Shown here: piece by piece, positions 1-64,000 of the stretch
Layout of the letters: each line of letters starts with the position of its first letter
Position numbering within the stretch: position 1 is the stretch's first letter
Notes under the pieces: model-generated
What the model saw: only the letters and a program-made list of their open reading frames with translations
What the model was told of the DNA's origin: nothing
Databases searched by the model: none
Made by a program: the position numbers and the translations under genes
Virus record (IMG/VR): IMGVR_UViG_3300035703_000005
Coordinates: 62,001-126,000 of that record
Reading direction: 5' to 3' (one strand)
DNA length: 64,000 bases

Positions 1-495
1 AAAATCCCAAGTTGCGGGGAAAAAAATTAATTTACCCTCTTCTGGTTTTATTTTAGTTCCATCTATAAATTCTGTTTCTCCGCCACCCTCTACATCATTT
101 AAATACCAAATAAAAGTTATTCTTCTAACACCATTGCAATCATCTCTACAAAAATCATGATGCCAATTATAAAAACCTTCTCCACCAATAGTTCTTTGTA
201 TTTGATATCCAGTATCGTTGAGATCTAAATCAGTTATATTAGTATATAAATTTTCAAGTAAATATTGTTTATATTCTTTTAATCCATCATTCAAAGACTG
301 GTAAAAGATTTTATCTTCCTTTTCCCAACCAGCCATATGGCTTATTGCAATGTCAGTAGATACTTTTACTTTATTATTAAGTCCACCTAAAGTTTTACCA
401 GAACATTTTCTAAGATCCCTTTCAAATTTATAAATAACATTCTTACAAAATTCACTAGTTAAAGCATTTTGTTTTTCCCATATAAATTTATTCAT
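1..495 (-). CDS. 2OG-Fe(II) oxygenase, 3' end cut by the window edge
   Basis: Manual translation MNKFIWEKQN...WHHD...RRITFIWYLNDVEGGGETEF...FFPATWDF; HxD and YLND-GGET motifs. Confidence 0.85.
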   Translation of the reverse strand, partial: MNKFIWEKQNALTSEFCKNVIYKFERDLRKCSGKTLGGLNNKVKVSTDIAISHMAGWEKEDKIFYQSLNDGLKEYKQYLLENLYTNITDLDLNDTGYQIQRTIGGEGFYNWHHDFCRDDCNGVRRITFIWYLNDVEGGGETEFIDGTKIKPEEGKLIFFPATWDF

Positions 496-689
496 TCTCT
501 TGGTTTTGGTTTGTTACACTCATTACAATAATAGGAAAACCCAGACTTAAATGACTTTACAACCTGGAAATATTCTATACAAAGTGGTTTAACTTCACCA
601 CATTTACTGCACTTCCTTTTTGTATAACTTACGCACTTTTTTGAGTTCGTTGAGTTCAGTTTTAATATTCTTGTAAGCAGTTTCAGCAT
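492..689 (-). CDS. small Zn-finger protein (real start probably downstream of the ORF start)
   Basis: CSKC...CNEC pairs. Confidence 0.55.
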   Translation of the reverse strand: MLKLLTRILKLNSTNSKKCVSYTKRKCSKCGEVKPLCIEYFQVVKSFKSGFSYYCNECNKPKPRE

Positions 690-783
690 CTATTCTTCCT
701 CCCATCTCCATAGCACAAATAATATCAACTCTTGTTCCGAAATACGATAGCGCTTTTTCGAAGGTATCTAAATTTTCATACAT
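604..783 (-). CDS. small hypothetical phage protein
   Basis: MYENLDTFEKALSYFGTRVDII...; tightly packed between neighbours. Confidence 0.6.
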   Translation of the reverse strand: MYENLDTFEKALSYFGTRVDIICAMEMGGRIDAETAYKNIKTELNELKKVRKLYKKEVQ

Positions 784-1030
784 CGTAATCAATCCTGCAA
801 TGTTCTGCAATTATATCTATACGAGCATCCAAAGAGTTCTCAAGACGATAGAGTTCACTTGTAGTTTCAATGTTTTCTTCTTCAAGTCTTTTAATATCTT
901 CAAGTGCTCCTGAATATTTTTCTTCAAGTTGCCTGACTGTAATTTCTAAATCAGACAACCTTTTGTAAACATCATCCATAGGGACTTCATCAATTCCCCA
1001 TTTTCTATGAAACCAGTGCGTTCCAATCAT
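776..1030 (-). CDS. coiled-coil hypothetical protein
   Basis: Heptad-rich ORF overlapping both neighbours. Confidence 0.55.
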   Translation of the reverse strand: MIGTHWFHRKWGIDEVPMDDVYKRLSDLEITVRQLEEKYSGALEDIKRLEEENIETTSELYRLENSLDARIDIIAEHCRIDYDV

Positions 1031-1516
1031 ATTACACCTACAGATTTTAAATAACGACGATATGCCATAAATCTACCTACACTTGGTTGTCCTGGTATAG
1101 GTCCTAAGCTATCACATATTTCACAATAACACAACCAATCATACCATGGAGTTGTTGGATCCAGAGATGGATGAAGACTTGTTTGTGTGTAATTCTTTAA
1201 GGAGTCGAAGAAGTTCTGGAGTTTCGTCCCATTCCCAAATTGTTCCATCTTTTTGTGTATAAGTTCGTTTAGTCATTTTTTTCCAATAATTCTAATTCTT
1301 TTTGATTCTTACAATATTTTTCTATTATTTCTTTTCTTAAGAAAATATAATAAAGTTTATAAGCTGGATGATCATTTTCTGGAGATAATGAAGCAGTAAC
1401 AGCTTGTTTCCATAGAGATTTTAATTTTACATCTGAAATTGATGTAGGGTTATTTAATGGCTTTTCTTCAGACATAAGAGTAAAAAAATATAATATTATT
1501 CTATTATGTATTTAAG

Positions 1517-2167
1517 TTATAAGTCAAGTCTTTTATTTTTCGATTGTATTCCATTCCAAACTTCTTGATCTAACCAATATTCATCAACATATTTAACATA
1601 TTTTTTATTGGGATCTTCGGTAATAAATTTGAAAATATCTGGATTATCATAATCAATAGGAAAATTTAAAATTTCACCAACCCATTTTAAATAATGTTGT
1701 TTATGTAAAAATAACGCTTCATTATCTAAAAAATGAATTTTAAACCCAGAAGGAATAAGAGTATTATAGTAATAATCTTGTGCAATTGGTGTTGTAATTT
1801 CTTTTCTAACTCTTAGTTGCTGTTGAGAATTAATATTAGAGTCTCTTACAATAATTGCAATTTGAACATTTATTCCAAAAGATTGGACTCGTTCTACAAA
1901 CTCTTTAATTTTTGGAACATATCTAACACCATCATAAAAAAATGGACAACTTACATTTGCTAACCAATGGTCGTATCCATCAAAATCTTTTTCTGTAACT
2001 TCTTCTGGATATACCCAATACTTTGCAAAATATTCTTCATCACTTGGAACCCAATACTTATCTAAAAGACTTTTCCAACCACCAACTTTAGGATGTGTGC
2101 TGAATATTCTACTAAACAAATGATTTCCAGATCCTTGAGGTCCAGTAATAATTAAAAGTTTTTTCAT
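1517..2167 (-). CDS. P-loop/sulfotransferase-fold protein, paralog of 2979..3602
   Basis: N-terminal IITGPQGSGNHLFSRIFSTHPKV. Confidence 0.6.
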   Translation of the reverse strand: MKKLLIITGPQGSGNHLFSRIFSTHPKVGGWKSLLDKYWVPSDEEYFAKYWVYPEEVTEKDFDGYDHWLANVSCPFFYDGVRYVPKIKEFVERVQSFGINVQIAIIVRDSNINSQQQLRVRKEITTPIAQDYYYNTLIPSGFKIHFLDNEALFLHKQHYLKWVGEILNFPIDYDNPDIFKFITEDPNKKYVKYVDEYWLDQEVWNGIQSKNKRLDL

Positions 2168-2982
2168 TATTTTTTTAGTACATCCATTCTATCAATCCAT
2201 AGATTATACATTTCTGATATTAAATTTCTATTAAATCCGGTTAGATTAAATTCATCATATAAATTTTTTATATTATCAAGTGTGTCTTCTTCATACAAAT
2301 ACCAATTAACGTCCCAAAAATACAAATTATTATGATTATAACTTGATGGTAAATTATTACCTACAAATTTATTAAATTTAAATTTATTAAATTTATTAAT
2401 CAATGAACTTTTAGTATCTTCATTTAAATTCATAAATTGTCTAAAATTTACTGGTAAAATTGGAATTATTTCTCTATGTTTATCATACTTAGTAGATTCT
2501 TCAGATAAAACACAGTTTCTAATTGATTTAAAAAGATTTTGATTAATAAACTGTATAATTCTCACATTTTTACATTCAGAAATTATGGAAAGAAGATCTT
2601 GATTATGATGAACTCGTACAAAATATAAAGATTCATCTTTACAAAGATCTTTCATTTGATGTAAAAATGAAAAGTCGATCCATATACCATCTTCGGCATT
2701 AATATTATTTAATAAATGATTTTTCCACAAAGAAATTTTTTCATTGATGTTCATTCCGTTTATAAAAATATCATCAGATAAGTATAAACAATTCATTAAA
2801 AAATTTCCTCCACTTCCAGAATCATACCAAACAACAATAATTTTATTACTGTTCGCATTAATTTTAAATATTAAACCTTCATCAATTTCTATTTTCGAAT
2901 CTTTATTTGAAAAATTTTTATGAACTATCGTATGTCCAAAATCAGACAAAAAAAGGGAAATATATTTTACATCTTCACTCAT
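2167..2982 (-). CDS. AT-rich hypothetical protein with a Gly-rich loop
   Basis: VVWYDSGSGGNFL motif; coupled to both neighbours. Confidence 0.5.
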   Translation of the reverse strand: MSEDVKYISLFLSDFGHTIVHKNFSNKDSKIEIDEGLIFKINANSNKIIVVWYDSGSGGNFLMNCLYLSDDIFINGMNINEKISLWKNHLLNNINAEDGIWIDFSFLHQMKDLCKDESLYFVRVHHNQDLLSIISECKNVRIIQFINQNLFKSIRNCVLSEESTKYDKHREIIPILPVNFRQFMNLNEDTKSSLINKFNKFKFNKFVGNNLPSSYNHNNLYFWDVNWYLYEEDTLDNIKNLYDEFNLTGFNRNLISEMYNLWIDRMDVLKK

Positions 2983-3602
2983 GATATTTTTTTTAATGAA
3001 ATTCCAGTTTTATTACAATTATCCAAAAAATATTCTTCTACATGATGAATATACTTATCATTAGGATCATTGGATAAAATTTCATCTACTCGGCAATCAT
3101 CCCATGCAATTGGTATGCCGACATTTAAGCTCTTTAGATAATCCTGTTTATAGAGATACAATAACTCGTAGCTTAAAAATATTGGATTAAAAAAATTTGG
3201 AAGTTGTTTCATGAACAGAGGCAAAGTACTTTCCTTTCTCAAACGATTTTGTTGATGTCTGAGAATATTTTGATCTCTACCGACTACTACTATTTGTGTT
3301 CCAATACCAAGGTTTTCAACTTCATTTACAAATGACATAATGTTTGGTTCCCATTTCTTTTCTTGAATACCAAGAGGGACACTGATACTGGTGAAAAAAT
3401 AATCATAAGTAGACCAATTAAAGTCTTTCAATCGAGATGGATCTTTCCAATACTCACAAAATGGTTCTGCAAATCTATGAGCTTCCCAATAGTTATCGAG
3501 AAGAGTCTTCCATCCAAATACTTTCGGATGTAATGAGAATATCTTAGACCAAAGATGATTACCGGACCCCTGTGGTCCGGTAAGGATTACCATTTTTTTC
3601 AT
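2979..3602 (-). CDS. P-loop/sulfotransferase-fold protein, paralog of 1517..2167
   Basis: ILTGPQGSGNHLWSKIFSLHPKV; shared C-terminal DPNxKY(I/V)xxVxEY. Confidence 0.6.
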   Translation of the reverse strand: MKKMVILTGPQGSGNHLWSKIFSLHPKVFGWKTLLDNYWEAHRFAEPFCEYWKDPSRLKDFNWSTYDYFFTSISVPLGIQEKKWEPNIMSFVNEVENLGIGTQIVVVGRDQNILRHQQNRLRKESTLPLFMKQLPNFFNPIFLSYELLYLYKQDYLKSLNVGIPIAWDDCRVDEILSNDPNDKYIHHVEEYFLDNCNKTGISLKKIS

Positions 3603-3853
3603 TTAAAAAATAACAAATAGATCAATCCTGGGATGATAATAAGAAACTGAGGAAGGAAGTTCATTACAATTGAAGGTTCTTTCCACTTTATTCCTACATA
3701 AGTCCAACCAGATGCAGCAATTAATTGTAGAATGCTATTCCAAGGGGTTAGTCCCAGTACGTGAAACACCATCGCAATGAGTATCAGACTGGCACTAACC
3801 CATTTAATTATACGAGTTTTATCTTTACTTCTTCGTCTTTCAATTGTACTCAT
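3599..3853 (-). CDS. small membrane protein (about 3 TM helices)
   Basis: Three hydrophobic segments. Confidence 0.6.
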   Translation of the reverse strand: MSTIERRRSKDKTRIIKWVSASLILIAMVFHVLGLTPWNSILQLIAASGWTYVGIKWKEPSIVMNFLPQFLIIIPGLIYLLFFK

Positions 3854-3870
3854 AATATAAAAGATTTATA

Positions 3871-4557
3871 TCAGACTGCAATAGCAGTATTCTTGTTACT
3901 AATTTCAAGAAGATCATAACGCATTTGTTCTACCATTGCAAGAATGCGATCTTGAACATCTGCAGCACCTTCTACAAGTTTCTCAAGTTTCCAACCACCA
4001 ATGTTAGCATGGAATCCTTCGTCTTTAGCAATAGCTGCATAACGTGAAGAGATAAACTCATCTTCTACACACTCAGCCATTTCGTTCCATACCGCCTCTG
4101 CACGACCCTCAGCAACGAGTTGATATGCAGCAAGAGCAGCAGGATCGGAAGATGCCCCATACTTGTCTAGGAGGGTGGCACCCTTAGCCTGAGGTGCAAC
4201 GGCTTCTGCAGCAAATGCAGCATCAACATCAACTTTCTCACCAGAAATATGCTCAATAACTTCCTTTACCATACGGAAGTGTTTCGCTTCATCTTGTGCC
4301 TGTTTGGTTAGTAACTCAAGTTCAGTAACATCCATAGATGCAGGAGCAGAAGCAACCTCAGCAGCAATTGCTTTCATGTTCATTGCTTCATTAACCATAC
4401 GACCACGAAAATGTTCGACCATATGTTCTTTACTTGGATTTGAAGCAAAGAAACGACGGACATTCATACGAGACTGATAAAAAAGTTCATCATTCTCTTT
4501 TTTAATTTTTTGTACAAATTCTTTTCCCGAAAGCATTTCAATAAAACTCCTATACAA
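3871..4557 (-). CDS. ferritin-like di-iron carboxylate protein
   Basis: E...DEAKH...E(GRA)...DEGFH, two ExxH motifs. Confidence 0.75.
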   Translation of the reverse strand: MYRSFIEMLSGKEFVQKIKKENDELFYQSRMNVRRFFASNPSKEHMVEHFRGRMVNEAMNMKAIAAEVASAPASMDVTELELLTKQAQDEAKHFRMVKEVIEHISGEKVDVDAAFAAEAVAPQAKGATLLDKYGASSDPAALAAYQLVAEGRAEAVWNEMAECVEDEFISSRYAAIAKDEGFHANIGGWKLEKLVEGAADVQDRILAMVEQMRYDLLEISNKNTAIAV

Positions 4558-4570
4558 TACTTTTACTTAT

Positions 4571-5149
4571 TTATTTAATAAGTGTTACAAGAATATCCGA
4601 AAATGTTTTTTCAACTAAAATGTTTTGATTAAAATTTTTACATATCCATTCCGAAGTAAAATATTCCCATACACAATTATTCAACATCCCAAATTCTAAT
4701 ATACAAGAATTTTGTTTCATAATCTCATTCAACATCATTCCACTATTTTTGTATGCAGAATAATTTGGGTATTGAATTTGAAATCCTCCAGCTTCATGCC
4801 ACCAAGCATAACTAATCATATCTGGACGATAAATCATTATGATCCAATCATCTGGAAACTTTTTACGTATTTTACCTAGATAGTAAGACCACTCATGACT
4901 CTTGATTAGTTTACATCCTTCGAATTCAGCCCATGCTTGATCAATATAATCCCCATCAAGAATTGGTTCAAACTCCATTTCAGGTCCAAAGTATGCACCT
5001 TTGTGTCCAGCATAACTATGATGAACATATTCACGTTCAGGAGTACGATCGGAGATATTCATACCAGACATCGTTTCTAATGTCTGGGCGATACCACTCC
5101 AACGGGATCCAGGAACTCCAGTAAAAAATATTCTCTTAGGTAATTTCAT
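4571..5149 (-). CDS. P-loop/sulfotransferase-like protein
   Basis: FFTGVPGSRWS; KSH; IIMIYRP. Confidence 0.55.
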   Translation of the reverse strand: MKLPKRIFFTGVPGSRWSGIAQTLETMSGMNISDRTPEREYVHHSYAGHKGAYFGPEMEFEPILDGDYIDQAWAEFEGCKLIKSHEWSYYLGKIRKKFPDDWIIMIYRPDMISYAWWHEAGGFQIQYPNYSAYKNSGMMLNEIMKQNSCILEFGMLNNCVWEYFTSEWICKNFNQNILVEKTFSDILVTLIK

Positions 5150-5684
5150 GAATCAAGAAAAATTAAATGAATACTTTGCAACAAAATGGAAAAGTAATCT
5201 AAATCAATATCTATACTCTGGGTGGAATCTGATTAATAATATTTCTGATGATGAGTGGGTTTTAGATGTTGGATGTGGACCAAATCCATTTAAAGGAAAG
5301 ATACAAAATTTAATTGGAATAGATCCTGCTTTTGATGAAGCAGATTATAAAGTAACTATAGATAAGTTCAAATCTAACAGAAAGTTTGATGTTGCCTTTT
5401 GTTTAGGTAGTATAAATTTTGGTCCTGGCGATAAAATTGTATCAGAAATAAATTCGTTAGTAAAGTTATTAAAACCTACTGCAAGAATTTATTGGAGATG
5501 CAATCCAGGAAGAAAAGATCATGAAAACAAAGATTGTGAGTTAATAAATTTTTTCCCGTGGACTTTTGAACTTCACAACAAATTTTCAAATCATTTTGGA
5601 TTTGAGTGTACTGATTTAAAATGGGATTATAATCATAGAATTTATGCAGAATGGGTTAGATCTTCCATCTTTAATTCTATATAA
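5148..5684 (+). CDS. class I SAM-dependent methyltransferase
   Basis: VLDVGCG, GID, FDVAFCLGSINF. Confidence 0.8.
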   Translation: MNQEKLNEYFATKWKSNLNQYLYSGWNLINNISDDEWVLDVGCGPNPFKGKIQNLIGIDPAFDEADYKVTIDKFKSNRKFDVAFCLGSINFGPGDKIVSEINSLVKLLKPTARIYWRCNPGRKDHENKDCELINFFPWTFELHNKFSNHFGFECTDLKWDYNHRIYAEWVRSSIFNSI

Positions 5685-5866
5685 ATTACTGGAGAAGTAT
5701 CATTCCAGTGTCGGATTACTCCAGCAACAATAAAACAATTAGTAATCAAGTAAGTAATAAAAATAAAGGTACGTATCCAAGCAATAGTATCAGATTCTCG
5801 GTCGCATTTAGATGCCTTTTCCCCGAGTGCTTTAGCCCACCATCTCCATATCGTTCGCTTCTTCAT
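5642..5866 (-). CDS. small membrane hypothetical protein
   Basis: WRWWAKALGEKAS...one TM...RHWND. Confidence 0.6.
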   Translation of the reverse strand: MKKRTIWRWWAKALGEKASKCDRESDTIAWIRTFIFITYLITNCFIVAGVIRHWNDTSPVIYIELKMEDLTHSA

Positions 5867-6089
5867 AAATTGATTTTCTGGATTTAACATATTCCAATTC
5901 TTTCCATTGATTATAGTAACATAAAACCAACAGCCTTTCGTTGCGATGTAAATGACATGCTTGGTAGTTTTGACTGTCTTTAGGTCTAACGGACACTTCT
6001 ATTGTGACATATTCTTTATCTTTAAAATAAATCCAACCCTCAATTCCTTTTGACCACATTACATAATCATTGATTTGAGGCTCATACAT
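5832..6089 (-). CDS. hypothetical phage protein
   Basis: Packed ORF, EGWIYF motif. Confidence 0.55.
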   Translation of the reverse strand: MYEPQINDYVMWSKGIEGWIYFKDKEYVTIEVSVRPKDSQNYQACHLHRNERLLVLCYYNQWKELEYVKSRKSIYEEANDMEMVG

Positions 6090-6304
6090 CAGAGTTTTCC
6101 TCCCACAACTCCTTCATATTTAACAGAATTTGATTCACTCCAACCTTCTTGTTTACCTTTAAGATAAAATCGTGTTGCAGAAATGCAAATTTCTTCAGTA
6201 AGAGAAGTCACAAGACATTTTCCTTCTTTATTATAAGAGTCCCAAGTACCCCACCTTTGTTGTTCAACCCTGAAAGTATCATCAATCCAAGTATAATCAG
6301 TCAT
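6089..6304 (-). CDS. hypothetical phage protein
   Basis: Ends YEGVVGGKL. Confidence 0.6.
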   Translation of the reverse strand: MTDYTWIDDTFRVEQQRWGTWDSYNKEGKCLVTSLTEEICISATRFYLKGKQEGWSESNSVKYEGVVGGKL

Positions 6305-6669
6305 TAGATTTAATAGTCAAAGTGTAATCTTTTTTCTTGAGTTTATGTCTGTCCAAAAACCTATTCACATGTTCTTGACACTCAAACCAACAAACTTTAT
6401 TATCCTTACCTTCTTTTACTTCCAAACGAAAAGTAAAATTTTGATAGGGAAATTTTTCACCAATGGATGAAATCATGATTACCTTGGTTGTTCACGACTT
6501 TGAGTATAGACCAAGTTCATGAGCATGTCAAGGACTTCCTGACATTCTCCATAAGTTTTTTTATCAACATTATAAATTTGTTGATATTTTCTCATTGCAA
6601 TCATCATTAATTGATATTGTTCTCTGGTAAAATTCATTAGTCGTAAATATTTTGTTCTTGTTGCCTTTT

Positions 6670-6924
6670 TCAGAAAGAGCCATTTCCCAGTCGTTCAAAA
6701 CAAACACTGTTGAATTTTCCTTCTACTCCACGAAGAATGAGTTTTGTATGAGAAGATTTTATAATTAACTCCTGGACATAATATACTCCGCCATGTACTA
6801 AAATATCTTCGGGATCTGTATTATTACCCCAATTAACTTGTTCTCTAGTACACCCAACAAACTTTACATAGTCCCCTTCTCGAATTTCACAAAATGATGG
6901 GTTAATTCTTTTTAGATTTTTCAT
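6670..6924 (-). CDS. hypothetical phage protein
   Basis: QVNWGNNTDP...FNSVCF. Confidence 0.6.
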   Translation of the reverse strand: MKNLKRINPSFCEIREGDYVKFVGCTREQVNWGNNTDPEDILVHGGVYYVQELIIKSSHTKLILRGVEGKFNSVCFERLGNGSF

Positions 6925-7056
6925 TTTTCTGTAATTGGTTGAGGTTTAGATTTGGTATGATTGGTATAAGAAACTTTTCTGTCTTCCCCATACGTCAAAA
7001 TAAATCCGCATATAAGCATTGATACTCTATCATATCATTTAGAATTAGTCAAAAAA

Positions 7057-8106
7057 TTAGTTATTTTTTAAATATTTTTTATACTCCTTTTCCGCATCTA
7101 TAATAATTTTATCCTTATATTTACTAGATAAAAATGTCCACTGAGACCATGTGGAAATATTTACTTTTGAATTGGCTATTGTAAAAAAATCTACTAGTGC
7201 TATTGAACATTTATCTAGTGGATAAAAATATAAATCGTTATTTTTGGAAATAAACTTTTTATCAAAAAAATCCAAAAATTCATCTATATAATTTTTATAT
7301 GTAACAATATTATTTGGATATTTTTCAATATAATGAGAAAGTAACTCTAATGGAACATCTGTACTCAGATAAATTTTTTGATTTTTATTTCTTTTTAAAA
7401 TTTTATCAATCAAATAAAAATAAAAATCATCCGGAAAAACAGATCTTTTTACTATATTATCTTGCATATAATTACTATTATATTCGATTATTTTTCCATA
7501 AAAACTTAATAATTTATCCTTATCAATATAAACGGAAGAAGATTTAATAAATTCTTGAGTTATACTCATACTAAAACCTCTTCTTAAGTGAATGGAAATT
7601 ACATCGGAAAAATTATTTTTAAAATAATCATCTACTATTGCATTTTTAAATTTTATTTCCCTTATCTTGTAAAATAACTCATCCATGCAATGATATCTAA
7701 TTCCCCTTCTAGAAATATTGTTAATTGAAAAATTAAAATAAAAATCAGTTTCAGTATCATCTATGCAATCATTATTGTTCATCAATTTTAAAAAACTATC
7801 AAATTCTATTGAAGAAAATTCTTTTAGTGTATCATAAGATACATTTTCCAATCTTGTATTTGGTAAATCTATGAATAATAATTCTGGCCACCAATATTCG
7901 GGAACAATCAAATCATTTCTTTTAATAAAGAGTGAAACTTGATGGATCATGGCCCAAAAAACTAATCTATCTCCAAAAGCAGTATCAAAGAGATTTATTT
8001 CCGTAAGTTTTTGCCACCAAGGATGGGAACTATATTTTCCATTAAGTTTCAAACCTTTTGACCCACCCTCCATAGGATTAGTCATGTATATTTTATTATT
8101 TTTCAT
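7057..8106 (-). CDS. fucosyltransferase-like GT-B protein (NodZ/GT23-like), paralog of 8139..9068; start approximate
   Basis: SIHLRRG, IYLSTDVP, DFFTIANS. Confidence 0.55.
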   Translation of the reverse strand: MKNNKIYMTNPMEGGSKGLKLNGKYSSHPWWQKLTEINLFDTAFGDRLVFWAMIHQVSLFIKRNDLIVPEYWWPELLFIDLPNTRLENVSYDTLKEFSSIEFDSFLKLMNNNDCIDDTETDFYFNFSINNISRRGIRYHCMDELFYKIREIKFKNAIVDDYFKNNFSDVISIHLRRGFSMSITQEFIKSSSVYIDKDKLLSFYGKIIEYNSNYMQDNIVKRSVFPDDFYFYLIDKILKRNKNQKIYLSTDVPLELLSHYIEKYPNNIVTYKNYIDEFLDFFDKKFISKNNDLYFYPLDKCSIALVDFFTIANSKVNISTWSQWTFLSSKYKDKIIIDAEKEYKKYLKNN

Positions 8107-8138
8107 TATTTTGCAGTAAATAATTTTCCCGTTTAAAA

Positions 8139-9068
8139 TCAAAAAACATTTCCAATAACTGTTTTTTCTTTGTAAATAGATGCAATTTCTGTCCATCCAG
8201 ATTGATTTGTGACCAATATATCAGAATGACATAAAGCAAAAAAATCGAATAAATTTATAAGAACTTGATCAATATTTGTAAAGTAACTATTTTTTACTAA
8301 GTTAATATTATCACTAAAAAAATTTAAGTACTCTTTAAAATAATTTTTTCTTGTCACTATGTTATTTGGATATTTCCTCAAATAATGACCTATAAATTCA
8401 TCAGGTACGTCATAACTTAAATAAATTTTTTGATTTTTATTTTTGCTAATGAGATCTTCTATAATGTTAAAATAATAAAAATCTGGAGTTATATCAAATA
8501 ATGGGTTTGGATTTTTTTCCAAACATTTTTTATAATAAGACTTTATAGTTCTAATATCAAGATAAGTACTTAATTCATCAATATACTTTTTATTAGGTTT
8601 AGTACCTATGCCTCTTCTGATATGAATAGAAGCAACATTAGAAAATGTATTTTCAAAAAATAAATTTATGTTAGAATTTTTAAACTTTAAATTTCTTAGA
8701 GGGTGGAAAAATTTTTCGGGGATTGACTTTTTTCCAAATACATGAGACAATAATTTAATAGAAGGAATGCTTGTATAAAAATTATTATTATTAAATTCTG
8801 AAGTTGAATTTTCAGTAAATAAAGAAATATCGAATAATTTATATTTTTTTATGATTTCATCTTTACTAATTTCAATATCTGTTACAGAGGGCAAAGATAA
8901 AAATAAAAATTCTGGCCAATAATAATCCTGAAGGGTTATAGTTCTATTTGGTACTTTTTTTATATAATAATAAAATATCAATAAGTAGGTAAGTCTTTCA
9001 ACAAAAGAATTGTCTTTTTCATGAGAATTCACAAGAGTTGAAGTTAATAATATTTCTTTAATATTCAT
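8139..9068 (-). CDS. fucosyltransferase-like GT-B protein (NodZ/GT23-like)
   Basis: SIHIRRG, IYLSYDVP, DFFALCHSD, SGW. Confidence 0.55.
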   Translation of the reverse strand: MNIKEILLTSTLVNSHEKDNSFVERLTYLLIFYYYIKKVPNRTITLQDYYWPEFLFLSLPSVTDIEISKDEIIKKYKLFDISLFTENSTSEFNNNNFYTSIPSIKLLSHVFGKKSIPEKFFHPLRNLKFKNSNINLFFENTFSNVASIHIRRGIGTKPNKKYIDELSTYLDIRTIKSYYKKCLEKNPNPLFDITPDFYYFNIIEDLISKNKNQKIYLSYDVPDEFIGHYLRKYPNNIVTRKNYFKEYLNFFSDNINLVKNSYFTNIDQVLINLFDFFALCHSDILVTNQSGWTEIASIYKEKTVIGNVF

Positions 9069-9734
9069 TCATTTTCTAAATTCTCTTTCTAATTCTTTTG
9101 CAAGTTTTATCGACTTTCTCCACATCACATACTTGACAATAGGATTTGATGGATTGTTCTTTAACCACCAAATTTCTCTGATTAATCTATTTTTTATTAT
9201 GACAAAAACGTAAACAGATGCATCAACAACATTTTTATCACTCACTATCATATAACCAATAATAGTAAATAGAGTAATCCAAACATAATAGGATTCCATT
9301 CTCAATGCCAACGAATGGTGTTTAGATATTCTAAAACAGTGTCTCTGACATCCATAAGTTCAGTATAACATCTTTGATCGTGTGCCGCTTGCCTAAGTTC
9401 ATGATCTGGTTTATGTACACTCTCAATAAAGAGATCCAATCCTCGATTCCATTTATCTTTTTTGGATTGCGCATCATATGTAATATACGGTTCTGTCATG
9501 ATACTTGCTCTAAATCTTCGATAGATGATACTGGTACTTCGTGATTAGCGATTCGATAATAATGTTCCCCTTCCTTTACCCCAATATATTCAATATCATC
9601 ACATCTAAATTCACGCATAAAAGCTTGAAGACGAAGATGCATCAATTCAGATTTACTCGGAACTTTCATAAACGAATACTAAACACCAGGTAATTATAGG
9701 ATATTTGGCCTATTTGTCAAGAAAAAACCGATTA

Positions 9735-10061
9735 TTAATTTTCTCTAACTGGTATAAATTCTACTTCCGTTTTCCATTTAAATCCAGGAGTATCCCAAGT
9801 TTGATTATTATTAAAAATTCTATTATTGTTTTCTCTTTCTTCTTCCGTAATGTCGGATTGATTAGATGGTAAATATTCTGCAAAAGTATTACCAGAGTAT
9901 AACTCATCCATCCTATGTCGTGATGGATAATGTTTCAAAAGAGCTCTGGCGGATAATCTAACTTTTTCTGGAACTCCAGAAATTTTTTTAGGGTCCAGTA
10001 AATCTACGAGAAACTCTCTAGTAGCAATTAAAGAATTGTGTTCTTGTTGAAGCAAAGTCAT
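9735..10061 (-). CDS. hypothetical phage protein
   Basis: L..TREFL..L...VP..VR..AR.LLKHYP. Confidence 0.6.
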   Translation of the reverse strand: MTLLQQEHNSLIATREFLVDLLDPKKISGVPEKVRLSARALLKHYPSRHRMDELYSGNTFAEYLPSNQSDITEEERENNNRIFNNNQTWDTPGFKWKTEVEFIPVREN

Positions 10062-10803
10062 AAGTCATCTAGCATACTGTTCGATAATGAATAATACTTC
10101 ATTTAAATATCTATCTGCAACTTCTTTTAAGTAATGGTCTGTCTGTTCATTATACAAATCATTTTTTAATTTCAAAACTCTAATTTTCATTTCTTGTTTT
10201 GTTAATGCATTTCTTGGCATAATAATTCTGCGACAACATATTTATAAATTATCGTGCGAGAATTTTTTACCGGAAAAATTTTTGGGGTAGAAAGGTAATT
10301 AGAAACTAGTTTTGATTTTTAATTTTACAAGCACCTCTTCCCCAACCACGACTTACACTGCTAATATAGGAACAAATCTTTCCGGATTGTCCACAATACG
10401 GGCACTTGGCATCTGGCGGATCGTTTGCATAAGGATTGTATTGTTCTTTCTTGGGTTTTCTTGCATTCTCCGTTTGTTTATGTTTACGATGATTCATACT
10501 CTCACAGGTTCTGCTTGACTCTCCGGCAACTTGATCTGAGGTAGTTTCTCAGGTTCACGAACTTCCCAAGAACCACCCACACCACCATCCATATTGACCA
10601 CGATTTCATTGGTCGGTAGTGACTTTTGGATCTCAATGTCAATCACTGGACTCATCAGTAATTTATTTTTTACAATTTCACGATTTTGTGCATCTAAATG
10701 CAACATCATTCTTGCATCTTCAAAGTCTCCACAATCACAAATCTTTTTCCAAGTTCTTTTTTCCCTTACAGTATAATACACGTCATTATACTTTTTCATT
10801 GTG

Positions 10804-11571
10804 TTATTTGACATTGTTAGTAAATGAGTTATCAATAATAGTTTTTATATGTTCTAAATTTTCGTCTTTATTTTCATAAATCATAAGAAGTTCATTGAAT
10901 GATTTATTAGTCAAATTCGGTAAGGTTGAATATTTTTCTTTCAAACTTAAATAAATTTTATATCTAGTATCAGAAATATTTTTATTTTCTAATGCACCAA
11001 TATGAATTGGATTCATACAAATTTCTTCCAATCCCCTAAACCAAAGATTTTTATGTTTTATATTATAACAAGTTTGTTTAGTATTTTTCAAAAAAGGTGC
11101 AATTATATTAGATAGTATTCCTTTAAAATTTCCATCATTATAATGATCTAAAAATAATGTATCACATGATCCTAAGTATTGAGAGGCATCACAGTGAATA
11201 ATTTCAACATGTTCAACAAATGGAGTCTTATTAACTTTGTGATATTCTATAAGATCTAAATTATTTTCTAAAATAGTTAATTTTGATACATTTTTATTTT
11301 TAAGAAGTAATGTTTCTCTTATTCCTAATCCCAATCCACTACAAATACAGTGTCCCGAAGCAAAATAAAAAAAAGGTAATGCTTCAAAAAAAACTCTCAT
11401 TGTTGTTGAGTCATCAGACATTATCCATTTTTTTCCGATGTATAATGAAATAATATTTGATAATATTATTTTATCGTTTCCAGTTTTAAAAAATGGATGA
11501 GTAAAATTCATTTTACTCATAATATCTAATCTAATATCAAAAGAATTTGTTAAATCATTTTCTTGATACAT
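10804..11571 (-). CDS. SAM-dependent methyltransferase/spermidine-synthase-like fold
   Basis: GLGLG, ILE, IIHCDA, LFLDH. Confidence 0.6.
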   Translation of the reverse strand: MYQENDLTNSFDIRLDIMSKMNFTHPFFKTGNDKIILSNIISLYIGKKWIMSDDSTTMRVFFEALPFFYFASGHCICSGLGLGIRETLLLKNKNVSKLTILENNLDLIEYHKVNKTPFVEHVEIIHCDASQYLGSCDTLFLDHYNDGNFKGILSNIIAPFLKNTKQTCYNIKHKNLWFRGLEEICMNPIHIGALENKNISDTRYKIYLSLKEKYSTLPNLTNKSFNELLMIYENKDENLEHIKTIIDNSFTNNVK

Positions 11572-11890
11572 GTTATTTAAAACCTTTATCTTTTTTTGAG
11601 ATACGAATAGAACGATCTAATACTTCTACATAATTCAAAAACTGTCCTGGAGTTTCCCACCAAGTTCTTCTTAAATCTTCATAGTTATCAAATATAATAG
11701 ATTTTCCACTGGAAAAAATTAATTTATAATCATGTCGATCATAAGGTTTATTACAAGTTTGTTCAAAGTCCTTTGGTAGGTTCATGATTTTTTTCTTTAT
11801 TATACTCTTTTTTTATAGGTTTGTAAAGTTGAGGCCAAGTATCTCTAATAATATTAGCGAGTTTATGTGGTGTTTCTGAACTAATCATAA

Positions 11891-12451
11891 TTATTTTTCT
11901 ATATACTCCGATAATATTTCTAATGCATCATCCCACAAAACTCTAGTTTTATCAAAATAAAAAAGAGCCAAAGTGATTGAAAATCTCGATTCATTTGTTG
12001 GATTATGTGAACTGTGTAATGGACCTACATTAACTAAACTTGAAGTTCCAATTTCCACTTCATATTCCAATGAAGAATCTTGAGGTTCTGAAATTAATAT
12101 TTTTCCATATCCAGTATCATGATTTATAAACTTTTCTGATGTCCACCACCTCATGGTACTTCCTTTTGCTCCATATTGAAAAATAATTTTTGCCCAATTT
12201 TCGTAATTACTATTATCGGAATGAATAAGACTATCACTATTTGAATCTGTATGAAAAACTTGTATCCAGTTGCTTGTCAAATTATGACTATGAAGAAATT
12301 CAACTAATTTTGGATTATTTAATTGTTCCAATCCAAGAGTTTTAAAATTATGCCATTCCCATGTATTTGAAAACCATTTAGAAAAATCTACTTTAGGTGA
12401 GTATTCTTCCGTAAGTTTCAAGTATCTATGGTATTTGTTAATATTTTTCAT
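11891..12451 (-). CDS. cupin/2OG-Fe(II)-like protein
   Basis: IHSD...GPLHSSHN...R; putative HxD...H triad. Confidence 0.5.
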   Translation of the reverse strand: MKNINKYHRYLKLTEEYSPKVDFSKWFSNTWEWHNFKTLGLEQLNNPKLVEFLHSHNLTSNWIQVFHTDSNSDSLIHSDNSNYENWAKIIFQYGAKGSTMRWWTSEKFINHDTGYGKILISEPQDSSLEYEVEIGTSSLVNVGPLHSSHNPTNESRFSITLALFYFDKTRVLWDDALEILSEYIEK

Positions 12452-12513
12452 ACAAATAAGTTAAAATTATTTTCAATAAAAATAAATTTTAGTATAATAT
12501 ATTTAATCATAAT

Positions 12514-12535
12514 AAAAAAAGACCCTTTCGGGTCT
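12514..12535 (-). terminator. intrinsic terminator after psbD
   Basis: AGACCC-GAAA-GGGTCT followed by a T run. Confidence 0.75.
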
Positions 12536-12541
12536 ACAAAA

Positions 12542-13603
12542 TCAAAGAGCGTTACCTCTTGGCAAGACCTCCTCAGGAAACACAAAGTTCTCGTGAGGTT
12601 GATCAGTGGGTGCCATCCAGGCACGAAGACCTTCATTCAGAAGGATATTTTTCGTGTAGAACGTTTCAAACTCCGGATCTTCTGCTGCACGAATTTCCTG
12701 TGATACGAAATCGTATGCTCGAAGGTTAAGAGCCAACCCAATAATTCCAATACTAGATGTCCACAGACCCATAACAGGTACAAACAACATAAAGAAATGG
12801 AGCCAACGCTTATTACTAAAAGCGATACCAAAAATTTGAGACCAATACCTATTCGCTGTAACCATTGAATAGGTTTCCTCTTCTTGAGTGGGTTCAAATG
12901 CCTTAAAAGTATTTGATTTTTCCCCATCTTCGTAGAGGGTGTTTTCAACTGTTGCACCATGAATAGCACAGAGTAGAGCACCTCCTAGTATACCAGCAAC
13001 TCCCATCATATGGAAGGGGTTGAGGGTCCAGTTGTGGAAACCCTGAAGGAACAGAAGGAACCTGAAGATTGCTGCAACACCAAAGGATGGAGCGAAGAAC
13101 CAACTGGATTGACCCAGAGGGTACATCAAGAATACAGAAACAAATACTGCAATAGGACCAGAGAATGCAATTGCATTATAAGGACGAATGCCAACTAATC
13201 TAGCAATCTCAAACTGGCGAAGCATGAATCCAATCAGAGCGAAAGCTCCGTGGAGCGCCACAAAAGGCCAGAGTCCCCCAAGTTGGACCCAGCGGACGAA
13301 ATCCCCTTGAGACTCAGGACCCCAAAGTAGAAGAAGAGAATGACCCATAGCGTCAGCAGGCGTTGACACAGCTGCCGTGAGAAAATTAGCCCCTTCAAGG
13401 TAACTAGACGCCAACCCGTGGGTGTACCAACTTGTAACAAACGTTGTGCCAGTAAGCCAGCCACCAAGGGCCAAATAAGCAGTGGGAAAAAGAAGTAATC
13501 CAGACCAACCCACAAAGACAAAGCGATCTCGTTTAAGCCAGTCATCCAAGACATCAAACCATCCTCTCTGCGAAGTTTGTTGTGAAAGTGTAGAAGATAC
13601 CAT
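12542..13603 (-). CDS. psbD: photosystem II D2 protein
   Basis: Full-length D2, [14 protein letters not shown]...[10 protein letters not shown]. Confidence 0.99.
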
Positions 13604-13606
13604 AGT

Positions 13607-13792
13607 TTACTTTACCTTACCGTAGATTGAAGTGTCACCATAGTCACGGTGAGTTTTATAACCAACCACAGCACCTTTGGTATTCATCAGTGCAGGCATA
13701 AAAACAATTGTGAAGAATACTGATGGTGCTCCGATAATAAGTGCTCCCGCAATAACATAACCAATTAAGATTTCAACGATTGTGTGATCCAT
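13607..13792 (-). CDS. small membrane protein
   Basis: Hydrophobic N-half; stop lies 3 nt before the psbD start. Confidence 0.55.
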   Translation of the reverse strand: MDHTIVEILIGYVIAGALIIGAPSVFFTIVFMPALMNTKGAVVGYKTHRDYGDTSIYGKVK

Positions 13793-13870
13793 AATTTTTT
13801 CAATCTTTCATTAAGATTTGTAATATTTATGTTACCATATCTTAACAAAGAAGTCAATGAGTGTTCCTAC

Positions 13871-14419
13871 TCAATTCAAAAGTCCCTTAAGGAGATGAGT
13901 GGCTTCTGAAAATCTATCAACATAGTGAATGAGTTTGATTTCTTCATTACTCATAAATCCATTATCTAACATTTCTTCTTCAATCCAATGTTTGAATGTT
14001 CTCCACATTCTGCCAACACAAATGATTGGTTTTTTGTCCATATGATCTACCTGAACCAACTGATAAATCAATGCCATTTCTAGAAGTGTACCAATACCAC
14101 CGGGAGTAACTATAAAAGCATCGCAATCCGTGAAAGTCTTTAGACGAGAATAAAAAGTTTTATGTTTCTCATATTCCTGGACATAAGGATTTACATCTTC
14201 TTCAAAGGGTAGGTAGATCGCCTGTGCGATAGAACAAAGTTTTTCATCACCACAGACACTCATCGCACCCTTATTCGCTGCCTCCATCGTTCCAGGCCCT
14301 CCGCCAGTGACCACAATCCATCCTTGTTCCGCGATATTGCGTCCGAGTTTCTCCACGGCATTATAGAGACCAGAATCGGGTTTGGTACGAGCAGATCCAA
14401 AAATTGCTACTTTCTTCAT
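13871..14419 (-). CDS. LOG-family nucleotide phosphoribohydrolase
   Basis: FGSAR, TGGGPGTMEAANKGA, PGGIGTLLE. Confidence 0.9.
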   Translation of the reverse strand: MKKVAIFGSARTKPDSGLYNAVEKLGRNIAEQGWIVVTGGGPGTMEAANKGAMSVCGDEKLCSIAQAIYLPFEEDVNPYVQEYEKHKTFYSRLKTFTDCDAFIVTPGGIGTLLEMALIYQLVQVDHMDKKPIICVGRMWRTFKHWIEEEMLDNGFMSNEEIKLIHYVDRFSEATHLLKGLLN

Positions 14420-14574
14420 ATTTTTTTGTATAAACCATTAATAGTTATAATTATCCCCAATAGATTAAACTGAGAGTGAATATAACAAATATAAGAACTG
14501 TAAATATCATAATTCCCACTCCTGCCCATATAACCCAGGGCTCCATAGGTTCGTGTTGTGGTTTATGAGACATA

Positions 14575-15282
14575 TTATTGATGCTTTTGTATAAAATTAA
14601 TAACTTCTTGAGTTGGTAAAGTATCTATAAAGTGTTCGGTCATTCCACGACCCATACTCATTTCATTTAATGGTGCCTTATATTGTGAAAACTCTTTAAG
14701 AACTTTCTTTTCCAAGTTCCAAATATCTATGGATTTCCCAGACCATTCACCAAGAAGTTCTGCTGTTTCTTTTTTACGATACAACCAACCTTTATAAGAC
14801 CTACCAACTTTATATTTTCCATTATGGAGTTTTATAAAATAAAGTTTATCTGGACGGTCAGGTTCCTTACAAATCCAACCAACTGATTGTGGAAAAGGTT
14901 TTCCTTTTTTTGGACTTGGTTTACCAGTGTTTGCTCTTTTGGTTGCTTCTATTGACTTTTGAGAGCAAGTCTTTCCATAATTTGGATTATTTTCTCCACT
15001 ATAACTTCTCCTCTTACTCAATACTCTTTTATAAAAATCGGGTGTTTGTGCGGGGTTTCCATAATCATTTTTAATTCTTATCTTAACATTATTTTTTTCT
15101 AAAGATTTTTTTATCCAGACCAATCCACATCCAAGAATAGATTTTATCTCTTTCATAGTTTTACCTTCTTGGTAAAGAGATACTATTTTTTCTGGTGGAT
15201 ATTTTTCTATAAGTTTTTTCTCTCTTTCTTCATTTAGTTTAGAAAGGGCATCTATACATTTTTTACTTGTTCCTCTACCCAT
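14575..15282 (-). mobile_element. free-standing homing endonuclease (NUMOD-type DNA-binding motifs, GIY-YIG-like C-terminus)
   Basis: SGENNPNYGK; LYFIK...YKVGRS...E...TEHF; own late promoter; directly downstream of psbA. Confidence 0.7.
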
Positions 15283-15312
15283 TTACAATAACCTCTATTC
15301 CAAACTCATTAC

Positions 15313-15320
15313 TATTTATA
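15313..15320 (-). promoter_or_regulatory. T4-type late promoter TATAAATA
   Basis: Exact match about 30 nt upstream of the endonuclease. Confidence 0.75.
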
Positions 15321-15345
15321 AAAAAAGAGACCCAGAGGGTCTCTT
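15320..15345 (-). terminator. intrinsic terminator after psbA
   Basis: AAGAGACCC...GGGTCTCTT followed by a T run. Confidence 0.7.
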
Positions 15346-15359
15346 AATTATATCACATC

Positions 15360-15447
15360 TTAACCAATTGTGGGAGCAGTGAGAGCAACAGGAGTTGCTT
15401 CTGCTGCAGCAAGGTCAAGAGGGAAGTTGTGGGCGTTTCTTTCATGC
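15360..15447 (-). CDS. psbA: psbA exon 2 (D1 C-terminus)
   Basis: G|CAT GAA AGA... reads HERNAHNFPLDLAAAEATPVALTAPTIG*. Confidence 0.95.
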
Positions 15448-15701
15448 CGTTATTGTTATCGTAAAGACTCTTTATTCTTTACTTCTCTATGTCACCATAG
15501 AGTCCAGACTATCTCTTCATCCGTTCTGGATGCTGGGCATTCGTGGGTAGATTATTGTTGGAACTCACTACCTAGTCGTTAGACCTGCCGAAGAACCTAT
15601 GTCCTCTTCGGATTGGTACGGGATTGTCTACTTGAGAGTTTCCCCGTTTAACCCAGTTTCGTCAAGGAATATTCCTATTCCAGGGTGACTACATTTAAGA
15701 A
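15448..15701 (-). mobile_element. ORF-less group I intron (254 nt) inside the Met331 codon of psbA
   Basis: 5' exon ends in U, intron ends in G; P1 GUGAU/GUCAC with a U.G pair; R (ACGACUA) and S (AAGAGAUAGUC) elements; splicing restores ATG CAT. Confidence 0.92.
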
Positions 15702-16693
15702 ATCACTTCCATGCCGAGTCCAGCACGGTTCAGGACATCTGCCCAAGTATTGAGGACACGACCTTGACTATCCAGAATACTCTGATTGAAATTCAGTCCG
15801 TTGAGATTAAAAGCCATCGTAGAAACACCAAGAGCGGTGAACCAGATACCTACAACAGGCCAAGCGGCGAGGAAGAAGTGCAGCGAACGAGAGTTGTTGA
15901 ACGAAGCGTATTGGAAGATAAGACGACCAAAGTAACCGTGTGCAGCAACAATGTTGTAGGTCTCTTCTTCTTGACCGAACTTGTAACCATAGTTCTGAGA
16001 TTCGTTCTCAGTGGTCTCACGGACTAGCGAAGACGTGACCAAACTTCCGTGCATAGCACTAAAGAGAGAGCCACCAAATACCCCAGCAACCCCAAGCATA
16101 TGGAACGGATGCATAAGAATATTGTGTTCTGCTTGGAAGACGAGCATGTAATTAAACGTTCCCGAGATTCCAAGAGGCATTCCATCAGAGAAGGAACCTT
16201 GACCGAAAGGATAAACAAGGAACACCGCAGAAGCAGCAGCAACAGGAGCGGAGTAAGCAACACAGATCCAAGGACGCATACCAAGACGGTAGGAAAGTTC
16301 CCACTCACGACCCATGTAGCAGAAGATGCCGATGAGGAAGTGGAAAACAACGAGTTGGTAAGGACCACCATTGTAGAGCCATTCATCTAGAGACGCAGCC
16401 TCCCAAATAGGATAAAAGTGCAAGCCGATGGCGTTGCTTGAAGGAACTACAGCACCAGAAATGATGTTGTTTCCGTACATGAGTGAACCAGCAACTGGTT
16501 CGCGGATGCCGTCAATGTCTACAGGAGGTGCAGCAATGAAGGCGACGATGAAACATACAGTAGCAGCAAGCAGTGTAGGAATCATCAGAGTACCGAACCA
16601 ACCAACATAAAGGCGGTTGTTCGTTGAAGTAACCCACTCGCAGAATTGTTCCCAAGTGGAAGAAGATCGTTGTTGAGCAATTGAAGCAGTCAT
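15702..16693 (-). CDS. psbA: psbA exon 1 (photosystem II D1; 359 aa spliced; Glu130 type)
   Basis: Canonical D1 sequence up to LGMEV. Confidence 0.99.
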
Positions 16694-16699
16694 TTGTTT

Positions 16700-16820
16700 T
16701 AAAAGGGTAAGTATAAGTCCAGGGGGTTCTGGATGTTACAGTATTCCCCACAACACCCTCCATTGTGGGTATGAGAGACGTAATTTATACACCCTAGAGG
16801 TCTCGGTTTACGGGGTGTTA
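16700..16820 (-). ncRNA. structured psbA leader, PhotoRC-II-like
   Basis: AAACCGAGACC...CGTCTCTCATA plus paired segments upstream of psbA; recognised from memory. Confidence 0.6.
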
Positions 16821-16904
16821 CAAAGATTAAGAATTATGAGGAATCCTTAACATTTGTTTACCTATTTATCATACCACTGCTATAAAACCCTGTCAAGAGC
16901 CCCC

Positions 16905-17753
16905 TTACCCCAATTCGGATTTTATTAATTTATATATTTTTTTTGCAGCATTAAAATTGTCTATTCGACCACGATGAATAAGATCTCTCGATTTATTACT
17001 TAAATTAAAATCATTAGATGAAAACAATTTATGACAAAAAATATTATAGTCTATTTTATTCACAAATTCACTCGTTAAATGATATGGTGTAAACTCCTTA
17101 TAGATTACGTCATTTTTCCACAAATTTCTAAACATTTTAATATGCATTAAATTTCGACAAATTGTATCAATTGACGAAAATTTTTCATCAGAATTCCAAT
17201 CACCATAATGAGTTATTTGATTTTTACCATAAATTTGATAACGGTTTAAGTTTGTCCAAACAGGTATTACAACTTTAGGCGTTGGATATTTGGAATCTTT
17301 TAGTATTAAACCATTATGTAAAACGGTTTGGATAGATGATCCTGCATATCCAAAATTAACCACTGGTCTACCAGAAATCTGTTCTAAAAAATAAGGAATG
17401 GTATGCGTATCATCAACACCGATTCCAAATACATGAGAGCACCCAAACATCACAATAGATTCTTTCCAATTAATTTTATAAAATTCTTCAGTCCGGTAAC
17501 CGTATGAATTTAATGTATAATTAACTGAATGTGTTCTATAATACCAATTCTCGGGTTGTGATTTTAAATTTATTTCAAATAATTCTTTTGTATCTGATGG
17601 AACAAATTGGAGAATATATTTTCCATTCTTCTTATAATCATTAACATTACATATGTTTAGTGTTAAATCACAATTACAAAAGTCATTATTAAAAATTCTT
17701 GAAAAAGTGTTATCACATTTTAACTGGTCAAAGCTAACAGATTCCTCTGTCAT
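16905..17753 (-). CDS. SGNH-like hypothetical protein, paralog of 19300..20181
   Basis: YTLNSYGYRT, FGCSHVFGIGV, NFGYAGSS, RDLIH. Confidence 0.6.
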   Translation of the reverse strand: MTEESVSFDQLKCDNTFSRIFNNDFCNCDLTLNICNVNDYKKNGKYILQFVPSDTKELFEINLKSQPENWYYRTHSVNYTLNSYGYRTEEFYKINWKESIVMFGCSHVFGIGVDDTHTIPYFLEQISGRPVVNFGYAGSSIQTVLHNGLILKDSKYPTPKVVIPVWTNLNRYQIYGKNQITHYGDWNSDEKFSSIDTICRNLMHIKMFRNLWKNDVIYKEFTPYHLTSEFVNKIDYNIFCHKLFSSNDFNLSNKSRDLIHRGRIDNFNAAKKIYKLIKSELG

Positions 17754-17863
17754 ATTTTATTTGTATATGAAAGGATCTTTAAAATCAAGAGCTTTTTTTA
17801 AAAGTGCATCTTGTCTTCTTGATTTTATCTTTAAAAAAATTTTTCTAATAAATTTAAACATTT

Positions 17864-19288
17864 TCAATTAAAAACCTTTACGCCATATTTATTTTCCCAT
17901 TCTTTACAATCTTTCTCATCATTCGCCATAGGTTTTCCTTTAATATTCAAACTAGTATTCAATAACATGGGACAACCAGTTTTTTCATTCCACAATTTCA
18001 AAAGATCATAAAGTTCTGTATTCTGCTGTCTATTTACGGTTTGAACTCTACTTGTCTTATCTATATGAACAATCGCAGGGAACTTTTTAGAGTATCTACA
18101 TTTCACTGCATACTGCATATATGGTGAAGAATTCGTAGGCATCCTAAAATAATCATGCACATATTCCTCCATAATTACAGGAGCAAATGGTCTGAACTGT
18201 TGTCTCTGTTTTATATCGTTGACCATTGACTTGATCTTTGGATCTCTAGGATCAGCAAGCAAACTACGATTACCTAATGCCCTAGGACCAAACTCTGCAC
18301 GACCTCTGGCGACCCCACAAAGACCATGATCCATCAAGTGATTAACAATTTCTTCGTTTGATGCAACTGGTTTAATATGATATCCAAGATAAGGTCCATG
18401 CCAATCAATATGTTTCTTTTTGTGTGCAAGCACAGCACCAATTGCAGATCCATTATCTCCAGGCGCAGGCATAATCCACACATTATCATAATAATAATAT
18501 GCAATTGGATTTGCAACACAATTCAATGCACATCCACCCATTAATACTAAATTTTTACTTTTTACTTTACTAGATGCCACTTGCATGATATCTCTAAACA
18601 TTGTTTCATAAATGCTTTGAGTTGCAGCGGCAATATTAAAAGTGTTTTTAATGTCTGGTCTCCAATCAGAACATCCTCTATGTAAATTTTTAGTAAATGT
18701 AGCCGTTCTATATCCTATAAAATCATCATAGATTGCATCTTCACAGACTCTTTTGTCCCCATAAGCAGACATGCCCATGAGAATATATTCTTCTTCATTT
18801 GGTTTTAGTCCACACCTTTGGGTCATTGCAGAGTACCAAAGTCCGACGCTGTGTGGATATCTACGTTGAAATTTAAGTTTTAGTTTATTACCTTTTGCTT
18901 CCCAGATTGTAAGTGTTTGAAATTCTCCTATAGCATCAATAACCACCACGCAACACTCGTCAAACTGACTGGTGAAATAACCAGCACAAGCATGAGTATA
19001 GTGATGATCATAATACTTGATCGGAGCATCAACATACTTCTTGACATTTTGAATCCATCCTTGACCTGCAAGAAGTTGTCTAAGTGTTTTCTTGTATGGA
19101 TTCTCATACCAACAGACCAGTTCTGGTTTTCCAAATTTTAATGCATAGTTAATTATGCCATCATTTAACTGAGGATCATTTTTGATACCACTAAATCTTT
19201 CACTTTCACTTGCAAAGACTAATGTATCATTAACAAATACGGAAAGTGCGGCATTATGACTTTCTGATGATATTCCCCAGGTTATCAT
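17864..19288 (-). CDS. carbamoyltransferase (NodU/CmcH family)
   Basis: SERFSGIKND, HHYTHA, GGCALN, EFGPRALGNRS, LLNTSLN. Confidence 0.95.
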   Translation of the reverse strand: MITWGISSESHNAALSVFVNDTLVFASESERFSGIKNDPQLNDGIINYALKFGKPELVCWYENPYKKTLRQLLAGQGWIQNVKKYVDAPIKYYDHHYTHACAGYFTSQFDECCVVVIDAIGEFQTLTIWEAKGNKLKLKFQRRYPHSVGLWYSAMTQRCGLKPNEEEYILMGMSAYGDKRVCEDAIYDDFIGYRTATFTKNLHRGCSDWRPDIKNTFNIAAATQSIYETMFRDIMQVASSKVKSKNLVLMGGCALNCVANPIAYYYYDNVWIMPAPGDNGSAIGAVLAHKKKHIDWHGPYLGYHIKPVASNEEIVNHLMDHGLCGVARGRAEFGPRALGNRSLLADPRDPKIKSMVNDIKQRQQFRPFAPVIMEEYVHDYFRMPTNSSPYMQYAVKCRYSKKFPAIVHIDKTSRVQTVNRQQNTELYDLLKLWNEKTGCPMLLNTSLNIKGKPMANDEKDCKEWENKYGVKVFN

Positions 19289-19299
19289 GTGTTTAACTT

Positions 19300-20181
19300 T
19301 TATACATTATAAGATTTTAAAATTTTTGCTAATTGTGAAGCAGCATGTTTATTTAAAATTTCTCCTGGATGATGCAAATCTCTTGCGGAAAAAAGTAACA
19401 TATTTTCCTTAGATAATTCTCGATGTCTATTCCAATCAATGTAATGAGTTTCACAATCGGGAAGTGTTTTTTTGATAAAATCAAATTCAAGTCGATTCCA
19501 AGAAAAATCAATGTATACTGTTTTATGTTTCCACATATTTTTTACAGATAACATTGAAGTCATATTTTGAATTGTAAAATCAAATTCATGTCTTTCAGAA
19601 TATTTTTCTTTGTACCAATTACCATAATGAATAACAGTATTTGGATAATATCCAGTATGTCTCGATAATCCACAATAACCATGTATTACAGCTCTAGGAG
19701 TTGGATAAAAACTTGATAAAATTGTGGAGTTATGTAAATGAAAATTATTTGATGATCCAGCAATACCCATATTAATGACTGGTATTCCCAGTTCTTGTTC
19801 TAAAAATGAGGTTACTGTATGTTTATTGTCTACTCCTACACCACAGACAAAAGAACATCCAAAAATTACTATCGAATTAGCCCAATCTATTTCATCAAAT
19901 TGTTTAGTTCGATATCCAAAAGAGTTTACAGTGTAATTTACAACTTTATCCTTATAACGCCAATTAGTATCTTTATATTTTTTAAGATTCTCAGAAAATG
20001 TAGTTGAATTATCTCCCGCATTAAATTTCCAAGTAGTATATCCACTTTTTTTTAATTCCGAAACAGATTTGTGCCTAAATTTATCATATAAATTATCCTC
20101 CTTATTTTCATTCATAAATGAAGGATCAGGTATGGGAATAAAGCATTTTTCTGTAAAAGATTCTATAATTCTTGAATACAT
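19300..20181 (-). CDS. SGNH-like hypothetical protein
   Basis: YTVNSFGYRT, FGCSFVCGVGV, NMGIAGSS, RDLHHPG. Confidence 0.6.
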   Translation of the reverse strand: MYSRIIESFTEKCFIPIPDPSFMNENKEDNLYDKFRHKSVSELKKSGYTTWKFNAGDNSTTFSENLKKYKDTNWRYKDKVVNYTVNSFGYRTKQFDEIDWANSIVIFGCSFVCGVGVDNKHTVTSFLEQELGIPVINMGIAGSSNNFHLHNSTILSSFYPTPRAVIHGYCGLSRHTGYYPNTVIHYGNWYKEKYSERHEFDFTIQNMTSMLSVKNMWKHKTVYIDFSWNRLEFDFIKKTLPDCETHYIDWNRHRELSKENMLLFSARDLHHPGEILNKHAASQLAKILKSYNV

Positions 20182-20227
20182 TTTTTAAACACATAAAAAA
20201 AGGAGGGGGCCCTCCTCAAAATATTTA

Positions 20228-20761
20228 TTAAACAATTACGGGAATTGTAGATTTTACATATGTAAGAACTTTTTCTGGAGTAGACCATTCATAAGGATCA
20301 GTGTCTGCATTATCGCGTTTGCCATCTTCCATGAAGAGTTGTTCAATCACTCCATCATTGATGATTGCTGCATAACGCCAAGAACGAAGAGCAAATCCAA
20401 GATTACGTTTCTGAACAAGCATATCCATACCCTGAGTAAATTCCCCATTTCCATCAGGAATCATTTTCACATTGGTAATCATTTGATCTTTAGCCCAAGC
20501 GTTCATAACAAAGGCATCATTGACAGACAAACAATAAATTTCATCAATACCAACTTCCCTAAATTCAAAGTACTTTTCTTCAAAACCCGGAAGTTGGTAC
20601 GCAGAACAGGTTGGAGTAAAAGCACCAGGAAGTGCAAACAGAACCACTTTTTTACCACCGAAAAGTTCATCAGTGGAACGAGTCACAAATTCACCATTCT
20701 CACGGAACATAAAGTCTACGGAAGGAATATTTACGATTTCTTCGGGAGCAAGTTGAGGCAT
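20228..20761 (-). CDS. peroxiredoxin (type II/Prx5)
   Basis: PGAFTPTCS, SVNDAFVM, RSWRYA. Confidence 0.95.
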   Translation of the reverse strand: MPQLAPEEIVNIPSVDFMFRENGEFVTRSTDELFGGKKVVLFALPGAFTPTCSAYQLPGFEEKYFEFREVGIDEIYCLSVNDAFVMNAWAKDQMITNVKMIPDGNGEFTQGMDMLVQKRNLGFALRSWRYAAIINDGVIEQLFMEDGKRDNADTDPYEWSTPEKVLTYVKSTIPVIV

Positions 20762-20765
20762 AATT

Positions 20766-21056
20766 TTAATTAATAGAATGTTGTTGTTTAAGTTCAGGGT
20801 TTGGTTGGGAAGGTACTACAGGATTCTTAGATTTGTTCTTAATCACAATGAACGCATCATTTTGATAAGAAACTGTTCCAAATGGTTTAGCCCATTTTGG
20901 ATTTGCATCTGGATGAGTTGCAGTTCCTGTTACCGCAACTCCACCGATTTCAACTGAAAGTTTATCACTAATATCCCAGGTTCCAGTTTCCAATAATGTT
21001 TGTAGGACAACATTAAGTTGACTTAACATATCTTGATGATTATGTTCTGTCACCAT
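20766..21056 (-). CDS. hypothetical phage protein
   Basis: Packed between hli and prx. Confidence 0.55.
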   Translation of the reverse strand: MVTEHNHQDMLSQLNVVLQTLLETGTWDISDKLSVEIGGVAVTGTATHPDANPKWAKPFGTVSYQNDAFIVIKNKSKNPVVPSQPNPELKQQHSIN

Positions 21057-21172
21057 ACACCAGGAATAATTTGGCCAGTAGTGAGATAAGCGCCAACAGC
21101 GGCGACGAATCCAAGCATAGCGAGACGACCATTCAGGCGTTCAGCTGTTTCAGTAAATCCAAAGTTTTTCAT
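21050..21172 (-). CDS. hli: high-light inducible protein (40 aa, absent from the ORF track)
   Basis: MKNFGFTETAERLNGRLAMLGFVAAVGAYLTTGQIIPGVW. Confidence 0.95.
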   Translation of the reverse strand: MKNFGFTETAERLNGRLAMLGFVAAVGAYLTTGQIIPGVW

Positions 21173-21183
21173 TTGATTTTTCC

Positions 21184-21270
21184 TCAATAAGTTTCAGATA
21201 GTTTTTCTACAGAATAACTCAGAAGCACAAAGAAGGCAACTGAAGTTAGAGTAAAGATTAGTTCAGTCAT
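21184..21270 (-). CDS. 28-aa single-TM peptide between the hli genes
   Basis: MTELIFTLTSVAFFVLLSYSVEKLSETY; start overlaps the upstream hli stop. Confidence 0.6.
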   Translation of the reverse strand: MTELIFTLTSVAFFVLLSYSVEKLSETY

Positions 21271-21464
21271 CAGAAGATGCCGAAGAAGAACTTACCAGTG
21301 ATAGCATAAGAAATAAACCCAGCAATAATACCGACCATTGCCCAGCGTCCATTGATGCGCTCCTTTACTTCTGTGGGGGAATACATCCCATAATTCTCAT
21401 AATACATCTGTGGTTCTTTAGCAAACATATTTTGCTGACCACGTTCATTAGTCGTTACTGTCAT
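21270..21464 (-). CDS. hli: high-light inducible protein
   Basis: ERINGRWAMVG. Confidence 0.92.
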   Translation of the reverse strand: MTVTTNERGQQNMFAKEPQMYYENYGMYSPTEVKERINGRWAMVGIIAGFISYAITGKFFFGIF

Positions 21465-21556
21465 TTCGTTTATTACGAATTGTTACACAATTATATAGGA
21501 AAAATAAAGGGGTGTCAAGCACCCCCCAGTATTATCCGATACTTTTTTGTCAGAAA

Positions 21557-22525
21557 TTACTGACCGATACGATTTACAGCAAGTCGTGAGCGATTCAAAA
21601 TGCTTCCAGAAAGAGGGACATAACCCAAGTCATCAGCAATTCCTTGTGCCTTACCACTCAAAGCATAATTGATGGCAGCACGAATATCACTTGTTTTAGC
21701 ACCATTACCATTCTTATAAGCAAGAATCCAAGTCAGAGTTGAGATTGGATATGCATTTGCACCAGAAGGATTTGGGTCTTCACCAGCAAGAGTTACGGGA
21801 TCAAGTTTGATGTTATTCAATGCTGCAGCACCAGACTTTGCGGTAGGAAGAACAAACTTACCTGCCTTATTTTGAATTGCTGCTGCCTGAAGACGATTTA
21901 CCTTCACAAATCCAGTATTCACATAACCAATGGCACCAGGAGTTTGTCGGATGTTTCCAGCAACACCTTCGTTACCTTTTCCACCAACACCAACAGTCCA
22001 CTTGACTGCCTTACCTACACCAGGACCCCAACCACCAAAAGCGTCCAGAGAATTAGTGAATGCAAAAGTAGTTCCAGACCCATCAGAACGATATACGACC
22101 CTCATCGGACCTGCAGCACAACCGACTTGTTTCCAGTCCTTAATACGACCAGAGAAAATATCAACGGTTTGCTTTTGAGTCAGTTTCAATTTACAACCAG
22201 GTTTGTTATAAGCAACTGCAATCGTTCCTCCGACCATAGGAATTTGAACGACACCACGCTTGACCTTTGCTGCTTCTGATGCCTTGATAGGTTCATCAGT
22301 AGCACCAAAGTCAACAGTTCCTGCAATATATTGACGGACACCAGCACCAGAACCTACTGACTGATAATTCACACGATTACCAGTTTGTTGTGAGTATTCT
22401 TGGAACCAACGTTGGTAGATAGGTGCAGGAAAAGTTGCGCCAGCACCATTCAGAGCAGGTCCAGCAAGTGCGGCAAAAGGTGCAGTAGCAAAAGTAATAG
22501 CAAAAATTTTAGTAGTGAGTTTCAT
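21557..22525 (-). CDS. pstS: phosphate-binding protein PstS
   Basis: GAGATFP, GSGAG, RSDGSGTT, YPI; signal peptide. Confidence 0.97.
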   Translation of the reverse strand: MKLTTKIFAITFATAPFAALAGPALNGAGATFPAPIYQRWFQEYSQQTGNRVNYQSVGSGAGVRQYIAGTVDFGATDEPIKASEAAKVKRGVVQIPMVGGTIAVAYNKPGCKLKLTQKQTVDIFSGRIKDWKQVGCAAGPMRVVYRSDGSGTTFAFTNSLDAFGGWGPGVGKAVKWTVGVGGKGNEGVAGNIRQTPGAIGYVNTGFVKVNRLQAAAIQNKAGKFVLPTAKSGAAALNNIKLDPVTLAGEDPNPSGANAYPISTLTWILAYKNGNGAKTSDIRAAINYALSGKAQGIADDLGYVPLSGSILNRSRLAVNRIGQ

Positions 22526-22548
22526 AAAAATTGAGAGACTACGAAAGA

Positions 22549-22588
22549 ATTATAGTATATGAAAGTTAAAAGATAGTTAAGTGTTAAG
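22549..22588 (-). promoter_or_regulatory. cyanobacterial Pho box with -10 element
   Basis: CTTAACTA-N3-TTTAACTT (11-bp period), extra CTTAACAC, then TATAAT. Confidence 0.7.
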
Positions 22589-22595
22589 GAATCAT

Positions 22596-22623
22596 AAAAA
22601 AACCACCCTAGAAAGGGGTGGTT
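22596..22623 (-). terminator. intrinsic terminator after the porin
   Basis: ACCACCCCT-loop-AGGGGTGGT followed by a T run. Confidence 0.75.
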
Positions 22624-22645
22624 CCACTCAAGATATGAGTAGTTA

Positions 22646-24124
22646 TCAGAAGGTAAACTTCGTCTGAATCACGCCACCAACATTGCTGGAAGCACCAGAG
22701 AATGCTTGGTTGTTGGAGACATAGAACAGAGCGGGAGTGACACTGATATTATCACTTACGCGATAACGATAGAACACTTCCCACATCGTTGCGTTTGCAG
22801 GGAGTCCCTGTGCGTTGCCAGGTTGTCCGATAGCAAATCCAGCAGCATTACCCTTCGCAAAGACATCGCTCCACTGAAGACCTACCATCCAGGTTTGAGA
22901 GTTGGTTGCATTGGTAGGAGTAGAAGGTCCTGCAACATAGTTCCAACCATAAGCAGCAGAAACAGAAGGAACCCAACCACTCTGCAGAGGTTGCCAGTAA
23001 GCATTGATTGCATAACCGTTAGAACCCTGATTTCCAGCAAGAGTTCCAGTAGCACCATTCAGACCATTGAAGGTACGAATACGAGTGCCTTGAGTGCCGT
23101 AACGATAACCGAAAGCAACACCCCAGTTAGGAGCACGATAACCAAGTTGTGCCAGAGTATTCAGACCACCAGTGGAGTTGAATACACCAGTCGAACTATT
23201 GTCACCATCTTGAGCAATATAGTTAAGACCAGCAACGATACCACCTTTCTTACCAGGTTGGACATACTGAATACCGAAACCTTGACCAGTTGCCTTGTTG
23301 TAGACACCAGGAGCACCAGCAACAGCAAAGAAGTCTAGAATGTCTGCCTTATAAGCAGAAGGAATCCATGCCATCTCAGTGTTACGAACCAGAGCACCAG
23401 CAGTCAGAGTTACACCCTTAGCAAGGGCAGGGAAACTGTAGTATAGACGGTCAATGATTACACCATCGGCAGTGGTTTCTGCCTTATCCAGTTTAAAGAG
23501 TGAACCAGAGGAACCAAAAGGTTGACTGGAGAAATTACCACTACGCAGACGAGTGCGAAGCAGATCCTTACCAGTAAACGAAGTATCAAAATTCAGACGG
23601 AGGTCATAGTTGAAAGCAGTGTTTCCAACTTGAGTTCCATTACGAAGTTGAGCACCACTTACACCACCAAGAATGAAGTTTGCTTCACCACGAAGTTTGG
23701 TAGTAGTGGAGAACTGTTGTGCTTCCAGAACACCAACTTTCTTTTCCAGACCATCAACGCGACCACGAAGGACAGCAAGTTCCGATTGGAATTCGTTAAG
23801 TAGACGACGAAATTCGTCAGTGGTTTCAGTCACACGTTCAAGGCAAGCATTCAGAAGTGCTGCTGCCTCAAAACGAGTCATTGCCTTTCCACCACCAAAA
23901 GTTCCGTTAGGGTAACCAGCAACACACCCATAACGCTCTACAAGGTTAGAAAGTGCCTGATATGCCCAATCGGTAGGTTGGACATCAGAGAATTGTGAAA
24001 CACTCGTAACCTGACTCTCAGAGTATTGATTGACTTCTACCATATTCAGATCTGCGGCATTCGCAGCAACAGGAGCAACCATTCCCAGAGCAACAGGTGC
24101 GAGCATCAGTTGTTTGAGTTTCAT
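22646..24124 (-). CDS. cyanobacterial SLH-domain outer-membrane porin (Som/OprB-like)
   Basis: FSDVQPTDWAYQAL..LVERYGC, QFSTTTKLRGE, C-terminal Phe. Confidence 0.95.
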   Translation of the reverse strand: MKLKQLMLAPVALGMVAPVAANAADLNMVEVNQYSESQVTSVSQFSDVQPTDWAYQALSNLVERYGCVAGYPNGTFGGGKAMTRFEAAALLNACLERVTETTDEFRRLLNEFQSELAVLRGRVDGLEKKVGVLEAQQFSTTTKLRGEANFILGGVSGAQLRNGTQVGNTAFNYDLRLNFDTSFTGKDLLRTRLRSGNFSSQPFGSSGSLFKLDKAETTADGVIIDRLYYSFPALAKGVTLTAGALVRNTEMAWIPSAYKADILDFFAVAGAPGVYNKATGQGFGIQYVQPGKKGGIVAGLNYIAQDGDNSSTGVFNSTGGLNTLAQLGYRAPNWGVAFGYRYGTQGTRIRTFNGLNGATGTLAGNQGSNGYAINAYWQPLQSGWVPSVSAAYGWNYVAGPSTPTNATNSQTWMVGLQWSDVFAKGNAAGFAIGQPGNAQGLPANATMWEVFYRYRVSDNISVTPALFYVSNNQAFSGASSNVGGVIQTKFTF

Positions 24125-24311
24125 AAAATTTGTTTTTTAGTACTAAACGACATTGTACTTTAGAGTTACTTGAACTCCTAGTATTTTAAACCACATAATA
24201 GCGCGAGTAGTTGGGGCGCCTCTCATGCGTCTCTATTTAGAGAGTCTTAAGAAAGACTTAAGATTTCACATATATTACTACGATTTTGACAATCTGTCAA
24301 CTAAGAACAAG

Positions 24312-25133
24312 TTAAGAAGTTTGTTGTTGAGCCTCGGATGTTCTTCCCAAATAAGGATCATAGTCCATAAGTTTTTCAATTTCTAAGTCAGAACCACGAG
24401 TTTCCCAAAGATTACGAAGACCATCGTGAGATCCACGATGAAAAATTTCAATGTGTTCTGGGTGAATAGAAGAACCCAATTCAATTTTATAAAGGAAAAG
24501 AGGAATAGCAAAAGTATTTCCAGAATTATAAATCAAGTCATCAGCAACTGCACGAGGTTTGATTGCATAATCAAGTTTATATTTTTCTCCACGACAATGG
24601 AACTTTACAACTTTTTCAGCATGATGACGAGTAATTATATAACAAGCTGTAGAAAAGTCGTTTACAAATCTACGATGAAGATTTACATGTAAAGTTCCTG
24701 GACAAATGATTGCAAGTTGAACTACATCATAATCATATGGAAGTCGTGCAATGAATTGATTCCAAGTGAAGTTCCAATACTTTGCAACACTAATGTCAAC
24801 ATCGTCTTCCATAACAATACAATATGGAGAATCGGATGTTTCCAAATAATGTTTAAGAAGTTTAAGGTGCGAAGTCACACAACCAATCTCACCCGAACTC
24901 ATATTTTCCGGATATCTCCCATGAATAATATCACTTAGATCATCATTTCTACCATCATAAGCAGAAATACGTTCATAATTCTCCACTTCCCAATAAGAAA
25001 ACATATCTTCCATATATTGTTTTCTTTCTGGTTGATCATCCAGATTAATATAATAGATAGGGCCCATGCCCTTAAGTTTATAAGAGGCTTTGTTTTTATC
25101 CATTACAAGAGATTCCATCAGATAACTTCCCAT
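24312..25133 (-). CDS. glycosyltransferase family 25
   Basis: YINLD..ER, GEIGCVTSH, MEDD. Confidence 0.85.
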   Translation of the reverse strand: MGSYLMESLVMDKNKASYKLKGMGPIYYINLDDQPERKQYMEDMFSYWEVENYERISAYDGRNDDLSDIIHGRYPENMSSGEIGCVTSHLKLLKHYLETSDSPYCIVMEDDVDISVAKYWNFTWNQFIARLPYDYDVVQLAIICPGTLHVNLHRRFVNDFSTACYIITRHHAEKVVKFHCRGEKYKLDYAIKPRAVADDLIYNSGNTFAIPLFLYKIELGSSIHPEHIEIFHRGSHDGLRNLWETRGSDLEIEKLMDYDPYLGRTSEAQQQTS

Positions 25134-25972
25134 CCTTCACAATAAAGATCATCAGTAATCTTGTCCGCATAAGCAGGACCAAACCACATCTTAGGTGCTA
25201 CAATCTTACCAACACCACGTTGCAACCAAGCACCCCACCAAGACAATGAAGAGTTGGCGATAATACCACCCTTACAATTTGACATAATACACAAATCAAC
25301 ATAAGGAGTATAAGATCCATCAGGATACTTTTCCTCTGGAGTAGAAACATAAAAACGATCTGGTTTGAAGAGTTCTTGTTCAAGAACCCACTCAGGAGAA
25401 TCTGAAACTATTACAACTTCTTGATCCTCAGGGAAGAGTTTCAAAGCTTTTTCATAATACTCAATAGGTTGTGGTGGATGTTGATCCGAACACTTGGTAT
25501 AAGACCACTCAAATCCACGAGCATCTACAAGGTTAGGATCGCCGCGACGAACATGAAGAAAAATTGGATCTTTAAGTTCATCAAGAAATCCTTTTACTGG
25601 AATCATCAAGTCATCATGAAAAGTAAAATCTTTAAAAATTTCGTCTTTGATGTGTTCAAAGTATTTTTCTGTTTGAAAAAATCCTTGAATAGATACATCA
25701 TTAGGACAAAGTTCGAGAAGTTCTTTGTCAAAATGAAACTGTTTTTCTTGAACAATGGGTGCAAATCCTCTATCAAGAATATACAAATTTGTCGGTTTTA
25801 CAGACTCAAGGGTAAAACAATTTGATAAACTATAATTATCAATTCTACGAGTATTGTATGGAGGGATACACCAGTCATATCCTTTTGCAGCTGCAATACC
25901 CCGTAGTGCTGCATACTGAAACATCTGGTTTCCTAAACGACCAATGTTTCCTAGTTCATTAAACGCTAACAT
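25118..25972 (-). CDS. glycosyltransferase family 11
   Basis: GRLGNQMFQYA, HVRRGD, ANSSLSWWGAWL. Confidence 0.92.
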   Translation of the reverse strand: MLAFNELGNIGRLGNQMFQYAALRGIAAAKGYDWCIPPYNTRRIDNYSLSNCFTLESVKPTNLYILDRGFAPIVQEKQFHFDKELLELCPNDVSIQGFFQTEKYFEHIKDEIFKDFTFHDDLMIPVKGFLDELKDPIFLHVRRGDPNLVDARGFEWSYTKCSDQHPPQPIEYYEKALKLFPEDQEVVIVSDSPEWVLEQELFKPDRFYVSTPEEKYPDGSYTPYVDLCIMSNCKGGIIANSSLSWWGAWLQRGVGKIVAPKMWFGPAYADKITDDLYCEGWEVI

Positions 25973-26780
25973 TTAATTGTTCTCCTCTCTTTTTAACGTA
26001 CTCTTGTTGTTGATAGTATTGTAATAATTTAGGTGCATCCCAAGTTCTAATATTTTGCCAGAGATTATGATTATCCATAAACTTTGGATTGTGATAATGA
26101 GAATTGAAAGTTCTACCGTGTTCAAAATGATAGATGTCTTCATTCACTCTGGCAACTTTAAATCCAAAAGAGTTTAACCTAAAATAAAACTCACAGTCTT
26201 CTGCTCCCCAAGATATAAAGTTTTCATTCCAAAGACCAGCCTTAATTTGAACTTCTTTTTTTAACATTTGACCCCAACCAATAGAAGAGGCAACTCTAAA
26301 CTTAGAATCGTTTAAAACATTAAAATTGAAATTAGAATCTAAAAATTCAAATAAAAGTTCTTCAGAATAATTTACTGCCCATTGATATACTCCGCATCCA
26401 AAGGGGTATACGACATCTACATTTTCAGAAATTATTGCATCATATGCAATTTCATAACTACGTTTTGGTAGTATGATATCTACATCATGATTATAAATGA
26501 TTTCAGTCTCAGAAGCAACTAGTAAATCATTTAAAATTTTTGTTTTATGAAAAAACTTTTCGTCACTCTCTTCGAAAATATGTGTAAGATTTTTAGTATC
26601 TGCATATTTGGCAATAACTGGCAAAGCTCTAAACTTGAACTTAGAGTGACTATCAACTTCTTTAAGTATTATTTTTGATTCTGGAAAATTTTTTAGAAGA
26701 TATGTAACTGAAGTAACTACATTTTTAAGTCTATCTTCAGACTCAATACGACATGGTAATAAAAACGTTAAATTTTTCAT
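25959..26780 (-). CDS. GT-A glycosyltransferase (GT2/GT7-like)
   Basis: HDVD, WNENFISWGAED. Confidence 0.8.
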   Translation of the reverse strand: MKNLTFLLPCRIESEDRLKNVVTSVTYLLKNFPESKIILKEVDSHSKFKFRALPVIAKYADTKNLTHIFEESDEKFFHKTKILNDLLVASETEIIYNHDVDIILPKRSYEIAYDAIISENVDVVYPFGCGVYQWAVNYSEELLFEFLDSNFNFNVLNDSKFRVASSIGWGQMLKKEVQIKAGLWNENFISWGAEDCEFYFRLNSFGFKVARVNEDIYHFEHGRTFNSHYHNPKFMDNHNLWQNIRTWDAPKLLQYYQQQEYVKKRGEQLNVSV

Positions 26781-27673
26781 GTTTCTGCGGGAACTGGAGA
26801 TGGGTCATTATAAATTTTTATCCACCTTTCAGGGATCATATCTTTCATATTATAGTGAGCGTAAGCAGGTCCAAACCATGGTTCAGGAGCAATTACTTTA
26901 CCTGAATCATTTTGTAACCATGCGCCCCACCAAGAAAGAGAAGAGTTGGCGATAATTGCACCACCACAAAGAGACATAAGACAAAGATCAATGTAAGGGA
27001 CTGAAGCACCGTCTCCGAAGGTCTCATAAGAAGAATCGGAAAAATGGAAACGATCTCCTTGCAACCAATCTTGACGTTTACACCAGTCAATAAGATCGGA
27101 AACTACAATAACATTCTTGTCTTCTGGAAATTGTTTCAGGGCTTCAAGATAATAATCAACTTTACAAAGTGGGTGATATTCTTGTACCATCTGATAAGAC
27201 CACTTTTCGCCTCTTCTGCCAGTCAGATTAGGAGATCCACGACGAACATGAAGGAAGATACAATTTTCTCTACCACCTAATGAATCAATGTATTCCTGAC
27301 AAGGTTCCAGATAATAACTCTTAAAAGTAAAATCTTCTCGAATACTATCAGCAATAGCCTCAAAATATTTCTCTGTCTGAAAGTTACCTGAAAAGTTTGT
27401 ATTGTCCTCACACTTATTGAAGATTTCTTCATTGAAGTGCATATCACGATACTCTACAGTCTTGTAGAATGGTTCTCCAGTATTCTTTTCTAGATCACAA
27501 TTAGTTAATTCAAATGCATCAAACAATCCATAATTGTCTAAACGATCTGCATCTGGTCCAGGAACCACCCAATCAAATCCTCGATTTGCAGCAAGACCGC
27601 GAATAAATGCGTATTGAAACATTTGGTTTCCAAGGCGCCCCTCGTTACCAAGTCCTTTAAATGAAACAGCCAT
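26777..27673 (-). CDS. glycosyltransferase family 11
   Basis: GRLGNQMFQYA, HVRRG, ANSSLSWWGAWL. Confidence 0.92.
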   Translation of the reverse strand: MAVSFKGLGNEGRLGNQMFQYAFIRGLAANRGFDWVVPGPDADRLDNYGLFDAFELTNCDLEKNTGEPFYKTVEYRDMHFNEEIFNKCEDNTNFSGNFQTEKYFEAIADSIREDFTFKSYYLEPCQEYIDSLGGRENCIFLHVRRGSPNLTGRRGEKWSYQMVQEYHPLCKVDYYLEALKQFPEDKNVIVVSDLIDWCKRQDWLQGDRFHFSDSSYETFGDGASVPYIDLCLMSLCGGAIIANSSLSWWGAWLQNDSGKVIAPEPWFGPAYAHYNMKDMIPERWIKIYNDPSPVPAET

Positions 27674-28533
27674 TACTTACTCCACTCTTGAATAATCCAA
27701 CGATCAGGTACGATATCTGAAGTATCTAGGTGAGTCATTGCAGTACCAAACCACTTCTTAGGATCTGGAGCAACTATCTTACCTCTATCGTTCTGTAACC
27801 ATGCACCCCACCATGAAAACGATGAGTTTGCAATGATAGCGCCAGAACAAAGACTCATTAGACACAGATCAACCTGTGGTAAAAGAGTATTCTGCATTTG
27901 GCCAGTACCATCAATAGTACGGTACGTATATCTACCATTACTTTCATTAAACAAGAAACGATCTTGTTTGAAGAACTCTTGGGATTTGCACCATTTAATA
28001 TCGTCTGTGAATACGAAACACTGAGTATCATCAGACCAATTACTCAACGCTTCTTCAAAAAATGAAATTGGGAGAATTGGATGGTATTGTTCTCTTCCGA
28101 TATTATCACTTTGTCTAATATGAAGAAAAATAGGAGGAGTATCCAAAGAATCAATGTACTCTTTACAAGGAGTAAGGTAATCCTTTTTAAATGTAAAATC
28201 TTCACGAATCTCTTTATCAATATGACTGAAATATTTTTCAGTTTGAAAATAACCATCAAGACTTACATTATCTGGACATTCGTCAAAAAATTCTGGAATA
28301 AAACAATGATCATTCTCCTGAATGTACTCACCATTCACAAATCCAATATTTAGAGGTTTAACATTTGTAAGTTCAAATGTTTCAAAAAGACCATAATTAT
28401 CTTTATGATCATAAGTATCAGGGGGAATGCACCAATCATATCCTCGTTTTGCAGCAATACCTCTGAGTGCTGCATACTGGAACATTTGATTACCTAGGCG
28501 ACCATTACTTCCTAGTCTATTATAGCCAATCAT
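27673..28533 (-). CDS. glycosyltransferase family 11
   Basis: GRLGNQMFQYA, HIRQSD, ANSSFSWWGAWL. Confidence 0.9.
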   Translation of the reverse strand: MIGYNRLGSNGRLGNQMFQYAALRGIAAKRGYDWCIPPDTYDHKDNYGLFETFELTNVKPLNIGFVNGEYIQENDHCFIPEFFDECPDNVSLDGYFQTEKYFSHIDKEIREDFTFKKDYLTPCKEYIDSLDTPPIFLHIRQSDNIGREQYHPILPISFFEEALSNWSDDTQCFVFTDDIKWCKSQEFFKQDRFLFNESNGRYTYRTIDGTGQMQNTLLPQVDLCLMSLCSGAIIANSSFSWWGAWLQNDRGKIVAPDPKKWFGTAMTHLDTSDIVPDRWIIQEWSK

Positions 28534-29675
28534 AAATTAATTGCAATTGTTTTGATATCTTCAGGTGGTTTACCAAACTTGACTCTATCACCATACTCTC
28601 CAGTCAAAAATTCTTTTACTTGAGAAATAATAGAATCAACATCATCAATGTATACAATGTATCCTGCATCTAAAAGATCTTGGCACAAAATATATTGTTG
28701 ACTCTCGGTAAGAATATCAGTTCCTTTCTTATATGAAATATAACTGAAATAGTAGGGACGATTATCTTTATTCTTTTCTACAAAATACTTTTTAAGAAAC
28801 TTGGAATGTTCGTAGTTAAAGTTATCCGTAGTTTCTCCTAGATTATAAGTTAATCCAAGTTTTTTCGCAAATGCAGCAAAAGATCTGTTATCCCTTGGAA
28901 GACATGGACCACCGAATCCATATCCATATCTGAGATATTTAGTTCCTACTCTAGAATCGTTTCCAATTGCATTTAAAACAATCTCAATCTCTTCTTCCAT
29001 TCCAGCCATGGTCATCACTTCACCAACCATATTTGCATAACTGATCTTGGTTGTGAGATAACAATTAACCGCAAGTTTCACAAGTTCTGCAGCAGTCAGA
29101 GACATGCGACTAATTTTGGGTTTGATAACCTGAATCTTTTTATACATCTCGGAGAGATAATCCATTACCTCTTCATTATCCCCACCAATCAGAACCATAT
29201 CCGCATGAGTGAGATCTTTAATAATTGAACCTTGAGCAATAAACTCAGGATTATAAATTACACTCACGCCATAAGGACGAAGTGTATCTTGGAATCTTTC
29301 ACAATCTCCTGGATTTGTAGTGCATCCAACAACTAAAGTTTTACCTTGAACATTTGAAGATTCTTGGAAATCACGAACAACATCCCACACAGAACTTACG
29401 TCATAAGATCCATCAGGAGAAGATGGAGTTGCAACAAGAGTAAAGACAATATCACACTCCGCAATAACTTTCTTATTGTCAGTAGTTGCTTCAATATTCG
29501 TTGCTTCTTTTAAGTGTTCAGTAACATGCGGTTCTGCAGTTTGAATAATTTTTTTATTGAGGCTATCTACATAATCCTCACGAATATCAGAGACAAGGAC
29601 ATCATATCCTGCATTTTCCATGAGAAGTGCAAGACAAATTCCAAGTCTTCCTGCGCCGATTAATCCAATTTTCAT
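28530..29675 (-). CDS. UDP-glucose/GDP-mannose dehydrogenase family protein
   Basis: GAGRLG, NPEF, AELVK, GFGGPCLPRD. Confidence 0.9.
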   Translation of the reverse strand: MKIGLIGAGRLGICLALLMENAGYDVLVSDIREDYVDSLNKKIIQTAEPHVTEHLKEATNIEATTDNKKVIAECDIVFTLVATPSSPDGSYDVSSVWDVVRDFQESSNVQGKTLVVGCTTNPGDCERFQDTLRPYGVSVIYNPEFIAQGSIIKDLTHADMVLIGGDNEEVMDYLSEMYKKIQVIKPKISRMSLTAAELVKLAVNCYLTTKISYANMVGEVMTMAGMEEEIEIVLNAIGNDSRVGTKYLRYGYGFGGPCLPRDNRSFAAFAKKLGLTYNLGETTDNFNYEHSKFLKKYFVEKNKDNRPYYFSYISYKKGTDILTESQQYILCQDLLDAGYIVYIDDVDSIISQVKEFLTGEYGDRVKFGKPPEDIKTIAINL

Positions 29676-30463
29676 AGTTTGAATGTAGGAATTTCCGTCA
29701 TTTTATGTTTATTTTGCATATGAAACTTCTGATACACGTTAATTGCATTGATCTGTTCTTCACTCAAGAACATTGGATCTTCATGTAATCCCTTTTCCAT
29801 GACCCATTCTAACATTGAATAGGAAGTTCCAATTTGGTCTTCATCCGTTCTACCATCATCCCACAAACCATCTGTAGGAGGTGCAGAAATAATTCTTTCA
29901 TCTACTCCAAGATGTTCACCAAGCATCCATACTTCGGTCTTATAAAGATCTGCAATAGGAGCAATATCAATACCACCATCACCATACTTAGTGTAGAAAC
30001 CTACACCATAATCTTCAACCTTATTACCAGTACCAACAACAATACCATTTACGGAAGTTGCAATCTGATAAAGAGTTATCATGCGAAGTCTTGAACGAGT
30101 ATTAGCTTGTGCAAGTTTATTTGTTGCAAAGTTTTCCCCAATATCATTAGAAATTGTCTGGAGAAAAGAATCATAGACCGAACTCATATCAGTCTTGATA
30201 AAAGTTACATTATTAAATTTTTTAGTTAGTTGTTCGCCATGAGCATCAGAAAGAGACTCCTGATTCTCAAGTTGATTAATAGGCATTCCAACCACATAAG
30301 TTGGCATACCAGTCAAAGCACAAAGAGTAGAAACCACGGAAGAATCAATTCCTCCAGAAATTCCCACTACAAGACTCTTGATTTTGGGATGAGTAAGACA
30401 ATACTCAGAAATCCATCCTACAATGCGATCTTCTAACTCATCATAGTCTTTGATACGATTCAT
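29672..30463 (-). CDS. nadE: NH3-dependent NAD+ synthetase
   Basis: GISGGIDS, RLRM, GTGNKVE, FYTKYGDGG, PTDGLW. Confidence 0.95.
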   Translation of the reverse strand: MNRIKDYDELEDRIVGWISEYCLTHPKIKSLVVGISGGIDSSVVSTLCALTGMPTYVVGMPINQLENQESLSDAHGEQLTKKFNNVTFIKTDMSSVYDSFLQTISNDIGENFATNKLAQANTRSRLRMITLYQIATSVNGIVVGTGNKVEDYGVGFYTKYGDGGIDIAPIADLYKTEVWMLGEHLGVDERIISAPPTDGLWDDGRTDEDQIGTSYSMLEWVMEKGLHEDPMFLSEEQINAINVYQKFHMQNKHKMTEIPTFKL

Positions 30464-31245
30464 GATTCTTTTACCTTGGCGAGAATTACAGTGTTTTCGT
30501 AATCTTTATTCGTGGTGAACTCAAATCGTTCACTCATCCTTTCGGTAAACTTATTATAGTAGAAATCATTAAAGTTGACAAGATTGTAGATAATGTAAGC
30601 AAACTTAGAATTGGATACCAATTTATCATAATAATTTACTTGAGTTTCATAATCACACTCGGAAAGAGCATAATTACTAATAAACAAATCTACATCCTTT
30701 ACCTCTTCAAGTTCATCACAAGGAACAAATTTACACTTTGCATAAAGTTCAGGAAAGTTTTTGAGATACTTTTCTTGAACTGCAACAGCTTCTGGGAGAT
30801 CAACTAAAATATATTCATCAAAATCACAGACAACACTCAAGGTCTTACAAAGTCCGCCATACCCGCCACCAACTTCAACTACACGACTAATAGGATATTC
30901 TCCAAGAAGAGTCGCCATCTCAAATACATTTTTAATGTATCGGATTGTAGTGGGAGAGATTTTACCCGTTTCTGGATAAGAGAACCTATCGGGAGTCCCG
31001 ATAGTATCGTTCTCTTTAAAAGCTTCTAGATTTTCAAATAGTGCATCTTCAGCCATTTCCATGGCAACTTGAAGATACTCTGTACCTTGTCTAGGAGTTA
31101 CGTGTTCAAGAATATTTTTATATCCTTGAAGTGATTTAAATTTTGCAAATATTTCATCATCAGCAACTGCACTGCGGCAAGTCTCTAGATAATCAATTGC
31201 AATTTGTTCTTCGGCTTCCCAGCCTTTATAAGTACTCATTTCCAA
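30460..31245 (-). CDS. putative sugar O-methyltransferase
   Basis: VEVGGGYGG, VDLPE, ISNYALSE. Confidence 0.8.
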   Translation of the reverse strand: MEMSTYKGWEAEEQIAIDYLETCRSAVADDEIFAKFKSLQGYKNILEHVTPRQGTEYLQVAMEMAEDALFENLEAFKENDTIGTPDRFSYPETGKISPTTIRYIKNVFEMATLLGEYPISRVVEVGGGYGGLCKTLSVVCDFDEYILVDLPEAVAVQEKYLKNFPELYAKCKFVPCDELEEVKDVDLFISNYALSECDYETQVNYYDKLVSNSKFAYIIYNLVNFNDFYYNKFTERMSERFEFTTNKDYENTVILAKVKES

Positions 31246-32036
31246 TAAGTCTCGTATAGGTAATCTTCTGCTACTGGCAGATTGTTTGCGCGTTCAAAGT
31301 TATCTTTAATCGCATCCATTTTAGAATAATATAAGTCTTCTGTCAATGTGGAAACATCAAAGTCGTCATCCAAGAATATGATTCCATCCTCGTTGAAATA
31401 CTCTGTTACTCCCCTACAACCGTAGAAGATGGGAATTGTTCCAGTAGCGAAACAATCCGTAAGTTTCTCTGTAAAGTATGTATCATAGACGGCATTCTCC
31501 ACGGCAATAGAAAACATATAATCTTTCAAACCTTCTTCTTTTCTAGGAAGATCACGAAACCCACGACCATAAAGATGAACTTGATCCTTAAACTTATCAA
31601 CAAACTCAAGTCTCTTTCTATGTCCAGGGACCATAGATTTATTAGAAGAAATCATAGAAACAAGTTGAGTTTTTTCATAGATTTCTCTTTCCTCAATCCA
31701 TGGTGCAGCATTAGTCAGAGAATAAATGAACTTTGGGTATTTTTCACAAAGTTCACGATCACAACTAAAAATACCATCCACTCTAGAAGAAACAAATTCA
31801 TAATTTTCCAGAATCCAATCATAAACATTTTGAATAATTTGTTTTGATTCTAGGAGCCAAATGTACTTAGGAGTTGATGAAACATCTTGAAGTACAGCTA
31901 AAGACTTTTGATTCACATAAAGACTTACAGAACCCGATCTATCATAAACCCATTCAGTAAACTTAGAAGTATTTTTATCTGAGGTTGAAGGGAGAAGAGA
32001 ATCGTTACAGTATAGATTAATTTTGAACTCTCTCAT
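31236..32036 (-). CDS. glycosyltransferase family 10-like
   Basis: YMFSIAVEN..YFTEKLTDCFATGTIPIFYG. Confidence 0.85.
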   Translation of the reverse strand: MREFKINLYCNDSLLPSTSDKNTSKFTEWVYDRSGSVSLYVNQKSLAVLQDVSSTPKYIWLLESKQIIQNVYDWILENYEFVSSRVDGIFSCDRELCEKYPKFIYSLTNAAPWIEEREIYEKTQLVSMISSNKSMVPGHRKRLEFVDKFKDQVHLYGRGFRDLPRKEEGLKDYMFSIAVENAVYDTYFTEKLTDCFATGTIPIFYGCRGVTEYFNEDGIIFLDDDFDVSTLTEDLYYSKMDAIKDNFERANNLPVAEDYLYETYWK

Positions 32037-32874
32037 TCTTCATAGCCTCAAATACTTTAGCAATACCTTGGTCAATGTTTGTTTTAGGAATCCACCATTT
32101 GGTCAAATATGTGTCCGGTTTATTTCTTTTATCAAGTTGAACACTATCCTTTTCTGAAGATGGTTGCAATTTAACATTATACATACCCATCAAATTGAAT
32201 TGCCCCATAATTATGTTTGCAACATCAATGATTTTTGTAGAGTGGAAACTGGTGATGTGAAGATTGTCTTCTGAAGTAAAGTCAGTGTAATTTTCCATGA
32301 TCGTTTCAAGTGCATCGCAGCAGTCTTCTGCGTATAGAAACTCTCTCTCTTCTTGACCATCAGTAAGCATGTCAATAACACCAGTTTCAAAACCCTTGCG
32401 GATAAAATCTGTAATTGCATGGGATTTTTCGTGATCTTTTTCGATTCCATAAACATTCCAGAACTTAACAATAAGACCATTCAATGATTTTGTATAAAGT
32501 TCACCAACATTTTTAAGAACTCCATAAGGAGAATAACTCATGTTACTCATCTGAGATGACGCAAAGATGAACCTCTTGTTATACTTTTGAAGATATCCAA
32601 AAGCATTTGCCATCAGACGAGTATTGTTATTAATAAACTGGAAAGTATGTTGATACTTTTTGAGATAACGAGAACCACCAACATCAAATGCAAGGAAGAA
32701 TACAAAATCGGAATCTTGTATTGTCATTTCCAATGTTGAATTGGGAATTCTGGTCATATCTTGTTCAGGACCATTAACAACATCAATCTCATGAACAATG
32801 TGACCTTTATTACGAAGATATTCTGTTAAGTAGGCACCGATCTGCCCACTGGAACCTAGTACTGTAATTTTCAT
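32017..32874 (-). CDS. NAD-dependent nucleotide-sugar epimerase/dehydratase
   Basis: GSSGQIG, YGVLK, NVYG. Confidence 0.85.
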   Translation of the reverse strand: MKITVLGSSGQIGAYLTEYLRNKGHIVHEIDVVNGPEQDMTRIPNSTLEMTIQDSDFVFFLAFDVGGSRYLKKYQHTFQFINNNTRLMANAFGYLQKYNKRFIFASSQMSNMSYSPYGVLKNVGELYTKSLNGLIVKFWNVYGIEKDHEKSHAITDFIRKGFETGVIDMLTDGQEEREFLYAEDCCDALETIMENYTDFTSEDNLHITSFHSTKIIDVANIIMGQFNLMGMYNVKLQPSSEKDSVQLDKRNKPDTYLTKWWIPKTNIDQGIAKVFEAMKNERVQN

Positions 32875-33443
32875 CAGACAATAGTAATTTCGTGTGCATT
32901 TCCAAAGTTGACGATACCAGTTCCACTCATATGAGCAATATCAGTAACATCAAACTTTTCTTCAGGAATTTCATCCCACATTAGTTGAATATCAGGCCAA
33001 TCTGGACCAATATCATCATGGATCATGATACCCTTCCAACCTTTTTCCCTCAACCAATCCATCATGACACGTTCTTGAGAACCATCATGAGGATCAACAT
33101 CAATCATAACGATTGAAACATTATCCCAATCAATCTCTTCATCTTCCATGAAGTCTTGGATTTTCCAAGTAATATTATCTTTTTGAATAGAACTTGCACC
33201 TTGTTCTACCAAATCATAACTGATGACTTGGTTATTTGGATTATAAGAAAGTGCAAGAGCGGACCCACCAGTACGAGTACCAATATCCAAAATAGTAGTT
33301 TTATTGAAAAACGTAGAAAGATAAGCATAAAGTCTATACTCACTTTGTCCAGCAGGAAGCCAGTCATTGTCATTAAGAGAAATATCCCTTAAATGACCAA
33401 CATCCAAATTTTTTACATGATCCTTAATAATTTCAATTTTCAT
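32874..33443 (-). CDS. class I SAM-dependent methyltransferase; start approximate
   Basis: ILDIGTRTGGS, IDVDPH, HDD, GTG. Confidence 0.75.
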   Translation of the reverse strand: MKIEIIKDHVKNLDVGHLRDISLNDNDWLPAGQSEYRLYAYLSTFFNKTTILDIGTRTGGSALALSYNPNNQVISYDLVEQGASSIQKDNITWKIQDFMEDEEIDWDNVSIVMIDVDPHDGSQERVMMDWLREKGWKGIMIHDDIGPDWPDIQLMWDEIPEEKFDVTDIAHMSGTGIVNFGNAHEITIV

Positions 33444-34494
33444 TATTCTTCTTAGCAATTTGTTCAGAAATCCATGCGTATGTCTTACGAATACCCTCTT
33501 CAAGTGTTTGAGAATAATCCCAACCGAGTTCTCTGCGGACTACATCATTATTAGAGTTGCGTCCACGAACACCAAGAGGAGCGTCTAATTTATGTTGTTT
33601 AGTAACAGTCTTACCAGAAACTTTTGCAGCAGTTTCAACAAGTTGGTTAATGGTAACCATTTCTTCAGATCCAATATTCACAGGACCAATGAAATTAGAA
33701 TCCATCATACGACGAGTTGCTTCAATGCACTCATCAATGTAAAGGAATGAACGAGTTTGTTTTCCGTCACCCCAAACTTCAATAGTACCACCTTGTTCTG
33801 GAAGATAAGCTACTTTACGACAGATTGCTGCGGGAGCTTTTTCACGACCACCTTCCCAGGTTCCTTCGGGGCCAAAGATATTATGATAACGAGATACACG
33901 CACAGGTATGCCGTAATTCCTATGATATGCGAAGTATAGTCTTTCAGAAAAAAGTTTTTCCCAACCATATTCCGAATCTGGGTTGGCAGGGTAAGCAGAT
34001 TCTTCACGGCAATCAGGATTATCGGGATCTAGTTGATTATGTTCTGGATACATGCAAGCAGATCCAGAATAGAAAATTCTAGTTTTATTTACTCCTTTGG
34101 ACTCATTAAGTTGTCTCTGAGCCTCAAGAACATTTAAGTTAATGGTTACGGAATTGTGCATGATATCTGCATCATTCTCACCAGTGAAAACAAATCCTGC
34201 ACCACCCATATCAGCGGCGAATTGATAAATCTCATCAAATGTATCAATATATTGATATGGTACAGAATTATAAAAATTTGCGTATGGTCCTTTGTATTGA
34301 AGGACTCTTTCTACGAAATGAAGATCTCTCAAATCTCCTTGAATGAATTCATGAGCTTCTGTGGGAGAAAATTCAGGTCTTTTAAGATCTACACCACGAA
34401 CCCAATATCCTTCAGATCGCAGTCTCTTTACCATATGACTTCCGATAAAGCCACCTGCACCGAGAACAAGTGCAGTCTTAACGTATTGACTCAT
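33433..34494 (-). CDS. GDP-mannose 3',5'-epimerase-like SDR
   Basis: GAGGFIGSH, AADMGG, SACMYP, YGWEK, GGREKAPAAICRK, GVRGRNS. Confidence 0.88.
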   Translation of the reverse strand: MSQYVKTALVLGAGGFIGSHMVKRLRSEGYWVRGVDLKRPEFSPTEAHEFIQGDLRDLHFVERVLQYKGPYANFYNSVPYQYIDTFDEIYQFAADMGGAGFVFTGENDADIMHNSVTINLNVLEAQRQLNESKGVNKTRIFYSGSACMYPEHNQLDPDNPDCREESAYPANPDSEYGWEKLFSERLYFAYHRNYGIPVRVSRYHNIFGPEGTWEGGREKAPAAICRKVAYLPEQGGTIEVWGDGKQTRSFLYIDECIEATRRMMDSNFIGPVNIGSEEMVTINQLVETAAKVSGKTVTKQHKLDAPLGVRGRNSNNDVVRRELGWDYSQTLEEGIRKTYAWISEQIAKKNNEN

Positions 34495-34536
34495 ATTTTG
34501 ATCAAAAATAATAATCTCAATAGTATATATTATACT

Positions 34537-34567
34537 AAAAAAGGTGGGTTTATGCAACCCACCTTTG
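34537..34567 (-). terminator. intrinsic terminator after the wcaG-like RNA
   Basis: AAAGGTGGGTT-loop-AACCCACCTTT followed by a T run. Confidence 0.75.
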
Positions 34568-34571
34568 GTAA

Positions 34572-34645
34572 CTCAGGCTCGCCACTTGTTTTGAGTACGA
34601 GAAAACAAGAAACTCGGCGGGGTTTCCCCATCCACACCAGTCGGC
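34572..34645 (-). ncRNA. wcaG RNA motif-like element
   Basis: Two UGGYG motifs (CUGGUGUGG; GUGGCGAG), GGGG-AAA-CCCC and CUUGUUUU/AAAACAAG stems, upstream of a sugar epimerase. Confidence 0.65.
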
Positions 34646-34696
34646 ATATTTAATGTCCAATCCGACGAGGACAAAATGGGTCATTGACTCCACCAC

Positions 34697-34930
34697 CTAG
34701 TTTGTCTTAACTAGGAAAAGATGGGTTAACTTTGATATTTCGGTGATACCAAAGAATGCACATAAGAATAGTACATCCCAAAGTTTAAGTTTGATAGCAA
34801 AAGGAACTGTAAGAAGACCTCCAATAACTTTAATCATCAAACCGTGTTTAAAATCTCCCCATAACATAGTTTGATAACCAATTACGAGAAGAAGATTCCC
34901 AAGATATCTTAGGATACTTGTCTTTGACAT
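34697..34930 (-). CDS. small membrane protein
   Basis: Three hydrophobic segments. Confidence 0.6.
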   Translation of the reverse strand: MSKTSILRYLGNLLLVIGYQTMLWGDFKHGLMIKVIGGLLTVPFAIKLKLWDVLFLCAFFGITEISKLTHLFLVKTN

Positions 34931-34957
34931 AAGGGGTTTGCTCCCGACCAGTTTTTT

Positions 34958-35452
34958 TTACGACTCTCCATGTCGCTCTAACTTTTTTCTTTTCCAATAT
35001 TCTTTTTTTGCGAGAGATAATTTTAACCTTGTTTCGGAAGAAAAACTTTGGGGGTTTTTCTTTTTTGTTTCTTTTATTTTATTTTTGTGTTCTTCAGTTA
35101 GAGGTTTTCCATAAAATGGATGATTTTTTCCACTTACAGATTCTGATATTTTTCTTTTAGATTCTTCCGAATGTTTTTTACCAGTCCATGAAGGTGGGTT
35201 ATTATATTTTCCACCATCATTTATATTTTCTAATAATCCACCTTCAGATTTTTTTCCAAATAAAAATATCATATATTTTTCATGAATAAATGCTTCTTCT
35301 TCTGTTAAGTTATCTTTAAGAATAAGAATTCTGTCTTTCGGAGGGACAGAAACATTATCATGAACATGGTATGCTCTACGCCCAGTTCCTTTTCCTACGT
35401 AATAGGGAACGTTATTTTTATCAAAATAACAATAAGTATAAAACTTGGACAT
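34958..35452 (-). mobile_element. free-standing GIY-YIG/NUMOD3 homing endonuclease-like gene
   Basis: FYTY..PYYVGKG..RR..H; HSEESKRKIS, HPFYGK; late promoter at 35476-35483. Confidence 0.8.
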
Positions 35453-35497
35453 AACTACCTTACTTAATCTATTAATATTTATAATAGACCAGTGCTG

Positions 35498-35758
35498 TTA
35501 TAGACCATCCGTGTCTTCATCATCTCTAACATAACATGGCACACGATCTGGATCTAACCATTTCGCATACTCAATATCTTCCATTGCAGTAGAACATTGT
35601 AGAACATTATCAAAAAGATAAATGTCATTCCAGCGTTTGGTATAAGGATCTTTTTTCTGCATTCTATAATCAGGCATACCATTAAGTTCAATGATACCCT
35701 TTTGAACAAACCTGTATCCTTCTCGTTCGAGAAGAACTTTAGGAAGTGTTTCAATCAC
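35498..35758 (-). CDS. hypothetical phage protein
   Basis: NGMPDYRMQ...WLDPDRVPCY. Confidence 0.6.
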   Translation of the reverse strand: MIETLPKVLLEREGYRFVQKGIIELNGMPDYRMQKKDPYTKRWNDIYLFDNVLQCSTAMEDIEYAKWLDPDRVPCYVRDDEDTDGL

Positions 35759-35976
35759 GATACAAGAGCTCCTTCGGATTCAAGATCACTATAGATATAT
35801 TCCATAAGAATCTCGTAGTCATCCAAAGGATCTCCAGAAAAAATTACACCATTAGATTCATAAAACCTACGAACTTTTTTATAAAGTTTCGGATTCTTTA
35901 CATCAAGATAAGACTCTCCGTTCGCGGCAGACTTCAGAGTTTGAATGTCTTTTTTGAATTTAGCAGTGAGTGACAT
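35755..35976 (-). CDS. hypothetical phage protein
   Basis: LDVKNPKLYKKV...FSGDPLDDY. Confidence 0.6.
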   Translation of the reverse strand: MSLTAKFKKDIQTLKSAANGESYLDVKNPKLYKKVRRFYESNGVIFSGDPLDDYEILMEYIYSDLESEGALVS

Positions 35977-36053
35977 TTGTTTGAATTTGTTTACCTTGTT
36001 ATTATAGGGGTTAGACTTGAAAAAGTCAAGAAGGACAGTTGTTGAAGTGTCCA

Positions 36054-36126
36054 TGCTCGATGAGAGGATCGAACTCTCCTGGGACCGATTATGAGTCGGG
36101 TGCTTTCACCAGATAGCTAATCGAGC
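36054..36126 (-). tRNA. tRNA with CAT anticodon (probably Ile2)
   Basis: Cloverleaf; CCGA-CTCATAA-TCGG arm. Confidence 0.85.
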
Positions 36127-36127
36127 T

Positions 36128-37240
36128 TTATTCAAATGTCCATTGTGGATGCGATGATGAAGACCAATACCAATATTTTTTGTGTTTTATCCAAGGAAGT
36201 GGGTGACTATAATCACAAATTGGTTCATATAAATTATTAATACCCATTGCATCTGATGTCTGTTTATTTTGATATCCCCTTAGAATATTAATTCTTTTGG
36301 AGTATGTAGATTGGTATGTGCCATAAAATAATTCAGAATTTACACATATTAACTGTTCAATGATTGATTTATCCAATCCCTGATAACAATCATAAAAATC
36401 ACTAAAAAAATAAATGTTTTTATGAGTTCCCAATTTATCAAAAAATTTTAAATCTTTTTCATCAGTAGATATGTATAGAGGTTTATTTTCTTTAAAAAGA
36501 TATTTTATCGAAAATAGTAATTTTTCTGGTGTAGATACTGATGAAATATCTTCAGATTTGAGGTCTAAGAAATCAGTTCTACGAATATGAACAGAATCAT
36601 ATGGGCCCAAAATATCGTATACTTTTTTAGATATATCTAAAAATTTAGAGTCATATAAGAGACAAGAATTTATTTTTTGTTTTAGTTGATTTCGTTTAAA
36701 AGAATTACCGGGATAAATTGAATACCAATATTGTGCAAAAAGATTAGCTTCAAAATGCAAAAATTTTTCATCAAAATTTAAATTTATAATTTCAGTTCTT
36801 TTACCACAAAATTTAGAAAAATCTAAATCACTTTCAATTTGTCCACAAAATAAAACAATTTGAGTATCCGCAAGTCTACAATTTTCAGCAAATGTAATTT
36901 TTTTTAAATCATTAATACAATTTTCTATATTTCCAGTATATGAATATATGCATTCTGAAGTTTCTTTTTTTTCTATCTTAGAAAAAAGTTCTGAAAATTC
37001 AGGAACATCATAAAAATCAATACAATTAAAATTAGAATAAATGGATTCTTTGTTTAAGAATTTCAATATGTCAACAAAATGTTCTTTTCCAAATCCTTCT
37101 GATACATCAAAACACCAAAAATTTGGAGGAATAATTAAGGTTCTTCCTGTTATTTCACTCAAGGCCAAAGCGACCTCTAAACTCATTAATATATTAATTA
37201 GTCCTGCTTGGTGAGTTGAAAATGATATATATTTACTCAT
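36128..37240 (-). CDS. O-fucosyltransferase-like protein
   Basis: AGLIN, VHIRRTDF, YISTDE, EQLIC, GTYQSTYS. Confidence 0.75.
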   Translation of the reverse strand: MSKYISFSTHQAGLINILMSLEVALALSEITGRTLIIPPNFWCFDVSEGFGKEHFVDILKFLNKESIYSNFNCIDFYDVPEFSELFSKIEKKETSECIYSYTGNIENCINDLKKITFAENCRLADTQIVLFCGQIESDLDFSKFCGKRTEIINLNFDEKFLHFEANLFAQYWYSIYPGNSFKRNQLKQKINSCLLYDSKFLDISKKVYDILGPYDSVHIRRTDFLDLKSEDISSVSTPEKLLFSIKYLFKENKPLYISTDEKDLKFFDKLGTHKNIYFFSDFYDCYQGLDKSIIEQLICVNSELFYGTYQSTYSKRINILRGYQNKQTSDAMGINNLYEPICDYSHPLPWIKHKKYWYWSSSSHPQWTFE

Positions 37241-37248
37241 TTAAAAAA

Positions 37249-37419
37249 TTATGGTGCTTCATTATTCAAATCAGTATACATGCATATAAGTTCATCGTCT
37301 ACAGGGATCATTACATAAGTATTTTTTCCGTTAGTTATACCTATATGTTCTCCGTTTTCCACTCTTCCAATCATTTCATCCCAACGTTCTTGAAATTGTT
37401 CCACCGTGTAGATTTCCAT
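37249..37419 (-). CDS. Phd/YefM-like small protein
   Basis: TVEQFQERWDEMIGRVENGEHIGIT..V. Confidence 0.5.
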   Translation of the reverse strand: MEIYTVEQFQERWDEMIGRVENGEHIGITNGKNTYVMIPVDDELICMYTDLNNEAP

Positions 37420-37438
37420 AGTTGTTGTATTTATTAAG

Positions 37439-37512
37439 TCGGAACGATAGGACTTGAACCTACGACTTCCAGCTCCCAAAGCAGGCGCTCTACCAAACTG
37501 AGCTACGTTCCG
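37439..37512 (-). tRNA. tRNA-Pro(TGG)
   Basis: Cloverleaf. Confidence 0.93.
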
Positions 37513-37841
37513 TTTTTCTTTTCATCTTTGGTTGAATGTACATACATTATACCCAATGTAGGAACGACTGTCAACCCCATACCAATGATAAAAATTGATA
37601 TGGGATTATTTAGTACAAATTCCACAAACTTAAATACCAAATTAGTATGTGGTTCCATTCCTTTTATGCAAATATTCCTGGAATATAATTAATTCTTTTA
37701 CTAATTTCATCAAGAATAACACCATATTCTTTGAATCTTCTATCACCTGCGATGAAACGTCGTTGTCTCATCCAAACAGCATCTGCTAAAAGTTTTAGTT
37801 CGTAATCCGAAAAATCTTTGAACCTTTCCATTGAGTAGCTC

Positions 37842-38876
37842 CTATCTAACGTGATGTCCACCGAACATGTATCGCATACCATTTAAAATTTTGGCTGCGA
37901 AAGTGCCCAGATTGCGTGAATTAAATCTTTCATAAAGCGCAGTGGTGATGACAGGAGCGGGAACCCCCAGGTCCACAGCGGCAGTAACTGTCCAGCGACC
38001 CTCACCGCTGTCGGATACACCTCCAGAGAATTGTTTAAGCTCAGTATTGCCGCGTAACACATCAGCAGTAAGATCCAATAACCAAGAACCAACAACGCTA
38101 CCACGACGCCATAACTCAGCCACCTCAGCAACGTCAATATCATAACAGTAACTTTCTGGGTCTGCCATTGGGGCAACCTCTGCATCCCCTTCCCTAACAT
38201 ACTTGGCACCTGCATTGGCATTTTTTAGGATATTGAATCCTTCTGCATATGCTTGCATTATACCATACTCAATTCCATTATGAACCATCTTTACGAAATG
38301 TCCTGCACCAGGTCCGCCACAATGCAACCAGCCATACTCTGCAGAAGTTATGTCTGAGTCAAATTGAGTCCTGGGGGCAGCGTCGATTCCTGGAGAGAGG
38401 GCATTAAAAATACGCGAACAAGTGGCGACTGCAGTATCTCCGCCACCAACCATAAGACAGTATCCACGATCCAAACCATAAACACCGCCGCTAGTGCCGC
38501 AATCAATATATTGGATACCCATCTTTGCCAAACGTTCTGATCTTTTCCTACTGTCTTTAAAATTGCTATTGCCATGATCAATAATAATATCTCCTTCACC
38601 ACAAAATCGTAGTAACTCATTGATAGTCTCCTCTACTGTTTCTGCAGGTACAACCATTTGGAAAATTCCTGGTTGTGTTCCTCCTTTATTATTCTGTTTA
38701 ACTACTTTAACAAGATTTTCAATAGTAGTTGCAACTCCATTAATATATCCCTTTTCATAAGCTTCTTGAGCCTTTTCATAATTTCTCCTATAACCCCAAA
38801 CTTCTATTCCTGATTTCATCATACGACGGGACATTCCTTCTCCCATCCTTCCAAGTCCAATTAATCCTACTTTCAT
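37842..38876 (-). CDS. gnd: 6-phosphogluconate dehydrogenase (short type)
   Basis: GLGRMG, GTSGG, GHFVKMVHNGIEY, DSGEGRW, FGGH. Confidence 0.96.
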   Translation of the reverse strand: MKVGLIGLGRMGEGMSRRMMKSGIEVWGYRRNYEKAQEAYEKGYINGVATTIENLVKVVKQNNKGGTQPGIFQMVVPAETVEETINELLRFCGEGDIIIDHGNSNFKDSRKRSERLAKMGIQYIDCGTSGGVYGLDRGYCLMVGGGDTAVATCSRIFNALSPGIDAAPRTQFDSDITSAEYGWLHCGGPGAGHFVKMVHNGIEYGIMQAYAEGFNILKNANAGAKYVREGDAEVAPMADPESYCYDIDVAEVAELWRRGSVVGSWLLDLTADVLRGNTELKQFSGGVSDSGEGRWTVTAAVDLGVPAPVITTALYERFNSRNLGTFAAKILNGMRYMFGGHHVR

Positions 38877-39079
38877 TCAACCCTCCCAAGATTCGTATTG
38901 TTCTCTAAAATATCTATCAACTTTATTTAAATCATCAAGATGAATATCACACATATAATTATGATCGTCACACCACTGTAAGGCAAATGCGTGAAATCTC
39001 TCTTGTTTTTTTATTGTAGGAACACCATAAGTTCTAGCAAAAGAAGACATTATGAAATGCCAACACATATTTTCTGGTT

Positions 39080-39739
39080 TCATTTTTGATCTTTCATAAC
39101 TTGTTCCCAGTCCTTCTGGAATAACTCAAGACCCTTATCAGTCATAATGTTCTTATACATTGACCAAAATACAATGGGAGGAATTGTAACTACATCTGCA
39201 CCACAAAGAGCAGACTGTTCTACCTGTCTTACATCACGAAGAGATGCTGCAAGAATTTGTGTAGATGTTCCCGAATAATCAAATGCTTTACGAATGTTCT
39301 TAATGAGTTCGATTCCATCAATCGAATTATCCATCCAACGACCAACAAAAGGTGAAATGAATGTTGCTCCTGATTTAGATGCAAGAATTGCCTGAGCGAC
39401 TGAGAATACAAGAGTTACATTGACTTGAATTCCTTTATCAGTCAAAAATTTACAAGCCTTAAGTCCTTCTACTGTACAAGGAACTTTAATTGTAACTGCT
39501 GGTGCAATTGTATAAAATTGTTGTGCTTGTGAAAGCATTTCTTCTGCAGTATCGGCAACAACTTCTGCAGAAATACTTTCTAGTTTTGAAAAAGACTTTG
39601 ATATTTCTTCGATAACTTCATGAAGTTGTCTACCACTTTTAAGAATTAAAGTGGGATTTGTAGTAACTCCATCCAATAGTCCAGTCTCGTATGCTGGACT
39701 AATCATTGAAACATCTGCGGTATCTAAAAAAATCTTCAT
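39080..39739 (-). CDS. talC: transaldolase (TalC/Fsa type)
   Basis: FLDTA, GVTTNPT, IKVP, SPFVGR. Confidence 0.95.
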   Translation of the reverse strand: MKIFLDTADVSMISPAYETGLLDGVTTNPTLILKSGRQLHEVIEEISKSFSKLESISAEVVADTAEEMLSQAQQFYTIAPAVTIKVPCTVEGLKACKFLTDKGIQVNVTLVFSVAQAILASKSGATFISPFVGRWMDNSIDGIELIKNIRKAFDYSGTSTQILAASLRDVRQVEQSALCGADVVTIPPIVFWSMYKNIMTDKGLELFQKDWEQVMKDQK

Positions 39740-40671
39740 ATAGTACTCCTATTGTGGATAAGCGTTATTTAATCCCCAAGTTATAAAAAGCATGATTGAT
39801 CCAAATATACAAATTGTAGAGAAAGTTAGTCTGTGCATCTTACCCCCCACTACCGTTTCTGAAACCTATCATATATCCAATCAATAATCCACACATAAAT
39901 GACACAAACATGTAAAGGACATGAGACGTAAACTCAATAAATTCAATCCATTCTGTATTCTTCATCGTCCTCATAAGTAGATGGTTCTTCAAAAAGTTCA
40001 TCCATTTTTTGTTGTAGAACTCTTTGTTGCAGTTCTTCTAAATCCTCTTCTGTAAGAATTATCATTTGTCCTTAAGTAATTCCTCTATTCGTTTACGCAT
40101 GTTTGTACTTTCTTGTTTCATATAATCTCTGAGAGAATATCCTCTTTGACCTTTCATAATACAAGTTCCTTGATAGAACATTGTAACGGCAAATACCAAT
40201 AATAAAACTATACCAATTATTTCAGAGTAATGTTGAGCCATGGCAGTAAAGGTGGAATGATACCAATTAATCGGAGAAGTCCCTCAGCAAATAAAGCAAG
40301 AACCACCCAACCAACACACATAGAAATAATGGAAGCATTCCTATTGTGCCTTCGTATAGAAGCATCAATCATCTCCTGTACTTCAGAACGACTTACGGAT
40401 TCAGCATTATCAATATCCATTTTTATCATCTCCAAGATATTTCGATAAAGGATCTTTTTTGGTTTTGACAATCTCACACGCTCTTTTATAGAACATATTA
40501 TCCGTATTACCAGAGGCTTCAAAAGTAGCCTTGATCTTCACCCAATTACCGTAGGTGTGGTCGTCCATGAGGTTATTAACTTGTACATAATTATATAATA
40601 ATCACGGAAGCTATAACGTCAACCTTATGTGTTCATATCGTAACACTGATTAAGCAAATATTAAAATAAAA

Positions 40672-40756
40672 CGGAAAGGAGAGGATTCGAACCTCCGGAT
40701 GCTCTCACATCGACTGTTTTCAAGACAGTTGCCTTAAACCACTCGGCCACCTTTCC
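40672..40756 (-). tRNA. tRNA-Ser(TGA)
   Basis: Class II cloverleaf. Confidence 0.93.
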
Positions 40757-40759
40757 ATA

Positions 40760-40848
40760 CGGAGAATGTTGGATTCGAACCAACGGAGAAGCATAAACTC
40801 CTCAAGAACTTAGCAGGTTCCCGCCTTAAACCACTCGGCCAATTCTCC
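40760..40848 (-). tRNA. tRNA-Ser(GCT)
   Basis: Class II cloverleaf. Confidence 0.93.
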
Positions 40849-41099
40849 TATCGGATTTCGAAATCCAGTTTACGAACCTTACGAGCTCGTCTGGACTCCT
40901 GGAAAGCAAGTTCAGATGGACTGAACACACTATCCCTTTTGTTTTCTTTAATTGAGTTTAACATAACTACTTGATTTAAGTCAACAGCAGTGATAGTGTC
41001 TCCTTTTACAAGTGTCATATTATCACACCCACAGCATACCGATTTAGTTGGATGCGACTCCAACTCGGTGTTACACACTTTGCATCTTACTCTTAACAT
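40848..41099 (-). CDS. Zn-binding hypothetical protein
   Basis: CKVC...CGC. Confidence 0.6.
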   Translation of the reverse strand: MLRVRCKVCNTELESHPTKSVCCGCDNMTLVKGDTITAVDLNQVVMLNSIKENKRDSVFSPSELAFQESRRARKVRKLDFEIR

Positions 41100-41115
41100 T
41101 GTCTTATACCTTTAA

Positions 41116-41637
41116 TTAATCTTCAGTTGTTTCTTCTACTTGAATTTCAGATTCTTCTTGTTCTTCAATTTCTTGAACTTCTTCTTTTGCGAGTCCAGGA
41201 GAGGATTCAAGATACGATCTCAACATCCAAACAAATTTTCCATGAGACTCATTTAGATCATCTATAAGATTTGAAGTTGCTCTGGACTTCTGAGCATCAG
41301 CTTCCTCAGCAACTTCAGTAAATAGATCACACAAATCTTGATTTGATTTTAACAGATCTCTTACCATTTTATGGCAATCTGTTGTACTTTGTCCAGTTTT
41401 GACTTTGGAAACTTCTACAATTCTTTCTAAACTATTAAGTGGTTTTACATTTAGAAACCTCATGTGTTCAGAGATACGATCGATCTCCTCAAACATTGTT
41501 TCATACTGATCACCAAAAAGAGTATGAAGTTGTGGAAAATCTTCTCCAATTACATTCCAATGATACGCCCATGTCTTATGAAATAAGACAAATAGGGATG
41601 CTTGTGCATCACTTAGTAGTTTAAAAAGTGTTTCCAT
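41116..41637 (-). CDS. dps: Dps mini-ferritin with an acidic tail
   Basis: HWNV.G.DF..LH..F...Y...D..SE, K.VWML; late promoter at 41658-41665. Confidence 0.92.
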   Translation of the reverse strand: METLFKLLSDAQASLFVLFHKTWAYHWNVIGEDFPQLHTLFGDQYETMFEEIDRISEHMRFLNVKPLNSLERIVEVSKVKTGQSTTDCHKMVRDLLKSNQDLCDLFTEVAEEADAQKSRATSNLIDDLNESHGKFVWMLRSYLESSPGLAKEEVQEIEEQEESEIQVEETTED

Positions 41638-41667
41638 TATACAGATACTTTTTCAAGTATTTATAAG

Positions 41668-41739
41668 TGGGCAATATCGGATTCGAACCAATGACCAACT
41701 GCGTGTAAAGCAGCTGCGCTACCGCTGCGCTAATCGCCC
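41668..41739 (-). tRNA. tRNA-Val(TAC)
   Basis: Cloverleaf. Confidence 0.93.
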
Positions 41740-41740
41740 G

Positions 41741-41948
41741 TGGGGGTGGTGAGATTCTGTCATACTCACAATCGGGAAGGTTACACTGACAACGTATTTC
41801 CCAACACTTAGGTTCTTCTTGGTGAGAAGTTCTATACCTTTGATTTCTCAACGATACAGCGGGCACCACCCCTAACCTATTACATTATCCCGTGAGTAAC
41901 CACAAGGATTGTTCTGTCACACCCAGAGAACTCCCGTCGAAGTTCTCA
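41741..41948 (-). ncRNA. multi-stem structured RNA, possibly the manA motif
   Basis: GGGGUGGUG/CACCACCCC closing stem, internal stems, repeated UGACAGAA, ACUCAC/GUGAGU complement. Confidence 0.55.
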
Positions 41949-41950
41949 AG

Positions 41951-42022
41951 AGCGGAATACCGGATTCGAACCGGTGACATCCAACTTGGAAGGATGGCGT
42001 TCTACCACTGAACTAATTCCGC
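41951..42022 (-). tRNA. tRNA-Gly(TCC)
   Basis: Cloverleaf, U73. Confidence 0.93.
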
Positions 42023-42061
42023 AATAAGACAATTATAGAGTAGTTGAGTATAATTGTCAAG

Positions 42062-42144
42062 TGCTCCAGAGAAGATTTGAACTTCCACGCTTTTTAAGGC
42101 GGCGGATTCTAAGTCCGCTGTGTCTACCGTTCCACCACTGGAGC
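42062..42144 (-). tRNA. tRNA-Leu(TAG)
   Basis: Class II cloverleaf. Confidence 0.93.
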
Positions 42145-42262
42145 TAATTTTTAATTGATGAGTAGTGAGTGCCCACCACTCGCAGAAGACACTTTCTGCA
42201 ATTTTCACTGCATTAGAGGGCAGTGATGATATGAAAGAATCGGAAATTTCCAACCCTTCCAA

Positions 42263-42335
42263 CTCCCCCAGTCCGACTCGAACGAACAACCCCAGAGTTA
42301 ACAGCTCCGTGCTCTGCCAATTGAGCTATAGGGGA
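42263..42335 (-). tRNA. tRNA-Asn(GTT)
   Basis: Cloverleaf, U1-A72. Confidence 0.9.
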
Positions 42336-42386
42336 ATATAGGGGAAAGGAGAGCTCTTGGGCGAACCCGCAGGATCACTTTCCCAG

Positions 42387-42459
42387 TGGAGAATAGGAGA
42401 CTCGAACTCCTAACCTTTGCCTTGCAAAGGCACTGCTCTACCAATTGAGCTAATCCCCC
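42387..42459 (-). tRNA. tRNA-Ala(TGC)
   Basis: Cloverleaf with G3.U70. Confidence 0.94.
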
Positions 42460-42462
42460 ATT

Positions 42463-42537
42463 TGGTGGCGGGGGGTGGAATTGAACCACCTACCTGAAGC
42501 TTATGAGACTTCTGTGCAACCGTTACACTTCCCCACT
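42463..42537 (-). tRNA. tRNA-Met(CAT), initiator-like
   Basis: A1xC72 mismatch, encoded CCA. Confidence 0.85.
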
Positions 42538-42540
42538 ATA

Positions 42541-42776
42541 AGGCCGCTTTTCACGGCACCGTAACACTTTCTTTACAGGGCTGTTATCACCCCGTCTCTC
42601 TATACTAGGGCAGTAGTCTTACTGCGAGAGAATGCAACAATGTTGTTTGCGTTTGTTTTTTGTCCCGTCAACAGATACAACCTTACCACCTCGTCGAAAC
42701 CTTGGCAACCCCTAGTTATGGAGTTGTGGGGAGTCGAACCCCAGTCCGAAGCAACAGACTTTGCATCCTCTTGAAC
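42541..42776 (-). ncRNA. ssrA: two-piece (circularly permuted) tmRNA
   Basis: Acceptor piece ends GGACTGGGGTTCGACTCCCCACAACTCCA at 42719; 6-nt spacer; coding piece starts GGGGTTG...GGTTTCGAC at 42712; tag ANNIVAFSRSKTTALV* at 42600-42650. Confidence 0.92.
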
Positions 42777-42783
42777 ATAGTAT

Positions 42784-42812
42784 ATAGTATACTAAAATTA
42801 TTCAGTTGTCAA
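42784..42812 (-). promoter_or_regulatory. sigma70-type promoter of the tmRNA
   Basis: TTGACA-N17-TACTAT. Confidence 0.7.
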
Positions 42813-42813
42813 G

Positions 42814-42900
42814 CGGAGAGAGAGGGATTTGAACCCTCGGTGAAGTTACCCCCACACAGACTTTCCAGGTCTGCTCCTTAAGCCACTCGGACACCTCTCC
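42814..42900 (-). tRNA. tRNA-Ser(GGA)
   Basis: Class II cloverleaf. Confidence 0.93.
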
Positions 42901-42937
42901 AACATAAACATCATACCATAATTACGGAAGATGTCAA

Positions 42938-43011
42938 CACTCTCTGCAGGATTTGAACCTGCGACACATCGGTTCGTAGCCGATTGCTCTAGTCCACTGA
43001 GCTAAGAGAGT
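42938..43011 (-). tRNA. tRNA-Arg(ACG)
   Basis: Cloverleaf. Confidence 0.93.
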
Positions 43012-43014
43012 AGG

Positions 43015-43086
43015 CGAAGGGCCAGAGACTTGAACTCTGATCTTTGGTTTTGGAGACCAAGATGCTACCAATTGCACCAACCCAAC
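43015..43086 (-). tRNA. tRNA-Trp(CCA) with two U.U acceptor-stem mismatches
   Basis: Intact D, anticodon and T arms; acceptor GTTGGGT/GCCCTTC. Confidence 0.75.
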
Positions 43087-43087
43087 A

Positions 43088-43164
43088 TGGTATCCGTGAG
43101 AGGATTTGAACCTCCAACAAATAGATCCTTAGTCTATTGCCTCTTCCAATTGGGCTACACGGAC
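43088..43164 (-). tRNA. tRNA-Leu(AAG) with a short variable loop
   Basis: ATAGA-CTAAGGA-TCTAT; A73; encoded CCA. Confidence 0.8.
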
Positions 43165-43167
43165 AAA

Positions 43168-43839
43168 CTATAAGATTCCGAAAAGTTTACATCTTTTACG
43201 AATAGCATTATCAGAAACTCCAAACATTTTACCAATAGAAACTAAAGAATAAGAAGCAAGAAGTTTTTGAAGTTCTTCTTTAGATACTTCAAATTTTCTT
43301 TTTCTTGGAATTGAAATTCTAGGTTTTTTAACCCTTTTTACATTCCTACCAGCAAATGTATCAGTTTGACTATTGCAGTTTGGACATAAAAATCTTAGAT
43401 TTTCTAATCTATTATCATTAGGAATTCCATTTATATGATCTAAAACCATAGATAAAGGATTTCCATTCCATTTAGGTTCCAATCCACAATTGAAGCAAGA
43501 ATAAGAAATAATATTTTCTTGTATTAGTCTTGCCCTAATAACACTCCTAGAAGTGCTACTATTTTCAACAAATAGTATATTATTTGGAATTTTATTTTTA
43601 CTAGGACCAAATTTTTTTCCTTTATTGGAATCAAGTCCTTTTTTTATATGAGAAGTATCAATTTTTTCATATTCTATTCTTCTTTTTAGTGTGTTTATAT
43701 TAGAACCTTGAGAAAATATATTAAGTTTTCTCAAAATCTCAGAATAAGAAGAACTATCAGAAACAATTAATTCTAGTTGTTTTTTTGGAACAGACCATAA
43801 GATACTTCTTTTTTTTCTGGATTTATTTTGATTTGACAT
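43168..43839 (-). mobile_element. free-standing HNH endonuclease inside the tRNA array
   Basis: CFNC...LDHINGIPNDNRLENLRFLCPNC; late promoter at 43860-43867. Confidence 0.9.
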
Positions 43840-43911
43840 AGTAATTATTCTTTATTAGTTATTTATAACACATAAAGTCAAAAAATACTAGTCTTACCAT
43901 TATAAATCCAA

Positions 43912-43986
43912 ATCCCAAGGCAGGCTTCGAACCTGCAAAAATTCTCCTTCAAAGGGAGATAGCTTTACCAGTTTGCTCACTTGGGA
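43912..43986 (-). tRNA. tRNA-Gln(TTG)
   Basis: TCTCC-CTTTGAA-GGAGA; U1-A72. Confidence 0.85.
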
Positions 43987-43992
43987 ATTAGG

Positions 43993-44068
43993 AGTTCAGG
44001 GTGGGATTTGAACCCACGGTGAAAGAAGTTTTGCAGACTTCCGCATTCGACCACTCTGCCACCTGAAC
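43993..44068 (-). tRNA. tRNA-Cys(GCA)
   Basis: Cloverleaf, U73. Confidence 0.9.
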
Positions 44069-44101
44069 ATTTGAACTATCTGGAATTTCCAGATAATTGA
44101 G

Positions 44102-44172
44102 AGCCCAATAACAGAATTGAACTGTTCTCTGCAGTTTACTAAACTGCTGCATCACCACAATGCTTATCGGGC
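44102..44172 (-). tRNA. tRNA-Thr(AGT)
   Basis: GCAGT-TTAGTAA-ACTGC. Confidence 0.85.
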
Positions 44173-44174
44173 GG

Positions 44175-44246
44175 GGTGCCATATGAGATTTGAACTCATC
44201 TACCCAGTTTCACAAACTGGTTCCTTAACCACTAGGATAATGGCAC
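44175..44246 (-). tRNA. tRNA-His(GTG)
   Basis: CCAGT-TTGTGAA-ACTGG. Confidence 0.88.
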
Positions 44247-44247
44247 A

Positions 44248-44319
44248 AGGCAGTGGGTAGAATTGAACTACCGACATAGAGGGTATGAATCTCTTGTTCT
44301 ACCACTGAACTACACTGCC
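44248..44319 (-). tRNA. tRNA-Met(CAT), elongator-like
   Basis: Cloverleaf, loop TTCATAC. Confidence 0.85.
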
Positions 44320-44323
44320 AAGT

Positions 44324-44413
44324 AGGGAGAGGGTGGAATCGAACCACCATTGCCAATGGACGGAATCGAACCGTCTCTGATACCGTCGTATCCACCATCC
44401 AAGGTGCTCTCCC
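44324..44413 (-). ncRNA. tRNA-like RNA with two T-arms and no 7-nt anticodon loop
   Basis: GGGAGAG/CTCTCCC stem; GACGG-TTCGATT-CCGTC and GGTGG-TTCGATT-CCACC. Confidence 0.7.
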
Positions 44414-44426
44414 ATATCGTAGGTGT

Positions 44427-44509
44427 ATCATTTGAGAGGATTCGAACCTCCATTGCCGCCTCCAAAACGCAAGTGCTATGGCGGAGTGTTACCGTTACAC
44501 TACAAATGA
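44427..44509 (-). ncRNA. tRNA-like RNA (Gln-like body) with a 19-nt anticodon loop
   Basis: Intact acceptor, D and T arms; CCGCC-N19-GGCGG. Confidence 0.7.
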
Positions 44510-44725
44510 TATCCTTACGTTGCTTACTCCTAGATTCTACTCATCAGATTTACTTGTTGGACCTAATCGTTGGAATACTCGCTGCGTTCAACTTATTACC
44601 CTGTCTCGACTTGAACGAGACTGTTTTCTATAGCCTTTGCGTTTGTTAGTAATAAGCATACTGACAGGTTTCTTTTACCTTTCAGTTTTCCGTTCAACCC
44701 AACTTTGGAATAAAGTTTGGGCAAG

Positions 44726-44797
44726 TGGAACCGACAAGATTTGAACTTGTGACCGCTCGGTTATCAGCCGAGTGCTCTACCACTGAGCTACGATTCC
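44726..44797 (-). tRNA. tRNA-Ile(GAT)
   Basis: Cloverleaf. Confidence 0.93.
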
Positions 44798-44917
44798 ATC
44801 AAGGTAGGAGTCGATATCAACAACCTACCAGTTTCAGTTTTCGGACTGAAAAACCTATCACTAACCAACCGAAGTTTCATAACGGAGAAAGTGAATCTCC
44901 GTGACCATAAGGTCAAG

Positions 44918-44991
44918 AGGGAACAATCGGATTTGAACCGATAACACCATGATCTTCAATCATGTGCTCTACCAATTGGAGCTATGTTCCC
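44918..44991 (-). tRNA. tRNA-Phe(GAA)
   Basis: Cloverleaf. Confidence 0.92.
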
Positions 44992-44994
44992 AAG

Positions 44995-45068
44995 TCCAGA
45001 TGAAAGGATTTGAACCTCCGACTTCTCCGCCCCAAACGGAGCGCTCTACCAAACTGAGCTACACCTGG
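44995..45068 (-). tRNA. tRNA-Pro(TGG), second divergent copy
   Basis: CTCCG-TTTGGGG-CGGAG. Confidence 0.9.
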
Positions 45069-45069
45069 A

Positions 45070-45144
45070 TGGTAGTCCTAACGGGATTTGAACCCGTGTC
45101 TTCACTGTGAAAGAGTGATGTCCTCACCACTAGACGATAGGACC
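45070..45144 (-). tRNA. tRNA-Glu(TTC)
   Basis: Cloverleaf with encoded CCA. Confidence 0.93.
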
Positions 45145-45323
45145 AGATGGGAGGGGTATCCCACACGAAGTTACTTACGGATTACGCTTCGTAGCCTTAT
45201 GAATCCTGCCATCATCCGATGGTGGCTAGAAATCCCTCCCCAATTCCAGTTATTACTACAACATTCTTCTGCAAACTGGCAACCTCTGAAGAATGCGTGG
45301 AGATTCGTACTGATGATCTCCAA

Positions 45324-45397
45324 CGACCCATAGGGGATTTGAACCCCTGATCTCCTCTTGGACAGAGAGGCGCGTTAGACCGCTACGCTAATGGGCC
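45324..45397 (-). tRNA. tRNA-Asp(GTC)
   Basis: Cloverleaf, G73. Confidence 0.92.
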
Positions 45398-45444
45398 AAG
45401 AGCACAATCCACTACCAATGGTATCATTGGGCAGATCATGCAGT

Positions 45445-45534
45445 GAGAGAGGAGGGAATTGAACCCCCGATGGTTCTTATGTACGTGTTTTACAGACACG
45501 GACTACACATATTGCCGACAGTAGCCACTCTCCC
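45445..45534 (-). tRNA. tRNA-Tyr(GTA) with an enlarged D arm
   Basis: CGTGT-CTGTAAA-ACACG; long variable region. Confidence 0.8.
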
Positions 45535-45929
45535 TAGATTTTATACTGCAAATAATTTTCACCAAGATTGATTGAGTTTTTATTATCTTTTATGATGTCT
45601 TTGGGAATAAGATACTTATCACCATCAGCAGTTAGTATGAATAACTGGTCATAAAAGATTTCAGTATTGAGTTTATTGACAAAATTAGATTTACTATTTC
45701 CACCAGTAATCCTCAATCCCACTACATATTTTCCACTAGAAGATTTGGAGTTAGTTGTCTTTACTTGTATTTTTTGTAATCCAAGTTCAGGAAACTCAAC
45801 AATCAAATCGTAATCTTGACTATCTGTTAATGGGATAGAAACAGTATATCCAAGACCACAAAAGTGGGCAATACAAATACCCAATCCAACATCACCTTGT
45901 TTCTTGGTGTTTTTGCAGTTATGGAACAT
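45534..45929 (-). mobile_element. free-standing PD-(D/E)XK endonuclease (group I intron-associated type)
   Basis: KKQGD.G...VSIPLTD...YDLIV...KIQVKT; late promoter at 45955-45962. Confidence 0.85.
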
Positions 45930-45978
45930 ATCTTATAACGGAGTAATACTCTGTTATTTATAAGAGTTATGTTCCATA

Positions 45979-46051
45979 TGGGTCTGGTGGGACTCGAACC
46001 CACGATATACTGGTTAAAAGCCAGGTGCATTAGCCGCTATGCAACAGACCC
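45979..46051 (-). tRNA. tRNA-Lys(TTT)
   Basis: Cloverleaf. Confidence 0.92.
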
Positions 46052-46239
46052 AAATAATATAGGATAAATATTCGGTTGTCTAGGTTCGGTGTGGTCTCTC
46101 TCAACCACTCGATTAGAATACCACCATTTGAACTCTGATTGGAGGATGGTGGACACTTGGGAAACTGTCACAAGCAACAAAAAAGGGGAGGAAACTTTTG
46201 GTTTCTCTCCCCTTCTTTTGCTTTTATGGATTAAACATC

Positions 46240-46341
46240 TTACATATGTCTTTCCATATCCGCAAACAGGGGAGCACCCTCAATATGCCAATAGCGGCAA
46301 TCGAGAATACTAAACTGTTTTGTGGGCATTGGGTAAGACAT
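46240..46341 (-). CDS. 33-aa peptide with its own late promoter and terminator
   Basis: MSYPMPTKQFSILDCRYWHIEGAPLFADMERHM; TATAAATA at 46363-46370; hairpin at about 46178-46215. Confidence 0.55.
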   Translation of the reverse strand: MSYPMPTKQFSILDCRYWHIEGAPLFADMERHM

Positions 46342-46394
46342 TGTTTTCGACCTAAGTGTTTTTATTTATAAGACTTTTTTGTTAAAAAGTCAAG

Positions 46395-46467
46395 CACCCC
46401 TGGTAGGATTTGCACCCACGACCAACGGCTTAGAAGGCCGATGCTCTATCTACTGAGCTACAGGGGC
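46395..46467 (-). tRNA. tRNA-Arg(TCT)
   Basis: Cloverleaf; T loop TGCAAAT. Confidence 0.9.
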
Positions 46468-46534
46468 ATGTTTGGTATGAAGTTATTATAGTGGGGGAAG
46501 GGTTTTCTGTCAACCCCTCCCTCCTATTTAATTG

Positions 46535-47182
46535 TTAAACTTCTACCTTGATCAGACGGGATGCATAATCATAAGCATAAGATGTGCGAGCACCATGATG
46601 CCCCCATCCAATCCAACTATACGCATAGTCCATATAACGATTGATAGACTTACCAGGAATTTTCATTCGGTCTTCAATCTCTTTCCATTGGACTTCATTT
46701 GTTAGATAACGAAGTTGCGTGTGAAGTGATGATGGTGAACCACCAAACTTCCTAGCAAAATCACCCAATCCATAATAACGATTGGCAGATGTCCATTGAA
46801 TCAGTCCGTAACCACCATCGCAGTTACGCCAACTGGTTCTGCTACCACCTTCGCAAATGTTAGGAATAAAAGTTGATTCCTGACGAATATTGCCCATAAT
46901 GGTAGCAAGGGCGTTTCTGTCTTTAATACCACGATCCTGGAAGTATGCCAGGGTAGCATTCTCATGTTCATTACACCCTTTACAAATTAACCTTAACTCT
47001 TTAGGTTTTTCGGGAGCAACCTCGCGGATTGCTGTCTTTGATGTAGGCTCCTCTTGAACAATTGCGAAAGGTGGTTTTGAAGGACCATTCACGGGTGGAG
47101 GAGGAAACACTGAAGGCAGTGATGCCGTTGTGGTTGTAACCGTTGCCAAAAGAGGCAGGGTTACTGTAAAGAAATTTTGCAT
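46535..47182 (-). CDS. exported lysozyme-like cell-wall hydrolase (phage lysozyme2-like)
   Basis: Signal peptide, Pro-rich linker, IMGNIRQES, GYGLIQWT. Confidence 0.8.
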   Translation of the reverse strand: MQNFFTVTLPLLATVTTTTASLPSVFPPPPVNGPSKPPFAIVQEEPTSKTAIREVAPEKPKELRLICKGCNEHENATLAYFQDRGIKDRNALATIMGNIRQESTFIPNICEGGSRTSWRNCDGGYGLIQWTSANRYYGLGDFARKFGGSPSSLHTQLRYLTNEVQWKEIEDRMKIPGKSINRYMDYAYSWIGWGHHGARTSYAYDYASRLIKVEV

Positions 47183-47470
47183 TTAAATTAATTGAACTCT
47201 ACATCCTAATAGAGAAAGCGCACTTCCCCTTTCTCAAGGGGCAATCTCCTAGGCTCTAATTGTCACTTCAAACTCTCATTACAAGAAAACCCACATAAGT
47301 GGGATTTTTCATTATAAGTTAATATTTAGTTTTTTGCAAGCCGTCACATGTTAGTGCTTAGAATCTCTTCACGAAACTCTTCATAAACCGCACAAGCATT
47401 CAAATAATCTCCCATTTCTGCGAGATAATGAAGTCGGTCAATAACACTATCCTTCAGATCTTCAACGTTG

Positions 47471-47908
47471 TCAATGAGCTGATGTTCCATGAAAGTAATC
47501 CTTCCTGTAGTAACGACCGAGTACATTGCTATTGTAGTACCGAGGTTCCCCAGTGTCAAGGGCCTCTGTCAGGACATTATTTAGGAACAACTGACGGGTC
47601 TCCTCATAATTCGTTTTACCTACAGTATCGTGTAGAGAAATTATGAATCTTCTGAACTTATCTTTTCCGTATTTCTTAATATCATCTTTGAGTTCTGGAC
47701 AGGATCCGTAATACTTTTTCCAATCAGACTCCTGTTTAGATCTTCGAGTTGCACCCTTTTTCTTTCGGAAGCTCCAGAAATACTTTCTCCCAAAGTAACT
47801 CCGATTATTTTCAAGGCAGTCAATACGATAAACAAAACCAAAATGATCCTGAATATGATCTGACTCAAAAACCTCTCCATTATAAGTCCAAGGGTTTTCA
47901 TAGCTCAT
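47471..47908 (-). CDS. GIY-YIG endonuclease (T4 endonuclease II-like)
   Basis: GFVYRI...YFGRK...ESDWKKYYGS...YYN. Confidence 0.8.
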   Translation of the reverse strand: MSYENPWTYNGEVFESDHIQDHFGFVYRIDCLENNRSYFGRKYFWSFRKKKGATRRSKQESDWKKYYGSCPELKDDIKKYGKDKFRRFIISLHDTVGKTNYEETRQLFLNNVLTEALDTGEPRYYNSNVLGRYYRKDYFHGTSAH

Positions 47909-47935
47909 AAAGCTTTAAAATTCACTAAGCTTTAT

Positions 47936-48460
47936 TTAGTTAGAACGATCTAAAATTAAAAATAAATTTCCAAATCCACTATCCCATTTATAATCTGTCA
48001 TACTAAACTTTGTTTGTGTAGAAACAAATCCTTTTTCTAGAAATTTTAATTTAAAAATTTCTACAACATTATTAGCTGATATTGATATTCTATCATATAT
48101 TAAAAATTCAAAATTAATATTTAAAATTATTCTAGATTCTTTTTTTAAATAAGAACTATAATTTAATACTTTTTCAATAATTTCCAAATGAGTACAATAT
48201 TTAAATTCAGAGTTATTTACTAATATTAAAGTACTATAATTATTATGTTTCGGAATTACATCAACATTAATAATATTTTTATAAATTTGACCTAAACAAT
48301 TTAAAGCCAAAACTGGAAAATTTTTAACAGAATCTAAAACAAATTTATCTAATGGTAAAATTACTTTATCATCATTTTTTTTATTATGAACAAAAGATAC
48401 CCATCTTTCTCCATAATGTTGTTGAAGATACAACAATTTGAAATATTGATCTTTATTCAT
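47936..48460 (-). CDS. very AT-rich hypothetical protein
   Basis: 174-aa ORF coupled to its neighbour. Confidence 0.5.
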   Translation of the reverse strand: MNKDQYFKLLYLQQHYGERWVSFVHNKKNDDKVILPLDKFVLDSVKNFPVLALNCLGQIYKNIINVDVIPKHNNYSTLILVNNSEFKYCTHLEIIEKVLNYSSYLKKESRIILNINFEFLIYDRISISANNVVEIFKLKFLEKGFVSTQTKFSMTDYKWDSGFGNLFLILDRSN

Positions 48461-48962
48461 TTTTTTTAAATATCATTTGTGTAACTGGATATATAAAATT
48501 ACCCAAATTACCTATATCATCTGATCTGGATTTACTATAAACTAAAGTAAAATTTGAAATATTACTAAAATATTCAATGAGTTTTTCATCAAAATCTAAA
48601 AAATTACTTTTAAATTCTAAATTATTTTTGTTATAAATTAAAAATTTATTTAAAGAAATACAAAAATATACATTAGAAAATTTACTAAAATTATTTAATA
48701 ATATTTTTACATCTTCCGTTGAAATAAAATTATCTGGATTAATTACTAACACTATACAAATATAATTTCTATCTGGAATATCAAAGTTTTTATTAACGTA
48801 AAAAACATCTTCAATTGATTTTAAATTTAAAAATTTTTTAATCAATTCTTCTTGAGGAAATGGCCCAGGATTTTGCATTAAAAATGGATTTATTCTATTC
48901 TTAATTGGTAAATTATCTACATACGATATTTTAACCATAAAGCTCTTAAAATCACTGAGCAT
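48453..48962 (-). CDS. very AT-rich hypothetical protein
   Basis: 169-aa ORF. Confidence 0.5.
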   Translation of the reverse strand: MLSDFKSFMVKISYVDNLPIKNRINPFLMQNPGPFPQEELIKKFLNLKSIEDVFYVNKNFDIPDRNYICIVLVINPDNFISTEDVKILLNNFSKFSNVYFCISLNKFLIYNKNNLEFKSNFLDFDEKLIEYFSNISNFTLVYSKSRSDDIGNLGNFIYPVTQMIFKKNE

Positions 48963-49046
48963 TATTTATCCTTTGAACCCGGACAGAGTTATTATAGTCA
49001 CAAAAAAGGGGGTTAGTCAACCCCCCAAGTTATATTTTAATTGTTC

Positions 49047-50126
49047 TCAACGAACATTAGCACGATACCACTTCTCAAAATCTTCTCTACGCTTATCACC
49101 TCTTGGTGGCATAGGAGTTTTTTCTCCACGAACTTTTTCATACTTTCTATCTTCCTTCTCACCCTTCTCGGGATCACGCTGATAACCTTCGGTTTCTAGT
49201 TCCTCTGGAAGAGAACCACTTCTTAATCTTGAAGGAGGTCTCTTTGCCATTCTACGCTCAATCTCACCATGTTTACCCTTTGTTGGGGGTTCATAAGACA
49301 TTGTTTTTGATTTGGCAAATCTTTTCTTATTTCCCTCAATTCTATCTCTTTCTTTTTGATGTTTCATAATTTCTGCTTCAGTGAGTCCCATGATGATGGA
49401 CTCTCTCCACTCTTTACTCATGTTTGCCATCATTACGAGTGCATTCTCTTCGGTCTCTGCATATCCTTCATCTAGAAGGTGACCTTTGACTAGATCAAAG
49501 ATATCAACATCAGCAGCAAGATTTACACCCTTCTTAGCAAGGTCAAAACCCGTCTTTGCGGTTGATGCTGCAGGAGCCTTAGGTGCAGGCATAGAAGACT
49601 TCGTATCCTTCATAAGAGGATTGGTGGTTGCACTAGTTCCTCTTGTGCGATCTCTCTCTGCCTTTGCAGCAGCAAGTTTTGGATTTGCTTTTGCCCATTG
49701 ATCCATCGCAGATCCTGCGGGTTTTGCAGGAGCTGGAGCAGCTGGTTTTGGTGCAGTAGTTGCAGCAGGTTTTGGAGTAGTTGCAGGAGCTGAGGAAGCA
49801 GGTTTTGATCCTACAACTGAAGAACCTTTAATTTTTGAAGCTTTTGCAAATGCAGCATCACGAGCACCAGCAAATCTAGATTTATATGGTGTTGCAGATG
49901 GTTTTGATGAAGAAGTTGGTACTGGAGCTGCGCCTCTTCTTGATCCAGAACCACTTGGAGTTGGTCTAAAAACAGTTGAAGTTTGTCCAGTTGATCTAGC
50001 TCCAGCTTGACCCATTTCATCAATCTGTTCTACGTTTTCTTCAACGACTTCTTCACTGAGAACTTCGGGAGTCTCATGAACCTTTGAATAGGCCTCCATG
50101 AGACCCTTGATTTCTTCTGCTCTCAT
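49047..50126 (-). CDS. low-complexity late protein, possibly an internal head protein
   Basis: PAK/PAA-rich; multiple hydrophobic-x-E sites. Confidence 0.55.
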   Translation of the reverse strand: MRAEEIKGLMEAYSKVHETPEVLSEEVVEENVEQIDEMGQAGARSTGQTSTVFRPTPSGSGSRRGAAPVPTSSSKPSATPYKSRFAGARDAAFAKASKIKGSSVVGSKPASSAPATTPKPAATTAPKPAAPAPAKPAGSAMDQWAKANPKLAAAKAERDRTRGTSATTNPLMKDTKSSMPAPKAPAASTAKTGFDLAKKGVNLAADVDIFDLVKGHLLDEGYAETEENALVMMANMSKEWRESIIMGLTEAEIMKHQKERDRIEGNKKRFAKSKTMSYEPPTKGKHGEIERRMAKRPPSRLRSGSLPEELETEGYQRDPEKGEKEDRKYEKVRGEKTPMPPRGDKRREDFEKWYRANVR

Positions 50127-50158
50127 TTTCCTGCAATAAAAGTACTTTATATTGTTAT

Positions 50159-50596
50159 TTATTTATCTTCAGGTTTCCAAGAACAATCAATTCCCTCAAA
50201 AACTGGAGAACAAATTCTCATAGGTGGTGCAAGTTGTTTACAATCCTCAGAATAACATAATGATTCATCATTCGTCTCTTCAAGGTATCGTGGTTTATAT
50301 TTTTTATCCGACTCTACAATAATACGATCATATTCCTTTGTTACATCTTTTATAGCGTTATCAACATCTCTGACAACCCTACGGTTTACTTTGTCAGGAT
50401 CTTGTAGTATAATCTCATTAAGAACACCTTGCGGGAAATACTTTCTTTGAATTTCGTCCAATAAGTTCCAAAGTCCATTTTCTGATATTCCTGTACATTG
50501 TGAAAGAGCTGCAATTATAGTTGATACTACCACTCCAACTATAATTAGTTGTTTTTTATTTGATTTCTTTTTACCAAATTGAAAATTGAATTGCAT
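50159..50596 (-). CDS. membrane-anchored hypothetical protein
   Basis: N-terminal TM; C-terminal Cys cluster. Confidence 0.55.
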   Translation of the reverse strand: MQFNFQFGKKKSNKKQLIIVGVVVSTIIAALSQCTGISENGLWNLLDEIQRKYFPQGVLNEIILQDPDKVNRRVVRDVDNAIKDVTKEYDRIIVESDKKYKPRYLEETNDESLCYSEDCKQLAPPMRICSPVFEGIDCSWKPEDK

Positions 50597-50667
50597 GATT
50601 TGAAATCATTCTATTAATAGTTATAATCATCAATAAATATAAAATAGGGAAAGACTGAGGAACATTA

Positions 50668-51219
50668 ATGTCTAGACTCGGGATCAATACTGGTGCAAAT
50701 CCTAATGATGGTCAGGGAGATCCATTGAGAATTGCAATGGGTAAAATTAATAGTAATTTCCAAGAAGTTTATACTAAATTTGGAGATGGATTTGACTTAG
50801 TAAGTTATGCAAGCACTGCAGGAATTTCCACTCTTTCTAGAAACTTAACAGGAAATCCTATTATCAGTGTTTCTGGAGTTTTAAATGCAGGAATTACAAC
50901 AACAGAACATCTAGAAGTAAGAAATATAACTTCAACTGGTGTAGTTACTGCTACTCAATTTGTAGGTGATGGAAGTCAACTTACAAATGTGACTGCTCTT
51001 GTTGGTGGATTGGAAGTTTTAGATAATAATGTAAGAAAAGGTGTTGCAAGAGAATTAAACTTCGGTGATAATATTACATCAACTGGACCCGATGGGGTCG
51101 GAAGAATAACCATTGGCGTATCCACAGTGATATTGACTTCCCCAAATGGAAGTAGATATAGATTAAATGTAGATAATAATGGTAATTTAAGTACAACTTT
51201 GGTAAACTTTATTCCATAA
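50668..51219 (+). CDS. baseplate/tail-fibre-related structural protein
   Basis: T4 gp9/gp10-like N-terminus INTGANPNDGQGDPLR.A..KINSNF; C-terminal LTSPNG.RY.L.VDN.G.L. Confidence 0.7.
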   Translation: MSRLGINTGANPNDGQGDPLRIAMGKINSNFQEVYTKFGDGFDLVSYASTAGISTLSRNLTGNPIISVSGVLNAGITTTEHLEVRNITSTGVVTATQFVGDGSQLTNVTALVGGLEVLDNNVRKGVARELNFGDNITSTGPDGVGRITIGVSTVILTSPNGSRYRLNVDNNGNLSTTLVNFIP

Positions 51220-51231
51220 TATAGAGGGTTT

Positions 51232-51423
51232 ATGCCACGAGAATGGAACACTCCAGAACGTGAGTGTTGGAATGCACCCATTCATCAGATCCTAAAAGCA
51301 ATCGATAATCATACTCGATTGTGGATGGAAACTGGAGATTATTGGCATGAAAATCAAGCAAATATATTAAGAAACTATCTATACGAACTTAAGAATTGGA
51401 TTCATCGACAAGAAGAACGTTAA
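51232..51423 (+). CDS. hypothetical phage protein
   Basis: MPREWNTP.RE.WN. Confidence 0.55.
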   Translation: MPREWNTPERECWNAPIHQILKAIDNHTRLWMETGDYWHENQANILRNYLYELKNWIHRQEER

Positions 51424-52034
51424 GACTTCCAAAGTTTTCCTTCCGCTTTTCTTCTGCGTAAAAGTCCAAGTTCAACTTTACTACCTGGATTACGATAAAG
51501 TTCTAATGCAGATGGAACTTCACTCCACTTTTTTTCTCTGAGAACTCTAGATATTGTACTAAATCCAGAAGAATTATAAAAATTAGCTCCAAGATTATAA
51601 GCAAATGATAAAAGTGCGCCTTGTTGGTTTTCACTCATTTCATTCCAATAAGGAATTTTTTGCAAAGAAGGAAGGAACTCACGACGTAATTGATGATAAA
51701 GCAAATCATCCGCTTCATCTTGCGTAATTGAATTGCCAATCATAAAACTAGAACCATCCTTTCTACGGGTACTTCCCCACCCAATTGTTATGGGAAGTCC
51801 TCCAGTATGAGGATCATAATACGCTTTTAATTTGCATCCTTCAAATTCCTTGATCAAATCAACCCCAGAAAGGGGAAGTCCCTCAAGAGTTGGCTCTACT
51901 TTTTGATTTCTATAGAGTCTTGCAAATTCATCAAGAATTTCCTTATGTACTGATGCTTGAAGAAATTCCCACGCCTTATTCTGGTGTGGGAGATCTTTGT
52001 AATTTTTTACCGCATCGATAAATTTTATAGTCAT
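51420..52034 (-). CDS. endolysin, GH24 lysozyme
   Basis: IKEFEG..L.AY.D...TIGWG, SFAYNLG, GLLRRR..E. Confidence 0.93.
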   Translation of the reverse strand: MTIKFIDAVKNYKDLPHQNKAWEFLQASVHKEILDEFARLYRNQKVEPTLEGLPLSGVDLIKEFEGCKLKAYYDPHTGGLPITIGWGSTRRKDGSSFMIGNSITQDEADDLLYHQLRREFLPSLQKIPYWNEMSENQQGALLSFAYNLGANFYNSSGFSTISRVLREKKWSEVPSALELYRNPGSKVELGLLRRRKAEGKLWKS

Positions 52035-52711
52035 GAGAAAATTCTACCCCAACCATCATTGCCGGCAGGGCACCATCTACGAGAAAGTTCTGAACGCTTA
52101 TATACTGCGCCTCTACCATTTGAGACGGGTCCAGTATATCCATCATTAAGACTTCCATATGGATCATTTACGACATAATCTCCGGATGGAGTTTTGCCAA
52201 TCACTACGAGTATATGACCCCCAGTAGGAGAAGATAAAGGACCACGATGGAGTATCCCAATACAAACGGGTCTCCCAGCAGATAACTCACGATCAAGATC
52301 GGCAAATGTAAGATTATACCTAAACTCAGACTTAATACCATAAGATTGTAAAGTGCGGGTCTGAACCGAGTGATCTGTTGTGTCACCCACTGAGAACACT
52401 TTGCGAATGTATGCATCATCGCCTTTTGGTCCTACGAGTGTACCTGGTTTAAAATACTCAAGGCACATTGCGCAAGATGAAGAATTACAGGTTCTTTGCG
52501 CATCCCTATAATTATCTGTTTGTGGAAACCAAGGAACTGGGAGAACGTTTGTTTTTGGTGGTTCCACTTTTGTTCTGTAAACTTTCACCCATTCCGAACT
52601 ATCTTCAAGAAATAATCCAGGTAAAGTATCCTCTAAAATCTGAACTGCTTTAACATGATTTTGGTTTTTTTCATCGTAAAATTTAAAAAAACTATGAAGG
52701 TCTATTTTCAT
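52031..52711 (-). CDS. C39-like cysteine peptidase
   Basis: Q.DN...CNSSSCAM, GGH, VNDPYG. Confidence 0.85.
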   Translation of the reverse strand: MKIDLHSFFKFYDEKNQNHVKAVQILEDTLPGLFLEDSSEWVKVYRTKVEPPKTNVLPVPWFPQTDNYRDAQRTCNSSSCAMCLEYFKPGTLVGPKGDDAYIRKVFSVGDTTDHSVQTRTLQSYGIKSEFRYNLTFADLDRELSAGRPVCIGILHRGPLSSPTGGHILVVIGKTPSGDYVVNDPYGSLNDGYTGPVSNGRGAVYKRSELSRRWCPAGNDGWGRIFS

Positions 52712-52735
52712 ATCATTTACATATTCTACGGATAT

Positions 52736-53302
52736 TTATGATCTACCACCCCATTGAATATCCGGATATGCATCTGAAACATTTTGTTTAGAAATACTAT
52801 ACTTTGTTTGTAACTTTTTATCTTTTACAAGCATAAGAATCTCAGCCTCAAGAGGGTGCAATCCCTCAAGAATACTAATAAACATAGTCTCTCGTTTCAT
52901 ACTAGAGAGTCTATCATTACCACCTTTAACAAAATTATAAAAATAAGTATATTCTTTACGGATTGAAGTTCGACCTTGGTCTTGAGATCCAATAGAATTA
53001 GATCCAAGTTCATCCATCATTTGAACAGATCGTTCAATATTATCACTTAGATTTCCGGAACGAACATTCTGTTGTCCAACGCTTGCATAGGGAACTAATC
53101 CCTCTGGAAGCATTGATATGATCGTATCATCAAAATTCCAAATTAAGATAGTTTTTAATGATGGATCAGAGTATTTTTGTAGGATTTCTGCCTTTTTTGC
53201 ATTTGATTTTTGTTTTGCAGCAAGTGCAAGAACTTCAAAAGTAAAAGGATTGGAGGGTAGTTCCTCAGAAACCACCCTCGGAATTTGAGTTTGAGTAACC
53301 AT
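52736..53302 (-). CDS. conserved T4-like phage hypothetical protein
   Basis: LPEG.VPY...RE..FI..LEGLHP.EA. Confidence 0.65.
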   Translation of the reverse strand: MVTQTQIPRVVSEELPSNPFTFEVLALAAKQKSNAKKAEILQKYSDPSLKTILIWNFDDTIISMLPEGLVPYASVGQQNVRSGNLSDNIERSVQMMDELGSNSIGSQDQGRTSIRKEYTYFYNFVKGGNDRLSSMKRETMFISILEGLHPLEAEILMLVKDKKLQTKYSISKQNVSDAYPDIQWGGRS

Positions 53303-53339
53303 GAAACTTATTTCAAGTCAGTTGTTATTATTATTTAGA

Positions 53340-54485
53340 TCAAAGTTTGAACCCAGCAAAAGTATCCTTTTTAACGTCTTGTTTAATGCCACCAACAACA
53401 TAAGATTCAACTTCTGTTTCTTGAGGTGCTACCTGAAGACCCTTAGAGGAAATCCAATGTTCAGTCCAAGGAAGAGGATTGTTCTTTGCAGGAATATCAT
53501 ACAATGGGCGAAGTCCAATAGCCTTCATACGACGATTTGCAATCCACTCAACATAGTTATTGAGAAGTTTATCATTAAGACCAATCATGGAACCATCTTT
53601 AAAAAGATATTGAGCCCAAGTTTTTTCCTCATTGACACAATTTTCAAAAGCATTTACTACCCAATCTTCCTCTTCTTGAGCAATTTTTTGCATTTCTGGA
53701 TCATCGCCTTCACGCCATTTGTTGAGGATGTTTTGAGTAATGACAAGGTGCTGATTTTCATCTCTTGCGATGAGAGAGATAATTTTAGCGGATCCTTCCA
53801 TAAGTTTGAGTTCACCAAACGCAAACGAGCAAGCGAATGAGACATAGAATCTGATACCTTCGAGAATATTGACATTGGCAATTGCACGATAAAGTTTTCT
53901 TTTTAATTCAATACGATCTTCTCTAGAATGACCTGCACCTTCTTGAGCAAACTTCCATGCATTAGAAGTGCCATATTCTTGTGCAGAATTAATGAAATCA
54001 TCATAAGCACCTGTTACAGTTTCAGCTCGACTGACAATTTTTTCATCATCTAAAATCGTATCAAATACTTCTGCGGGATCAGAATACACATTTTTGATGA
54101 TGTATGTGTATGAACGTGAGTGAATCATTTCCATGAATCCCCAAACTTCCATACATGCTTCCAATTCGGGAAGTGAACAATATGGAATGAATGCCATTCC
54201 TGGTCCGCGACCTTGCACAGAATCCAACATGATCTGATACTTCAGGTTGGAAGTAAAGATATGTTTTTGTTCTGGACGAAGAGTTTGATAATCTGAACGA
54301 TCTTTTTGAAGAGAAACTTCTTCAGGTCTCCAAAAATATCCCAGTTGTTGTTGAGTCAACTTATCAAAAACTGGATATTTGTATTGATCATAACGCTGTA
54401 AACCTAATGGTTGACCAAAAAACATTGGTTGTTTACGGGTATCAACATCGGTACTGGTGTTAAATACAGTCATTTTTTCTATCAT
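53340..54485 (-). CDS. nrdB: ribonucleotide reductase class Ia beta subunit; start approximate
   Basis: FWRPEEV, EMIHSRSY, EGIRFYVSF, DENQH, APQETEVESY. Confidence 0.97.
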   Translation of the reverse strand: MIEKMTVFNTSTDVDTRKQPMFFGQPLGLQRYDQYKYPVFDKLTQQQLGYFWRPEEVSLQKDRSDYQTLRPEQKHIFTSNLKYQIMLDSVQGRGPGMAFIPYCSLPELEACMEVWGFMEMIHSRSYTYIIKNVYSDPAEVFDTILDDEKIVSRAETVTGAYDDFINSAQEYGTSNAWKFAQEGAGHSREDRIELKRKLYRAIANVNILEGIRFYVSFACSFAFGELKLMEGSAKIISLIARDENQHLVITQNILNKWREGDDPEMQKIAQEEEDWVVNAFENCVNEEKTWAQYLFKDGSMIGLNDKLLNNYVEWIANRRMKAIGLRPLYDIPAKNNPLPWTEHWISSKGLQVAPQETEVESYVVGGIKQDVKKDTFAGFKL

Positions 54486-54504
54486 TAGAGACTCCTTTGT
54501 TTTG

Positions 54505-56814
54505 TTAGATTTTACAGCTTTCACAATCTTCCTCACTTGCATTCATAATGTCATCAATAAGTTTATCCAATTCTTTTTTTGTAGTTTCCTCCTTAACTTC
54601 ATCAGATTTTTGGTCGTGAGTGTTCTGATAATATGAAGTTTTCCATCCATATTTGTATGTTCTCAAAAGATCTTGAGCCATTACCGATACGGGAACTTCA
54701 TTATCTGGATAGTTTTCTGGATTATAAGACCAGTTTCCGGAAATAGCCTGATCAAAGAACTTTTGCATTACAGCAACAACATTAATATACCCAGTGTTAT
54801 CAGGCATATCCCACAAAAGCGTATAATTGTTTTTGAGGGCATTATATTGAGGAACAATTTGTTTAAGTGGTCCTTTTTTAGATTTCTTAATGGACAAGTA
54901 CCCTCTAGGTGGTTCGATTCCATTAGTTGCGTTTGACACAACGGAACTGCTCTCCGATGGCATCTGTGCGGACAGTGTTGAGTGCCTGAGACCGTGTTCC
55001 AAAATGGATGCTCTAAGTGTTTCCCAATCATAGTTAAGGTGGTGTAATACAATTTCGTCTACATCTCTCTTATATGTATCGATAGGAAGAATACCAGTAG
55101 AATATTTGGTCCTATTGAAATCTACACACTGACCTTTTTCTTTAGCAATTTGATTAGAAGACTTTAGTAGATAATACTGAAATGCTTCTGTAAGTTCATG
55201 AACAATACTCCAAGCCTCATTAGAATCATATTTTACACCATTCTTTGCAAGATAGTGTGCAAGACCAATATATCCAATACCAAGAGATCTGCGAGATTTT
55301 GTTGCAACCTCAGCCGCATGAACAGGATAATCTTGATAATCAATTAGTTCCTCAAGTGCGCGAACAGAAAGATCGCACAATTCTTCCAGATCATCAATAT
55401 GCTTTAGTTTTCCTACATTAATTGCAGAAAGAATACAAAGAGCAATCTCACCATCAATGTCATCGATATGCTGAATGGGATCTGTTGGTAGAGTAATTTC
55501 TTGGCATAAATTACTCATCCAAATTTTATCAATAAAAGAACTATGAGAATTGCAATGGTCAATATTCATGATGTAAATACGACCGGTTTCCGCACGTTCT
55601 TTTAGGATGTCCAGAATAAGTTCTTGAGCTCTGACAGTTTTTCTTGGAATAGACTCATCTCGTTCTGCAGCCAAATAGAGATCATCAAACTCAGGAAGCC
55701 CGAAAGAATCAGAAACTGATGGAACGTCATGAGGTGAGAAGAGGGACATTTCTTCATCATTGATGAATCTTTCATAGAAAAGTTTGCTGATTTGAATTGA
55801 ATAATCAAGTTTACGAACACGGTTATCTTCAGTTCCTTTGTTGTTCTTGAGAACAATGATGTCTTCTATTTCTTGGTGCCAGATTGGAAAGTGGACAGTA
55901 GCACTTCCACCGCGAATCCCGTTTTGTGTACAACATCTGACAGTTGATTCAAACTTTTTGAGGAATGGGATAACGCCTGTATGAGTAACTTCTCCCCCTC
56001 TGATTTTGCTGTTGATGCCACGGATGCGACCTGCGTTGATGCCGATACCCGCCCTTTGTGCAACGTATCTGCCAATAGCCATATCACTAGTAAAGATACC
56101 ATCGAGGGTGTCATCAACATCAACAAGCACACAGCTAGCGAATTGTCTAAGTGGCGTTCTAACTCCTGCCATGATGGGAGTTGGAATGTTGATTCTGTGT
56201 TTTGAGATTGCATTGTAATATTTACGAACGTAATCTAGTCTGGTTTCTTTTGAATATTCTGCAAAAATAGTTGCAGAAATTAACATGTACATGTATTGTG
56301 GAGTTTCATAAACTTTTCCACTACTACGATCTTGAACCAAATATTTATCTACAACTTGTCGTAGACCTGCATAAGTGAAAAGAAAATCACGATCATGATC
56401 AATCCAAGAGTTAATCTTGTCCCACTCATCACTGCTATATTTTGCGGGGAGATGTCTATCGTAAATATTACTGCAAGCTCCATGTACTAAGTGATCGTAA
56501 ATGTGAGGAAATCCCTGATTCCAAGATGGGCCAAAGACTTGCTTGTATAGTCCAAACAAAAGAAGTCTAGCAGCAACAAATTGATAATTTGGAGTTTCAA
56601 GATCAATTAGATCAGAAGCTGAACGAATCAAAATTTCTTGAATCTCTGATGTAGTAATACCATCATAAAATTGAATACCTGATTGCATTTCAACCTGAGA
56701 TGCAGAAACTCCCGCGAGACCTTCGCAGGCACTTTCTACCATTTTATGAATTTTGTCTAGGTTCAGGTTTTCGGTATTTCCGTTTCTTTTTACAACTTTA
56801 GTCCCGTTACTCAT
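54505..56814 (-). CDS. nrdA: ribonucleotide reductase class Ia alpha subunit
   Basis: ATP cone, PTPIMAG, SNLCQEI, MPSESSS, terminal CESC. Confidence 0.98.
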   Translation of the reverse strand: MSNGTKVVKRNGNTENLNLDKIHKMVESACEGLAGVSASQVEMQSGIQFYDGITTSEIQEILIRSASDLIDLETPNYQFVAARLLLFGLYKQVFGPSWNQGFPHIYDHLVHGACSNIYDRHLPAKYSSDEWDKINSWIDHDRDFLFTYAGLRQVVDKYLVQDRSSGKVYETPQYMYMLISATIFAEYSKETRLDYVRKYYNAISKHRINIPTPIMAGVRTPLRQFASCVLVDVDDTLDGIFTSDMAIGRYVAQRAGIGINAGRIRGINSKIRGGEVTHTGVIPFLKKFESTVRCCTQNGIRGGSATVHFPIWHQEIEDIIVLKNNKGTEDNRVRKLDYSIQISKLFYERFINDEEMSLFSPHDVPSVSDSFGLPEFDDLYLAAERDESIPRKTVRAQELILDILKERAETGRIYIMNIDHCNSHSSFIDKIWMSNLCQEITLPTDPIQHIDDIDGEIALCILSAINVGKLKHIDDLEELCDLSVRALEELIDYQDYPVHAAEVATKSRRSLGIGYIGLAHYLAKNGVKYDSNEAWSIVHELTEAFQYYLLKSSNQIAKEKGQCVDFNRTKYSTGILPIDTYKRDVDEIVLHHLNYDWETLRASILEHGLRHSTLSAQMPSESSSVVSNATNGIEPPRGYLSIKKSKKGPLKQIVPQYNALKNNYTLLWDMPDNTGYINVVAVMQKFFDQAISGNWSYNPENYPDNEVPVSVMAQDLLRTYKYGWKTSYYQNTHDQKSDEVKEETTKKELDKLIDDIMNASEEDCESCKI

Positions 56815-57815
56815 GTTTTCTTCCAACTAGTAAGTTTTGTTTTAGCTTGTAATCCACTATAGACATTTGATTCTATCACAGACTGGACATTAAGTCCAGA
56901 TAAAATCATATCATTAATGTCTTTTTCGTTGATAGTATCTGGCCAAATAACTATTGGAAATTTCCAATCTATTGACTTTTCCATCCTATCAACAATTTGT
57001 TTATTTCGTTTTTCATTATCATAAACCATCACAAAATTTGTTTCAAAGTTTGAGATAAAAAACGATTTATCAAAATCGGCACCAACCATTGCGATAGAGT
57101 TTTCAATAAACATACTATCAAATGGGCCTTCTACAATATAAACTGTTTTATTCCAGTCAACCTTATCCAAACCATAAATCTTGGGGTTGTTGTCATCCAA
57201 AATAATTGTAATGTACTTAAGTTTTGATTTTGGATTAAGCGATCTCCCCTGGAACCCAAATATTTTTTCTTTATTTTTTAGGGGAATAATGATTCTTGGT
57301 TCGTCATTCTTTAAGTTATCGAAAGTATATTTTTGGGAATTAGTCCATTCCTTAAAATTTTCGGCGAAGTAAAGTTCGCCCAGATACTTAACGGGAATTC
57401 TTCGGTTGTCTAAAAATTTTCTTGCGGGGTGTGTTGTATTTAGTTCTGAAATTTTTGGTAGATCAAAATCTTTTTTTGAAAAATCTGGTTTCTCAAATTT
57501 GAATTTTTTTGGTTCAGGAGTATTTGATCCACGTCCTGTAGCCCCCGTTTTATACCTCTCAAAGACGTACTGATCATGTAGAGATGGATCAATGTCTTTT
57601 AAAAAGTTTGTAAAGGTTCTAGAGGCGCCGCAGTTATGACACTTAAAGTTATGATCATTCTTTAGACGATATAAGTAACCTCTGGCTTTATTTTTATGTC
57701 TTTCAGAATCACCACAATAGGGGCAACGAAAATTATATAATCCTTCCTTCTTTTTTGAAAATTTCTGGAGTTTAAGTGAAACTAATCCAATGTATTTGGT
57801 GTCAATAAGACTCAT
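56811..57815 (-). CDS. DNA primase (T4 gp61)
   Basis: CPYCGDS...CHNC; EGPFDS; DINDM. Confidence 0.95.
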   Translation of the reverse strand: MSLIDTKYIGLVSLKLQKFSKKKEGLYNFRCPYCGDSERHKNKARGYLYRLKNDHNFKCHNCGASRTFTNFLKDIDPSLHDQYVFERYKTGATGRGSNTPEPKKFKFEKPDFSKKDFDLPKISELNTTHPARKFLDNRRIPVKYLGELYFAENFKEWTNSQKYTFDNLKNDEPRIIIPLKNKEKIFGFQGRSLNPKSKLKYITIILDDNNPKIYGLDKVDWNKTVYIVEGPFDSMFIENSIAMVGADFDKSFFISNFETNFVMVYDNEKRNKQIVDRMEKSIDWKFPIVIWPDTINEKDINDMILSGLNVQSVIESNVYSGLQAKTKLTSWKKT

Positions 57816-58234
57816 TTTGTAGTATTTTGGATCTGAGTAGATCCATTGTACTGCACCTGCACAATGTTGTCAATAAAAGGAACTAGTAAACTTGTAGCAA
57901 AAGCGATTACTCCAACAATAGCTAGAGATTGCCACTTAAATTTTGATAGTTCAGATATATCTTTCTCTACAGTTTCCAATCTCTTGACAACTGTAAGATG
58001 TTCTTTAGAATTTGATTCTTTAACATCTTCAATCATTCTGATAATTAACTCATCAGTTTTAATACTTTGTTCTATACGTTCATCATGTTTTGTAAGAATC
58101 ATTGCTATACGATTATTTCCTTCGGAAATTTTTTCCACAGCTGCTTCCAACTTAGATAACATTTCGCGGGATAGCTCTTCATAAATGTTGAGTTTGGATT
58201 CAAGAACCGCTAGTTTTGATTCTTGCGAGAACAT
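57812..58234 (-). CDS. coiled-coil protein with a C-terminal TM
   Basis: Heptads followed by a hydrophobic segment. Confidence 0.55.
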   Translation of the reverse strand: MFSQESKLAVLESKLNIYEELSREMLSKLEAAVEKISEGNNRIAMILTKHDERIEQSIKTDELIIRMIEDVKESNSKEHLTVVKRLETVEKDISELSKFKWQSLAIVGVIAFATSLLVPFIDNIVQVQYNGSTQIQNTTK

Positions 58235-58444
58235 TTTATTTCTTCCTATTTGTTAAATGTTTACTATATTCTATAGGCAATCTTTTCATAATCTTTGTAC
58301 GTCTATCCAATTTAATAGGAGGATCGAACCCAGCAACAGGACCTTTTGGATCTGCAGAGCCAGTGAATCCACCAGATCCAACAACCATACCATCTTCCAT
58401 AAGATTACGAATAATTTTAATAGAATTTTCTAAAATATGGTCTT

Positions 58445-58816
58445 TCATATTGTGTTGAGATCTTTAAGACAATTTTCATCCATTGGTATATCGTGCAAAG
58501 CAGACTTTGGATATTCCGGAAGTCTACCAAGATAAACGACGAATGTTTTAACTACAGACCACAACTCACGATCGATCTTGAAAAAAAGCAGTGGCGTTGT
58601 GGCCTCTCCGAAAACATTATAAAGAATTATAAAGTGATTAATGAGTAAATGTGACTTTAAAACACCAGTGGTTTGATATCTCTTTAAAAGTCTTTTTATC
58701 CATTTAAATCTTTTCATATCTTCATTAAAATCCTCTTGAGTTACGGCATGAGGATTTTCATAATGTTTTATAGCAAACATTATATAATTATTTTCGTTCA
58801 ATTCATCAAATCTCAT
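58445..58816 (-). CDS. conserved T4-like phage hypothetical protein
   Basis: FAIKHY.NP...F..D..RF....RL...NH...LYNVF. Confidence 0.65.
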   Translation of the reverse strand: MRFDELNENNYIMFAIKHYENPHAVTQEDFNEDMKRFKWIKRLLKRYQTTGVLKSHLLINHFIILYNVFGEATTPLLFFKIDRELWSVVKTFVVYLGRLPEYPKSALHDIPMDENCLKDLNTI

Positions 58817-58831
58817 AATCTATTTTAAATA

Positions 58832-59395
58832 TCAAGTGGTTGTAACGCCAACAGTAGTTGTAATTCCACTACCACCAGCACCAGTTACTTCAGTAGAAAC
58901 AAAGATCTTATCAGAAGCAACAGAAGTTGAAGTATCGGTAATAATTCCAGCAATTGTCTGGCCAGGAATTACAAGAGTCTGTGCGGCCGCAGGAGTTGTA
59001 AATGCAAATCCGACTCTCTTGTTTCCAGTTGTAGTTGTTGCATAAGCAACCAAAGTACCGTCAATGGAACCAGTTACATTAAGAGTTGCAGCAAGATTCT
59101 GGACATCTACTTTTTCATTATACTGAACGTAAACTGTTCCAGTAGAAGATGTAGAATAACCAGTTGCACCAAAATAAACACGAACGATAGTCGCATTTCC
59201 AAGACCAGCTGCAGTAGAACCAGCACCAGCTAGTCCACCAATTGCAACTAAAACTTCTTCATTACCATCAGCGTGTCTAATCACCCAACCTCTCTCATCA
59301 GCAAAACACTCGTTGAGATCATTAGCTGGTTTATCACCTTCTCTTAACCAGGTTGGTCTTTTTTCGTCTGAAGTAGAATTTCCCCAAAGAGGCAT
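58832..59395 (-). CDS. virion structural protein (beta-rich)
   Basis: MPLWG start, G/T/A-rich; late promoter near 59429. Confidence 0.65.
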   Translation of the reverse strand: MPLWGNSTSDEKRPTWLREGDKPANDLNECFADERGWVIRHADGNEEVLVAIGGLAGAGSTAAGLGNATIVRVYFGATGYSTSSTGTVYVQYNEKVDVQNLAATLNVTGSIDGTLVAYATTTTGNKRVGFAFTTPAAAQTLVIPGQTIAGIITDTSTSVASDKIFVSTEVTGAGGSGITTTVGVTTT

Positions 59396-59997
59396 TGGTT
59401 TTCTCCAAATATGTTCTTTTACTAAAGATATTTATAAAAAAAGGAGAAGTAACATTACTTCTCCTTTGATTTATTTTTACTTGTTACAGCAATTAAAAAG
59501 TGATGAATGAATTGATATAAAGTGTTTTCTTTTATATTTGGATTTCTTCCAATATACTCAGATAATGCATAAAGTATTGCGAATAATACAGTTAATCCAC
59601 TATTTAATACTAGACAACTATACCAAGTAATCATTTATTATTGGCAATTCTTGAGAAGAGCGTTTCTTACTAATTCTACAAGTTTATCATCAACATCATT
59701 GTCAGTACTCTTAGAATACTTTTCTAAGAGATATACTACGAACTTTTTAACTTCGCAGCTTTGCCAGAACCATCCTACAACTACTTCACCGCCTTTGCGT
59801 AGTAAATTCAGATCCATTATTCTTCCTCCTTATGGAAGTATCTGAGATATTTATAATTTATTGTTTATCGATATCATGAAACTCGGATATTTCATCTTTC
59901 ATCTCCAAATATGCTAGTCGAAGTATGTAATAAATTGTCCCACTAGTGAAAATTAATCCACATAAAAGAATAATAAAAACGCCCAAAGGAAATTCAT

Positions 59998-60738
59998 TCA
60001 TAATTCATTTTTTATTAATAATAAATCAAAAGCAGCGGTATATCTTCCATTATTACTTCTTGTAGTAAGTCTTATATCAATATCTGAATGCTGTGGAATT
60101 TGTTGCGGAAAAGCAAATTTATAAACATACTCTCCACCAGAACCACTAACTTCAAATGTATGGCCTACTCTAAATGCTTGTCCAACTGTATTATATCTAA
60201 TCATCATGAATCCAGTTGCGTCTGCAAGTGCTTGGGCACTGCATACACCTTGATATAAGTACGCAGTATATCCATTTGGAACTGTGTAGATAGCCATTAG
60301 AGTTTGTCCGAGTCCGGCATTAATCCTAAGAACTTCAGTTCCATTTCTAGAGAAATTTATTTGTCCTACATTTGTAGATCCAGTTTTTACATAACCACGA
60401 AAAACTCTCTTAAAAGTTTTAGTTCCAGTAACAGTCCCGGTACTAGATAATGTAAAATCTTCTTCAATTAAATCCCAATTCGAGTCCAATCCAACAATAG
60501 TTATAACTTTATCATTGTCATCAGCACCAACTTGCGCTCCCACAAGAACTCCAGGAATATCAAAAGCACTCCAAGGATAAAGAGTATTTTCCTTATCCCA
60601 AACGGTTGCAGTCGTATTAGTTGATTGAGATGGAGTTGCACCAAACTTATGAATTGTTGATGCTCCACGAGTTTTTCCACGGGCAACGTTCAATTCAAAA
60701 TTTTCATCCCAAATATAATTTTTAAAACCCATAATCAC
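59998..60738 (-). CDS. putative virion protein
   Basis: HKFG...TVW; beta-rich. Confidence 0.55.
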   Translation of the reverse strand: MIMGFKNYIWDENFELNVARGKTRGASTIHKFGATPSQSTNTTATVWDKENTLYPWSAFDIPGVLVGAQVGADDNDKVITIVGLDSNWDLIEEDFTLSSTGTVTGTKTFKRVFRGYVKTGSTNVGQINFSRNGTEVLRINAGLGQTLMAIYTVPNGYTAYLYQGVCSAQALADATGFMMIRYNTVGQAFRVGHTFEVSGSGGEYVYKFAFPQQIPQHSDIDIRLTTRSNNGRYTAAFDLLLIKNEL

Positions 60739-61049
60739 TCACCCCAAGTCAATCTTTCTGGTTGATATCTCTGTGCGTTTTTGATTTTTATAGAACTGGT
60801 TGAGTTTGGATAAATGTTATGAACGATTGCACCTGGATATTCATCTTGCAGTTGTTCTGCAAGTTCATTCTTACTCACCATCTTACCTTCAACTTCCATA
60901 CGATAAATCTTACCTTGCCAAACTACATCAGCAAGAAAAGATTCTTTGACTGGTTCTGATTCAGTTTCGGAACCATTAATGTAAAGATTTCCGTTGAAAT
61001 CTCCAGCAATGTTGATACTCTCTGATAAAAATTGTTTAAAGGATTTCAT
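60735..61049 (-). CDS. hypothetical late protein
   Basis: MKSFKQFLSE leader typical of T4-like head proteins. Confidence 0.55.
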   Translation of the reverse strand: MKSFKQFLSESINIAGDFNGNLYINGSETESEPVKESFLADVVWQGKIYRMEVEGKMVSKNELAEQLQDEYPGAIVHNIYPNSTSSIKIKNAQRYQPERLTWGE

Positions 61050-63370
61050 TAGTTGCAGTTCCAACGACGAAGGGCTTTGTTGATTCTAGAATCTGGGTCT
61101 CTTGCAGTTTCTGTTGAAGTGAGTTTCTTCTTCATTCCACTCATTCTACGGCAAAAGGACTGACGACGTTCAGCTCTTTTGCCCGTAGGCTTTTTTTCGG
61201 TTACTGCAGTTTGTAGTTTTGAACCTGGATTTTCTCTACGATATGCATCAACGGCTTTCTGACTTAAACCATCAGTTTTATCTTTGCGATTTACAGATTG
61301 CCAATCTTCCTTTACCTCATCAGTAGAAACCATCACAATAGGATTTTTAACCCCCATTGATCTAGCTTTTGTTCTAAGGAGATTAACTTTAGTTGGAAGA
61401 TCTCTCATATCCTTTTTTGGGTTCTCTTCCATTTTCTCCTCATCTTCACATCCACAAGCTTCACTCATATTTGGATTAATTTCAATTTTGTTTTTCTTTT
61501 TTGAAACATCAATTACTTTTTGTTGTGGGTCTTTTGGGGTAGATTGATCATCTACTTCAAAAATAAATTCCTCTCTCCAGTTGAAGAATTCTTCATTATT
61601 TTGATTCAATGTACTTTCATTTTCCTTTTTTCCTTGTCTTTTTATTTTAGCAATATCATAAGCAGCCTTTCCAGCCTTTGCGATTGAAACTAAACCAGAT
61701 CCAATATTTGATAGTGTTTTTTTGGCAGCAGATCCAGTCGGTTCTTTATGAGAAATCGACTGCATTTTTGGTCCAGTTACACTACTTGCTTTTTTTTCTA
61801 TCTCCGATTTTCTTTGTGTTTCGGCTTGTTTTTTGAGAGATTCTTTTTGTTTTTCAACCTTTGCAATAGCTTCAGCTTCTTTTCTTTTTTCTCTCATCTT
61901 TCTTATTCGGTCCAACTTTATTCTTTCTCTCGCTCTCTCTTTCTTAGATTCCTCTCTAGCTTGTTTTTTAGCCTCAATTTTTTCTCTCTCAGTTTGTTGA
62001 AGAATTTTAGCAGCCTTTACTCTAGTTGCACCACGAACTCTCTCAGCTTTCTCAGTCGCAGTTAAACCTTTTTTTGGATTTTCTTCAGTTTTTTTTGGCT
62101 TTTTTTCAGTTTTTTTTGGCTTTTTTTCATCATCACCATCACCACGAATATCCGCAAGAAGATCATCTAACTTTCCCTCAGACAATGGAGAGAATTCCAA
62201 AATCATTTTTTGAACTAAAGAAACTTTCTCTTTAACTTCTTCTTTCTTTTTTTCAGGAAGACCTTCATGTTTTGTCTTTGCAAAGTCTCTTGCTGCCTTC
62301 TTGCTCATACCTTCAGCAGCCTTTGCAACCTCAGGAGATGCAGGAGTTCCTCCCTTCTTTGCAGCATAAACCATTCCCATAAATCTTTGTTGCGCTCTAC
62401 TTAAAGCCTTTTCTTCAATGTATTCTTCCTTAGTAAGTTCTCCAGTTGCTTTTGCTTTACGAATCTTCTTTGGATTCTTTAACTTACCGCCTGGATACAT
62501 ATCCTCTTCATCGTCACGATCATAGTCAGGATCCACATTCGCACGATGTCTTGCTGCTCTCTCTGGAGATGCCTTATCGTCATGAATACCTGATCTACGA
62601 AGAGGTGAAGTCTTTTCTGCTTCTCTCTTATCCTTTTGCTTTTGACGACTACGGTTCTTCTTGAAGTCCTTCATCGTCATGCCTTCTTCAACCATTTCAC
62701 CTTCTAGATCATAAGATTGACGAAGTTGTTTCATTGCATCATTCAATGCATTATTTCTCTTCTGCATTCCATATGCAGCACCTGCAATACCTGTTCCAGG
62801 ATTCTTGATATTTTGGCCTTTATTTGCAGCACTTACACCAGAGTCTGCAGCTTTTTTCGCTCTATTAATAGCTGCACCAGCAAGTGCAGCACCACCAGCA
62901 GCAAGCCCAGCAGCAACTAATGGTGCAATTTCATCAAGTTGTTCAGTTTCTTCCTTCATCTTTTCACGTTTTGCCTTTGTCTTAGCAAGAAGTCTTTCAC
63001 GAGCAGCTTCCTGTTCAGACTTAGAAATATTAAACATATCCCTATCGGTTTTAAGTCTCTCCTGGGGAGGAATAACTTTAGCTCTAACTTTTCTACGATT
63101 TAGAAGATACTTATCTGACTTATCGTGATCTCCGTCGTTATCAATATCCTTATCTTCCTTACCAACAGGATCTAAAGCTTCTTCTACCTTCTTCTTTTTA
63201 TCGGCAGCAATCTCGGCACCGACAATCGCTCTCCTCTTCTTTAAATAACTATCGGAAGAATCCGAATCACCATCATTATCCACATCGTCATCTTCTTGAC
63301 CGATAGGATCTAGTTTTTTAGGTGTTTTAGCTTCTGCAACAATACGTGAAAATTCTTCCCAACTAGCCAT
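61049..63370 (-). CDS. large charged modular late protein
   Basis: Two DxDNDGD repeats; C-terminal SFC.RM.G...SRINKALRRWNC domain. Confidence 0.65.
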   Translation of the reverse strand: MASWEEFSRIVAEAKTPKKLDPIGQEDDDVDNDGDSDSSDSYLKKRRAIVGAEIAADKKKKVEEALDPVGKEDKDIDNDGDHDKSDKYLLNRRKVRAKVIPPQERLKTDRDMFNISKSEQEAARERLLAKTKAKREKMKEETEQLDEIAPLVAAGLAAGGAALAGAAINRAKKAADSGVSAANKGQNIKNPGTGIAGAAYGMQKRNNALNDAMKQLRQSYDLEGEMVEEGMTMKDFKKNRSRQKQKDKREAEKTSPLRRSGIHDDKASPERAARHRANVDPDYDRDDEEDMYPGGKLKNPKKIRKAKATGELTKEEYIEEKALSRAQQRFMGMVYAAKKGGTPASPEVAKAAEGMSKKAARDFAKTKHEGLPEKKKEEVKEKVSLVQKMILEFSPLSEGKLDDLLADIRGDGDDEKKPKKTEKKPKKTEENPKKGLTATEKAERVRGATRVKAAKILQQTEREKIEAKKQAREESKKERARERIKLDRIRKMREKRKEAEAIAKVEKQKESLKKQAETQRKSEIEKKASSVTGPKMQSISHKEPTGSAAKKTLSNIGSGLVSIAKAGKAAYDIAKIKRQGKKENESTLNQNNEEFFNWREEFIFEVDDQSTPKDPQQKVIDVSKKKNKIEINPNMSEACGCEDEEKMEENPKKDMRDLPTKVNLLRTKARSMGVKNPIVMVSTDEVKEDWQSVNRKDKTDGLSQKAVDAYRRENPGSKLQTAVTEKKPTGKRAERRQSFCRRMSGMKKKLTSTETARDPDSRINKALRRWNCN

Positions 63371-63395
63371 TTATTTTGTAGAAATACTGCTAGTT

Positions 63396-64000
63396 TTATT
63401 TATTCTTTTTGCCCTTGCGGAATTTATCATAAATTGAAGTAATCTTAACTCCAGTATAACTCTTAACTTCTTGACCTGGAGTTAATGATTGAACATATTC
63501 CCTATATTCATCTGTTCCAATTTCGTGAGGATTCTCTACAAGATCTTTCAACCATGACTTAAACATTACGTCATCTTCAGTTACACAAATGACATAATTT
63601 GTTCCTCTACGAATTACCTCTCCTCTGAGTCCGGTATTCATATTTTCAACAAGATTACCAACCTCATAGATATGATCTACAAGATATGCATCTCTCATAC
63701 CTTCCTCATCGAGTTTAGGAGCTATTTCCCATACTTCAGTTCCTTCTTCAATATTCATAGATCTACGAAGGACATTAAATAATTCCTTTTTCTGCATATT
63801 ACCAAGAGTATCTGGAACACCCTTAGCAAATTTTACAAAATCTCCTTCTGCAGCCGCAAGTCTCAACTTAGATGCAGACATTCCAGTTACATCATCCGAA
63901 TCAGGATCTCTTTCTCCAGCAGAAACTACTTCAAGTTGATCATAGTTATAAAGCTCTCCATTATACTTATGACTTAAACCTTGAAATTCACCAAGTCTAT
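63396..64000 (-). CDS. cytidylyltransferase-like nucleotidyltransferase, C-terminal part (5' end outside the window)
   Basis: VVSAGERDPDSDDVTGMSASKLR. Confidence 0.75.
   Translation of the reverse strand, partial: RLGEFQGLSHKYNGELYNYDQLEVVSAGERDPDSDDVTGMSASKLRLAAAEGDFVKFAKGVPDTLGNMQKKELFNVLRRSMNIEEGTEVWEIAPKLDEEGMRDAYLVDHIYEVGNLVENMNTGLRGEVIRRGTNYVICVTEDDVMFKSWLKDLVENPHEIGTDEYREYVQSLTPGQEVKSYTGVKITSIYDKFRKGKKNK

What the first reader, a model, noticed from the sequence alone, without database searches (positions are those of the whole stretch)
42155..42262. Adjacent hairpins with fully complementary 6-nt loops
Seen: GCAGAA-AGUGUC-UUCUGC is followed with no linker by GAGUGGUG-GGCACU-CACUACUC. 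The loops AGUGUC and GGCACU pair over all six positions (one G.U). Two more hairpins precede them. Inference: intramolecular kissing looks sterically difficult, so the RNA may oligomerise hand-in-hand like phi29 pRNA.
Basis: partly seen in the sequence, partly recalled or inferred. Interest (0 to 1): 0.6.

Follow-up and report, generated by a model that had tools for sequence, protein, structure and literature searches.

The report
Cyanophage tRNA-array RNA with complementary loops
A 117-base spacer between two tRNA genes of a large freshwater cyanophage folds into four hairpins, and the last two form a two-hairpin unit, conserved in over 100 viral contigs, whose six-base loops stay complementary to each other, so the RNA probably sticks to copies of itself, though this has not been shown by experiment.

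Summary
On the minus strand, which is also the tRNA strand, window 42145-42261 lies between tRNA-Asn and tRNA-Leu. It folds into four hairpins (-44.1 kcal/mol, z = -6.3). Hairpins 3 and 4 abut with no linker, and their loops AGUGUC and GGCACU pair at all six positions.

This is not chance. The two-hairpin unit occurs in phage S-SRM01 and in more than 100 IMG/VR and metagenome contigs, always inside cyanophage tRNA arrays, in at least 46 distinct sequences. It has no Rfam 15 match.

- **Stems:** they covary strongly. Double changes occur in 5 of 6 pairs in hairpin 3 and 7 of 8 in hairpin 4.
- **Loops:** they are nearly invariant, and 42 of 46 variants keep 6/6 pairing. A divergent clade carries AGUGCC/GGCACU, AGUGUC/GACACU and AAUGCC/GGCAUU. 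Two members with identical stems differ by two compensatory loop-loop changes. Statistical support is modest (p about 0.003-0.03, not corrected for phylogeny).

With 6-nt loops fully paired and no linker, pairing within one molecule is geometrically implausible. Head-to-tail self-association between molecules is therefore the best reading (about 0.5). It works like phi29 pRNA or the ROOL/GOLLD RNAs but belongs to none of those families. Neither expression nor oligomerisation has been shown.

The parts
42262..42336 (-). tRNA-Asn(GUU). Its 3' end abuts hairpin 1, and its 3' processing would create the 5' end of the spacer RNA.
   Evidence: ARAGORN and Rfam tRNA at 57.1 bits. Processing by RNase Z is inferred from general tRNA biology.
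42232..42261 (-). Hairpin 1 (UGGAAGGGUUGGAAAUUUCCGAUUCUUUCA). A separate, optional module with the conserved core GGGUUGGAAAUNUCCGAUUC.
   Evidence: Fold. The same motif follows tRNA 3' ends in S-PM2, S-SRM01 and many IMG/VR contigs, with covarying outer stems.
42205..42226 (-). Hairpin 2 (UCACUGC-CCUCUAAU-GCAGUGA). A separate module with the conserved loop CCUCUAAY.
   Evidence: Fold. The 20-mer is identical in 68 viral loci. Stem variants CACCGC/GCGGUG, CGCCGU/ACGGCG and, in S-PM2, GGGGAGU/ACUCCCC keep the same loop.
42182..42199 (-). Hairpin 3: 6-bp stem GCAGAA/UUCUGC with loop AGUGUC at 42188-42193.
   Evidence: Five of its 6 stem pairs show double compensatory changes across 64 sequences. 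The loop is AGUGUC in 75 of the 76 family members matched by a pattern that left the loop free.
42160..42181 (-). Hairpin 4: 8-bp stem GAGUGGUG/CACUACUC with loop GGCACU at 42168-42173. It abuts hairpin 3 with no linker.
   Evidence: Seven of its 8 stem pairs show double compensatory changes. The loop is complementary to the hairpin 3 loop in 42 of 46 distinct family members.
42145..42159 (-). A/U-rich 3' tail (AUCAAUUAAAAAUUA) running up to the 5' end of tRNA-Leu. RNase P cleavage there would create the 3' end of the spacer RNA.
   Evidence: Sequence. In homologues the tail is only 3-5 nt before the next tRNA. Cleavage by RNase P is inferred.
42061..42144 (-). tRNA-Leu(UAG), the downstream neighbour.
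   Evidence: ARAGORN and Rfam.
42784..42937 (-). Two promoter-like sites upstream on the same strand: TTGACA-16-TATGAT at 42937-42910 and TTGACA-17-TACTAT at 42812-42784. Either could drive the unit tmRNA, tRNA-Met, tRNA-Ala, tRNA-Asn, spacer RNA, tRNA-Leu.
   Evidence: Consensus scan (11/12 and 10/12 matches). These are pattern matches only, not evidence of function.

Best explanation
The 117-nt spacer is a small non-coding RNA transcribed together with the phage tRNA array. It would be released by the enzymes that trim the flanking tRNAs: RNase Z or 3' trimming after tRNA-Asn, and RNase P before tRNA-Leu.

Its conserved functional core is the abutting pair of hairpins 3 and 4. These probably stack base to base into a short rod of about 14 bp, with one 6-nt loop at each end. 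The two loops are complementary but cannot reach each other within one molecule. The hairpin 3 loop of one RNA would therefore pair with the hairpin 4 loop of another in a 6-bp kissing helix. The result would be head-to-tail dimers or longer chains or rings.

What is shown: the structure, its conservation, the stem covariation, the conserved and partly covarying loop complementarity, and the position in tRNA arrays. What is inferred: transcription and excision, pairing in trans rather than in cis, and any downstream role. One possible role is a nuclease-resistant RNA assembly or scaffold during infection, like the phage ROOL and GOLLD RNAs that also sit near tRNA islands.
For: - **Fold.** Four hairpins on the tRNA strand, z = -6.27, against -2.8 on the other strand.
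- **Family.** The module occurs in S-SRM01 and in more than 100 IMG/VR and JGI contigs, always among same-strand tRNAs. There is a single copy in the 248,835-bp source genome.
- **Stems.** 97.9% of cells are paired and 13 of the 20 pairs of the whole structure (12 of them stem pairs) carry double changes; 0 of 500 shuffles reach this, and slid controls give 32-49% paired. Many G.U pairs occur on this strand only, which points to RNA rather than DNA.
- **Loops.** 98.8% of cells are paired and 42 of 46 distinct modules are 6/6.
- **Divergent clade.** It carries AGUGCC/GGCACU (7 distinct modules), AGUGUC/GACACU (2) and AAUGCC/GGCAUU (1), all perfect Watson-Crick. L264 and L237 share identical hairpin 4 stems but differ by two compensatory loop-loop swaps, G-C to A-U and U-A to C-G. 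Random re-pairing within that clade keeps all 10 paired with p = 0.0028; family-wide p is about 0.03.
- **No other partner.** The genome shows no excess of other hairpins displaying these hexamers: 14 against about 12 in shuffles.
- **Precedent.** Phage RNAs near tRNA islands that form homo-oligomers through kissing loops (PMC12286853), and pRNA self-association (PMC4201828).
Against: - Loop covariation rests on few events. The AAUGCC/GGCAUU variant is a single contig (L237 and L269 are the same record).
- The tool's shuffle test for the loop helix alone is only modest (3-4 of 500) and ignores phylogeny.
- Five lineages carry a single loop mismatch: GUCACU three times, GCCACU once, AGCGUC once. 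Position 2 of loop 4 takes all four bases.
- One variant (L115) replaces hairpin 4 with a GAAA-tetraloop hairpin.
- There is no evidence of expression or ends. Only metatranscriptome contigs were available, and none clearly covers the module.
- The steric argument against pairing in cis is reasoning, not modelling.
- The calculated loop duplex is only -5.8 kcal/mol for this phage, and an intra-hairpin G.U closure of hairpin 4 competes.
Confidence: 0.5

Rival explanations
1. Tertiary contact within one molecule. The two loops touch in cis, fully or through only the central 2-4 pairs, and compact the two hairpins into a pseudoknot-like or tRNA-like fold. That fold might stabilise the spacer or guide processing of the neighbouring tRNAs.
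For: The conserved and covarying complementarity fits pairing in cis as well as in trans. Neighbouring hairpins that kiss in cis exist, for example the X/Y domains of enterovirus 3'UTRs and L2-L3 of purine riboswitches (from my own knowledge, not tested here).
Against: All six loop nucleotides are complementary, and the covarying pairs span four contiguous positions. The hairpins are joined by 0-1 nt and have stems of 4-6 and 7-8 bp. In a coaxial kissing geometry the two stem bases would be about 18-20 bp apart with no nucleotides to bridge the gap. This is inference.
Confidence: 0.15
2. The loops are independent recognition sites. Each is read by a protein, or pairs with some other host or phage RNA, and their mutual complementarity is secondary.
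For: Both loops are almost invariant over more than 100 contigs while the stems drift. That pattern is typical of sequence-specific recognition. Single mismatches between the loops are tolerated in five lineages. The L115 variant keeps a hairpin 3-like loop without a complementary hairpin 4 loop.
Against: The two-position compensatory swap between L264 and L237, and the all-Watson-Crick divergent clade, are hard to explain without loop-loop pairing. No excess of other hairpins displaying the complementary hexamers was found in the phage genome. Host RNAs could not be examined.
Confidence: 0.2
3. The hairpins are only structured spacers. They insulate neighbouring tRNAs from misfolding or mark processing sites, and the loop sequences have no function of their own.
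For: Every spacer in this array folds into some hairpin. The modules (hairpins 1 and 2, the GUCGGGAUCAUCAUAUCCGAC hairpin and others) are shuffled freely between tRNAs.
Against: Insulators need no conserved loops. Here the loops are the most conserved part, and hairpins 3 and 4 travel together in all but one variant (L115).
Confidence: 0.1
4. A signal at the DNA level. AGTGYC-N12-14-GRCACT would be an inverted-repeat operator or recombination site for a dimeric DNA-binding protein.
For: The loops form an inverted repeat in DNA, and coordinated half-site changes would also look like covariation. Module shuffling suggests recombination in these arrays.
Against: The dominant form is asymmetric in DNA (T against C), which is a U.G pair only in RNA. 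The spacing between half-sites varies from 12 to 14 bp. The sequence between them shows RNA-type stem covariation, with G.U pairs on the tRNA strand only.
Confidence: 0.05

Closest known systems
phi29-family packaging RNA (pRNA, Rfam RF00044)
   Same: A phage-encoded RNA of about 120 nt carrying two loops that are complementary to each other. The loops pair between molecules ('hand in hand') to give dimers and rings (PMC4201828).
   Different: No covariance-model match, even at E <= 10. The loops are 6 nt rather than 4. The hairpins abut instead of being arms of a three-way junction. The RNA is encoded inside a tRNA array of a T4-like cyanomyovirus, not in a phi29-like podovirus, and no link to a packaging motor is evident.
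Phage T4 RNA C and RNA D (species 1 and 2 stable RNAs)
   Same: Small RNAs (139 and 119 nt) encoded on the tRNA strand of a T4-type tRNA cluster, directly next to a tRNA. Their role is unknown (PMC3014915).
   Different: No match to the hairpin 3-4 model at E <= 10. Their predicted folds differ: RNA C has a tRNA-like T-arm hairpin, and RNA D is barely more structured than shuffles. Neither has an abutting hairpin pair.
ROOL and GOLLD RNAs
   Same: Phage and prophage RNAs of unknown function, often next to tRNA islands. They assemble into RNA-only homo-oligomers held partly by intermolecular kissing loops whose covariation is conserved (PMC12286853).
   Different: They are 400-800+ nt ornate RNAs that form closed cages, whereas this unit has a 40-nt core inside a 117-nt RNA. 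No Rfam hit to either family in the window. Oligomerisation is unproven here.
Fully paired 6-7-nt kissing complexes (HIV TAR-TAR*, ColE1 RNA I/II) and the synthetic dumbbell tiles built from them
   Same: A short helix with a fully complementary loop at each end. This is the architecture used to build RNA rings and fibres (from my own knowledge, not tested here).
   Different: Those are either two different natural RNAs or engineered constructs. This would be a natural single-species tile that is complementary to itself.

Membership tests
phi29 pRNA (RF00044) | Match to the family covariance model | tested here: not met
   cmscan of the window at gathering score and of 42100-42300 at E <= 10 found no pRNA hit.
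phi29 pRNA (RF00044) | Two loops complementary to each other and positioned so that they pair between molecules | tested here: inconclusive
   Complementarity is met and conserved. Pairing in trans is inferred from geometry only.
phi29 pRNA (RF00044) | Three-way-junction architecture, in a phi29-like phage with a pRNA-dependent packaging motor | tested here: not met
   The fold is four serial hairpins with no junction. The genome is a 249-kb T4-like cyanomyovirus with a tRNA array.
T4 RNA C / RNA D | Location on the tRNA strand within a T4-type tRNA cluster, next to a tRNA | tested here: met
T4 RNA C / RNA D | Sequence or structure homology to T4 rnaC or rnaD | tested here: not met
   Model R1 finds nothing in the T4 tRNA region at E <= 10, and the folds differ.
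ROOL / GOLLD | Match to the Rfam models; large ornate multi-domain fold | tested here: not met
   No hit in the window. The element is 117 nt.
ROOL / GOLLD | RNA-only homo-oligomer | not testable with these tools
   Needs native gels, mass photometry or cryo-EM.
tRNA or tRNA-like element | Cloverleaf or T-arm recognised by ARAGORN or Rfam | tested here: not met
   No tRNA call between 42145 and 42261.

The most novel reading that the evidence does not exclude
A natural minimal RNA tile that assembles with itself. A 40-nt unit of two abutting hairpins, cut out of a phage tRNA precursor, would polymerise head to tail through 6-bp kissing loops into dimers, rings or filaments inside infected cyanobacteria. 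It would be a small, sequence-simple counterpart of the ROOL and GOLLD cages, and an RNA quaternary structure conserved across a whole group of freshwater cyanomyoviruses.
Probability: 0.3. Interest if true: 0.85.

Novelty: new variant of a known kind. Interest (0 to 1): 0.62.

Why it matters
Natural RNAs that assemble with copies of themselves are rare. The known examples are phi29 pRNA, retroviral dimerisation sites and, recently, the ROOL, GOLLD and OLE RNAs.

This motif is small enough (a 40-nt core) to be tested in a day on a native gel, and compensatory loop mutants are easy to design. It sits in the same genomic niche, phage tRNA islands, as ROOL and GOLLD, whose function is still unknown. 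A minimal relative by analogy could make the question of why phages place self-assembling RNAs next to their tRNAs open to experiment.

It also adds an uncatalogued family to the set of cyanophage non-coding RNAs: it has no Rfam 15 match. Cyanophage tRNA arrays also turn out to be mosaics of several conserved hairpin modules.

Tried and rejected
- **Rfam.** All 4227 families at gathering score, and at E <= 10 on the spacer. Only weak chance hits appeared (Plastid-petD at 20 bits against a gathering score of 65; snoR79).
- **Expression.** One search for runs and one read-laying run. Only Logan contigs of three metatranscriptomes were available. The pieces that matched were mostly tRNA-like fragments from relatives, and nothing clearly covers 42145-42261. 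Expression and RNA ends therefore remain unknown.
- **Bacterial and archaeal genomes.** A scan for the main-clade hairpin 3-4 pattern gave 0 hits, so there is no sign of a host origin or a prophage copy.
- **T4 rnaC and rnaD.** Not homologous.
- **A third partner in the phage genome.** Hairpins displaying AGUGUC, GGCACU or their complements are no more frequent than in shuffles.
- **Alternative secondary structure.** Pairing AGUGUC with GGCACU as an ordinary stem would destroy both covarying hairpins. I rejected it on the covariation.
- **Earlier descriptions.** Searches for cyanophage plus kissing, and for the loop hexamers, found nothing relevant. A catalogue of 10,006 unnamed candidate viral RNAs from IMG/VR (PMC10690425) could contain this motif, but its supplementary tables are not held, so this could not be checked.
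- **Further loop variants.** Two more viral scans with free loops found only known combinations.
- **Not used.** Protein tools, and the complex predictor, which handles proteins only.

Full report
**Context.** The window is part of a 248,835-bp IMG/VR virus record (window = C1:62001-126000). It is a large T4-like cyanomyovirus. It carries manA, wcaG and PhotoRC-II RNAs, a permuted cyanobacterial-type tmRNA and 28 tRNA genes, all on the minus strand. Its closest cultured relatives by DNA are Synechococcus phages. K-mers of the tRNA array occur mainly in lake and other freshwater metagenomes. The finding lies in the 117-nt spacer 42145-42261, between tRNA-Asn(GUU) at 42262-42336 and tRNA-Leu(UAG) at 42061-42144.

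**Checking the observation.** RNAfold returns four hairpins as both the minimum-energy and the centroid structure:
- hairpin 1 at 42232-42261;
- hairpin 2 at 42205-42226;
- hairpin 3 at 42182-42199, GCAGAA-AGUGUC-UUCUGC;
- hairpin 4 at 42160-42181, GAGUGGUG-GGCACU-CACUACUC.

The energy is -44.1 kcal/mol against -23.2 +/- 3.3 for shuffles (z = -6.27), while the plus strand gives z = -2.8. Hairpins 3 and 4 abut with no linker, and their loops pair at all six positions with one U.G. No Rfam 15 family matches the spacer, even at E <= 10.

**Relatives.**
- BLAST against cultured phages found the hairpin 2-4 region only in the freshwater phage S-SRM01, also downstream of tRNA-Asn. There the stems of hairpins 3 and 4 differ by compensatory changes and both loops are unchanged.
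- An exact scan for the hairpin 2 20-mer gave 68 IMG/VR loci.
- Scans anchored on hairpin 1, and on another hairpin (GUCGGGAUCAUCAUAUCCGAC) that is absent from this window, gave many more. These include a divergent clade in which hairpin 3 is only ACCA/UGGU.
- One metagenome scan added further members.

In every case the element sits among tRNA genes of the same strand, with different tRNA neighbours, and usually ends 3-5 nt before the next tRNA. Hairpins 1 and 2 and the other hairpins are independent modules that come and go. Hairpins 3 and 4 occur with or without them but stay together in all but one variant (L115).

**Covariation in the stems.** On 64 distinct sequences, 97.9% of cells in the proposed structure are paired, against 86.6% in shuffles (0 of 500 reach the observed value) and 32-49% when partners are slid. 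Double compensatory changes occur in 5 of 6 pairs of hairpin 3 and 7 of 8 pairs of hairpin 4. G.U pairs are frequent on this strand, for example 30 of 64 at one hairpin 4 position. They would be A.C mismatches on the other strand, so the selected structure is an RNA in the tRNA sense.

**The loops.** They are the most conserved part. Loop 3 is AGUGUC in 75 of the 76 family members matched by a pattern that left the loop free.

Among 46 distinct modules from 107 contigs, the loop pairs are distributed as follows:

| Loop 3 / loop 4 | Distinct modules | Pairing |
|---|---|---|
| AGUGUC/GGCACU | 25 | 6/6 |
| AGUGUC/GACACU | 9 | 6/6 |
| AGUGCC/GGCACU | 6 | 6/6 |
| AGUGUC/GACAUU | 1 | 6/6 |
| AAUGCC/GGCAUU | 1 | 6/6 |
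| AGUGUC/GUCACU | 2 | 5/6 |
| AGUGUC/GCCACU | 1 | 5/6 |
| AGCGUC/GGCACU | 1 | 5/6 |

The informative cases are in the divergent clade. All 10 of its distinct members are perfectly Watson-Crick, with three different loop pairs. L264 (AGUGUC/GACACU) and L237 (AAUGCC/GGCAUU) have identical hairpin 4 stems yet differ by two compensatory swaps in the loop-loop helix, G-C to A-U and U-A to C-G.

The statistics are modest:
- For the loop helix alone, 98.8% of cells are paired against 98.2 +/- 0.2% in shuffles (4 of 500 reach it), and the covariation score is 0.087 against 0.071 (3 of 500).
- Random re-pairing keeps all 10 divergent-clade modules paired with p = 0.0028.
- Family-wide, 42 of 46 fully paired modules is reached in 3% of shuffles.

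None of these tests corrects for shared ancestry, and the A-U variant comes from a single contig. Position 2 of loop 4 is loosely constrained: G, A, U and C all occur there. My conclusion is that loop-loop pairing is likely but not proven by sequence alone.

**Pairing in cis or in trans.** This step is inference. In known complexes where 6-7-nt loops pair completely (TAR-TAR*, ColE1 RNA I/II; from my own knowledge), the loop-loop helix stacks between the two stems. The stem bases then lie at opposite ends of a quasi-continuous helix, here 4-6 + 6 + 7-8 bp. In this RNA those two bases are joined by 0-1 nt, so they cannot be that far apart.

The covarying pairs span four contiguous loop positions. 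That is more than the two or so pairs used by side-by-side contacts in cis such as L2-L3 of purine riboswitches. Pairing between molecules is therefore the simplest reading. Hairpins 3 and 4 would stack base to base into a rod with a sticky loop at each end, and this could form head-to-tail chains or closed dimers or rings. Nearest-neighbour energy for the loop duplex is -5.8 kcal/mol here and -8.5 for the all-G-C variant. Real kissing complexes are usually more stable than this estimate. An extra G.U closure of hairpin 4 predicted by RNAfold would compete.

**Making the RNA.** Consensus promoter-like sites lie upstream on the same strand, at 42937-42910 (11/12 matches) and 42812-42784 (10/12). 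A perfect TTGACA-17-TATAAT follows tRNA-Leu at 42060-42032. The spacer would therefore be transcribed together with the tmRNA and tRNA-Met, -Ala, -Asn and -Leu, and released by tRNA end processing. I could not confirm this. Only contigs of three metatranscriptomes were available, and they do not clearly cover the module.

**Comparison with known systems.**
- *phi29 pRNA.* The logic is the same: two mutually complementary loops on one RNA that pair in trans (PMC4201828). This RNA is not a member, because it has no model match, no three-way junction and a different phage type and locus.
- *T4 RNA C and RNA D.* The genomic niche is the same: small RNAs in the tRNA cluster with unknown roles (PMC3014915). 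Neither matches the hairpin 3-4 model or fold.
- *ROOL and GOLLD.* These may be the most telling parallel. They are phage RNAs of unknown function, often near tRNA islands, that form RNA-only homo-oligomers held partly by conserved intermolecular kissing loops (PMC12286853). They are an order of magnitude larger and unrelated in sequence.

No bacterial or archaeal genome holds the main-clade pattern. The phage genome holds one copy, and other hairpins showing the complementary hexamers are no more frequent than in shuffles.

**Rivals.** The alternatives are a compact fold through contact in cis, loops as independent protein or RNA recognition sites, plain spacer hairpins, and a DNA-level inverted-repeat site. 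The independent-sites idea explains the near-invariance of the loops and the tolerated mismatches, but not the coordinated double swaps. The DNA idea fails on the dominant U.G form (asymmetric in DNA), on the variable half-site spacing, and on the RNA-type covariation of the sequence in between.

**Verdict.** A catalogue of 10,006 unnamed candidate viral RNAs (PMC10690425) could not be checked for this motif.

Noticed in passing
window 42232-42261 (-); L002 1497-1526; many loci: Hairpin 1 (core GGGUUGGAAAUNUCCGAUUC, covarying outer stem) is a conserved module of its own. It sits directly after the 3' end of a tRNA in freshwater contigs and in marine S-PM2. Its DNA also resembles a promoter (TTGGAA-16-TATCAT, 9/12), whose start site would fall at hairpin 2.
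   Followed up: partly
It is usually followed by 'ACC' or 'ACU' and a tRNA, or by further hairpin modules (CCUAAGUUUUCUUAGG, CGGGGACUUGAUCACCCCCG). It looks like another uncatalogued motif of cyanophage tRNA arrays. No Rfam hit was found in five test loci.
   Followed up: partly
L054 1462-1591: In one contig, hairpin 2 (stem plus loop) appears inverted relative to hairpins 3 and 4 and tRNA-Asn, so the RNA would carry the reverse-complement loop AUUAGAGG. This is either an inversion across the stem's inverted repeat or an assembly artefact.
   Followed up: no
L115 about 8384 on the minus strand, and L115:3708-3754: One contig has two related units. One is a canonical hairpin 3-4 pair. The other has a longer hairpin with loop GCGUGUC followed by a GAAA-tetraloop hairpin in place of hairpin 4. 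That orphan loop could still pair with the GGCACU loop of the other unit.
   Followed up: no
window 42543-42808 (-): A phage-encoded permuted (two-piece, cyanobacterial-type) tmRNA sits inside the tRNA array (Rfam cyano_tmRNA at 105.8 bits). ARAGORN predicts the tag peptide ANNIVAFSRSKTTALV.
   Followed up: no
window 42032-42060 (-), also 42910-42937 and 42784-42812 (-): A perfect TTGACA-17-TATAAT consensus promoter lies between tRNA-Leu and tRNA-Gly, and further near-consensus promoters lie between other tRNAs. The array appears to be split into several short transcription units. Similar 'CTTGACA...TCTTATAAT' spacers occur in homologous contigs.
   Followed up: partly
window 44425-44510 (-): ARAGORN calls a tRNA of undetermined identity with a two-base 'anticodon' (gc). 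Rfam scores it as a tRNA at 49.2 bits. It may be an unusual or degenerate tRNA.
   Followed up: no
window 41739-41946 (-): A full-length manA RNA (109 bits) is embedded in the tRNA array between tRNA-Gly and tRNA-Val, on the tRNA strand. It is not upstream of a protein-coding gene.
   Followed up: no
L010 about 265-370; L075, L092, L116 and others: In many contigs hairpin 4 is followed by an element of about 110 nt bounded by GUAGGUG...CACCUAC (GUAGGUGCCAAAACC...GGUAAAGU...CACCUACC). ARAGORN does not call the element itself as a tRNA, though in L010 it calls a tRNA-Leu (369-441) at the element's 3' end, and no Rfam family matches. It is a candidate further structured RNA. A tRNA-like fragment (GGUUCUGGGUGGAAUUCCCAG...GUAGGUUCGAUACCUAC) also follows hairpin 1 in many loci.
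   Followed up: partly
window 42226-42235 (run X1): The best DNA run, possibly the source sample, holds a high-depth contig variant that skips 8 bases in the linker between hairpins 1 and 2. This suggests co-occurring strain variants that differ in module spacing.
   Followed up: no

What the first reader, a model, noticed from the sequence alone, without database searches (positions are those of the whole stretch)
42541..42776. Phage two-piece tmRNA whose tag ends in -ALV instead of -AA
Seen: a permuted gene with a 6-nt intervening segment, G3.U70, its own promoter and the tag ANNIVAFSRSKTTALV*. Known: two-piece tmRNA occurs in picocyanobacteria, cyanobacterial tags begin ANNIV and end in AA, and the terminal AA is the ClpX determinant. 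Inference: the phage tmRNA rescues ribosomes while changing or weakening degradation of tagged proteins. It also points to a Synechococcus/Cyanobium-type host.
Basis: partly seen in the sequence, partly recalled or inferred. Interest (0 to 1): 0.65.

Follow-up and report, generated by a model that had tools for sequence, protein, structure and literature searches.

The report
Cyanophage tmRNA with valine-ending tag
A giant cyanophage carries its own intact ribosome-rescue RNA (two-piece tmRNA) whose peptide tag ends in Ala-Leu-Val, an ending kept by selection across a whole clade of cyanophages, whereas none of 138 host-type tmRNAs read here ends in Val and 137 end in Ala-Ala; so phage-tagged proteins probably meet a different proteolytic fate.

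Summary
ARAGORN and Rfam both call a permuted cyanobacterial-type tmRNA at 42,5xx-42,8xx on the minus strand. It has the acceptor stem GGGGUUG/CAACUCC with G3·U70, a 6-nt spacer, a TTGACA-17-TACTAT promoter and the tag ANNIVAFSRSKTTALV*.

The -ALV ending is not an error or a one-off. Independent IMG/VR contigs whose flanks are only 70-86% identical to the window carry -ALV, -SLV, -TLV or -FLV tags. These use four Leu codons, three Val codons and two different stop codons. Variable sites in the tag are biased to the third codon position (6/3/14) and pN/pS is 0.32.

Among 80 unique cyanophage tmRNAs, only 20 end in AA; the rest end mostly in LV, AV or TA. Among 138 unique Cyanobiaceae host tmRNAs, 137 end in AA and none ends in Val.

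The RNA fold shows strong covariation. The phage encodes no SmpB, Clp, FtsH, PDZ or CCA-adding enzyme, so the RNA must work through host factors.

Phage two-piece tmRNAs are already known. The conserved, phage-specific change of the tag's C-terminal signal appears undescribed. Its effect on degradation (weaker, re-routed or equivalent) is inferred, not shown.

The parts
42807..42812 (-). -35 hexamer TTGACA of the promoter directly upstream of the tmRNA. It starts 1 nt after the 3' end of tRNA-Ser.
   Evidence: Consensus scan, 10 of 12 matches. The hexamer is conserved while the spacer varies in the ALV clade, S-CAM1/3 and AG-345-P14.
42784..42789 (-). -10 hexamer TACTAT, 17 nt after the -35 hexamer.
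42719..42776 (-). Acceptor piece (3' tRNA-like half). It holds the leader strand of the long inter-piece helix (42768-42747), the T-arm (42743-42727), the acceptor 3' strand CAACUCC (42726-42720) and discriminator A73 (42719). The start at about 42776 is inferred from the promoter.
   Evidence: Sequence; Rfam alignment; covariation in A2.
42713..42718 (-). Intervening segment UAACUA between A73 and G1. It would be removed during processing, with CCA added afterwards (inferred).
   Evidence: Sequence. The segment varies in sequence and length among relatives.
42538..42712 (-). Coding piece. It holds the acceptor 5' strand GGGGUUG (42712-42706), the GGUUUCGAC D-loop-like motif, the 3' strand of the inter-piece helix (42693-42673), the tag ORF, downstream helices and the 3' hairpin.
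42600..42650 (-). Tag reading frame GCA...GTA TAG, encoding ANNIVAFSRSKTTALV followed by a stop.
   Evidence: ARAGORN coding part 159-209; sequence; codon-level conservation.
42543..42557 (-). 3'-terminal hairpin GCCG-UGAAAAG-CGGC, with no U-run after it. tRNA-Met begins 5 nt downstream.
   Evidence: helix 9, compensatory GC/CG changes.
42813..42900 (-). Upstream neighbour tRNA-Ser(GGA), which has its own stronger promoter-like site at 42937-42910.
42463..42537 (-). Downstream neighbour tRNA-Met(CAU). RNase P cleavage at its 5' end would set the 3' end of the tmRNA precursor (inferred).

Best explanation
This is a functional, phage-encoded two-piece tmRNA of the cyanobacterial lineage, sitting inside the phage's 28-gene tRNA array.

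Proposed pathway:
1. It is transcribed from a sigma-70-type promoter.
2. Host tRNA-processing enzymes cut it into an acceptor piece and a coding piece. RNase P would cut at G1 and at the next tRNA, with 3' trimming and CCA addition.
3. Host AlaRS charges it with alanine through G3·U70.
4. Host SmpB delivers it to stalled ribosomes. This keeps trans-translation running while the phage shuts down and degrades the host genome.
5. It appends ANNIVAFSRSKTTALV.

The front of the tag (ANNIV.FSR) is like the host's. The C-terminal signal is a phage-specific x-Leu-Val in place of the host's near-invariant Val-Ala-Ala. Selection on the peptide itself maintains this ending across a large cyanophage clade.

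The likeliest consequence is that rescue is kept while recognition of the tagged products by host ClpXP-type proteolysis is lowered or altered.

Shown here: the gene anatomy, the fold covariation, coding selection on the tag, and the phage/host contrast.
Inferred: processing, charging, SmpB use and the effect on proteolysis.

My sub-confidences are about 0.9 that it is a functional tmRNA, about 0.9 that -ALV is real and selected, and about 0.45 that degradation is weakened or re-routed. The overall figure of 0.55 is for the whole statement, including the proteolysis part.
For: Gene calls: ARAGORN and two Rfam models above their cut-offs.

Fold (17 diverse cyanophage tmRNAs):
- 45 pairs, with 96.1% of cells paired against 44-53% when the partners are slid.
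- 19 pairs show compensatory changes, against 2-6 in the slid controls.
- The U·G at the 3:70 position is invariant in 17 of 17.

Conservation: the tmRNA stretch is 93-97% identical to syntenic IMG/VR relatives whose flanking genes are 76-87% identical. A second -SLV clade is syntenic with flanks at 70-74%.

Tag coding:
- x-L-V is written with CTA/CTT/TTG/TTA, GTA/GTT/GTG and TAG/TGA.
- Variable sites by codon position are 6/3/14, and pN/pS is 0.32.

Phage versus host:
- Phage: 80 unique cyanophage tmRNAs end in TA 23, AA 20, LV 19, AV 10, TV 4 and others 4.
- Host: 137 of 138 unique host tmRNAs end in AA and none in V.
- 72 of 77 non-cyano-type phage tmRNAs from the same scan end in AA.

Tree with the tag end masked: the window sits in a well-supported clade of 22 sequences, 19 of them Val-ended.

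Promoter: the hexamers are conserved while the spacer varies.

Dependence on the host: no SmpB, ClpP, S41, PDZ, Clp ATPase, FtsH, CCA-adding enzyme or RF-1/ArfB family is found in the 248,835-bp genome, which CheckV rates 100% complete.

Precedent: the last three ssrA residues are the critical ClpX signal, and variants ending in Val (AAV, ASV) are weaker degrons in E. coli and Synechocystis (PMC9382460; PMC2860132).
Against: There is no expression, processing, charging or tagging data.

Ala to Val (GCN to GTN) and Ala to Thr (GCN to ACN) are single transitions towards A+T. In an AT-richer phage they could spread under merely relaxed constraint. The A/V ending changed at least five times on the phage tree, which suggests the two states are not far apart in fitness.

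Val-ended ssrA variants are still degraded in model systems, so the effect could be small.

ClpX specificity in picocyanobacteria has not been measured.

The closest cultured relatives, S-SRM01 and S-SCSM2R, have no tmRNA, so the gene is dispensable for this kind of phage.
Confidence: 0.55

Rival explanations
1. The tag is an equivalent degron. Only a small aliphatic C-terminal residue is required. Val (or Thr-Ala) ends are tolerated variants that spread through AT-biased mutation under somewhat relaxed selection in phages. Under this view, tagged proteins are degraded much as with the host tag.
For: All 53 distinct phage tags end in A, V or (once) L, which are all hydrophobic. A and V interchanged at least 5 times on the tree. 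The changes from the host codons are single transitions. AAV and ASV tags are still degraded in Synechocystis (PMC2860132).
Against: Hosts hold AA almost without exception (137 of 138), so the two endings are not equivalent for the cell. Alpha-type phage tmRNAs keep AA (72 of 77). Within the clade, Leu-Val is held through many synonymous changes and a change of stop codon, which points to a specific optimum rather than drift.
Confidence: 0.27
2. The tag re-routes products. The x-Leu-Val end directs tagged products to a different host protease, such as FtsH or the PDZ-domain proteases of the Ctp/Deg type that read hydrophobic C-termini, instead of ClpXP.
For: There is specific conservation of S/T/A-L-V and V-A-V ends. 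Tsp and HtrA PDZ domains are reported to bind the ssrA peptide (Spiers 2002 and Keiler 1996, as cited in PMC8909930). The phage itself encodes no protease or PDZ protein.
Against: No direct evidence. Ctp and Deg proteases act mainly outside the cytoplasm. This rival is hard to separate from the main explanation without experiments.
Confidence: 0.1
3. The tag copies a host. Under this view the -ALV end copies the tmRNA tag of an unsampled natural host lineage.
For: Phage tmRNAs derive ultimately from cyanobacterial ones, and the front of the tag is host-like.
Against: Among 145 host loci drawn evenly across the family, none ends in V. Host tmRNAs form one clade with 100/100 support that excludes the Val-ended phage sequences.
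Confidence: 0.04
4. The RNA is a decoy. Under this view it titrates SmpB or ribosomes and so blocks host trans-translation, and the tag is irrelevant.
For: A phage tRNA-like-domain-only tmRNA (DS6A) was proposed to act this way (PMC4131195).
Against: The full mRNA-like domain is present and shows coding-type selection. The resume region and the stop codon are conserved.
Confidence: 0.03
5. The gene is an artefact or a relic. Under this view -ALV is an assembly frameshift of an ancestral ...TA* tag, or the gene is a decaying host fragment.
For: In the window, ACU GCC C UAG looks like a +1 C relative to the ACU GCC UAA of AG-345-P14.
Against: Ten or more independent contigs from different metagenomes carry -ALV with synonymous differences and even TGA in place of TAG. 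There is also strong covariation, and the gene is better conserved than its flanks.
Confidence: 0.01

Closest known systems
Two-piece (circularly permuted) tmRNA of picocyanobacteria (Rfam RF01851 cyano_tmRNA; Prochlorococcus, Synechococcus, Cyanobium)
   Same: The gene order is permuted in the same way. It shares the G3·U70 acceptor stem, the T-arm, the GGUUUCGAC motif, the long helix joining the two pieces, the lack of an encoded CCA, and a tag that starts ANNIV/ANKIV..F.R.
   Different: It scores about 106 bits where host genes score 280-326 and lies outside the host clade. It lacks the host's 5' leader hairpin and part of the post-tag helix. Position 6 of the tag is Ala, not Arg or Ser. 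The end is -ALV, not -VAA.
tmRNAs of the cultured cyanophages S-CAM1/S-CAM3, S-CRM01 and the single-cell virus AG-345-P14
   Same: They have the same architecture and belong to the same phage-side group in the tree. In the marine ones the promoter hexamers are also the same.
   Different: Their tag ends are -TVAA (S-CAM1/3), -LVAAL (S-CRM01) and -LATA (AG-345-P14). S-CAM and AG-345 tags carry a 7-residue N-terminal extension. In the records read here the gene is unannotated or overlaid by a 'hypothetical protein' CDS.
Two-piece tmRNAs of marine pelagiphages and the methylophage Melnitz (Buchholz et al. 2022, PMC9004378)
   Same: These are phage-encoded permuted tmRNAs near early promoters, proposed to sustain the hijacked translation machinery.
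   Different: They are of the alphaproteobacterial type with tags such as ANDE.FALAA. 72 of 77 such tags in my scan keep the AA end. Some are coupled to a glutamine riboswitch.
One-piece tmRNAs of cluster C mycobacteriophages (Bxz1 and relatives) and Bacillus phage G (Hudson et al. 2014, PMC4131195)
   Same: These are large lytic phages with many tRNAs plus a tmRNA.
   Different: They are one-piece, from an unrelated lineage. DS6A retains only the tRNA-like domain.
Engineered ssrA tag variants AAV, ASV and LVA (Andersen 1998, as reviewed in PMC9382460; tested in Synechocystis in PMC2860132)
   Same: These tags differ only in the last three residues, and some end in Val. They show graded protein stability in E. 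coli and in a cyanobacterium.
   Different: They are laboratory constructs on the E. coli tag. The exact -ALV end and the cyanobacterial tag body have not been tested.

Membership tests
Two-piece cyanobacterial-type tmRNA (RF01851 / RF04321) | Score above the curated Rfam cut-offs | tested here: met
   105.8 bits against 70, and 78.3 bits against 47.
Two-piece cyanobacterial-type tmRNA (RF01851 / RF04321) | Permuted gene order: T-arm and acceptor 3' strand upstream of the acceptor 5' strand and the coding region, separated by a short spacer | tested here: met
   ARAGORN reports 'tmRNA*'. Sequence coordinates come, and the spacer is 6 nt.
Two-piece cyanobacterial-type tmRNA (RF01851 / RF04321) | 7-bp acceptor stem with the G3·U70 alanine identity pair and discriminator A73 | tested here: met
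   GGGGUUG/CAACUCC plus A. The U·G pair is invariant in 17 of 17 relatives.
Two-piece cyanobacterial-type tmRNA (RF01851 / RF04321) | Conserved secondary structure supported by covariation: T-arm, inter-piece helix and downstream helices | tested here: met
   96.1% of cells paired; 19 compensatory pairs against 2-6 in the slid controls.
Two-piece cyanobacterial-type tmRNA (RF01851 / RF04321) | Tag frame that resumes on an Ala codon, is translated, and ends at a stop codon | tested here: met
   The frame runs GCA...TAG. Third-position bias is 6/3/14 and pN/pS is 0.32.
Two-piece cyanobacterial-type tmRNA (RF01851 / RF04321) | Tag ends in the Ala-Ala proteolysis signal | tested here: not met
   The window's tag ends in -ALV. 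Hosts end in AA in 137 of 138 cases. This is a functional hallmark of tmRNA tags rather than part of the RNA family definition.
Two-piece cyanobacterial-type tmRNA (RF01851 / RF04321) | Processing into two base-paired RNAs, CCA addition, alanylation and SmpB binding | not testable with these tools
   Inferred from the anatomy. The phage lacks its own SmpB and CCA-adding enzyme.
Val-ended cyanophage tmRNA clade (defined here) | Placement in the well-supported clade when the tag end is masked, together with a tag ending x-L-V or x-A-V | tested here: met
   The clade has 22 rows at 99/83 support, 19 of them Val-ended. The window is 97% identical to L297.
Sigma-70-type promoter | -35 and -10 hexamers at 17-nt spacing, conserved across relatives while the spacer varies | tested here: met
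   Promoter activity itself was not tested.

The most novel reading that the evidence does not exclude
Cyanophages have repeatedly rewritten the C-terminal degradation signal of their own tmRNA (to -LV, -AV or -TA) while keeping ribosome rescue. This would uncouple rescue from host ClpXP proteolysis, or hand tagged proteins to another pathway. If so, it is a previously unrecognised way for a virus to reprogram host protein quality control.
Probability: 0.35. Interest if true: 0.75.

Novelty: new variant of a known kind. Interest (0 to 1): 0.55.

Why it matters
tmRNA tags are textbook degradation signals, and their Ala-Ala end is almost universal. Here a whole group of viruses that infect globally important picocyanobacteria keeps the rescue RNA but holds a different tag end under selection, while their hosts almost never deviate.

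This gives a natural experiment on what the tag end is for. It also gives a concrete hypothesis about how phages manage stalled ribosomes and truncated proteins during long infections. A practical by-product is a set of natural cyanobacterial tag variants that could serve as tunable degrons.

It also shows that tmRNA genes are routinely missed, or annotated as hypothetical proteins, in cyanophage records.

Tried and rejected
- Recent +1 insertion or assembly error. I first suspected -ALV was one of these (ACU GCC C UAG against the ACU GCC UAA of AG-345-P14). I rejected this: the ending is ancient and is encoded in many synonymous ways.
There is no read support or transcript-end evidence.
- Phage-encoded partners. 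SmpB, ClpP, S41 peptidase, PDZ_2, AAA_2 (Clp ATPases), FtsH M41, CCA-adding enzyme and RF-1/ArfB were all absent from the phage genome. The neighbouring ORFs are gnd, talC, a Dps-like ferritin and homing endonucleases, with no protease or adaptor.
- Closest isolates. S-SRM01 and S-SCSM2R have no tmRNA above the cut-off.
Hosts were reached through a genome contigs pattern scan and a family-level search instead.
- Papers. The primary papers on two-piece tmRNA (Gaudin 2002; Sharkady and Williams 2004; the tmRNA website 2004) are not held. My recollection that some plastid tmRNA tags also end in -AV or -FA therefore could not be checked and is only a lead.
- Trees. The first tree had long-branch warnings. 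The second tree omits eight rows that my trimming pattern failed on: L311, L313, L314, L328, L329, L337, L364 and L382. These are mostly the QTALV group.
- Second tmRNA-like hits in three host genomes. These are degenerate copies with no ARAGORN call.
- Sampling. The IMG/VR scans were capped at about 118 rows, so the counts describe a sample, not prevalence. None of the search patterns included the tag end.
- Tools not used. The large protein searches, structure prediction and complex prediction were not needed.

Full report
**What is there**

The window is part of a 248,835-bp IMG/VR cyanomyovirus record (JGI 3300035703, Ga0310140_0000077), which CheckV rates 100% complete. On the minus strand between about 36 and 46.5 kb lie 28 tRNA genes. 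Among them ARAGORN calls one permuted tmRNA at 42509-42808 with the tag ANNIVAFSRSKTTALV*. Rfam's cyano_tmRNA model matches 42543-42798 at 105.8 bits (cut-off 70), and the general permuted-tmRNA model scores 78.3 bits (cut-off 47).

Reading the strand directly gives, in order:
- TTGACA (42812-42807), then 17 nt, then TACTAT (42789-42784).
- A leader that forms one strand of a long helix.
- The T-arm (42743-42727).
- The acceptor 3' strand CAACUCC and discriminator A (42726-42719).
- A 6-nt spacer UAACUA.
- The acceptor 5' strand GGGGUUG (42712-42706), which gives G3·U70.
- The GGUUUCGAC motif.
- The tag frame, from GCA at 42650 to GTA at 42603, with TAG at 42602-42600.
- Two further helices and a terminal hairpin (42557-42543).
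- tRNA-Met, starting 5 nt later.

CCA is not encoded. The promoter-like site is one of five in a 1-kb stretch where shuffles give 0.8.

**Is it a working gene?**

Seventeen diverse cyanophage tmRNAs align into a common fold of 45 pairs. Of the cells, 96.1% are paired, against 44-53% when the partners are slid by 1-3 columns. Nineteen pairs carry compensatory changes, against 2-6 in the controls. The U·G at acceptor position 3:70 never varies.

Syntenic IMG/VR relatives have flanking genes 76-87% identical to the window but a tmRNA stretch 93-97% identical. The two promoter hexamers are conserved while the spacer between them changes freely. In some relatives a tRNA abuts the gene instead, so those copies are probably co-transcribed with the tRNAs.

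The phage has no SmpB, CCA-adding enzyme or RF-1/ArfB-type factor. The RNA must therefore use host SmpB, AlaRS, RNase P and the CCA-adding enzyme. This part is inference from anatomy.

**Is -ALV real?**

My first thought was a +1 C in a CCC run, because AG-345-P14 reads ACU GCC UAA where the window reads ACU GCC CUA GUA UAG. That idea fails.

Three pattern scans of IMG/VR, none of which specified the tag end, followed by ARAGORN, gave 106 loci. These comprise 80 unique cyanobacterial-type phage tmRNAs and 53 distinct tags.

Tags ending x-Leu-Val occur on many contigs from different metagenomes. Examples are ...SKSTALV...SNTTALV...RQTALV...SVPSLV...KVATLV and ...QIFLV. They are written with four Leu codons (CTA, CTT, TTG, TTA), three Val codons (GTA, GTT, GTG) and either TAG or TGA.

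Among ten distinct 16-residue LV tags, variable sites fall 6/3/14 on codon positions 1/2/3, and pN/pS is 0.32. So the frame is read, and the peptide, including its last two residues, is under purifying selection.

**Phage against host**

- Cyanobiaceae genomes: 145 loci were read, 138 of them unique. They came from a genome-contig scan and an evenly drawn family-level search in which 129 of 151 genomes matched above the cut-off. Of the unique sequences, 137 end in AA (135 in VAA), one ends in VLA and none ends in Val.
- Cyanophage tmRNAs: the 80 unique sequences end in TA (23), AA (20), LV (19), AV (10), TV (4) and AL, PA, SV or CA (1 each).
- Other phage tmRNAs: in the first scan, 72 of 77 tmRNAs not of the cyanobacterial type, mostly the alphaproteobacterial two-piece kind, keep AA.

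**Tree**

Host tmRNAs form one clade with 100/100 support, and the phage sequences lie outside it. With the last four codons and the stop masked, the window falls in a well-supported clade (99/83) of 22 sequences. Nineteen of these end in Val. S-CRM01 (-VAAL) and two Ala-ended sequences are nested inside, and an -APVAA phage sequence is sister to the clade.

Over the whole phage set, the A/V state needs at least five changes. Eight rows were left out of that tree, as listed under Tried and rejected. tmRNA is short and several branches are long, so the deeper order is uncertain.

**How it most likely works**

The backbone is ordinary trans-translation run on host factors. The RNA is supplied by the phage from what looks like an early-type promoter inside its tRNA array. 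This would keep rescue capacity up once host transcription fails.

What differs is the tag. The front half (ANNIV.FSR) stays host-like. The C-terminal signal is replaced.

The last three residues of ssrA are the critical ClpX signal. Variants ending in Val (AAV, ASV) give more stable proteins than LVA or LAA in E. coli, and in the same order in Synechocystis (PMC9382460; PMC2860132). So a weaker or altered ClpXP signal is the most economical reading.

The phage encodes no Clp, FtsH, S41 or PDZ protein of its own. Any effect therefore runs through host proteases.

The main rival is that Ala to Val and Ala to Thr are single AT-ward transitions, tolerated under relaxed constraint, and that the tag is a near-equivalent degron. 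The repeated A/V switches favour this view. The strict host invariance and the deep, synonymous-change-rich conservation of Leu-Val argue against it. Re-routing to FtsH or PDZ proteases cannot be separated from the main reading without experiments.

**Comparison with what is known**

Phage two-piece tmRNAs have been described. Buchholz et al. 2022 counted 53 among 18,146 phage genomes, nearly all aquatic, and placed cyanophage sequences with the cyanobacterial lineage. An earlier census listed only mycobacteriophages and Bacillus phage G.

S-CAM1/3, S-CRM01 and AG-345-P14 carry relatives of the present gene. In the records read here these copies are unannotated or covered by a 'hypothetical protein' CDS.

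I found no paper in the held library that analyses the tag ends of cyanophage tmRNAs. That is a statement about the library, not proof of novelty.

The gene is a member of the two-piece cyanobacterial-type tmRNA family by every structural criterion tested. It departs from the functional hallmark of an Ala-Ala tag end.

**Host**

The tmRNA type is the permuted form found here throughout the Cyanobiaceae. The nearest cultured phages infect Synechococcus: S-SRM01 from a freshwater reservoir and S-SCSM2R from the South China Sea.

The source metagenome number lies close to that of a Lake Mendota data set named in one record title. This hints at fresh water but is unverified.

The tmRNA itself cannot pin the host more finely, because phage tmRNAs have long evolved apart from host ones.

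**Verdict**

Its biochemical meaning is open and directly testable.

Noticed in passing
window 41739-41946 (-): A manA RNA motif (109.3 bits) sits between tRNA-Val and tRNA-Gly inside the tRNA array. A wcaG RNA lies at 34571-34674 (-) and a PhotoRC-II RNA at 16733-16830 (-).
   Followed up: no
window 44425-44510 (-): A tRNA-like gene for which ARAGORN cannot name an anticodon (Rfam tRNA, 49.2 bits). About 19 nt lie between the two strands of the anticodon stem. The array otherwise lacks only tRNA-Tyr.
   Followed up: partly
window 43168-43839 (-), 45534-45929 (-), 47471-47908 (-): Three homing-endonuclease-type genes (HNH, PD-(D/E)XK and SegE-like GIY-YIG) are interspersed in or beside the tRNA array. 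A Dps-like ferritin gene lies at 41116-41637, talC at 39080-39739 and gnd at 37842-38876.
   Followed up: partly
L109, L281, L298, L305 (IMG/VR contigs of the -SLV clade), upstream of the tmRNA: In place of the TTGACA/TACTAT promoter, these relatives have CTATAAATA just upstream. This resembles a T4-type late promoter, so the timing of tmRNA expression may differ between clades. Their 3' domain is also shorter and ends in a terminator-like hairpin followed by a U-run.
   Followed up: no
L001/L002 (S-CAM1/3), L004 (AG-345-P14) and many marine IMG/VR loci: Marine cyanophage tags carry a 7-residue extension (A[NK]TSD[ST]A) before ANNIV. A subgroup has a further insertion (..LTREFARTSELATA). Whether translation resumes at the first or the second Ala codon is not settled.
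   Followed up: no
G018:C8:15487-15781 (L397), G011:C11:308429-308665 (L398), G041:C1:926930-927148 (L399): Three host genomes hold a second, degenerate tmRNA-like copy (168, 94 and 66 bits). One lies 3 kb from the real gene. ARAGORN gives no proper call for any of them. They may be remnants of island integration at the tmRNA gene.
   Followed up: partly
NC_031906.1 (S-CAM3) 183003-183143, and the KU686192-KU686199 records: The tmRNA region of the S-CAM phages is annotated as a 'hypothetical protein' CDS. In S-CAM1 (HQ634177) and S-CRM01 it is not annotated at all.
   Followed up: no
MW015081.1 (S-SRM01) and PQ898602.1 (S-SCSM2R), whole records: The two closest cultured relatives of the window's phage, both about 240 kb, have no tmRNA above the Rfam cut-off. 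Another 250.6-kb IMG/VR phage (L296/G155) has an S-CAM-type -TVAA tmRNA. The gene is therefore patchy, and its type is not fixed among large cyanomyoviruses.
   Followed up: partly

What the first reader, a model, noticed from the sequence alone, without database searches (positions are those of the whole stretch)
44802..44915. Potential double-pseudoknot RNA between tRNA-Phe and tRNA-Ile
Seen: the hairpins ACGGAGA-UUCACUU-UCUCCGU and UUCAGU-CCGAAA-ACUGAA flank a central segment containing both AGUGA (pairs with UCACU) and UUCGG (pairs with CCGAA). Terminal stems are UGACC/GGUCA and GGUAGG/CCUACC. Inference: a compact tertiary fold, candidate ribozyme or aptamer.
Basis: partly seen in the sequence, partly recalled or inferred. 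Interest (0 to 1): 0.6.

Follow-up and report, generated by a model that had tools for sequence, protein, structure and literature searches.

The report
Ultra-conserved small RNA in cyanophage tRNA array
The 119-base spacer between two tRNA genes of a large freshwater cyanophage encodes a real, strongly conserved hairpin-rich non-coding RNA that matches no family in Rfam release 15, but the proposed double pseudoknot is at best half supported and its function is unknown.

Summary
The host genome is a complete 249-kb cyanophage record with 29 called tRNAs.

The element recurs in about 30 loci from viral and metagenome collections, some of them duplicates. They fall into three lineages: a main clade, L013 and L167.

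Its 74-nt core differs at no more than 3 positions across the main clade. The flanking tRNA genes there average only 82% identity. The spacer as a whole averages 95.8%.

Compensatory changes support hairpins P1, P3 and P4. P2 shows only G-C to G.U changes. G.U pairs place the RNA on the tRNA strand.

- **Pseudoknot UUCGG:CCGAA:** natural variants break it in two lineages with no compensation. All the variation fits a small central hairpin instead.
- **Pseudoknot UCACU:AGUGA:** never broken, but it never covaries. A nested alternative helix that competes with P2 explains it equally well.

There is no Rfam match, and the 5' end cannot adopt the HDV/theta topology. No host copy was found in the genomes searched. 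No coding frame, promoter or terminator lies inside the element.

Best reading (inferred, not shown): a small structured RNA cut out of the tRNA precursor by RNase Z and RNase P, acting through its invariant loops on an unknown partner. The closest known analogues are T4 RNAC/RNAD. Expression could not be checked.

The parts
44798..44916 (-). Whole 119-nt inter-tRNA cassette: P1, P2, central linker, P3, P4.
   Evidence: Homologues in about 30 loci.
44902..44915 (-). P1, UGACC-UUAU-GGUCA. A trailer hairpin that follows (C)UUG directly after the tRNA. Generic to this array's long spacers.
   Evidence: A4-U13 becomes C-G in L013. The same (C)UUG/UGG plus hairpin design follows most tRNAs that precede a long spacer, and three tRNAs in L013.
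44882..44902 (-). P2, a 6-bp stem (a seventh pair only in this window) with loop L2 UUCACUU at 44889-44895.
   Evidence: The only stem change is G-C to G.U, in L013 and L167. UCACUU of L2 (positions 23-28) is invariant; position 22 is A in L013.
44852..44881 (-). Central linker (spacer positions 36-65). It holds UUCGG (44869-44873), AGUGA (44858-44862), the candidate central hairpin Pc AACU/GGUU (44863-44876) and the invariant GUGAUAGG (44854-44861).
   Evidence: Between positions 36 and 63, only 38, 45, 46, 51 and 55 vary. Positions 64-66 vary and carry indels.
44832..44851 (-). P3, a 7-bp stem UUUCAGU/ACUGAAA with invariant loop L3 CCGAAA at 44839-44844.
   Evidence: Four pairs change on both sides in L013 and all still pair.
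44803..44829 (-). P4, basal stem GGUAGG/CCUACC with a conserved apical hairpin GUUG-AUAU-CGAC (44810-44821). It ends 4-5 nt before the next tRNA.
   Evidence: The basal stem is rewritten with pairing kept in L066, L167 and L013.
44917..44991 (-). tRNA-Phe(GAA), upstream neighbour. No CCA is encoded.
44725..44797 (-). tRNA-Ile(GAU), downstream neighbour. Its 5' end would set the element's 3' end through RNase P cleavage.
46485..46513 (-). Perfect sigma-70-type promoter TTGACA-17-TATAAT at the head of this part of the tRNA array.
   Evidence: 12 of 12 consensus matches. It is a consensus match only, not shown to be active.

Best explanation
The spacer is a gene for a small structured non-coding RNA carried as a cassette inside the phage's polycistronic tRNA operon.

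The RNA is transcribed on the tRNA strand. I infer that it is released by the enzymes that mature the neighbouring tRNAs. RNase Z or RNase E would cut after the tRNA-Phe discriminator. RNase P would cut at the 5' end of tRNA-Ile.

The terminal hairpins P1 and P4 are generic bracket hairpins of this array. They probably insulate the cargo and protect its ends.

The cargo is a 74-nt core: P2, a weakly structured linker and P3. The invariant loops UUCACUU and CCGAAA and the invariant GUGAUAGG segment most likely form a binding surface for an unknown protein or RNA partner. The RNA may also switch between P2 and an alternative helix.

Shown here: the element exists, it is conserved, three of its hairpins covary (P2 shows only wobble changes), and it lies on the minus strand. 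Inferred: processing, stability and action in trans. The UCACU:AGUGA tertiary pairing is possible. The UUCGG:CCGAA pairing is not required.
For: **Conservation.** Across 11 main-clade loci the spacer averages 95.8% pairwise identity. tRNA-Phe averages 81.8% and tRNA-Ile 81.5%. Protein genes nearby align at only 66-69% and most tRNAs at 74-90%.

**Selection rather than recent spread.** Conserved and diverged segments interleave at a 5-10-nt scale in L013, L066 and L167. Loops and linker stay fixed while stems are rewritten with pairing kept.

**Covariation.** Pairs changed on both sides: 1 in P1 and 4 in P3. None of 500 shuffles reached the observed values. P4 basal stems differ completely between lineages yet all fold.

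**Strand.** G.U pairs in P2, P3 and P4 would be A.C mismatches on the plus strand, so the RNA is on the tRNA strand.

**Context.** The element sits in a 29-tRNA array that also carries manA RNA and a tmRNA. A perfect sigma-70 promoter lies upstream, and no promoter or terminator lies inside the element. In all three lineages it ends 4-5 nt before a tRNA 5' end.

**Precedent.** T4 RNAC and RNAD come from the T4 tRNA region and have unknown roles (PMC3014915). The E. coli 3'ETS-leuZ spacer acts as an sRNA sponge (PMC8383071).
Against:
- No partner is known.
- The family is narrow: about 20 IMG/VR contigs in three lineages.
- All compensatory changes in P1 and P3 come from one lineage, L013.
- Complete related phages that carry the same tRNA-Ile lack the element, so it is dispensable.
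- Its constant position just upstream of a tRNA also fits a cis-acting leader role.
- The cassette occupies different contexts in L013 and L167, so lateral spread contributes to its distribution.
Confidence: 0.55

Rival explanations
1. A cis-acting leader element that assists or gates folding and RNase P processing of the tRNA immediately downstream. It would have no life of its own after cleavage.
For: In all three lineages P4 ends 4-5 nt before a tRNA 5' end: Ile, Phe, or an intron-split Leu. In L167 no tRNA adjoins its 5' side. Many long spacers of this array end in a hairpin just before the next tRNA.
Against: The downstream tRNA differs between lineages. Other spacers doing the same generic job are not conserved. 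Phages with the identical tRNA-Ile lack the element. Near-invariance of 74 nt goes far beyond what an insulating hairpin needs.
Confidence: 0.2
2. A DNA-level or mobile cassette, such as a homing-endonuclease target or a recombination module. Its identity across phages would reflect recent lateral spread rather than RNA function.
For: HNH, PD-(D/E)XK and SegE-type GIY-YIG endonuclease ORFs are interleaved with the tRNAs. The cassette sits in different tRNA contexts in L013 and L167. Conservation stops sharply at the tRNA borders.
Against: Strand-specific G.U pairs and compensatory stem changes indicate selection on an RNA. Within one cassette, P4 diverges heavily in L066 while the adjacent core differs at only 2 positions (C46A, U87A).
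Confidence: 0.1
3. One reading: a compact double-pseudoknot fold that acts as a self-cleaving ribozyme or a ligand-binding aptamer.
For: Both loop-linker complementarities exist (p = 0.007 together). Loops and partners are highly conserved. Phage tRNA-adjacent theta ribozymes are a precedent (PMC10879173).
Against: The UUCGG:CCGAA pairing is broken in L066 and L167 without compensation. No ribozyme or riboswitch covariance model hits at E<=10. Positions 1-15 form a local hairpin, which is incompatible with HDV P1. There is no expression platform. A78 alone would have to span a 5-bp stem across the shallow groove, which is sterically strained (inference from standard H-type pseudoknot geometry).
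Confidence: 0.07
4. A decayed tRNA or tRNA-like remnant with no present function.
For: P3 with G71-C80 and loop UCCGAAAA loosely resembles a T-arm. AGUGAUAGG loosely resembles a D-loop. Both are resemblances by eye only.
Against: ARAGORN and the Rfam tRNA model do not call it. The order of the arms is not that of a tRNA. A remnant would not be more conserved than working tRNAs.
Confidence: 0.03

Closest known systems
Bacteriophage T4 RNAC and RNAD (species 1 and 2 RNAs) from the T4 tRNA region
   Same: Small non-tRNA RNAs encoded inside the tRNA cluster of a T4-type myovirus, on the tRNA strand. Their biological role is unknown (PMC3014915).
   Different: No sequence similarity. blastn of the element against 50,697 phage records found nothing at E<=1 (T4 being among those records is my assumption). 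Processing and stability are shown for T4 but not here.
E. coli 3'ETS-leuZ, a tRNA-spacer-derived sponge RNA (Lalaouna 2015, as reviewed in PMC8383071)
   Same: A transcribed spacer of a polycistronic tRNA precursor that is released during tRNA maturation and acts in trans.
   Different: That RNA is an external 3' spacer that pairs with RyhB and RybB. Here the spacer is internal, encoded by a phage, far more structured, and has no known target.
Theta (minimal HDV-like) ribozymes next to phage tRNAs (PMC10879173)
   Same: A structured RNA placed directly after a phage tRNA 3' end. A pseudoknotted fold was proposed for it.
   Different: No nested P1/P1.1/P2/P3 topology is possible. No Rfam HDV-family hit. 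In L167 no tRNA precedes the element. Theta ribozymes are reported only from gut phages.
manA and wcaG RNAs of T4-like cyanophages (Rfam RF01745, RF01761)
   Same: Conserved structured RNAs of unknown mechanism in cyanomyoviruses. In this window manA also lies between two tRNAs.
   Different: Unrelated sequence and fold. Those families are widespread, while this one is confined to a few phage lineages that appear to be freshwater.

Membership tests
HDV-like / theta ribozyme | The 5'-terminal strand (P1) pairs with a strand downstream of P3, giving a nested double pseudoknot with P1.1 and a catalytic C in J4/2. | tested here: not met
   Positions 2-6 pair locally with 11-15, only 4 nt apart. 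No other downstream complement exists. No Rfam HDV-type model hits at E<=10.
HDV-like / theta ribozyme | The cleavage site lies within about 5 nt of a tRNA 3' end. | tested here: inconclusive
   Met in the window and in L013. Not met in L167, where the nearest upstream tRNA ends 160 nt away.
Hammerhead, twister, twister-sister, pistol and hatchet ribozymes | A match to the family covariance model, including its conserved core nucleotides. | tested here: not met
   cmscan of 44400-46500 at E<=10 lists no ribozyme family over 44798-44916. GUGAUAG does not fit the hammerhead CUGANGA box (by reading).
Self-cleaving ribozyme (any class) | Site-specific self-scission of the transcript. | not testable with these tools
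   This needs an in vitro transcription and cleavage assay.
tRNA / tRNA-like structure | A cloverleaf detectable by ARAGORN or the Rfam tRNA model. | tested here: not met
   Searches give no call over the spacer. The weak YrlA hit at 44725-44847 (17.6 bits against a gathering score of 69) rests on tRNA-Ile.
tRNA-cluster small stable RNA (T4 RNAC/RNAD kind) | Encoded within the tRNA cluster on the tRNA strand. | tested here: met
   The strand is fixed by G.U pairs.
tRNA-cluster small stable RNA (T4 RNAC/RNAD kind) | Accumulates as a discrete processed RNA. | not testable with these tools
tRNA-cluster small stable RNA (T4 RNAC/RNAD kind) | Sequence homology to T4 RNAC or RNAD. | tested here: not met
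   No blastn match in the phage collection at E<=1. T4's presence in that collection is assumed, not checked.
Riboswitch | An aptamer followed by an expression platform in a 5' UTR. | tested here: not met
   The element is followed within 4-5 nt by a tRNA in all lineages. No terminator or ribosome-binding site lies inside it.
H-type pseudoknot L2:b (UCACU:AGUGA) | Pairing kept through compensatory change. | tested here: inconclusive
   100% of cells pair, but 4 of 5 pairs never vary and 1 shows only A-to-G wobble. The same pairs also belong to a nested alternative helix.
Pseudoknot a:L3 (UUCGG:CCGAA) | Pairing kept across relatives. | tested here: not met
   Three unpaired cells in two lineages, with all changes on one side. 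Duplex energy falls from -4.5 to -0.6 kcal/mol.

The most novel reading that the evidence does not exclude
The core is a bistable or pseudoknotted RNA device: P2 versus the alternative helix 23-34/46-59, or P2 plus the L2:b pseudoknot. Its invariant loops would bind a ligand or a host factor and so gate maturation of the adjoining tRNA, or titrate a host RNA-processing or defence protein. That would be a natural switch or decoy built into a viral tRNA operon.
Probability: 0.08. Interest if true: 0.85.

Novelty: new member of a known kind. Interest (0 to 1): 0.45.

Why it matters
Phage tRNA arrays are usually read as codon-supply or anti-defence cargo, and their spacers are ignored. Here one spacer is held more constant than the tRNAs around it. 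That means the array carries an additional RNA function under strong selection.

T4's RNAC and RNAD have lacked a function for fifty years. A second, unrelated and sharply defined example in cyanophages gives a compact test object of 74 nt with clear mutational targets. It could be used to ask what such RNAs do.

The generic hairpin brackets on every long spacer also suggest rules for how viral tRNA operons are laid out for processing.

Tried and rejected
- **Rfam:** nothing over the spacer at gathering thresholds or at E<=10.
- **Isolate phages:** blastn against 50,697 phage records found nothing.
- **Pattern demanding both pseudoknot partners:** outside the family it returned only chance hits that lack P2 and P3.
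- **Covariance model R1:** no second copy in the 249-kb genome, in other fetched arrays, or in five large related records. Weak hits were a tRNA-Ser and AT-rich noise.
- **Host origin:**
  - The pattern is absent from 185,579 prokaryote genomes.
  - R1 found only chance-level hits in 151 genomes of the order of the best psbA-matching Cyanobium.
  - Host tRNA-Ile matches do not extend into the element, so derivation from the rrn spacer is rejected.
- **Small peptide:** the 15- and 30-codon frames are not kept. L013 has a 2-nt indel and lacks the first AUG, and L167 has lost the second.
- **Promoter or terminator inside the element:** none.
- **K-turn or C/D-box reading:** rejected, because the CUGA lies in a covarying stem.
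- **Fremin 2023 candidate list:** the supplement is not held. Overlap with one of its 8,495 IMG/VR motifs cannot be excluded.

Full report
**Where it lies**

The window is bases 62001-126000 of a complete 248,835-bp IMG/VR virus record. It is a T4-type cyanophage:

- Rfam finds PhotoRC-II, wcaG, manA and a two-piece cyanobacterial tmRNA.
- The psbA product is 94% identical to that of a Cyanobium genome.
- A transaldolase gene and a ferritin-like gene are present.

ARAGORN tRNA genes, all on the minus strand, between 36054 and 46467. HNH, PD-(D/E)XK and SegE-type GIY-YIG endonuclease ORFs are interleaved with them. A perfect TTGACA-17-TATAAT promoter lies on the minus strand at 46513-46485.

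The finding is the 119-nt spacer 44798-44916 between tRNA-Phe and tRNA-Ile.

**Observation**

All quoted hairpins and complementary segments are present on the minus strand.

- The minus strand folds better than all 200 shuffles (z = -3.4).
- Both loops find a 5-nt complement in a shuffled linker with p = 0.007.
A15 is counted in two hairpins. The seventh P2 pair is peculiar to this window.

**Relatives**

The isolate-phage collection holds no match. Pattern scans of IMG/VR and of metagenome contigs gave about 30 loci, some of them the same contig in two collections. They form three lineages.

1. A main clade in which the element always lies between tRNA-Phe and tRNA-Ile.
2. L013, where the order is Ile-element-Phe.
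3. L167, where the element lies 160 nt after tRNA-Asn. It is 4 nt before a tRNA-Leu(CAA) that is split by an insert of about 277 nt.

Covariance model R1 finds no second copy in the genome and none in the other fetched arrays. Five large related records, two of them at least 90% complete and carrying the same tRNA-Ile, also lack it.

The element was not found in prokaryote genomes. Host tRNA-Ile flanks are unrelated to it.

**Conservation**

Within the main clade the spacer averages 95.8% pairwise identity. tRNA-Phe averages 81.8% and tRNA-Ile 81.5%. Neighbouring protein genes align at 66-69%. The 74-nt core differs at no more than 3 positions between any two main-clade members.

At 18% divergence, two or fewer changes in 73 nt has a probability near 7e-5 (my binomial estimate).

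In L013, L066 and L167 the changes cluster in stems and short linkers. UCACUU, GUGAUAGG, CCGAAA and G47G48 never change. This fine interleaving argues for purifying selection rather than recent transfer of a block.

**Secondary structure**

| Helix | What varies |
|---|---|
| P1 | A-U becomes C-G in L013 |
| P2 | Only G-C to G.U |
| P3 | Four pairs change on both sides in L013; all still pair |
| P4 basal stem | GGUAGG/CCUACC here; GGUAAGA/UCUUACU in L066; AAAUAAGAAG/CUUCUUAUUU in L167; a 6+7-bp stem in L013. All fold. The apical GUUG-NNNN-CGRC hairpin is kept in the window clade, L013 and L167 but not in L066 |

Several G.U pairs would be A.C on the other strand, so the RNA is on the tRNA strand.

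P1 and P4 are not special to this element. Nearly every long spacer of the array begins with (C)UUG or UGG plus a hairpin right after the tRNA. Many end in a hairpin 3-5 nt before the next tRNA.

**The pseudoknots**

*UUCGG:CCGAA.* Position 46 is C, U or A, and position 45 is U or C. The loop CCGAAA is invariant. This leaves three unpaired cells in two lineages, and duplex energy drops from -4.5 to -0.6 kcal/mol.

RNAalifold instead places 45 and 46 in the loop of a small hairpin, AACU/GGUU. The G51A change in L167 turns its U.G pair into U-A. A cUUCGg mini-hairpin fits as well. I therefore reject this pseudoknot as a required helix. Only G47G48 and C73C74 remain invariant.

*UCACU:AGUGA.* It is paired in every sequence. 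A55G gives a wobble, and U22A in L013 would add a sixth pair. No pair changes on both sides, and alone its chance probability is 0.14.

The same five pairs also head a nested helix, 23-34 with 46-59, that competes with P2. In the commonest variant that fold scores -15.1 kcal/mol against -14.4 for P2+Pc+P3. It is weaker in this window (-12.5) and in L167 (-6.4). The data cannot separate a pseudoknot, a switch and conservation for another reason.

**What it is not**

- No Rfam family matches at E<=10.
- The HDV/theta topology is impossible because the first 15 nt form a local hairpin. Theta ribozymes are described in PMC10879173.
- It is not a tRNA.
- It is not coding, because the frames are not kept.
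- It contains no promoter or terminator.

**Mechanism proposed**

The element is a small RNA released by the tRNA-maturing nucleases, bracketed by protective hairpins. It would act through its invariant loops on an unknown partner. This is inferred from position, anatomy and two precedents:

- T4 RNAC and RNAD, whose roles are unknown (PMC3014915).
- The E. coli tRNA-spacer sponge 3'ETS-leuZ (PMC8383071).

**Verdict**

This is a real structured RNA that is probably undescribed. Rfam release 15 has no match, but overlap with the Fremin 2023 IMG/VR candidate list could not be checked. Its distribution is narrow and its sequence constraint is striking.

Noticed in passing
window 45441-45534 (-): An uncalled type-II tRNA-Tyr(GUA), with acceptor GGGAGAG/CUCUCUC, loop CUGUAAA and a long variable arm. 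ARAGORN missed it, and Rfam gave only a weak tmRNA hit. It is homologous to a called tRNA-Tyr in L064. Its 5' end abuts the stop codon of the PD-(D/E)XK ORF.
   Followed up: partly
window 44425-44510 (-): ARAGORN reports 'tRNA-???' with a two-base anticodon. The sequence has an 8-bp acceptor-like stem and a 19-nt insert inside the CCGCC/GGCGG anticodon stem. The Rfam tRNA score is 49 bits. The same gene is present in L009.
   Followed up: no
window 41739-41946 and 42543-42798 (-): manA RNA lies between tRNA-Gly and tRNA-Val rather than in a 5' UTR. A two-piece cyanobacterial-type tmRNA is also embedded in the array.
   Followed up: no
window 36054-46467 (-): Spacer design rule: almost every long inter-tRNA spacer starts with (C)UUG or UGG plus a hairpin directly after the tRNA. 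Many also end with a hairpin 3-5 nt before the next tRNA. L013 shows the same AUUGCCC-NNNN-GGGCA trailer after three tRNAs.
   Followed up: partly
window 43168-43839, 45534-45929, 47471-47908 (-): HNH, PD-(D/E)XK and SegE-like GIY-YIG endonuclease ORFs are interleaved with the tRNA genes, much as seg genes are in the T4 tRNA region.
   Followed up: no
L167 6304-6655: A tRNA-Leu(CAA) gene split in the anticodon loop by an insert of about 277 nt. The 5' half is near 6304-6340 and the 3' half near 6614-6655. No Rfam intron model matched.
   Followed up: partly
window 46485-46513 (-): A perfect sigma-70 consensus promoter (12 of 12) sits just upstream of tRNA-Arg, and a second 10-of-12 site at 46054-46082 sits upstream of tRNA-Lys.
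   Followed up: no
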